A stretch of DNA of 28,300 bases from a virus (Duplodnaviria; Caudoviricetes), in the IMG/VR virus record IMGVR_UViG_3300044676_004790, positions 1 to 28,300 of that record. One strand, written 5' to 3'. Below are positions 1 to 28,300 of the stretch, one piece after another; within the stretch, counting starts at the first letter, position 1, and each line of letters opens with the position of its first letter. The position numbers and the translations under genes were made by a program. Under the pieces are notes generated by a model. It ran no database searches. It was given only the letters and a program-made list of their open reading frames with translations, and was not told where the DNA came from.

Positions 1-30
1 CACTTTTTTTAACTTATTTTAATCTTTTTA

Positions 31-59
31 TTGACACAATGTGCCGATATGGTTTTAAA
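31..59 (+). promoter_or_regulatory. Putative sigma70-type early promoter
   Basis: Perfect TTGACA at 31-36 after a T-rich UP-like tract. The -10 at 17-bp spacing (TTTAAA, 54-59) is poor. Lies upstream of the + strand early operon. Confidence 0.4.
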
Positions 60-114
60 GCGAATAGTTCAGCAATGGATGGGCTGAATAAGTTCTTTAA
101 AATTATTAATAAAC

Positions 115-226
115 GACCGGTTGGCGCGTATTATGTTTCGCACAATATGCATTATCTTCCTAGGCAGACACATTTTCTGAATAAGTAGGAAGGTTTAAAT
201 CTCCAGCCGGTTTCACACTAACCGGC
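115..226 (+). ncRNA. Putative structured 5' leader (multibranch, with alternative pairing)
   Basis: Stems 115-124/203-212, 126-135/141-150 and 156-162/186-192, plus an alternative stem 206-212/220-226 ending 2 nt before ATG 229. Confidence 0.4.
135..162 (+). other. Weak dif-like XerC/XerD site
   Basis: GTTTCGCACAA-TATGCA-TTATCTTCCTA in 11-6-11 layout, with a good XerC-like arm and a degenerate XerD-like arm. Confidence 0.3.
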
Positions 227-228
227 AA

Positions 229-420
229 ATGGAAACTAATTTAAACCAATATCACAATTTATTCCTCACTAAGAATGAGGTCAAAGAAATATTCAGATTA
301 AATTCTGATAAGGCTCTCAATGCTTTCAAGCGAGAGTTTGGAATCAGGAAAAGAGGTCAGCACTACCTAGCTTCCGATGTCCGAAAAGTAATTGCTATCT
401 TTTCCGAGGAGGTCGCATGA
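229..420 (+). CDS. Small excisionase/MerR-like HTH DNA-binding protein
   Basis: 63 aa with 'FLTKNEVKEIFRL...HYLASDV', typical of Xis/AlpA-type winged HTH. First gene of the operon. Confidence 0.55.
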   Translation: METNLNQYHNLFLTKNEVKEIFRLNSDKALNAFKREFGIRKRGQHYLASDVRKVIAIFSEEVA

Positions 421-878
421 AGGTCACCATCGGAATTGATCCAGGTAAGTCAGGCGGCTACGCAATCGGTTGGGGTGGATTGCACAGCATTAATCTGCAT
501 ACCCTCGGTGAGGACTTTGAATTTGTTGAGCATATTCAAGACCTCAAAGATCACCCCGATGTCACATCGCTCGAGGCAGTGGTCGAATTGGTTCCGCCTT
601 TTGCTGGTAAGATGATTCCTAGCTCATCTTCATTCAAACTAGGCGAGAACTATGGATTTATTCAAGGGGTACTTCGGATGGCAGAAATACCTTTCACACT
701 TGTCCGCCCACAGGAATGGCAAAAAGGATTAAGCGGACTTCAGGGCTTAACTTCAAACAAGCGGAAGAAAGTTCTGATGAACCATGCCAAGCGATTCTTC
801 CCCAATACCAATGGGAGGATAACCCTCAAGACTGCCGATGCGATCCTCATTTTAAGACACTTTCTTATTAATCAATAA
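417..878 (+). CDS. RuvC-like Holliday junction resolvase
   Basis: N-terminal 'IGIDPGKSGG', 'VVE', 'SSFKLGENYG', 'VRPQEWQK' and C-terminal 'ADAILI', the acidic RNase H-fold motifs of phage RuvC. Confidence 0.85.
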   Translation: MKVTIGIDPGKSGGYAIGWGGLHSINLHTLGEDFEFVEHIQDLKDHPDVTSLEAVVELVPPFAGKMIPSSSSFKLGENYGFIQGVLRMAEIPFTLVRPQEWQKGLSGLQGLTSNKRKKVLMNHAKRFFPNTNGRITLKTADAILILRHFLINQ

Positions 879-923
879 CAATGGGCCTCCACCCGTAAAA
901 ATGGAGATAGAAAACTAAATATC

Positions 924-1607
924 ATGGCTATATTACAGCAATCATCGAACGGAAGCGGACCTATAACCGGTTGGCCTCTAACTACACTCGCCCCGCAAGG
1001 ACAGACATTTGCAGTCTGCTTGGCGGTTAAAGACTCAATGAACATTCAGCGACCTTCCTACGAAGATCCGAGCATAATTGAAACGAAGAACTTCTGCCGT
1101 TTTTTATTCGGCCTTCCCGATGGGACAATGATTCAAACCGGTGAAATGACAATCAGCTTAAACGAAAAGAGTAAGTTGTTTAAGACTTTAACGAGTTGGA
1201 ACGGGACAATGCCATTTGGCGGATTTGATACCGAGAGCATGGTCGGTAAGGGAGCAACTCTGAACATCATGCATAAGACTAGCAAAAAAAATCGGGAGTA
1301 TGCAGATATCACGGCCATTATGCCAGTAATGGCGGGCATGGAAGCACAGATACCTGACAGATCAAGATTTGTCATCCCAACAGGGGACGAAGCACCCGCA
1401 CCTATTCAACAGGCTCCCGTGGTTCAACCGGTTCAACCGATGCAAGCTCCGATTCAGCAACAGCCGGTTCAAACTAATACGACTGTGAATGTTGATCAGC
1501 CTCAACCGGTTCCCGCCGTACAGCAACCTGTACAACAGCCCGCTCCGCAACAGCAGACAATGGGAACACAGTTCACCGGTCCAGCACCTGAAAATGTACC
1601 ATTCTGA
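924..1607 (+). CDS. Probable single-stranded DNA-binding/replication protein
   Basis: About 150-aa beta-rich domain, Q/P/V-rich linker and SSB-like C-terminal tip 'ENVPF'. Sits between resolvase and exonuclease. Confidence 0.6.
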   Translation: MAILQQSSNGSGPITGWPLTTLAPQGQTFAVCLAVKDSMNIQRPSYEDPSIIETKNFCRFLFGLPDGTMIQTGEMTISLNEKSKLFKTLTSWNGTMPFGGFDTESMVGKGATLNIMHKTSKKNREYADITAIMPVMAGMEAQIPDRSRFVIPTGDEAPAPIQQAPVVQPVQPMQAPIQQQPVQTNTTVNVDQPQPVPAVQQPVQQPAPQQQTMGTQFTGPAPENVPF

Positions 1608-1672
1608 TGAACCCGATAGCTATATTACTAATCATCGGTTGGGCGGCAATAATGGCCGACATGGTTCTATGA
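1607..1672 (+). CDS. 21-aa hydrophobic peptide (MNPIAILLIIGWAAIMADMVL)
   Basis: ATG overlaps the upstream TGA (TGATG), and its own TGA overlaps the next ATG (ATGA), so it is coupled at both ends. Confidence 0.5.
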   Translation: MNPIAILLIIGWAAIMADMVL

Positions 1673-1947
1673 GCATGACGATTGAAGATATTAAACGGAT
1701 TTCGGCTAACACTGTGGGGGTGAAAGTAGATGAGATCGAGGGGCGGGGGAAGACTCAAAAGGTCTCCCTCGCCCGTCAGATCGCTATTTATTTCACTCGG
1801 CAGATTAAAGGAGTGGAAGAGACGGGAAGGATTTTTAACCGCAACCATTCCAATGTCACGCACACTTGCAAACGAATTGAGGACTTCCTCGAATGCGACC
1901 GAGAGTTTGGGGCAATAATCCGTAAAGTGGGAGAACAGATTAAATGA
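1669..1947 (+). CDS. Stand-alone DnaA domain IV (C-terminal HTH)-like protein
   Basis: 'IEDIKRISANTVGVKVDEIEGRGKTQKVSLARQIAIYFTRQ...ETGRIFNRNHSNVTHTCKRIE' follows the DnaA domain IV signature (ARQIAMYL...IG..F.RDHTTV.HA..KI). True start is likely ATG 1669 or 1675, not 1489. Confidence 0.8.
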   Translation: MSMTIEDIKRISANTVGVKVDEIEGRGKTQKVSLARQIAIYFTRQIKGVEETGRIFNRNHSNVTHTCKRIEDFLECDREFGAIIRKVGEQIK

Positions 1948-2045
1948 AATATCTGAAAAGAGGAATCCACCTGGTATACTTTTTATACCGATGCGGAAAG
2001 GAGGTAATCCGTGGCTATTCTTACAGAAAAACCGAAAAGAGGTAG
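1944..2045 (+). CDS. Possible 33-aa basic peptide (MKYLKRGIHLVYFLYRCGKEVIRGYSYRKTEKR)
   Basis: ATGA overlap with the upstream stop; fills the gap before the exonuclease but overlaps its start. Confidence 0.3.
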   Translation: MKYLKRGIHLVYFLYRCGKEVIRGYSYRKTEKR

Positions 2046-2835
2046 TGGTGGGCATTGGTACACTTCCGAAGGGAAGGCCATGCACACCATGCCTCTAGCC
2101 AAGGGAGATGGTGAACGGAATACAACTCTCCGAGATGCCAAGAAATTGGGATTATACCCATCGGTTACAACTCTTCTTGGCCTGTTTGCCAAGCCAGGTC
2201 TTGACCGCTGGAAACAGGATCAGCTTCTTAATATAGCATTCAGCAATCCTCCGAAAGCCGGCGAAAGTTACGAAGACTATGCAAACCGATGCCTCGTTGA
2301 GCATGAAAAACCTGTCGAAGAAGCGGCAGACTTTGGCACTAAAGTTCACGATGCAATCGAGTCCTATTGGAAAGGGAAGCATATACCGGATGAGTTATTG
2401 GAATACATCCAACCCGCTCTCGATTGGAAACAGGAAAACCAACTGTCCTTCATCGAATTTGAGCTAATGCTCGTATCAAAAGCTCATGGGTATGCGGGAA
2501 CAGTCGATATCGTAGGTCGTGGGAAAGATAATCAGATGTTCATTCTCGACTGGAAAACTCGTAAGACTCAAGAGGGAAAGAAAGTAACCGCATATGATTT
2601 TCAGATTCATCAGATTGCGGCATATGCCGCTTGCTATTGGGGCGAGGAAAATGTTCTGAACCATCGGGTACATGGAGCGAATGCTTTTATATCTAGCACG
2701 GAAAAAGGTCGCTTTGAAGTAATTCGCTACAGCCCTGAAGACTTAGCCAAAGCATGGAAAGTTTTTCGCTCAATCTGCGAAGTATGGAGATCTCTGAAAG
2801 GATATGACCCCCGAACCCATGCCAACAATGGATGA
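2011..2835 (+). CDS. PD-(D/E)XK (Cas4/RecB-like) exonuclease
   Basis: 'PSVTTLL', 'GTKVHDAIE', 'YAGTVD', 'ILDWKT' and 'QIAAYA'. GTG start with strong GGAGGT SD. Confidence 0.88.
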   Translation: MAILTEKPKRGSGGHWYTSEGKAMHTMPLAKGDGERNTTLRDAKKLGLYPSVTTLLGLFAKPGLDRWKQDQLLNIAFSNPPKAGESYEDYANRCLVEHEKPVEEAADFGTKVHDAIESYWKGKHIPDELLEYIQPALDWKQENQLSFIEFELMLVSKAHGYAGTVDIVGRGKDNQMFILDWKTRKTQEGKKVTAYDFQIHQIAAYAACYWGEENVLNHRVHGANAFISSTEKGRFEVIRYSPEDLAKAWKVFRSICEVWRSLKGYDPRTHANNG

Positions 2836-2956
2836 GGAATATGAGCACGACGAGTACCACGACGAACTCATTGCCGATCGCCGGAGAAGGCGGGGAGAAG
2901 GTTGGCGGAATCCAAAACCCGAAGAGGAGGAAGAAGATGAAGAGATTCAAGAGTAA
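2828..2956 (+). CDS. 42-aa highly charged peptide (MDEEYEHDEYHDELIADRRRRRGEGWRNPKPEEEEEDEEIQE)
   Basis: Open frame from ATG 2828 to TAA 2956 that overlaps both neighbours by a few codons. Confidence 0.5.
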   Translation: MDEEYEHDEYHDELIADRRRRRGEGWRNPKPEEEEEDEEIQE

Positions 2957-3143
2957 GAGCTACCTTCTGCCCGACTCGGTGATGGAGACTAATATCTGCG
3001 TGAATATGCCTGATAAAATTAAGGAAGCCCTGAAAAGGCGGTCTTATAGTCAGAAACAAGGCGTGTCCAGGTATGTATTAAATCTAATTACGGCGGATCT
3101 CCGCAAGGTAGATAAGGAAATAGAGAAATACTTAGGGGAATGA
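2937..3143 (+). CDS. Ribbon-helix-helix (Arc/CopG-like) regulator
   Basis: 'NICVNMPDKIKEALKRRSYSQKQGVSRYVLNLITADL' has a beta-alpha-alpha pattern. ATG 2937 is preceded by GAGGAGG. Confidence 0.6.
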   Translation: MKRFKSKSYLLPDSVMETNICVNMPDKIKEALKRRSYSQKQGVSRYVLNLITADLRKVDKEIEKYLGE

Positions 3144-3322
3144 ATCCGGATGCTTGGTACAGTTTCCATTTCGAGGTCAAACAAGCTTACGACCTCTTTT
3201 GGACAAAGAACCAACTGGCTTACGAAGATGGGCGGATCGTTAGGACCAAAATTCCGAGGGTCCGCCCAAAAGCCAAGCATGAATTAGATTTCAGAAACAA
3301 AGGGAAAAAGATAGATGGCTAA
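3140..3322 (+). CDS. Hypothetical protein
   Basis: 60-aa ORF coupled to both neighbours by overlap. Confidence 0.6.
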   Translation: MNPDAWYSFHFEVKQAYDLFWTKNQLAYEDGRIVRTKIPRVRPKAKHELDFRNKGKKIDG

Positions 3323-4031
3323 ATTTATCAGTTTATTTGCCGGGGTCGGTGGATTCGATCTAGGCATGGAACAGGCGGGGCATGAATGCGTTGCCCAAGT
3401 GGAATGGGATAAGAATGCGGCGGGTGTATTAAAGCACAGATGGCCGAATGTTCCCTTGTTCTGCGATGTATCAAAAGTATCGGCGGATGATCTGCCCGAT
3501 GCGGATTTTATAACATACGGATTTCCATGCCAGGACTTGAGCGTGGCCGGTAAAAGAGAGGGATTAGATGGAAAACGATCAGGATTATTCTATGAAGCAA
3601 CTAGACTTATTCGGGAACTGCGAACCCGAGGATGCGGGCTACGCTTTGCACTGGCAGAAAATGTTGCCGGGCTGTTCAGTGCAGATGATGGTGTCGCACT
3701 TGCAAGGTGCATCCGAGAGCTACTCGACTGCGGGGCTTGTGAAACAGGATGGAGGTTACTCGACAGCCAGTATTTCGGTGTGGCCCAAAGACGGAAGCGC
3801 GTGTTCATTGTCTCAGATTTTGGAGGCGAATCCGTTGACGAAATACTCGCTATCACCGAAAGCCTGCCAGGGCATCCTGCGCCGAGCCGAGAAGCGGGGA
3901 AAGGAACTGCCGGAGATGCTGGAGCGGGCTTTACAGCGAGTAGCTTCGGAGGGTACGAACAAGGATGCGGAACTCTGCGAAGCCAAGGCGGAGATTTAGG
4001 CGGAGGGAGTGAGATATTAGTGGGACGATAA
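3315..4031 (+). CDS. C5 cytosine DNA methyltransferase, N-terminal catalytic part (motifs I-VIII)
   Basis: Motif I 'SLFAGVGG', IV 'GFPCQD', VI 'ENV' and VIII 'QRRKRVF'. Ends at TAA 4029-4031 without motifs IX and X. Confidence 0.92.
   Translation: MAKFISLFAGVGGFDLGMEQAGHECVAQVEWDKNAAGVLKHRWPNVPLFCDVSKVSADDLPDADFITYGFPCQDLSVAGKREGLDGKRSGLFYEATRLIRELRTRGCGLRFALAENVAGLFSADDGVALARCIRELLDCGACETGWRLLDSQYFGVAQRRKRVFIVSDFGGESVDEILAITESLPGHPAPSREAGKGTAGDAGAGFTASSFGGYEQGCGTLRSQGGDLGGGSEILVGR
3568..3999 (+). CDS. Nested alternative-frame MTase polypeptide (M.EcoHK31I beta-like)
   Basis: 143-aa ORF in the +1 frame entirely within the MTase, with GAGGG upstream of the ATG. C-terminal 'SLSQILE...KYSLSPKACQGILRRAEKRGKELPEMLERAL'. 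Confidence 0.65.
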   Translation: MENDQDYSMKQLDLFGNCEPEDAGYALHWQKMLPGCSVQMMVSHLQGASESYSTAGLVKQDGGYSTASISVWPKDGSACSLSQILEANPLTKYSLSPKACQGILRRAEKRGKELPEMLERALQRVASEGTNKDAELCEAKAEI

Positions 4032-4039
4032 ATTGTCAG

Positions 4040-4318
4040 ATGAACTCGGAGTCGAGCAATCTGCAAATGGGAGTCCGAGAAAACCTAACCGTCCGCCGAC
4101 TCACTCCAATCGAATGCGAACGCCTACAGGGATTCCCTGATAATTGGACAGCCGAAAAGATGGAACTGATCCTTGAGGGGAACGAGTGGAAGGCTACCGG
4201 CAAGGTGGTCAAACAGGCAGATGGTCCACGCTACAAGGCGATGGGCAATGCCGTCACCGTCAATGTGGCTGAGTGGATAGGCAAACAGATTGGAAAGGTA
4301 TTAAATGAAACGAAATAA
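4040..4318 (+). CDS. C5 methyltransferase C-terminal part (motifs IX-X)
   Basis: 'RRLTPIECERLQGFPDNWT' (IX) and 'RYKAMGNAVTVNVAEWIG' (X), in the third frame, which is open from 4013. Confidence 0.85.
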   Translation: MNSESSNLQMGVRENLTVRRLTPIECERLQGFPDNWTAEKMELILEGNEWKATGKVVKQADGPRYKAMGNAVTVNVAEWIGKQIGKVLNETK

Positions 4319-4454
4319 AATGCAGAAACAACTCAAACAGCCCCTTCATCATAAGGGCTATCTAACCAACCCACATGGGTATAACACGCCAATAATGACA
4401 ACCAAGGCTCCGGCAGTAGCACCTGAGCTTAAACCCATGAAGGGGGAGAAATGA
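4305..4454 (+). CDS. Hypothetical 49-aa protein
   Basis: MKRNKMQKQLKQPLHHKGYLTNPHG...KGEK; its stop overlaps the next ATG (ATGA). Confidence 0.45.
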   Translation: MKRNKMQKQLKQPLHHKGYLTNPHGYNTPIMTTKAPAVAPELKPMKGEK

Positions 4455-4663
4455 ATACAGACTTTAAAATGGGCAGAGGCTTACCTCGAGGGGAGAAAGT
4501 AGTCGTAAAGGTGGGAAGCAGACAGGCGGACATCCTACTCGACTTGGATAAGATGGTTTGGGCGGTGACTTTCGATAAGTCCGAATTACCAGTCCTAGAA
4601 TATCCGACTCTACAGAATGCGGTAATGTCCGCAGAAACAATTTTAAAGGAGGATCGGAATTGA
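4451..4663 (+). CDS. Hypothetical protein
   Basis: 70 aa, GGGGAG SD, overlaps the polymerase start. Confidence 0.65.
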   Translation: MNTDFKMGRGLPRGEKVVVKVGSRQADILLDLDKMVWAVTFDKSELPVLEYPTLQNAVMSAETILKEDRN

Positions 4664-6414
4664 TCGCCCTGGATGTGGAAACAGTTTGGTCGAAGAGTTA
4701 CTCAGTGGCCACGATGGGACTCGACCGATATGCCAAGCACCCTGACTTCAGAGTAACCATTGTTTCCTTGGTAGCCGATGACGGATTTGAATGGGTAGGA
4801 GATCCGAGGGACTTACCGGTCGAACGCTTAAACGGCCAATCAATCTGCGCCCATAATGCTGAGTTTGATTCGGTATGTTGCAGAATGGCAATGGCGAGGG
4901 GGCAGATGCCACAGTTCACTCCCAAGGAATGGATTTGCACGGCGGATATGGCAAGCTGGCATCAGTTGCCGAGGTCATTGGCGGGATGTTATAAGGAACT
5001 ATTTGGCGAGGAGTTGAACAAGGATGCCCGTAATGAAATGAGCGGATTGCGACCCGAGGAGATCTTTCAGAATGAATCGTTTAAGCAGTATGCACTCGGC
5101 GATTCCCGAGCGTGTATTCGCATTTACAATGAATTAAAATTATCCTTCCCCGAAAAGGAATTTCTATTGTCCGCATTTACCCGAAGGACTGCAAGCCGAG
5201 GGATGGCAATCGATCAGAAACTTTGCCAGGAGTATATTAATAAGACCAAGGAGATCATGAAAGAGGTCGAAGACTTTCTCCCTTGGGTCGGTCCACAGGG
5301 CGGGGAGCCAACATCTCCGATGGCATTGGCAGATTATTTAAAGATGCAGAATGTCGAGCCTCCTGTCTCCACCAATGAAGGTGATGAGGAAACCATTTTA
5401 TGGAAGGCTAGGAATCCACAATATGCCCCAATCCTTGATGCAATGAGCCGATGGAGGAAAGCGAATAAGGCCAATAAAACCTACACCGCTATGATCCTTC
5501 GAGTTCGACCCGACCATCGAGTTTCCACCCGTCTGAAGTACTGCGGTGCGCCGCATACCGGTCGCTGGAGTGGAGCGGGCGGGTTAAACTTTCAGGGCAT
5601 TCCTCGGGACGAGGTGGAAGGTACATCGGCCAAGAAATGTCTGACTCCTGGTAAAGGCAGAGTCATGGTCTCTGCGGATCTCTCACAAATAGAACCCCGT
5701 GTTTTAGCGTACTTGTGCGGGGACTTTGATTTCCTTGGTTTGGTCAGAGGCGGGATCGACTTATACGAGGCACATGGCCGAGCGACTGGACTTTACAACG
5801 AGGATGAACCAATGAAGGATTTAGCCCCCGAACTTCGCCATCTCTGTAAGGCTCGTGTGTTGGGCTTGGGCTATGGATGCGGACCAAAGAAATTCGGCCA
5901 AGTGGCACAGGCTTTGACCGGTGGGAAATTAAAAATGACCGATTCTGAGAGCCGAAAACAGGTCAAAGATTTCCGCCAGCAGAATCCAAAAATTGTCGAG
6001 CTTTGGAAAAAGTGTGAAGACCACATCCGAGAGGAGGCAAGGCAGACTCCCGAGTGTGCAGTGATGCACATGAGATCCGGCAATGTGATCAGATATTTTA
6101 ATGTAAAAGATAATGGCCGAGAATTAACCGGTCAGAAGGTAAGAGGGCAAGGGTCGATGAAATTATATGGGGGCTTGCTTACCGAAAACCTAGTCCAGGC
6201 AACAGCGAGAGATATTATGGCGGATTCGCTCCTCAAGATTGAAGCCGCTGGACTCCCTGTTGTCCTCCATGTCCACGATTCGGTCACAGTCGAAGTTGCG
6301 GAGAATGAGGGACAAGCGGCACTCGATTTAATGATCAAACTATTAACCGAAGAACCTCTCTATTTGCCAGGGCTCCCCTTGGCGGCAGAGGGGGAAATCA
6401 AAAACCACTACTAA
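4660..6414 (+). CDS. polA: Family A DNA polymerase with 3'-5' exonuclease
   Basis: Exo I 'LDVET', Exo II 'HNAEFD', Exo III 'YALGD'; 'TGRWS', motif A 'DLSQIEPRV', motif B 'RHLCKARVLGLGYG' and motif C 'VHDS'. TTG start after AAGGAGG. Confidence 0.95.
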   Translation: MIALDVETVWSKSYSVATMGLDRYAKHPDFRVTIVSLVADDGFEWVGDPRDLPVERLNGQSICAHNAEFDSVCCRMAMARGQMPQFTPKEWICTADMASWHQLPRSLAGCYKELFGEELNKDARNEMSGLRPEEIFQNESFKQYALGDSRACIRIYNELKLSFPEKEFLLSAFTRRTASRGMAIDQKLCQEYINKTKEIMKEVEDFLPWVGPQGGEPTSPMALADYLKMQNVEPPVSTNEGDEETILWKARNPQYAPILDAMSRWRKANKANKTYTAMILRVRPDHRVSTRLKYCGAPHTGRWSGAGGLNFQGIPRDEVEGTSAKKCLTPGKGRVMVSADLSQIEPRVLAYLCGDFDFLGLVRGGIDLYEAHGRATGLYNEDEPMKDLAPELRHLCKARVLGLGYGCGPKKFGQVAQALTGGKLKMTDSESRKQVKDFRQQNPKIVELWKKCEDHIREEARQTPECAVMHMRSGNVIRYFNVKDNGRELTGQKVRGQGSMKLYGGLLTENLVQATARDIMADSLLKIEAAGLPVVLHVHDSVTVEVAENEGQAALDLMIKLLTEEPLYLPGLPLAAEGEIKNHY

Positions 6415-6416
6415 AT

Positions 6417-6593
6417 ATGGAAGAACTAAAAAAACTAATCAGCGACACAATTAATCCTTGGCTCAAGATTTTGCCGAAAGAAACCCATGAGGAGTTTGCC
6501 AAAAAGTTTGAGGTATTAATTAACGAGATGTTTAAGGCCAGACTTAGGCAATTAGCTGAAACATTATCCGACCAAAGCGAGGAGAGAGATTAA
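6417..6593 (+). CDS. Hypothetical 58-aa helical protein
   Basis: MEELKKLISDTINPWLKILPKETHEEFAKKFEVLINEMFKARLRQLAETLSDQSEERD fills the polymerase-HNH gap. Confidence 0.55.
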   Translation: MEELKKLISDTINPWLKILPKETHEEFAKKFEVLINEMFKARLRQLAETLSDQSEERD

Positions 6594-6604
6594 AAGGATT
6601 AAGG

Positions 6605-7117
6605 ATGGGATGCCACAAAGCAATATCGTTTAAGCAGTGCGATGAGCCTAGTCGCTGGGTCAGAGTTAAAACCCATCCGTACTACTCGCAAGGGAGTGGC
6701 ATTAGCCATAAGAAGCAATGCCTCCTTTGCGGGGCTTGCGGGGTGCTGACTGCGGATTATCCCCCGACTGGAGTTGAAGTTATCGATGAAGATAAGGCTA
6801 AAGAATATGAGAATCAAAAAAACATCGAACGACAGAATCAAATTCAGGAAGAGCTTAAAGCTCGGCAAGCCCGTAAGGAGGAAGAGCATTTACAGTGGAA
6901 GGATTCATATAACAGATATCTCAATTCGGAGGTTTGGAAGGATAAAAGAGGTTTAATTCTCCAACGAGATAAGAACATCTGCCAGTGCTGTCTCAAAAGA
7001 CAAGCGACTGAAGTCCATCATATGACCTACGAATCTTATAATCAATCTCCAGGCAGTGAACCGGCATGGGAATTAGTATCCGTTTGCCGATCATGCCACG
7101 AAAGGCAACACGCATGA
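6605..7117 (+). CDS. HNH endonuclease with N-terminal Zn-ribbon and coiled coil
   Basis: 'YLNSEVWKDKRGLILQRDKNICQCC...ATEVHHMTY...ELVSVCRSCH'; N-terminal 'KQCLLCG'. Confidence 0.88.
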   Translation: MGCHKAISFKQCDEPSRWVRVKTHPYYSQGSGISHKKQCLLCGACGVLTADYPPTGVEVIDEDKAKEYENQKNIERQNQIQEELKARQARKEEEHLQWKDSYNRYLNSEVWKDKRGLILQRDKNICQCCLKRQATEVHHMTYESYNQSPGSEPAWELVSVCRSCHERQHA

Positions 7118-7233
7118 AATTCCTCGAAACTATCGGATTTATCGTCCTGTTCGTTTTAGCCACGCTGATGTTTTTCTACATCGTTTTTGCAGTAGTTTTA
7201 ACACTAATCGAATCACTAATCTACACACTATGA
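7114..7233 (+). CDS. 39-aa single-pass membrane peptide
   Basis: MKFLETIGFIVLFVLATLMFFYIVFAVVLTLIESLIYTL, with ATGA overlaps at both ends. Confidence 0.6.
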   Translation: MKFLETIGFIVLFVLATLMFFYIVFAVVLTLIESLIYTL

Positions 7234-7733
7234 AACCAAAAATAATCGGCCTATGCGGCCCCAAGGGCGTTGGTAAATCCACTTACGCCAAGACCATCGA
7301 AGGAGCGGTCATTTTATCCTTCGCCACTCCCATAAAAGAAATGCTGAAGGTCATACTACCTGGTCAGAAGTATTTAAATTTTAAGGAAGAACCAATCCCC
7401 CAATTCCCAGCAGAATTAAATGCCCGAAGACTTTTACAGTCTCTCGGCACAGAATGGGGGAGGGAAAAAGTCTATCCGAATGTATGGGTGGATATAGCCT
7501 ATAAAATAGCACAGCCATACATCGGTAAGAAAACTATCGTTTTTGATGACATCCGATTTCCAAACGAGGCATGGGCGATTAGAAGATGGGGGAATACCCA
7601 CGAGGTTCTTACCTCCCTAATCCATATCTCGAGGAAAGGATATGAACCGGATGAAAATGATACCCATGTGTCCGAGGCGGGACTTCCAAGCGGTATGATC
7701 GATGAATGGGTGTCGGTGGAGGATGGCAGATAA
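7230..7733 (+). CDS. Deoxynucleoside monophosphate kinase
   Basis: P-loop 'GPKGVGKST', 'SFATPIK', 'RRLLQSLGTEWGR', 'DDIRFPNE' and 'HVSE', as in the T4 gp1 family. Confidence 0.9.
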   Translation: MKPKIIGLCGPKGVGKSTYAKTIEGAVILSFATPIKEMLKVILPGQKYLNFKEEPIPQFPAELNARRLLQSLGTEWGREKVYPNVWVDIAYKIAQPYIGKKTIVFDDIRFPNEAWAIRRWGNTHEVLTSLIHISRKGYEPDENDTHVSEAGLPSGMIDEWVSVEDGR

Positions 7734-7935
7734 TACCATCCAAAAGATGGCGGTGGATGCCAAGCTCAGGAATATGCTTCAGAAAGTTCCTGACGATCAC
7801 GATGGATTCTCCCAACGAGAACTGGCGGAAAAGGCGGGGATTCACAGAAAGACTATCCAGCAGATAGAATCTCAGGCCATAGGAAAAATTACCGACTACA
7901 TCGCTAAGTTTTTAAAAGAGGAAAGTAAAGAATAA
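7723..7935 (+). CDS. HTH protein, sigma70 region-4-like
   Basis: 'FSQRELAEKAGIHRKTIQQIESQAIGKI'. ATG 7723 is preceded by GGAGG. Confidence 0.65.
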   Translation: MADNTIQKMAVDAKLRNMLQKVPDDHDGFSQRELAEKAGIHRKTIQQIESQAIGKITDYIAKFLKEESKE

Positions 7936-8789
7936 TGGCTATCCTATCCGCAGACATGGCGGGGTTCTTCGACCGGCTCCCGCAAGGTGACTTTGGCCAT
8001 CATCTCTTTATTGCCCGCCTAACCCTTCGAGTGGCAACCCATCAGTCAGACTTTGAGAAAGCACATGACTATTGCCTCGAGGTAGCCAAGGAATTTACCC
8101 GCCGACCACTCCAACCAAATGAGATCCGAAACGCATTAACCGGTGCATATCAAATCCTTTCAGGCGAGAAGATTATCAGTCCATCCAAGAAAGTATCTAT
8201 TGATACTGGTATATCATCCAAATCAAAAGGTAAGCCCGAAGACCTCGAAATGCTACAACTACGCTCCTCCGCCATTCCTTTGAATGCTGAGGAGGCGGTT
8301 TCCAAACTCTTTAAGCCCGACCAATGGATAAATATCCAGGCGGATAAATATAATACCATGATCAAGTCAGCGGGCGATTGGGGGATTTCCCAAGGGGTAG
8401 GGCAGATGGAATTTATCTCTTACAATCCATTCAAGGATATCGGTCCTCGGCAAAAGGAGAATGCTGGTGAGCGGATGTATTTAGTCCACGAGATTGACGA
8501 TCCCACTTGGACAAAGGCAGAACAGATTGGACCAGCACTTGCCCTCGAAGCCATCTGCCCCCTCAAGATGATAGTCGATTCAGGCGGTCAGAGTCTACAC
8601 TGCTGGTACGACTGGATACCTGGTAAAGCCGAGCAGTTTAAACATATGTCCATGAAGCTCGGAGCCGATCCATCGATTTATAATTCTCCCCTCGGCCTAG
8701 TCCGACTCCCTTGGGGAACGAGAAAACCGAAGACTGAGAAGGGCGAGAAGTATTCCGCCATTCAACCAATTCTGTTTTGGCGGGAATGA
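7935..8789 (+). CDS. DNA primase (AEP/RepB-like)
   Basis: 'LVHEIDD', 'VDSGGQSLHCWY' and 'LVRLPWG' match AEP motifs I-III. Upstream of the helicase. Confidence 0.78.
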   Translation: MAILSADMAGFFDRLPQGDFGHHLFIARLTLRVATHQSDFEKAHDYCLEVAKEFTRRPLQPNEIRNALTGAYQILSGEKIISPSKKVSIDTGISSKSKGKPEDLEMLQLRSSAIPLNAEEAVSKLFKPDQWINIQADKYNTMIKSAGDWGISQGVGQMEFISYNPFKDIGPRQKENAGERMYLVHEIDDPTWTKAEQIGPALALEAICPLKMIVDSGGQSLHCWYDWIPGKAEQFKHMSMKLGADPSIYNSPLGLVRLPWGTRKPKTEKGEKYSAIQPILFWRE

Positions 8790-8980
8790 TTAATACCCTA
8801 CTCAAAGCACAGATTGTTCGAAGGTTTATAAGACTGGGCATCAAGCCGGTCAAAGCGATTGAAATGGCCAAGCGGATGAACGAAGGGGATGCTATATTCA
8901 TTGTCAGAAATCACATAAATTTAAAGCCCCAAATAATTTTAACATTAATCAAAAATAACATAAAAAAAGATGAGACCTGA
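8786..8980 (+). CDS. Hypothetical basic protein
   Basis: ATGA overlap with the primase stop; 64 aa. Confidence 0.55.
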   Translation: MINTLLKAQIVRRFIRLGIKPVKAIEMAKRMNEGDAIFIVRNHINLKPQIILTLIKNNIKKDET

Positions 8981-10127
8981 AAACGACCCATATTATAAAG
9001 CACAAGTAAAAGCCATAGAACTCGAGTATATGCTCGACTCTCCCACTGTTACCAATATGCCAAACCGCTCAATAGAGACGAGGAATGACGATCCCAAGCC
9101 ATTACCCGACATTATGTCGTTCGGTCAATGCATGGAGTTCGCCACGAACCCCGCCAATGAGCTGGAAGAGATTATCGAGGGCTGTCTGCATGAAGGATGT
9201 AAGATGATTATATCAGGCTCCTCGAAAGCCGGTAAAACATGGTCCTTGATTAACTTGGCCATCGCCGCATCCAGTGGGATGCCGTGGCTGGGGATGCCGG
9301 TTAAGCAGAGTAAAGTCTTATACCTCGACTTCGAGCTGAAGAAATACTTCGGTACGGATCGGATAAAGCGAGTAGCCAAGGCCATGTTTAAGGGAGAGAT
9401 ACCTAAAAACTACTACCTGGACTATTGGCCACTTCGAGGCCATCGGACAGAATTGTTGGATCTCCTAACCAAGATCCGAGTCGAAAGGAGAAACTACGAC
9501 CTTATTATCCTCGATCCATACTATAAGCTGGCAACCGGTATAGACGAAAACGATGCCAAGGCAGTAGGCGAAATAGTCAATCTGATCGAAGATTTCTCCG
9601 AGGAAACAGGAGCCGCCATAGTCTTCGCCCACCACTTCTCCAAGGGGAATAAGTCAGAAACAGATCATATCGATAGAGCAAGTGGATCAGGTGTATTCGC
9701 AAGAGATCCCGATGCCATCCTTACCCTGACATCCCATGAGGAAGAGGAACACCTTATCCTCGAAACCACATCCCGAAACTGTCCATTCTCACCTCCAAAA
9801 GTCCTCGAATTTTCCGCTGAAACCTTCCCCCTTTTCGAGCATAAACCCGACCTCGAGGCAAAGTTCAGAAAGCCTGGTCAAACCTCCTCAATTCAAAAAA
9901 AGATTAATGAGGCTTTATGCGATAAGTTCCTCGAGCTGTTAAAGGATAAACCGATTGCCGGCAAAAACAGAGCAATTGAATTACTCCAAAAGCAAACCAA
10001 TAACGAAGTCACCAGGGAAAGATTTGATAAGATTTTGAAGATGACAAAAGACCAAATTGAGATCGAAAAGAATGGTCCAAACAATTCAAATACCTATTCT
10101 CTGAAGCTGAAGCTAAAAGCAGAATAG
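8970..10127 (+). CDS. RepA/AAA_25-type replicative helicase
   Basis: Walker A 'GSSKAGKT', 'VLYLDFE', Walker B 'IILDP', 'HHFSKG' and 'ASGSG', as in RSF1010 RepA-like SF4 helicases. Confidence 0.88.
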   Translation: MRPENDPYYKAQVKAIELEYMLDSPTVTNMPNRSIETRNDDPKPLPDIMSFGQCMEFATNPANELEEIIEGCLHEGCKMIISGSSKAGKTWSLINLAIAASSGMPWLGMPVKQSKVLYLDFELKKYFGTDRIKRVAKAMFKGEIPKNYYLDYWPLRGHRTELLDLLTKIRVERRNYDLIILDPYYKLATGIDENDAKAVGEIVNLIEDFSEETGAAIVFAHHFSKGNKSETDHIDRASGSGVFARDPDAILTLTSHEEEEHLILETTSRNCPFSPPKVLEFSAETFPLFEHKPDLEAKFRKPGQTSSIQKKINEALCDKFLELLKDKPIAGKNRAIELLQKQTNNEVTRERFDKILKMTKDQIEIEKNGPNNSNTYSLKLKLKAE

Positions 10128-10145
10128 TGCAATTAAATAGTCAGA

Positions 10146-10309
10146 AGAGTGGTAGTGTGTGCCCTTATAATATAAAACACACACTACTCTCAGTAGGTGG
10201 AAAGGCTGTTAGTAGTGGGAGGCTTGCGCTTAGCCTGTGGCCCTTGACAGGCCACACAGGCAAAGCCCATCCGCTGAAGCCGGCACACCTCCCACTACAT
10301 GGCCAGCCT
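10146..10309. other. Tandem stem-loops, candidate replication origin/primase initiation signal
   Basis: GTAGTGTGTG (10152-61)/CACACACTAC (10178-87); nested AGGCTG/CAGCCT, GTAGTGGGAGG (10212-22)/CCTCCCACTAC (10288-98) and GTGGCC/GGCCAC. Confidence 0.55.
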
Positions 10310-10452
10310 ACAAGCTCACTCGATTGGGAGAATAAAATCAATCATCAGCCTAACCGATTAACCGGCAGAACAGGTATCACTCGTTCAAGGCATCTATCTG
10401 CTAGCCTTAATATAATCGCTCAGATAATACTAGACTCGGTATCACTCAGACT

Positions 10453-10513
10453 AAATCCAATCACAGCTAGGAGGGCATTCGATGAAAATCCAATGCCGTC
10501 AAGGAGGGCATTC
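10453..10513. repeat. Imperfect 28-bp direct repeat with 33-bp period
   Basis: AAATCCAAT-N7-AGGAGGGCATTC at 10453 and 10486. Confidence 0.7.
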
Positions 10514-10612
10514 AGAGGAATGGCGGGATTGGCGGTCTTATACCCTAGCGTGGTAGATTGTATAGGTTGGAGGCTAAAAACGCTCTGAGCGTCCTCTACG
10601 GGGCTTTAAACG

Positions 10613-10798
10613 CTATTCTGATAAAACTATGTCGGGTTGCTCAGGATCAAAATCAGTTAAACCATAATGCGGATGTGATCGGATATCCATTTCATATCTG
10701 ATTTTCTGATGAGCCTCTTCAAGTTTCTTTTCGGTCTCAGTGAGATCCGAATTGTTATGTGTCTGATCGGGTTCTTTATTCCAAGGGAAATCTTCCAT
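10613..10798 (-). CDS. Hypothetical acidic protein
   Basis: 61 aa, begins 10 nt after the TerS-like stop on the same strand. Confidence 0.6.
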   Translation of the reverse strand: MEDFPWNKEPDQTHNNSDLTETEKKLEEAHQKIRYEMDIRSHPHYGLTDFDPEQPDIVLSE

Positions 10799-10807
10799 GC
10801 TTATCTC

Positions 10808-11317
10808 TTAAACATCTGTAACCTCAGCTTCAACCACTTTTTCATCCTTCAGATTGGCAAGCTCGGCTCGGATCTCATCCAGGCTGAGAGATTTCTTCAC
10901 TTCGATAGTCTGAGTAGGCTCACCTTCATACTGCCTGTGCTTGTCGATTAGGATGCCTGTGGCGATTGGTAGGACTCCGTTTGGTATTTCATCATTCTCT
11001 AGCTTCTCGATCATCTTCTCGACTGCAAGCTGTGAAGCATGGCCGATCAATCCTCTCATTACTTTCTTCGATGCATCGATCACCTCTTTCTCTCGAGACC
11101 GAACCACAGCGATAGTATTGTGGGATACTTTCAACTCTTTCTTGATCCGAGTGACCGGTATTCCATCCGTAAGCATTTGAACCAACTTTGCATAGTCACC
11201 TGGTCTCTTATCGAATAAACCTTGAGCGGTGTAGATCGCTGGACAGGTTTCCTCTACTGCAAGATTAGCTGGAAGGTTATCAGCTTCTATCGCAACTCTC
11301 TTCTTTTCAGTAGGCAT
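10808..11317 (-). CDS. Putative terminase small subunit
   Basis: N-terminal HTH (MLTDGIPVTRIKKELKVSHNTI), helical core, 'IATGILIDK...GEPTQTIEV' and an acidic tail. Adjacent and divergent to TerL. Confidence 0.6.
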   Translation of the reverse strand: MPTEKKRVAIEADNLPANLAVEETCPAIYTAQGLFDKRPGDYAKLVQMLTDGIPVTRIKKELKVSHNTIAVVRSREKEVIDASKKVMRGLIGHASQLAVEKMIEKLENDEIPNGVLPIATGILIDKHRQYEGEPTQTIEVKKSLSLDEIRAELANLKDEKVVEAEVTDV

Positions 11318-11371
11318 AAAAACTAATGCACGAATAACTTTTCAATTTTTAAATATTTATCGGTGTAAGCA

Positions 11372-11391
11372 ATTGAGAAAGTAATCTCAAT
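11372..11391. promoter_or_regulatory. Palindromic operator ATTGAGA-N6-TCTCAAT
   Basis: Perfect 7-6-7 inverted repeat upstream of the TerS-like gene. Confidence 0.5.
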
Positions 11392-11410
11392 AAGAAATCA
11401 GTCAAGGAGA

Positions 11411-11438
11411 ATTAGACATAATCATTCTTGCACGAAAT
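11411..11438 (-). other. dif-like XerC/XerD recombination site
   Basis: Reverse strand reads ATTTCGTGCAA-GAATGA-TTATGTCTAAT. The XerD arm matches 9/11 of TTATGTTAAAT. Confidence 0.55.
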
Positions 11439-11605
11439 TAGTGTAAATATTAAATAGCTGATTATTAATGCTTTATGAAAACGCAAATGGATCGTGCAGT
11501 TTGTAAAATTATATCAGTCAATCGCCAACAGGGGGGGAGGGGGGTCGGATCGGGCGGCCCGCCGGTCACCGAGACCGATTGTAGCCCATGAAAAAATTTT
11601 CACAA

Positions 11606-11647
11606 ATTGCTCCACATTGCTCCACGTATTCCTCCACATTGCTCCAC
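11606..11647. repeat. Four copies of ATTGCTCCAC (one is ATTCCTCCAC)
   Basis: Copies at 11606, 11616, 11628 and 11638. Confidence 0.9.
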
Positions 11648-11650
11648 ATA

Positions 11651-11700
11651 GTGTTAGCTCATGTTAGCATATGTTAGCTTATGCTGGAATATGCTAGGAT
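11651..11700. repeat. Five degenerate 10-bp repeats, ATGTTAGCnn-like
   Basis: GTGTTAGCTC, ATGTTAGCAT, ATGTTAGCTT, ATGCTGGAAT and ATGCTAGGAT in exact 10-bp register. Confidence 0.85.
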
Positions 11701-11793
11701 TAAATCTTAAACCCCTGATTATCAGGATGTCCGAACAAAATTTCACTAATTTTAATAAATTGCCTCACCAGGTGTACCACTCGCCAATCCATC

Positions 11794-11802
11794 TGCTACA
11801 AT
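11794..11802 (+). promoter_or_regulatory. Extended -10 promoter (TGcTACAAT) for TerL
   Basis: TGn-TACAAT ending 6 nt before ATG 11809; no SD sequence. Confidence 0.45.
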
Positions 11803-11808
11803 AAAATT

Positions 11809-13443
11809 ATGCCACTTTCATGGACACCGCATCCAGCCTTACCAGCCTTAACCTCCGATGAGATGCTGTCGATGACCCCCGAATCAATCCTCGCATACTG
11901 GGAGAAGAGGGAAGAAGCAATCAAGCTCGAAAAGGATGATCCTTATAGATATGGCTTCGAACTAGACATTTGGAAACGAGCAGATGATCAGTTAAAAAAT
12001 CACTCGGAGATTCTTCTTATGGGAGGCAACCGTAGTTCCAAGAGTCATTTTTGCGCTCGAAGAGTAGTTCAATCCCTCGTTGAAAACCCTGGTACAATTA
12101 TTTGGTGCTTAACAGAAACCTCTGCAAATTCTGTGCAATTCCAACAGAAGCTCGTTTTCGATGCTCTCCCAAAAGAGTTAAAAGGATTAGGCAGAGGTAA
12201 GGTTGGATATCTCGTTTTTTCGTTAAAAAACGGCTTTACCGCATCTAAGTTCACTCTGCCCAACGAAAGTCAGTGTATCTTCAGAAATTGGAGTCAGGAC
12301 ATCAGTACTATTGAAGGAGGAGAGATCGGATGTCCCTCTCCACCGGTAGCCGGCACTCATAATATTGGATTTTGGGCAGATGAACTTGTACCTATGTCAT
12401 GGGTCAACACCCTTAGATTTAGATGTGTAACTCGCTCCCATGCAAGTAGATGTGATGGAATTGTTAGGCCGGCAAGTGGTTTAATTTCCTTCACCGCCGT
12501 TGACGGATGGAACAGCGTAGTCAAATCGATGCTCACGGGTGCCCGCACCATAGAGTCAACGAAAGCGGACCTATTGGACGGCGAGGAAGTCCCCCTCGTT
12601 CAACAACCCATCCGCAAAGCCAGTTCAGTGGTGTATTTTCACACAGCGGCGAATCCCTTTGGCGGTTGGGCGGCGATGAAGAATCAGTTAGAGGGAGAGA
12701 AGCGGGAAACGATACTTTGTCGGGCATACGGAGTCCCTGTGCGCCAGTCTAGAGCCGTGTTCAAAAATTTGACGGACCGCAACTATGTACAGGCTGAAAA
12801 TCTCCCCGATTTCTCCGAAGCAAACTGGGTATTATCCATCGACCCAGCGGGAGCAAAACCTTGGACAATGGTCCTCTTTGCAATCGATCCTCACGGGGTA
12901 GCCTGGGCAGTTAAGGAGTTCCCTGACTTCGACACCTGGGGAGGGTGGATTGACTTAACTAAGGACAAGCTGTCCGCTGGCGAGGCCGCCCAACCAAACG
13001 GGTACGGATTAAAGGATTATGCCGATGAAATCAGACGAATGGAGAAGATATGCGGGGATAAGGAGGTCATCCGCATAATCGACCCTCGTTTAGGAGCGGC
13101 GAGTTATCAGAAAGCGGAAGGCAGTTCCAACATTATAGATGATTTATCGGATGAAGATATTATCGTTCAGCCGGCGGAAGCCTTAGACATCGAGACAGGA
13201 CTTCAGGCAATCAATAATTTACTCGCATGGGACCGCGATAAACCGATGGATTTGGATAATAAGCCCAAATTGATGTTTTCGGATGAATGTCAAAATCTCA
13301 TAAGTTGTCTTCAGGCTTACACTCCCGGAAACTTGAAGGATTTTTCAAAAGATTTTGTTGATGTCTGTAGATATTTTTGCATCGGCAATTTTGAATATTT
13401 TCACGAGGAGGAATTAATTTCAAGCGGTGGAGGATCGTATTAA
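11809..13443 (+). CDS. terL: Terminase large subunit
   Basis: Walker A-like 'MGGNRSSKS', Walker B 'FWADE', coupling 'FTAVDG', nuclease 'SIDPAG' and 'DFVDVCRY'. Confidence 0.92.
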   Translation: MPLSWTPHPALPALTSDEMLSMTPESILAYWEKREEAIKLEKDDPYRYGFELDIWKRADDQLKNHSEILLMGGNRSSKSHFCARRVVQSLVENPGTIIWCLTETSANSVQFQQKLVFDALPKELKGLGRGKVGYLVFSLKNGFTASKFTLPNESQCIFRNWSQDISTIEGGEIGCPSPPVAGTHNIGFWADELVPMSWVNTLRFRCVTRSHASRCDGIVRPASGLISFTAVDGWNSVVKSMLTGARTIESTKADLLDGEEVPLVQQPIRKASSVVYFHTAANPFGGWAAMKNQLEGEKRETILCRAYGVPVRQSRAVFKNLTDRNYVQAENLPDFSEANWVLSIDPAGAKPWTMVLFAIDPHGVAWAVKEFPDFDTWGGWIDLTKDKLSAGEAAQPNGYGLKDYADEIRRMEKICGDKEVIRIIDPRLGAASYQKAEGSSNIIDDLSDEDIIVQPAEALDIETGLQAINNLLAWDRDKPMDLDNKPKLMFSDECQNLISCLQAYTPGNLKDFSKDFVDVCRYFCIGNFEYFHEEELISSGGGSY

Positions 13444-13785
13444 ATGGCAACAAATCGAAAGTGGAGCGAGGAACAGCGTGAGGAAGTGGTTGAGCTTCGT
13501 AAAAGCGGGATAAGCTGGGCGAAGATAACTAAGCAGACGGGCATCCCAAAGGGGACTTGCATTGGATTTTGGAAGGAATCTGCAAAGGATGAGGATTTAC
13601 CGGCTAAATCGGAGACAGTTATGGCGAGGGTGCTTAAACTGGTTCCCAATCCTCGCTTAATGCTTATTTACTTTGATGATCGGGAAGGGGTTGCTCGATG
13701 CGTTAAGCGGCCACAGGACAACCGCCCGCCGAAGAGTCAGGTTTTAGTTAAAAAGGTCGAGGATGATCTGTATCGAATCGTATGA
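13444..13785 (+). CDS. HTH DNA-binding protein
   Basis: 'WSEEQREEVVELRKSGISWAKITKQTGIPKGT' is a homeodomain-like HTH. Confidence 0.7.
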   Translation: MATNRKWSEEQREEVVELRKSGISWAKITKQTGIPKGTCIGFWKESAKDEDLPAKSETVMARVLKLVPNPRLMLIYFDDREGVARCVKRPQDNRPPKSQVLVKKVEDDLYRIV

Positions 13786-13996
13786 GCAGACGGAAAAGAG
13801 GATCGATTCGATGCTCAGAGAGATGGTCATTGAGGAGGGCTTGGCGGCAATGGATTCGGGAAGAGACCCGAAAGCGTACACGCTCAAGGAGATTAGCGAA
13901 TTTATCGGAGTGCCAATAGTGGCGGTTCACAGGGTGGAAAAAGAGGCACTGAAAAAACTTAAAAAAATAATGTTACAATGGAAAATCAATGAGTGA
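13763..13996 (+). CDS. Sigma70 region-4-like HTH protein
   Basis: 'YTLKEISEFIGVPIVAVHRVEKEALKKLK' follows the region 4.2 pattern (TLEEVG..F.VTRERIRQIE.KAL.KL). Confidence 0.7.
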   Translation: MICIESYEQTEKRIDSMLREMVIEEGLAAMDSGRDPKAYTLKEISEFIGVPIVAVHRVEKEALKKLKKIMLQWKINE

Positions 13997-16076
13997 AAAT
14001 GGATTAGAAGTACAGGAGTTTGATGAAAAAGGGCCTGATGTAGATGCTATAAAGCATGAATTTAATGATGCGAAAGCAAATCTGTCCTTTTGGATGGATA
14101 AGGCTGAAGAGGCCAGGGAGTGCCGGTTCAATGAATGGGCGGGCAAGGATGGAAGCGGGAAGAAGAATGGACCGGAAGCCTTCCCTTGGGACGGCAGCTC
14201 TGATCTCGAGCCATCACTTGTTAATCCTTTAATCGATGGGGATGTAGCCCTTCTTTCGCAATCGCTGTCACAGGCTAACCTTGTAGCCGCTCCCGTCGAA
14301 AGTTCCGACATTGGCAGTGCAAAGATGGTGAGTGAGTTTTTGAAGTGGCGGATGAACTCAATGACTGAACTTCCTCGGGAAGCCGCCATCGGAGCCAATT
14401 ATTTATTGCAGAATGGAATCACATTTTTCGGCACTTACTGGAAGAGGGAAACCACTCGAGTATTTAAGGATATAACCCTTGAGGAAATAGCACAGATGTC
14501 GCCCGAGCTGGCAATGGCAATCCAGGACCCTGAGATGAAAGAGGGAGTCGAGGAGATGTTCTTTCCGCTATTCCCTAACTTGAAAAAGCGGAGAGTTCGG
14601 AAGATGCTTAATGAGCTTAGGAATAAGGGAGTATCCAAAGTTCCGACAGAAAAGGCGGTGGTTAATCGCCCAGCTATTAAGGCTTATGAATTGGGTAGGG
14701 AGATTATTATCGATTCAAATGTAATTGATTTGGAATCAGCCCGAAGCATCCACTGCATTCATTATTATTCTCCTGAAGCACTCATGCAGAAAGTGAATGA
14801 GGGATGGGATAAAAAATGGATAGAGGAACTGATAGAGAACTCAAAAGGATTTTATTCTGAGGAGAGTTATTCCACGGATCTCATGTCTTATGACACCGGT
14901 AACTTTTACGGCCAACAGGATTACGAGGGAATGGTTCGGGTCATTACAACTTATCGTAAGGAATTGGATGAAGATGATGTACCTATTTGCACAATTACTT
15001 GCTGGGCTGATGAAGTCGAGGGTCATGGTTTTCACAGTCCAATGGAATATGATGAAGGTCGTTATCCATTTGTCTGCATCACCAGGGAAAATTTAAATCA
15101 CCGACTGCTTGATTCTCGAGGATACCCCGAACTTCTGAAGAGTTATCAAACCTGTGTAAAAAGTGAGATGGACTCAAGGCGTGATAGGGCATCCATGAGT
15201 ACAATGCCTCCAGTCGAATATGTCCAAGGCCGCCGTCCTGAACGGATTGGTCCGGGGGCACACTTACCTGTCCGTAGGAGGGGAGAATTTGGATTCGCAG
15301 AGATCCCAAGATACTCACCCGCATCAATGGAAGTGGAGATGCAGATCAGACAACTCGCCAACAAGATAACCGGTCGAGCAACATCTGCCGAGGATGCAGT
15401 TGAGGCAAACAGTATTCGCCAGCACTTGGTCAATCAATGGCTTAATGGATTCAAACAGATTTTAAATCGTGTATGGTGCTTGGACCGAACATATGGCGGT
15501 CCGCAAATTTGGTTCAGAGTCACAAATAACGAACAGGGTGCAATGCTCATGTTGGATGAGACTGCTGAGATTTATGATTTTAATATCACTTGGAACTCAA
15601 TGAATCAGGACGAGGAAAAAGTTCTTCAGAAATTGGATACAGTGGGTAAATTAATGGCTCAGTATGATCGATCCGGTCAAGCTCGCTTTGATATTTATCT
15701 CCGAAAAGTTCTTGAGGCTATTGATCCTAATCTTGCCGGCCAACTTATAGCCCCCGTTGAGGAGGCAACTGATAAAGAGATTCAGGAAACTTCTGCTGAC
15801 ATCGCTAAAATCGCATCGGGTCAGGTAGTAAATGTCCCTCAACAGGGTGTAAATTCAAACCTTCGTTTACAGAAGTTGCAAGAGTACCTCAGAGGAACAC
15901 CCGAAGTACCGGCAACCGATGTCCAACAGAGGATGCAAGAAGACGAGAACTTTGCAAAGAGACTTCAGACATATGCTGGTCAGCTAGAGATGATGCAAAT
16001 GCAACAGAAAAACAAGCTAATTGGACAGCTAGGTACTGCTCCTGGCAATGTACCAGGAACCTCAATCGCCGCTTAA
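13989..16076 (+). CDS. Portal protein (podovirus/P22-like)
   Basis: 695 aa after TerL, with 'GRYPFV', helical character and a Q-rich C-terminal barrel. Confidence 0.85.
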   Translation: MSENGLEVQEFDEKGPDVDAIKHEFNDAKANLSFWMDKAEEARECRFNEWAGKDGSGKKNGPEAFPWDGSSDLEPSLVNPLIDGDVALLSQSLSQANLVAAPVESSDIGSAKMVSEFLKWRMNSMTELPREAAIGANYLLQNGITFFGTYWKRETTRVFKDITLEEIAQMSPELAMAIQDPEMKEGVEEMFFPLFPNLKKRRVRKMLNELRNKGVSKVPTEKAVVNRPAIKAYELGREIIIDSNVIDLESARSIHCIHYYSPEALMQKVNEGWDKKWIEELIENSKGFYSEESYSTDLMSYDTGNFYGQQDYEGMVRVITTYRKELDEDDVPICTITCWADEVEGHGFHSPMEYDEGRYPFVCITRENLNHRLLDSRGYPELLKSYQTCVKSEMDSRRDRASMSTMPPVEYVQGRRPERIGPGAHLPVRRRGEFGFAEIPRYSPASMEVEMQIRQLANKITGRATSAEDAVEANSIRQHLVNQWLNGFKQILNRVWCLDRTYGGPQIWFRVTNNEQGAMLMLDETAEIYDFNITWNSMNQDEEKVLQKLDTVGKLMAQYDRSGQARFDIYLRKVLEAIDPNLAGQLIAPVEEATDKEIQETSADIAKIASGQVVNVPQQGVNSNLRLQKLQEYLRGTPEVPATDVQQRMQEDENFAKRLQTYAGQLEMMQMQQKNKLIGQLGTAPGNVPGTSIAA

Positions 16077-16091
16077 ACAAAAGGAAATATT

Positions 16092-16190
16092 ATGCCATAC
16101 GGAAAAGGAACATACGGATCAAAGGTTGGAAGACCTTCTAATAAAGCTAAAGCAATGGCTCGTAAGAAAAAGCTGAAAAAGAAAAAGTGA
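16092..16190 (+). CDS. 32-aa very basic peptide (MPYGKGTYGSKVGRPSNKAKAMARKKKLKKKK)
   Basis: AAGGA SD; stop overlaps the next GTG (GTGA). Confidence 0.7.
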   Translation: MPYGKGTYGSKVGRPSNKAKAMARKKKLKKKK

Positions 16191-16432
16191 GTAAGCCTAC
16201 CAAGGTAAATTCCCCTAGGCGCATCCGAAAGGGCGAGCCAGGATATGGGAAGAAGAAATTTGTCGTACTTGCATCGGAAAATGGCAAGACAAGAACAATT
16301 CGTTACGGGGATGCAAACATGAAAATCCGTAAATCTAATCCTGATGCTCGTAAATCTTTTCGAGCTAGGCATAAGTGCGATCAAAAGAAATCAAAACTAA
16401 CGGCGGGCTATTGGTCTTGCCGGAAATGGTGA
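16187..16432 (+). CDS. Small basic phage protein (FRARHKC...YWSC family)
   Basis: 'IRYGDANM...ARKSFRARHKC...TAGYWSCRKW', a motif recalled from environmental phages. Confidence 0.75.
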   Translation: MSKPTKVNSPRRIRKGEPGYGKKKFVVLASENGKTRTIRYGDANMKIRKSNPDARKSFRARHKCDQKKSKLTAGYWSCRKW

Positions 16433-16782
16433 TGCCAAAGGATGCTTGCTATAAGAAGGTAAAGGCTCGGGTAAAGGTATTTCCATCTGCTCGAGCATCG
16501 CAACAGATTGCCAAATGTCGGAAGTCCAAAGGACAGGTTCGCAAGTCTACGGCTGGATCTTCATTAAAAAGATGGGGTGCTGAGAAATGGAAAGATACAC
16601 GAACCGGCAAACCATGTGGACAGGGCGGAAAGAATGAATACTGCCGCCCAACAAAAAGAGTTTCAAGTAAAACACCTAAAACCAAATCGGAGATGAGTAA
16701 AAGTCAGTTAAAACGCAAGAAGGCTGAAAAATCCAAGGTTGGGATGGGACGAAGAGTAAAACCAGTAAGAAGAAAAAAATGA
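16432..16782 (+). CDS. Small basic Cys-containing phage protein
   Basis: 'DACYKKVKAR..VFPSA.AS....KCRK', 'LKRW..EKW.D..TGKPCG' and 'YCRP.KRVSSKTPKT'. TGATG coupling at 16432. Confidence 0.75.
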   Translation: MPKDACYKKVKARVKVFPSARASQQIAKCRKSKGQVRKSTAGSSLKRWGAEKWKDTRTGKPCGQGGKNEYCRPTKRVSSKTPKTKSEMSKSQLKRKKAEKSKVGMGRRVKPVRRKK

Positions 16783-17003
16783 AATTAGCAGACGCAATCG
16801 CTGGATTGGGTGAACAGACTGAATGGTTAGTCGTAAAAGAATTTATCGAAGAGCAAAGGGATATGTGCCTTGTGGATTTTCAGGACTATACCCATGTGGA
16901 TAATCCCCAAAAACTTGCCCGTCTGTCGGGAGAGATCGCTGGACTTACTCGCATCATAGAAAGTTTAGAAAATGCCGAAGCTGACACCCCACCAGCAGTT
17001 TAA
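16779..17003 (+). CDS. Hypothetical protein (small head-region protein)
   Basis: 74-aa helical ORF between portal and scaffold; ATGA overlap. Confidence 0.7.
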   Translation: MKLADAIAGLGEQTEWLVVKEFIEEQRDMCLVDFQDYTHVDNPQKLARLSGEIAGLTRIIESLENAEADTPPAV

Positions 17004-17151
17004 AAATGCTCATCGTGCTTTACTTGATCGTTGGATCGAGGAGAGCGATATCGATGATATGGAACTTGCTAAAATTGCTATCGACGATGTCGAGGAATGG
17101 CTGGATGAGGATGTTGTTGGTTTTGAATCTGACATCCCATTAGATGACTAA
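16972..17151 (+). CDS. 59-aa acidic hypothetical protein
   Basis: MPKLTPHQQFKNAHRALLDRWIEESDIDDMELAKIAIDDVEEWLDEDVVGFESDIPLDD fills the gap before the nuclease. Confidence 0.6.
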   Translation: MPKLTPHQQFKNAHRALLDRWIEESDIDDMELAKIAIDDVEEWLDEDVVGFESDIPLDD

Positions 17152-17566
17152 ACGACTTGGATATATTTACGAACAGGAATTTTTTACTCAGGCTTTAAGG
17201 CACGGCCTCGAAGTATTTACTCCGCTCGGTGATCACTTACCACAAGACTGCATTGTGGTAAATGCGGCCGGTAAAAAATTTAATGTACAGATAAAAGGGA
17301 CTGAAAAAGCTAAACTAAGCGATAAGACTCGGGCTATTCGGCGGTACAAATTTTCATGTACCACTGGCCGTGCCGTAAAGAAGCCCCTCGACTGCACAAA
17401 GGTCGATGTGGTGGCAGTCTACTGCGATGACATTCGGATTTGGTATCTAATTCCGTGCATGGCCATTGATGGGGCTGTAACAATCGCCGTCTATCCCCAT
17501 GTAAAGGACTCAAAAGCCAAACACGAGAAGTTTAGGGAAAATTGGGAAATATTTAAAACTTCCTGA
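17144..17566 (+). CDS. PD-(D/E)XK endonuclease (homing-type)
   Basis: 'GYIYEQEF...GLEVFTPLGDHLPQDCIV...NVQIK...VDVVAVY...WYLIP'. Confidence 0.8.
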   Translation: MTKRLGYIYEQEFFTQALRHGLEVFTPLGDHLPQDCIVVNAAGKKFNVQIKGTEKAKLSDKTRAIRRYKFSCTTGRAVKKPLDCTKVDVVAVYCDDIRIWYLIPCMAIDGAVTIAVYPHVKDSKAKHEKFRENWEIFKTS

Positions 17567-17658
17567 AAATTATTCCCGACCCCCATGTAAAATATTAATC
17601 GGTGCATCATATCGATGTGCAGATTAACGCAAGAGTGCGAACTTTAAACGCAGAAAAC

Positions 17659-18684
17659 ATGGCAGATACAGAATTGACCGAGGCTTCGGGTACAACAACG
17701 GAAGCAGAAATACAACCAACGCAAAGCATTACGACCCTTGAGGAGTTGACAGCATCGTTTGTCGATAAAGTTGAGGAGAGTGAAGCGAAACAGGAATCTG
17801 AAGTGGAGCCTGGTCCCGAGACCACAACCGCAGATGCAGATACCGACCAGGATAAAGATGTTCTTTTACAGTCTACCGAGTCTGAGGAATCAGAGGAGGA
17901 GGAAACGGAGGAGATAGCTGAAGAGGGAGAGGAAACAGAGGACGAAGCTGAACCGCCCAAAGCTGTTGGCAAACTGCTCAAACAAGTCAATAAACTGACT
18001 GCTCGAGCAAAGACCGCCGAAGAAACAGCCGAAGCATTACAAGCTCAGATTGAAGCCTTAAAATCCAATCCGCAGAAGCAATCGGAACCCAGTCAGCCAG
18101 CCTTGGAAGAAGTAAATGACTTTCAGTCATTGGAAACTTTACGAAAGGAAGCACTTGCCGCCAAGAAATGGGCACTCCAAAATATTGGCCGTGACTATGT
18201 AGAATCCGGCGGGAAAGAGTACAGCGATGATGATATTCGTGGTGTCTTAACCCAAGCCGAAGAATACTTGTCAGAGAAGATCCCCGAGAGGGCGCAATAT
18301 CTTCAGTCAGCCGCACAATGGCAACAGGATACGATTAATGCTCATCCGTGGATTTCGGACAAAGTGGATACCGACCAAGCTGAAGAACGCCGTGGCGTTT
18401 TTAACCAGTTAAAAAGTCAGTATGCAAATGTTCTGAACTCCCTACCGAATGGCGACTTTATAGCGGCCACACTCGTAAGAGGGGTGGAAGCGATTAAAGC
18501 GGATCAGGCGGCCAAGACGGCCAAACCGAAAGCCAAGAAGGTAGCCAAAGCACCTCCCCCAACGATGGGTGATTCAAGCCCACCGATTCAAACTTCAGCC
18601 ACTCGAAAGACTGCAAATAAACAAAAGATTTTGGAGCGTAAACAACTCTCGGAAAATGATCTAGCCGCATTTCTAGCGGAATAA
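17659..18684 (+). CDS. Capsid scaffolding protein
   Basis: Very acidic N-terminus, coiled coil ('KQVNKLTARAKTAEE') and basic/Pro-rich C-terminus, directly before the MCP. ATG 17659 preferred as start. Confidence 0.8.
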   Translation: MADTELTEASGTTTEAEIQPTQSITTLEELTASFVDKVEESEAKQESEVEPGPETTTADADTDQDKDVLLQSTESEESEEEETEEIAEEGEETEDEAEPPKAVGKLLKQVNKLTARAKTAEETAEALQAQIEALKSNPQKQSEPSQPALEEVNDFQSLETLRKEALAAKKWALQNIGRDYVESGGKEYSDDDIRGVLTQAEEYLSEKIPERAQYLQSAAQWQQDTINAHPWISDKVDTDQAEERRGVFNQLKSQYANVLNSLPNGDFIAATLVRGVEAIKADQAAKTAKPKAKKVAKAPPPTMGDSSPPIQTSATRKTANKQKILERKQLSENDLAAFLAE

Positions 18685-18718
18685 AATTTATAAAACTTCA
18701 AAATAAGGACTCAAGAAA

Positions 18719-19750
18719 ATGGCTCTAGCAACATCTTATAATGTAACCGCCAATAAAGGCGCTCAAACCAACCTCGAAAATGTTTTAAAGACTGTAGAAC
18801 CGACAGAAACACCTCTGTATTCTACGCTTTCCCAATCCGCCGCTCCAAAGGCAACTCTTAATGAGTGGCTAGTTGACTCGCTTGCAAATCCCGAAATCGG
18901 TGGAACTATCGATGGCGTTGATTTGACACTCTCTGCTGGTGGAAGCACTTTTGCAAACTTAATAGATACTCGTGAGAGGCTCGGAAATCGAGTACAAACT
19001 TTCCGTGATTTGTTTGCTGTCTCAAGACAGGCTGAGATGGTCGATGTCGCTCCTGGCGGATCTCTTTTTGCCGCTTCACAGGCTAAAAGTTTATTGCAGT
19101 TAAAACGCTCAATCGAGACTGGCATCGGATCAGGTAACGACCAATCCGTTGGATCAAGTTCTGCCGCCGCTAAGATGTGTGGACTTGGTATTTGGTCTGA
19201 CCCGACTGCGACTGGAAATACTTTCGACACAAGTGCTAAGCAAGCATTCCGTGCAGTAAGTGGTTCCCGTGTAAGTCTTGCTAGTTTGACTGAATCTGCT
19301 TTCCGTGGATTGCTTCAAGCTGTTTACACTGCCGCCGGTTCTAAAGGTACATATAACCTTTTCTGCGGACCAGCAGTAATGAACAAAATTACTGATTACA
19401 CTCGTTCAACAGTTGCTGATGGTAACTTTAGCTTCGATCAGGATGTAAGTGGTAAAACTCTTGTTCGTTCGATCCTCACTTATGTATCTGACTACTCTAC
19501 GATAAACATCATTCCGGATCTCTTCTTAGGTCGTGTGGATGGTTCTGCAAGTGGTACTGATACAGTTGAAGGTACAGTTAACACAGATCGTGGTTACTTA
19601 ATACCAGGTGATGACACTGTTAGCTTGAAATTCTTGGAAGGTATCACAATTCAGGATCTTCCTGACAATGGTGCTGGAAAACGGGCCTTCTCTGAGGCGA
19701 TGCTTACCTTGAGGGTAACTAACCCGAGAGCATTGGGCAGTATAGTTTAA
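18719..19750 (+). CDS. Major capsid protein (HK97 fold)
   Basis: 343 aa with 'PTETPLYS', 'EWLVDSL', 'RLGNRVQTF', 'LKRSIE' and 'EAMLTLRVTNPRALG'. AAGGA SD; followed by a terminator. Confidence 0.9.
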   Translation: MALATSYNVTANKGAQTNLENVLKTVEPTETPLYSTLSQSAAPKATLNEWLVDSLANPEIGGTIDGVDLTLSAGGSTFANLIDTRERLGNRVQTFRDLFAVSRQAEMVDVAPGGSLFAASQAKSLLQLKRSIETGIGSGNDQSVGSSSAAAKMCGLGIWSDPTATGNTFDTSAKQAFRAVSGSRVSLASLTESAFRGLLQAVYTAAGSKGTYNLFCGPAVMNKITDYTRSTVADGNFSFDQDVSGKTLVRSILTYVSDYSTINIIPDLFLGRVDGSASGTDTVEGTVNTDRGYLIPGDDTVSLKFLEGITIQDLPDNGAGKRAFSEAMLTLRVTNPRALGSIV

Positions 19751-19787
19751 GTTTATATAGTTTCATCTATATTTGATTAGTGTGGTG

Positions 19788-19835
19788 GGGGGATCGAGTT
19801 TCTTTTGGTTAGCTCGGTCCCCCTTTTTTCTTTTT
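19788..19835 (+). terminator. Rho-independent terminator after MCP
   Basis: GGGGGATCGAGTT/AGCTCGGTCCCCC 13-bp stem (two G-U pairs) followed by TTTTTTCTTTTT. Confidence 0.85.
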
Positions 19836-19840
19836 AAAAT

Positions 19841-20149
19841 ATGAGTCTTAATATCATAGTAAAAGGTGGGAAAAGAAGTGGTGGAATGTCCGGTGAGGAG
19901 ATGGCCCACTACTTATCGAAAAAAGTTGAGCGGGATGCCGAGCGTGAAAAAGCCGGCTATCGGAAACGCTCATTGGAAACACGCAAGGCCGCCCAACAGG
20001 TAAAAGGTTCGGGTGACTTTCGTTTAGTTTCCGCAATCGATTCCGCTACTTTTTTAAGGCATGAACAGGAGCGACCTGGTTGTATGTCCGATTCGGAATA
20101 TCGCCGTGACTTCGCAAAAAAGAATCCTGAGACAGTTATTGGATCGTGA
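19841..20149 (+). CDS. Hypothetical protein
   Basis: 102 aa, C-terminal 'RRDFAKKNPE'; follows the MCP. Confidence 0.7.
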   Translation: MSLNIIVKGGKRSGGMSGEEMAHYLSKKVERDAEREKAGYRKRSLETRKAAQQVKGSGDFRLVSAIDSATFLRHEQERPGCMSDSEYRRDFAKKNPETVIGS

Positions 20150-20784
20150 GAACTGTAACCTACACCGAGCTTAAAAATAGATTTACTTCGGCCATCGGAG
20201 TGGACTCTTTGCTTTCGGTTGAGGAGACAGCATTTAAGAACTCATTGAATGATCGGGTCAAGGGAGCATGGACACGGGCACAATGGCCGGAATTGATGAC
20301 ACTGAAAGAAAAATCAGTGGCGGCAATTACCTCGCCATTGGTTGCGGACAAAGCAGTTCAGATTGATAACGACTCTGACATCATGGATGTCTTTGCGGTT
20401 TTCAATAAAAACCCATTGGCAGATCGCCAGGCGATTAAATTGGAATATCAATTGATCAATGGGTATTTAATTTTAAAGGCGGATGCTAATGACACATCTG
20501 TTTTCGTTCAGGGTAACCAGGTAACCCCGTCAAGCTATGGGGATGGAGTAGGGGAGACTTCAACCCTTCCACGATTCCTCGAGCGATACTTACTACTCGC
20601 AACTGTTGCTGATTTTTACAAGGCAGATGGCCAATTGGAAAAAGCGGTCCAACAGGAGCAGATGGCAGAAGAAACCTTAGCCCTCGAAATCGACCGAGTC
20701 GAGAGGCTGGAGGGGATGAATAAAATATCGGTCAATACATATCCGAGCTATTCGTTCGGAGTAAACATTTTAACTACTACATAA
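20146..20784 (+). CDS. Head-tail adaptor (tail tubular A/P22 gp4-like)
   Basis: Size, position after the MCP, and helical termini ('LPRFLERYLLLATVADFYKADGQ'). Confidence 0.65.
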   Translation: MRTVTYTELKNRFTSAIGVDSLLSVEETAFKNSLNDRVKGAWTRAQWPELMTLKEKSVAAITSPLVADKAVQIDNDSDIMDVFAVFNKNPLADRQAIKLEYQLINGYLILKADANDTSVFVQGNQVTPSSYGDGVGETSTLPRFLERYLLLATVADFYKADGQLEKAVQQEQMAEETLALEIDRVERLEGMNKISVNTYPSYSFGVNILTTT

Positions 20785-20786
20785 TT

Positions 20787-21047
20787 ATGGGACTAGGATC
20801 AGTAAATATCGGAAATGCTATGGGAGCCGGCGGAAGTTTATACGCCAATGATACAGCGGCCCACACTGGCAATTTTACATCAATTCAATTCACCGAGGAC
20901 TCCGTTCTTTCGGCATACACCGGTAAGGTAGAGAATGTATCTGCTCTGATTTCGGACGGAACATCCTTCGCACAGGGTCAGGTAATTTACGGCGAATGCA
21001 CCAGCTTCACTTTAGCGAGCGGAGCCTGTTTAGCCTATAAAGAATAA
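20787..21047 (+). CDS. Small beta-rich virion protein
   Basis: 86 aa, G/S/T-rich, C-terminal 'GQVIYGECTSFTLASG..LAY'. Confidence 0.6.
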   Translation: MGLGSVNIGNAMGAGGSLYANDTAAHTGNFTSIQFTEDSVLSAYTGKVENVSALISDGTSFAQGQVIYGECTSFTLASGACLAYKE

Positions 21048-21199
21048 TGCCCTTTAACTGTCTAGGACTTCTTATAGGTGACACCGATGCGGACAACGCA
21101 GTCGGACCAGTACCTATTGGGCCAAACTTGGTGTTACTGACTGAGGCGGGTGCGTTTATGAAGACTGAAGATGGATTTTTTTTAGAATTTGAATTTTAA
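21047..21199 (+). CDS. 50-aa tail-associated peptide
   Basis: MPFNCLGLLIGD...LLTEAGAFMKTEDGFFLEFEF with TAATG coupling. 'LLTE.G.F' motifs often precede fibre genes. Confidence 0.6.
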   Translation: MPFNCLGLLIGDTDADNAVGPVPIGPNLVLLTEAGAFMKTEDGFFLEFEF

Positions 21200-21210
21200 C
21201 ATTTATAGAT

Positions 21211-21924
21211 ATGGCTAACAAGAAATTTACAGAACTTACCGATCTACCTAGTCCAGCAGGTGCAGATATTCTAGCAATAGTTGACGATGTAGCAGGTACA
21301 CCAACAACAAAGAAAGTAACCGTTACCAATTTAATGGGACAAGCTCCCATACAAAGTGTTAACTCAGCAACAGGTGTAGTAGTATTAGATGCAGATGACA
21401 TTAGTGACGCTTCAACCACTAACAAGTTTGTTACAGCTACTGACATTACAAACCTTGGCAACTTGAGCGGTACGAATACAGGAGACCAAGACCTTAGCTC
21501 ATACCAACTTCAACCATCCGAAGGAGCATTCGTAGATGGAGATAAAACTAAACTAAACTCAGCTTTACAGAGTGTATCTGCTGGAGATTTAACAGATGGC
21601 AACTTTGATGGAACTGCAATCTCAGGCTTCGATGCTAGTATAAATGACCAAACAGACGACTACACTTTGTTAGCTAGTGACAATGGAAAAGTCGTAGTTA
21701 TGAATAAGGCATCAGCAGTAACTGTTACTGTACCAAGCGGATTAGGTGCTGGATTTAATTGTTCGTTCGTTCAAAAGGGTGCAGGTCAAGTTAGCTTTAG
21801 TGCATCTAGTACTACGATCAATAACAGACAGTCGCATACAAAGATCAACGCTCAGTACGGAGTCGCTAGTTTATTAGCTTATGCCGCTGACACTTTTGTT
21901 CTAGCTGGAGACACAGCTTCCTAA
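21211..21924 (+). CDS. Tail fibre protein
   Basis: 'MANKKFTELT', 'TTKKVTV', 'VNSATGVVVL', 'SGTNTGDQDLS' and a C-terminal 'YTLLASDNGK...QKGAGQV' domain. Confidence 0.8.
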   Translation: MANKKFTELTDLPSPAGADILAIVDDVAGTPTTKKVTVTNLMGQAPIQSVNSATGVVVLDADDISDASTTNKFVTATDITNLGNLSGTNTGDQDLSSYQLQPSEGAFVDGDKTKLNSALQSVSAGDLTDGNFDGTAISGFDASINDQTDDYTLLASDNGKVVVMNKASAVTVTVPSGLGAGFNCSFVQKGAGQVSFSASSTTINNRQSHTKINAQYGVASLLAYAADTFVLAGDTAS

Positions 21925-21926
21925 GA

Positions 21927-22148
21927 ATGTTTGTTCTTCCTACATTTGGTTTAGGGGTAGTAGCTAGTCCTGCATTTACTTCAGTATTTGATGACTCTCT
22001 TACTTTTCCTACAATACAAGTGTTTGATACTGAGGCTGAGTTTACAGGTCAAACAGATGCACCACAATACACCATCGTCCACGCAAAAGACACGGACAAA
22101 CTGTATGTATGGACAGGTTCTAAATGGATTTTATTTAATAAGAATTAA
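21927..22148 (+). CDS. Small fibre-associated protein
   Basis: Fibre knob motif 'IVHAKDTDKLYVWTGSKW'. Confidence 0.6.
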   Translation: MFVLPTFGLGVVASPAFTSVFDDSLTFPTIQVFDTEAEFTGQTDAPQYTIVHAKDTDKLYVWTGSKWILFNKN

Positions 22149-22150
22149 TT

Positions 22151-22927
22151 ATGAGTACTTTAACAAGTTATACATCAGCTAACAGACCCTCTGCATCAAG
22201 CAACACAGGTCTTTGTATATTCAGATCGGACACGGATGCGATTGAAGTTTCGGACGGAACTGATTGGCAGACTTATAACAGCGATGGAGTTTTCCAATCT
22301 TTCCCTTCTAATAGTTATTCTGGCAGTTTTGATGGGGTTGGGGATTCTTTTAGTATATCTAACTTATCAGGAAATTTAGTTAGTACAGCTTACTCTTTAG
22401 GTGCGTGGGTGAAAACTAATGGTTCTACAGGAGCCTCTTTACCTATTTTTGGGTCAGGGATAGATTCAAATCGAACCATGTTATTTTGGGTGGATGGTTC
22501 TCTCTCTCAATTTCGAGCTGTTTCTAGGTCTAGTGGAGGTGCGATATTAACATCAGGATCAACATACACGATGACAAATTGGAATCATGTTGTTTACACT
22601 GTAAGTAGTTCAGGAACAGGAAAATTTTATGTTAATGGGATTGCGGATGGTAGTACCTCCCAGCAATTATTAAACGCACAATCAGTTACAAATTTAGCAA
22701 TAGGTCGTAGGAATTTTGGTAATATTTATTTCCCTGGTTTTATTGATGAGGCTTTTGTTTTTAATAGAGAATTAACTGCAACAGAAGTATCTAACATATA
22801 TACAAATAAAAGCTATGAGAGTTTACTTGCTCTTTATCGTTTTGAAAATAATGCAAATGATGAAAGCGGAAACTATAATGCAACCAACAATGGGGTAACT
22901 TTTAGTACCTCTGACAAACCATATTAA
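22151..22927 (+). CDS. LamG/concanavalin A-like lectin domain virion protein
   Basis: 'SFDGVGD', 'YSLGAWVK', 'WNHVVYT', 'FYVNG' and 'FPGFIDEAFVFNRELTATEV'. Confidence 0.88.
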   Translation: MSTLTSYTSANRPSASSNTGLCIFRSDTDAIEVSDGTDWQTYNSDGVFQSFPSNSYSGSFDGVGDSFSISNLSGNLVSTAYSLGAWVKTNGSTGASLPIFGSGIDSNRTMLFWVDGSLSQFRAVSRSSGGAILTSGSTYTMTNWNHVVYTVSSSGTGKFYVNGIADGSTSQQLLNAQSVTNLAIGRRNFGNIYFPGFIDEAFVFNRELTATEVSNIYTNKSYESLLALYRFENNANDESGNYNATNNGVTFSTSDKPY

Positions 22928-22929
22928 TT

Positions 22930-23157
22930 ATGAGAACTTATGTTATAGCAGATACTTTGGATGTAGGAAACTTTGACTTCTCACAACTTGTTGACATTGA
23001 CGAATCCTACAGTCGAAAGAGTTTAGATGGTTCAAAGATACTAGCACGGTACGAAGACGGACAACCATCTTTTTTATGGGGCAAGACTGAGTATACCCAT
23101 TCTGAGATACTTGATATTTTAGCAACAGACGAGTGGACTAATCCTGATCCTATCTAA
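22930..23157 (+). CDS. Hypothetical protein (follows LamG gene)
   Basis: 'RKSLDGSKIL..Y...QPSFL.GKTEYTHSEIL.IL...EW'. Confidence 0.7.
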   Translation: MRTYVIADTLDVGNFDFSQLVDIDESYSRKSLDGSKILARYEDGQPSFLWGKTEYTHSEILDILATDEWTNPDPI

Positions 23158-23501
23158 TGGCAACTGAAGTCGGAGAAAATGTACAGGTTAAAGCAAACTT
23201 GGCATTCATGGCGAAAGTTATCGCCATTGTTGGCACTTGTGTTTGGGGCTACTCCGTCATTTGGAATAAGATTAACGAACTTGATAATAGCCTGGGAAGA
23301 GTTCAGCACGAAGGAACTTTGCTAGGAGATTTATCTGCTAGGATGATGCACTTAGAAAAGTTTGCAGAACAAGCAAAAGCGGATCTTGATCATTTAGTCG
23401 AAATGCAAGACGCCCCCATAACTTCAGACTTTCAACAGTTTGAGCGACTAAACTATTTAGAAAAAGAGTTGGATAGGCTTCGGGATAAGGTGGAGAAGTG
23501 A
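23157..23501 (+). CDS. Membrane-anchored coiled-coil protein
   Basis: One N-terminal TM segment (VIAIVGTCVWGYSVIW) then a coiled coil. Confidence 0.7.
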   Translation: MATEVGENVQVKANLAFMAKVIAIVGTCVWGYSVIWNKINELDNSLGRVQHEGTLLGDLSARMMHLEKFAEQAKADLDHLVEMQDAPITSDFQQFERLNYLEKELDRLRDKVEK

Positions 23502-23502
23502 C

Positions 23503-23727
23503 ATGGATATTACACACTATATGTTTGCCGGATTGGGGGTCGCTCTTTCCATCCTCGCATTTTTTATCAAGCGTAATAAGTGGGAGATTGATGACATGAA
23601 GGAACGGGTTCGACAAATAGAAATCTCCCATGCCGGACAAATTAAGGACATCGATCATCTGACTAAAGTCTGCGAGGACCGGCGGGAAGATATTAAGAAA
23701 ATCTTCGAGAAGATGGAGAGGAAATGA
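23503..23727 (+). CDS. Small membrane-anchored coiled-coil protein
   Basis: N-terminal TM 'YMFAGLGVALSILAFFI'. Confidence 0.7.
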   Translation: MDITHYMFAGLGVALSILAFFIKRNKWEIDDMKERVRQIEISHAGQIKDIDHLTKVCEDRREDIKKIFEKMERK

Positions 23728-23728
23728 A

Positions 23729-24193
23729 ATGGGTGAACTTATTGCAATGTTTCTTACCGGCGGGGGTAGTACAGCGATGGGTGCGATCCTTAAAGGCGTG
23801 TTTGGTATGGTCTTTGAGAGCCGCAAGCAAAAGTATGATATGGATATGGCTCGAGAGAGTAGGGGGAATGAAAACTTTCTTAAACTACAAGAGCAAATTG
23901 CAAACTCAGGCCAGGCAGAAACGGCTTCAAAGACGAGAAAATTATTGGCGACTATTGGCGTTAGTTCCATGTGTGCTTGTATTGTCCTGTGTACACTCTT
24001 CCCGACCCAAGAACTCGTCACCTTTACCAATGCAAACGGCGAAGGTAGGACCGAGTTCCTCTTCGGCATTGTCTCATGGCCAGCCAGCCAAGACCCAATC
24101 ACAATTTCTACTGGACACATCTCCCTTATGGGAAACCTCACGATCCTCCCTTGTATTTTGGGATTTTATTTTGGGCCATCCCCCCGCAGATGA
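23729..24193 (+). CDS. Holin-like membrane protein
   Basis: N-terminal Gly-rich amphipathic segment, two hydrophobic segments and C-terminal 'ILGFYFG'. Confidence 0.6.
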   Translation: MGELIAMFLTGGGSTAMGAILKGVFGMVFESRKQKYDMDMARESRGNENFLKLQEQIANSGQAETASKTRKLLATIGVSSMCACIVLCTLFPTQELVTFTNANGEGRTEFLFGIVSWPASQDPITISTGHISLMGNLTILPCILGFYFGPSPRR

Positions 24194-24342
24194 TGATTGA
24201 TCGAGCATCAGTATTAGGAATGAGCGGGACGGCGGCCACATTTGGTCTATCCACCTTTGACTCAATGATCGGAATAGCGGTCGGACTGGTGACATTGGTC
24301 TATATGTCCATAAAACTTTATCAGGAGGTTAAGAAGAAATGA
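24190..24342 (+). CDS. Small holin-like membrane peptide
   Basis: MMIDRASVLGMSGTAATFGLSTFDSMIGIAVGLVTLVYMSIKLYQEVKKK, with ATGA overlaps at both ends. Confidence 0.6.
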   Translation: MMIDRASVLGMSGTAATFGLSTFDSMIGIAVGLVTLVYMSIKLYQEVKKK

Positions 24343-26774
24343 GCCGGTATCGTTCATACGGAAAGCTCGATGATAAATTCATCACTGAAGGCGATACCTT
24401 CTTTCTGCGGATGAATGCCCGACTTCGCCCTAATCAGTTGAAGCCTGGTGAGGTCGCTCTGTCTAAGAATGGCCGAATGAATGATGATGGGACATGGCAA
24501 CCCCGAAAGGGATTATCCACTTTATTTGGAGCAATCACATCGGGTGCAAATTCAATTCGATTGCCGTACACTATTCAAACGGCTCAAAGAAATAGCGGAG
24601 TTGTAACCATTGTTTTAAATGAAACTCCATCCCTTTCTTTCATACCAGGAGATAATATTCATGTGGCCGACCTGGACTCCTCGGCAAACGGAACACAGAC
24701 TTTAGCTTCGGTAAATTTTACGACTAAAACCATTACTTATGCTAACGCTGGAAGTGATACTGTATTCAGTATTAACGGCGAGGGAGTAGGGAACACATCC
24801 GTGGTTTCTGCTGGAACTGCAATCTCAACCACTTTAAACTTTACCCTCAACGATGATGGAGTAAATGAGGTATTCGGATCGGCAGTTTTCTCCGATGCGG
24901 CATCCGATTCCGATGATTATATTTTAACTGCAACCGATACAGTCTGTATAATTTTTCGTTTGAAGGACTCCGCACTTTTTAAATGCCGGTATGACGGGGG
25001 TGGGGAGTCCGTGGATGGACCTGTTAACCTGACTCAGGGACTCGGTAAGATGTTTATCTTTCGGACAAATCAGACAACCCTCGAGGCATCCCCAAAAGTT
25101 AATCTGATCGAAGTATCTTCTGCCTCTCAGACTGGAAATACAATTACAGTTAATACATCTTCAGATCATAACCGAGTGGTAAATGATTTTGTAACTCTTA
25201 GCGGATTTGGAAATTATACGGAAAATCCCAATGACTGTTACCAGGTTAAAACTGTTGTATCTTTAACAAGTTTTACAGTAACTAAAGAGACCGAACAGAC
25301 TGCTACTTTTAATGTGTCAGGAGCAAAGGTTGAATATTTTGATGACTTTACTAAAGTGGCAAATGGGACTTATACCGCACCGGTATATCTGACGGACACA
25401 ACTGCGACAGCCTCCAACGGGGAGGTCACAATGGATGTCACCGCTCATGGCCTATCCGCTGGGGATACTTTAACCATTCAGGCGGGAGCATCTCCATTCG
25501 ATGGATCAGTGGACCAATCAGTCCGAGTAACATCAGCCCCCACAGTTAATCAGTTTACATTTAATTTAAATGTGGTGGATGGATCGGCCAGTCTCACAGT
25601 ATCCAAACCATTGGCCATCGGAAAAGGATTTATTCATCAGCCCGCCGCCCCTTGGGGAGTGGTTCACGAAAGAAGGCTATGGCTTCCATATTGGTACACA
25701 TCGGCCACTACGCCAGCAGATAGAGAAATAAGAGATGAAATCGTGGCATCGGATATCATGGATTTTAATACATTCGATGTCATCGGAAATCAGTTCAGAC
25801 CGACTGCCGGACAAAGTGACTTCACAGTGCAGCTTACTCCCTTTACCAAGGATAGTCTGGTAATATTTAACAGAAAATCCATTCATCTGATGACTGGAAT
25901 CAGCGGATCTCTAGCGGATGTAAAATCCAATGTGGTAACGACTGAAATCGGATGCTCGGCAAGAAAGTCAGTGGTCCAAGTGGCAAATCAGATTATGTTC
26001 TTATCTGACCAAGGGATTTACGGAATAACCTTTCTCGATGAATATAATTTACGAGGAACAGGCACACCAATTTCCGAAACCATCCAGCCTTATATAGACC
26101 GAATAAACCAGGACTATGCCCATTTAAGCTGTGCAGTTTATTTCAACAACCGGTATTGGATTGCATTGCCGATTGATTCGTCAGTGGGTGCTGGCAATGC
26201 CACAAAACTTAATACCATAATTGTTTACAATTTCATTAATGGCGGATTTGAAAGCATTGACACTGTTAATTCAACCAAGTTTGCAATTCGTGAATTATTA
26301 GTCGGTCGGGAAGGGGCACAGAATGCTTTATACTTATCGACTGAAGAAGGCGGGGTGCATAAAGTGGATGGATTTGAGGGCGGGGATGTGGTTTCGCTGA
26401 CTGCCGGCCAAGCGGTCTCTCAGACAATACCAGTAGTCTCTCAGATTACCACTCGCCAATACGATGCCGATCAATTGGACCGAAAGATGTTCAGCCGTGC
26501 AGAGTTTCATATTAAGAGCGGTGAGGAAACAATTACGGATGGTAACATCAGTTTCATAACTGAAGACCCCGATTCAACCACTTCGTCCACATTGGTCTCT
26601 TCTTTGATTGGTTCAACCTTACCGGCCAATGAAGACTCATCGATCAGGCTGGGGATTAGAAAAAGAGGCTTTGGGATTCAGGCAGACTTTCAACCAACAG
26701 AGGGCAGACCCTATCTTCGGGCCGCCAAAATAGATGCACGAATAACGGATCGTTCGACAACCAGTATTTCATAG
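24339..26774 (+). CDS. Tail nozzle/tubular protein B-like protein
   Basis: 811 aa, beta-propeller-like ('GVVHERRLW', 'EIGCSARKSVVQVANQIMFLSDQGIY', 'YFNNRYWIA'). Confidence 0.8.
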   Translation: MSRYRSYGKLDDKFITEGDTFFLRMNARLRPNQLKPGEVALSKNGRMNDDGTWQPRKGLSTLFGAITSGANSIRLPYTIQTAQRNSGVVTIVLNETPSLSFIPGDNIHVADLDSSANGTQTLASVNFTTKTITYANAGSDTVFSINGEGVGNTSVVSAGTAISTTLNFTLNDDGVNEVFGSAVFSDAASDSDDYILTATDTVCIIFRLKDSALFKCRYDGGGESVDGPVNLTQGLGKMFIFRTNQTTLEASPKVNLIEVSSASQTGNTITVNTSSDHNRVVNDFVTLSGFGNYTENPNDCYQVKTVVSLTSFTVTKETEQTATFNVSGAKVEYFDDFTKVANGTYTAPVYLTDTTATASNGEVTMDVTAHGLSAGDTLTIQAGASPFDGSVDQSVRVTSAPTVNQFTFNLNVVDGSASLTVSKPLAIGKGFIHQPAAPWGVVHERRLWLPYWYTSATTPADREIRDEIVASDIMDFNTFDVIGNQFRPTAGQSDFTVQLTPFTKDSLVIFNRKSIHLMTGISGSLADVKSNVVTTEIGCSARKSVVQVANQIMFLSDQGIYGITFLDEYNLRGTGTPISETIQPYIDRINQDYAHLSCAVYFNNRYWIALPIDSSVGAGNATKLNTIIVYNFINGGFESIDTVNSTKFAIRELLVGREGAQNALYLSTEEGGVHKVDGFEGGDVVSLTAGQAVSQTIPVVSQITTRQYDADQLDRKMFSRAEFHIKSGEETITDGNISFITEDPDSTTSSTLVSSLIGSTLPANEDSSIRLGIRKRGFGIQADFQPTEGRPYLRAAKIDARITDRSTTSIS

Positions 26775-26786
26775 GAGATTAAAAAA

Positions 26787-27578
26787 ATGGGAGTAATTAC
26801 AACAGGACAGACTTTTAGTAGCGGAGATCAGGTAACGGCCTCCAAACTTAACGAAATCGCCAATTTGGCAACATTTACCTCGGCTAGTGATACCACAGAC
26901 GATTCAACTTTGACCCTTGGTTCGAGCAAGCTGAAAGTAAAAGACCTAGGGATTACATCTACACAGTTGGCGGCGGACTCCGTTATAACTGATAAAATCC
27001 AAGACGGAGCAGTTACATCAGCCAAGTTGGATTCAAATGCAGTTCTGACTGCTAATATAGCGGATTCAACAGGTACAACGGATGGTGTAACTACTGCAAA
27101 AATTGCTAATGAAGCTGTCACTTCAGCTAAAATTAGCTCAACAGATACTGAATTAAACTATGTTAATGGTGGTTTAGGTCTAGGAACTTTAAATGAAGCA
27201 ACTGCTGAAGGAGTACCTGATTTTGATCTAACTGCTACAAAAGTAAAACTGAAGGGCGCTGCTACTCAATTATTCATTAAGGATACAGATGAGACAGGCA
27301 CTCCCACTGAAATTGCTATTTCCCTTAACCAAAAAGCCTTAAGGTTTGGTTTTCAAGATTCACCTAGTACTCAAGCACTTCAAATCTTTGGAAGAAACCT
27401 TGCAATAGCTGGCGGCACAGTAGCTCAGATGAATGCTTTAACTGCTGATGATGGAGCTTTAACTGGCAATATTGCTTATGTTTCTAATGGTAATGCGGGT
27501 AACCCTTGTTTGGCAATGTATGACGGCAGTGCTTGGAAAGTAATAGCAACATTAGGATCAACTATATCAGCATCTTAA
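26787..27578 (+). CDS. Tail fibre protein
   Basis: Anchor 'TFSSGDQVTASKLN', about 10-aa 'VTTAKIA' repeats and C-terminal 'MYDGSAW'. AGGAG SD. Confidence 0.8.
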   Translation: MGVITTGQTFSSGDQVTASKLNEIANLATFTSASDTTDDSTLTLGSSKLKVKDLGITSTQLAADSVITDKIQDGAVTSAKLDSNAVLTANIADSTGTTDGVTTAKIANEAVTSAKISSTDTELNYVNGGLGLGTLNEATAEGVPDFDLTATKVKLKGAATQLFIKDTDETGTPTEIAISLNQKALRFGFQDSPSTQALQIFGRNLAIAGGTVAQMNALTADDGALTGNIAYVSNGNAGNPCLAMYDGSAWKVIATLGSTISAS

Positions 27579-27581
27579 AAT

Positions 27582-28300
27582 ATGAAAGAATACGAAAATT
27601 ACGGACTTATTGAGAGGCTTTTAAATTTAGGCTCACCAAAAACATACACCGATCAGTTCGGCCGACAAGTAACCGACTCAGGCGTTATTTTCACCGAGAG
27701 GTCGGTAAAAGATCCAGGCTTTGATGCGGCCATGAAAAGATATGAAGCTCAAAATCTTGAGGACGAGGAATTAGCCATGATCAATCCAGCCGAAAGAGAA
27801 ATTTTAAGAATGTCCGGAGCAAGCGGAAAGATGATGGATTCAGGGATGAAATCCTATGCACCTGAAGATCCGCTCAAACAAGCGGCAACTCTTCTAAACA
27901 TGGCCGCCCCACAAGGGGAAGGATTGGCATACATTAACGAGGACGAGGCGGATATGCTCAGGGAAGCCGGTGGGGCTGGAGAGCCAGTAAACTCTTCGGG
28001 AGTCCCATCGTTCTTTATTAATAAATTATTTGGGGGCGGGAAAAAAGCTCCACCTTTACCTAAATTTGATGCTGGTAAATCTGCAAGGGAGTATGTCGGA
28101 GCTATGGCAGATGAAGGACTTCAGGACCGATTACTTCGAGTCCGCCAGCAGTATGATCCACAGTATCAAGATTTACAGCTTAACCTCGCACAAAGAGCGG
28201 CAGACCCATTGGCAAGCCTAGCTGAAGCATCTGCTTTAAGAGGTCAGGACTTTGGATCTCGTTTGGCCGAGAGACAGGCTGGAGCAGATATATCTCTGAT
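27582..28300 (+). CDS. Internal virion/ejection protein (3'-truncated)
   Basis: Frame open from ATG 27582 to the window end: MKEYENYGL...LAYINEDEADMLREAGGAGEPVNSSGVPSF...; A/Q/G-rich and helical. Confidence 0.7.
   Translation, partial: MKEYENYGLIERLLNLGSPKTYTDQFGRQVTDSGVIFTERSVKDPGFDAAMKRYEAQNLEDEELAMINPAEREILRMSGASGKMMDSGMKSYAPEDPLKQAATLLNMAAPQGEGLAYINEDEADMLREAGGAGEPVNSSGVPSFFINKLFGGGKKAPPLPKFDAGKSAREYVGAMADEGLQDRLLRVRQQYDPQYQDLQLNLAQRAADPLASLAEASALRGQDFGSRLAERQAGADISL

Follow-up and report, generated by a model that had tools for sequence, protein, structure and literature searches.

Genetic setting and layout of the locus

The DNA analysed here, called the window below, is the whole of a 28.3-kb IMG/VR virus record (linear; completeness estimate 76%). 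It encodes an exonuclease, PolA, a primase/helicase, a terminase and a major capsid protein, and a C5-methyltransferase gene is located between the exonuclease and PolA. A scan of 32 ORFs of the window revealed no restriction enzyme partner for the methyltransferase. An ORF at 1489-1947, upstream of the exonuclease, encodes the C-terminal helix-turn-helix domain of DnaA (PF08299, E 4e-15). Several palindromes are depleted in the window, with observed/expected ratios of 0.04 for ACGT, 0.08 for CGCG and 0.28 for GCGC; this depletion of CG-containing palindromes suggests host restriction or methylation pressure. Metagenome runs containing the stretch 2800-5000 are mostly from estuary and marine samples (20 runs), and none of them is an RNA run.

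The methyltransferase is distributed over three ORFs in the three forward frames (Table 1). This layout, described in the first-pass annotation as ORFs of 238 aa, 143 aa (nested, frame +1) and 92 aa, was confirmed by the ORF coordinates and by the split of Pfam PF00145, of which positions 2-160 match the N ORF (E 1.9e-47) and positions 269-324 match the C frame (E 1.4e-11). The +2 frame was also correctly described as open from 4013, after a TGA at 4010-4012, and as overlapping the end of the first ORF, the overlap comprising the last 5 codons and the stop. The N-chain stop is TAA 4029-4031, ATG 4040 follows 8 nt downstream of it, and a second ATG of the C piece is located at 4067. In the C piece, 18 residues stand ahead of motif IX. 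The columns that are invariant in an 86-row alignment are intact in the window (G10, P71-C72-Q73, E115-N116-V117 and Q158/R160/R162). The catalytic PC, ENV and QxRxR are all present, as expected of motifs I-VIII of a C5 methyltransferase (PF00145 / TIGR00675); the gene does not encode a canonical monomer, given that motifs IX-X lie in a different frame, behind a stop and off the chain carrying I-VIII.

Table 1. Features of the methyltransferase locus (positions are those of the window).
Feature	Position	Strand	Description
N chain, C5-methyltransferase alpha gene	3315..4031	+	238 aa; motifs I-VIII and a complete variable-region cassette, followed by 4 out-of-frame residues and the stop
SD-like site	3554..3562	+	5 nt upstream of the beta ATG; -8.0 kcal/mol against an anti-SD motif
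Nested +1 ORF, putative beta subunit	3568..3999	+	143 aa; lies wholly within the N ORF
Conserved core of beta	residues ~70-125		CSLSQILE...YSLSPKACQGILRRAEKRGKELP
Cassette A, TRD-like module	3930..4014	+	FTASSFGGYEQGCGTLRSQGGDLGGGSE; 98% identical to L001 and L004
Out-of-frame junction	4005..4014	+	end of cassette A / middle of cassette B; best 10-nt match, 9/10
Cassette B, 3' half	4015..4085	+	100% identical to L015, L020, L029 and L037, in which it is in frame
C piece	4040..4318	+	92 aa from ATG 4040; tail of cassette B, then motif IX (RRLTPIECERLQGFPDNWT) and motif X (GNAV)

Cassette structure of the variable region

In relatives with ~95% identical N parts (loci are numbered with the prefix L), the variable region separating motif VIII from motif IX ranges from 133 to 359 residues and is built from recurring modules of 25-45 residues. 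Intact relatives encode one long alpha chain consisting of motifs I-VIII, 1 to about 8 shuffled cassettes (the number per relative was read by eye) and motifs IX-X. Of these tandem exchangeable modules, the window retains one whole and one half. Two cassette modules of the relatives align with variable-region modules of SPbeta MtbP, and each cassette would represent a target recognition domain. Bacillus phage enzymes are described in a review (PMC12707154) as arrays of recognition domains protecting against many restriction systems. By analogy with these multispecific enzymes, an intact alpha and beta pair would likely methylate several short sites and so shield the phage DNA from host restriction. 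Out-of-frame cassette joins were seen in two cases, the window and its close relative L409, in which the join is a different one and cassettes are duplicated.

Origin and reality of the break

Up to 4014 the window agrees with L001-L004, which carry cassette A, and from 4005 onward with 11 loci carrying cassette B in frame. Compared in 10-nt stretches, the donors match best at the junction (9/10 for L020 and L041, 8/10 for L010), and the crossover would have occurred within 4011-4014. The break between the N chain and the C piece is an out-of-frame join of two variable-region cassettes, likely made by recombination. Among the alternatives named in the first-pass annotation, a frameshifting deletion between TRD modules matches this sequence, an A/B cassette join at the best 10-nt match. 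The locus is free of private substitutions and other decay.

Two further origins were considered and rejected. A single-base loss in GGG 4022-4024 was dismissed because the relatives are identical at these bases, the change being instead a joining of cassettes. Simple-repeat phase variation at the window locus was dismissed as well, since neither a homopolymer nor a dinucleotide tract is present at 3990-4050. A repeat search of 3200-4500 returned just short chance-like pairs.

The first-pass annotation had also allowed for an assembly indel and had proposed a read check around 4005-4045. In the follow-up, the junction was spanned in 4/4 runs by a contig with 0 differences, and no indel was found at the site; the count corresponds to 4/6 runs examined out of the 20 that contain the stretch, X1 and X2 being without cover at 4018-4068 and thus uninformative on the junction. 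The junction contigs extend over 3885-4060 in X3 (depth 6.1), 3976-4042 in X4 (15.8), 3977-4042 in X12 (8.0) and 3900-4042 in X13 (6.8). The X3 contig reaches 126 and 46 nt to either side and is the only one to pass the span rule of 31 nt each side; those of X4, X12 and X13 have 28 nt on the right and contain junction-specific 31-mers. In-frame alleles coexist in the same runs. In X12, cassette A continuing has a depth of 7.7 and cassette B in frame a depth of 8.5, so that, as far as rough contig depths can tell, the junction allele about equals the in-frame cassette-A allele (8.0 vs 7.7); in-frame alternatives reach 21.9 in X13 and 64.2 in X4. The four positive runs come from four studies released in 2018 and 2023; the three of 2018 possibly belong to a single campaign, and one of the four may be the source sample of the window.

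Exact and degenerate scans of IMG/VR and JGI contigs for the junction gave no hit (the window's own record was perhaps outside the set). The window join was found in 0/26 JGI contigs with the end of cassette A, 24 of which are in frame (15 by script, 9 by eye), the other two being L409 with its own out-of-frame join and L428, which is of low quality. Likewise, neither the join nor an in-frame upstream stop occurs in the 17 viral contigs with cassette B, 13 of which reach PCQ while 4 run off. Motif IX is reached by 28/30 cassette-A proteins, and 0/30 end like the window's. The exact N chain and the 92-aa C piece are absent from a 15-billion protein collection, and the 83-aa form from ATG 4067 was found on one 1066-nt contig.

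An assembly chimera or sequencing indel as the maker of the junction would fit the empty contig scans, the two runs without cover and the possible dependence of the positive runs on one campaign or on the source sample. Against it stand the 0-difference contigs across the junction in all four covering runs and the missing indel, and we regard such an artefact as extremely improbable. The break is real and occurs in natural DNA.

The nested beta ORF

The protein of the nested ORF has 1348 relatives among 1366 candidates, and the nested ORF fits the family profile in all 72 complete close loci classed as continuous. Matches to the beta family were obtained in 142/50,697 phage records and in 532/72,556 plasmid records, in the latter mostly beneath P1-like methyltransferase genes; an estimated 2900 or so IMG/VR stretches contain the beta core motif. 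The dmt gene of coliphage P1 (L082, 11711-12199) hides an unannotated beta-family frame of 163 codons, and a Vibrio phage gene does likewise.

The conserved frame changes along the overlap. By a crude allele count over 39 distinct close relatives, the nonsynonymous/synonymous ratio at 3568-3800 is 0.35 for alpha vs 0.81 for beta, and the conserved frame there is alpha. At 3801-3920 it is beta, with a ratio of 0.38 vs 0.98 for alpha and 1.03 for the third frame, counted over the same 39 relatives in the same crude way.

Searches with beta gave no match in Pfam or NCBIfam, no meaningful match among PDB sequences and a weak match in PHROG (phrog_16143, E 5.8e-4). An AlphaFold model of beta alone was poor (pTM 0.39), the core helices having a pLDDT of about 90, and Foldseek with this model against the PDB gave no match at E 0.001. 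The beta core aligns weakly (probability 16%, E 0.0016) with residues 239-267 of SPbeta MtbP, directly after motif VIII. Beta would thus likely supply the segment which is found directly after motif VIII in single-chain enzymes.

On the evidence of its sequence relatives, the nested ORF is a real, more-than-chance family member and a trait of the whole family. The first-pass annotation had compared it to the nested subunit of M.EcoHK31I, a proposal that gains support from the 1348 relatives, from the frame switch in 3801-3920 and from a short likeness to an EcoHK31I beta primer. We infer that beta is translated and bound to alpha.

Three further observations concern this frame. Residues 11-15 of beta (3598-3612) read QLDLF, which we take to resemble the sliding-clamp binding motif QL[S/D]LF. 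LSPKACQGIL in the beta core (3844-3879) is similar enough to LTPIECERLQ of motif IX for MAFFT to align both. In L048, L174, L192 and L358, the beta frame continues into cassettes and motifs IX-X, with some of the joins at G runs.

Continuity and dispensability among relatives

A FastTree phylogeny built from 291 distinct N chains places the window in a clade of 54 (support 0.96) as its sole split gene, and all 53 nearest relatives are continuous. Among 80 close loci, 0 are split, 72 are continuous, one is a beta-C fusion and 7 are incomplete. By comparison with these relatives, the break is young and not the design of the family.

To describe the gene slot, 80 loci related by PolA were collected, of which 45 cover both exonuclease and PolA and 35 were set aside for not covering both. 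The methyltransferase gene is missing from 28 of the 45, continuous in 16 and replaced by another C5 methyltransferase in one; at a PolA identity of at least 90%, 18/27 are without it. The gene is an optional accessory. Some methyltransferase-less phages have a small unrelated ORF starting with MAIT in the slot (L455 3980-4174, L457 2847-3041, L469 2968-3120), which indicates that the slot is exchangeable.

Split genes elsewhere in the family

The five scans yielded 317 distinct variable regions, 260 continuous, 53 split and 4 beta-C fusions, a split share which is inflated because one scan was aimed at the split clade (34/80 loci split in that scan). Thirteen of the splits are sporadic, and 12/13 have a G7+ or (GA)n tract, compared to 17/260 continuous genes; sporadic splits bearing such tracts may be phase variants or sequencing errors.

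In the 40 remaining split loci, which were compiled manually, the break is conserved. Most of them fall in one clade, to which the cluster J mycobacteriophages are sister, and 31 of 36 tips in the split-clade portion of the tree are split. A start codon (ATG/GTG/TTG) is situated at most 8 codons from the conserved head of the C chain in 39/40. After exclusion of 5 members that have an additional break or lack a start, the other 35 give median dN/dS values of 0.10 (C chain; from 135 unsaturated pairs out of 595), 0.28 (beta) and 0.19 (N chain). The C chains have 43-219 residues ahead of motif IX (34 measured), each with a leading cassette. The N chains of L328, L330, L332, L337, L356 and L357 resemble that of the window in ending with cassette A and a short hydrophobic tail behind it.

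Judged by these ratios, a separate phage clade keeps the three-piece form under purifying selection, so that an enzyme of three chains is very likely workable in the methyltransferase family. The question of the first-pass annotation, whether homologs keep the split, thus receives a divided answer: the 53 nearest relatives do not, and the separate clade does. The window does not belong to this clade, as its N chain groups elsewhere and its C piece has neither the conserved head nor a whole cassette.

The conserved three-chain split is carried by L279, L283 and L328-L402 (~40 IMG/VR loci). The C-chain start overlaps the N-chain stop in several of the clade loci, as TAATG in L344 and L345 and as ATGA in L339 and L353. 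In cluster J (L083 2323-3627, L085, L086, L087), the methyltransferase is in three pieces with an unannotated nested beta; the first cassette has a poly-G tract of varying length among phages, and the middle cassette is out of frame.

Use of the broken gene

ATG 4040 corresponds to a Met inside the cassette, and its SD is weak (-4.0 kcal/mol); many genes of the window phage have a weak SD or none. With moderate confidence, we interpret the allele as a young, standing, off or weak form of an optional two-chain enzyme. Cassette shuffling between phage genomes occasionally joins modules out of frame, and the alpha gene is broken at 4011-4014, likely through such a recombination of two cassettes. 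What is left is a 238-aa chain without motifs IX-X and a 92-aa piece with them, the latter makeable only if ribosomes re-initiate at a Met inside the cassette, where the SD is weak. The broken allele would likely leave the optional enzyme off or weak, and it likely persists unselected because the gene is optional.

For this interpretation speak the junction anatomy, the recent origin of the split, the dispensability of the gene, the poor outcome of distal M.SssI splits, the lack of an evolved start at ATG 4040 and the 18 residues before motif IX compared to 43-219 in the stable clade. Hardly any complementation or activity, or none, was obtained when M.SssI was split in its distal variable region (PMC3404938). 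Against it, the allele is not rare where found, as seen from the four junction contig depths; no decay is apparent, all motifs and one whole cassette are kept, an ATG stands 8 nt past the stop, and weak or missing SDs are common in this phage; in addition, three pieces are maintained under purifying selection in a separate clade, several of its N chains ending in cassette A.

An alternative is a working three-chain, one-cassette methyltransferase, for which re-initiation at ATG 4040 (or 4067) would be required and in which the N chain, beta and the IX-X piece would assemble. The list of parts is complete and undecayed, the allele occurs in four runs of four studies, and the conserved split clade with its low dN/dS, together with the likewise split cluster J mycobacteriophages, sets a precedent, including the six N chains with cassette A and a hydrophobic tail. 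Fragment complementation is reported for M.AquI and for engineered splits in PMC3404938. The layout being under selection in another clade, function at the window is possible. However, there is no selected start or coupling overlap, the SD is weak and the C piece lacks the leading cassette found on all 34 measured clade C chains; moreover, the gene is dispensable, so persistence of the allele needs no function. We therefore hold a working three-chain enzyme to be possible, though rather unlikely. A three-chain enzyme as the evolved design of the locus is not supported: the gene is the only split one in its clade of 54, and the ATG is an internal cassette Met.

A third route to activity would be a -1 ribosomal frameshift in 4013-4029, by which the N and C pieces would be rejoined at a low rate to give some full-length alpha. 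The frame is open from 4013, and a single-tRNA slip is possible at G-GGA (4022-4025) with a GGAGG 15 nt upstream; the fusion suggested by the first-pass annotation finds no support beyond this slip. The annotation had rightly noted that a classic slippery heptamer is lacking (no X-XXY-YYZ in 4013-4029). In addition, in-frame relatives use the GGAGG simply to encode Gly-Gly of cassette A, and the site is conserved in no relative. The combination of a conserved slippery heptamer and a stimulator, which characterizes programmed -1 frameshifting, is thus absent, and we consider rejoining by this route improbable.

The allele as an off or weak form would be an ordinary broken accessory gene if inactive, and the stable three-chain clade would then be the better subject. 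If active, it would be a natural test of split-gene origin and a minimal three-part methyltransferase scaffold: with doubtful prospects, an active enzyme made from three polypeptides in all three forward frames of 1 kb, present as a standing allele in coastal phage populations. This would amount to an independent recent birth of a layout which has become fixed in another clade, where the N chain likewise stops after cassette A. A stable-clade gene or Omega gp127/gp128 is more likely than the window to be a working three-chain enzyme. The window shows that module shuffling generates split alleles, one of which persists in nature alongside intact ones. The family unites two known tricks, the nested out-of-frame subunit of EcoHK31I and the exchangeable recognition-module arrays of the Bacillus multispecific enzymes. 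Thousands of phage genes are concerned, and their second chain is mostly unannotated, P1 dmt included.

Comparison with known systems

A literature search at the level of search results, which did not extend to REBASE or to the original papers on EcoHK31I and AquI and those of Trautner, returned no description of a three-chain C5 methyltransferase or of phage nested beta genes.

M.EcoHK31I of E. coli HK31 (YGGCCR) is, according to PMC2836561 and PMC3404938, an alpha/beta C5-methyltransferase with beta wholly inside alpha in another frame. The window shares a second chain encoded entirely within alpha in another frame, which is conserved in its case. Primer-derived residues 60-69 of EcoHK31I beta (EEECTLSQVL) resemble residues 79-86 of the window beta (CSLSQILE), a short match to a 10-residue primer-derived stretch. 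EcoHK31I beta ends in motif IX (primer NWTLIDSEQ), which EcoHK31I alpha is without, whereas in the window motif IX is on alpha/the C piece, and 0/44 aligned beta relatives carry it. By the primer likeness and the different place of motif IX, the window beta appears to resemble the core of EcoHK31I beta minus motif IX. In contrast to M.EcoHK31I, the window has a shuffled cassette array and a broken alpha, and no restriction enzyme partner among its 32 ORFs.

M.AquI (CYCGRG) is a two-gene C5-methyltransferase (PMC3404938). Compared to it, the window has a small piece with just 18 residues ahead of motif IX, a split that is polymorphic and a third, nested chain; a fixed split with the distal variable region and motifs IX-X on a conserved gene of their own, the M.AquI type, is not what the window has.

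SPbeta MtbP and the relatives of the window gene have alignable variable-region modules. SPbeta MtbP is one chain, whereas in the window family a second frame encodes the segment after motif VIII, and phages exchange cassettes by shuffling.

A similar layout is that of cluster J (Omega gp127/gp128, Dove 107/108) and the uncultured clade, which have, like the window, an N chain, a nested beta and a separate IX-X chain. They differ from it in forming a separate clade, in which the break is old and conserved and the C chain carries whole cassettes, while the break of the window is young and lies inside a cassette.
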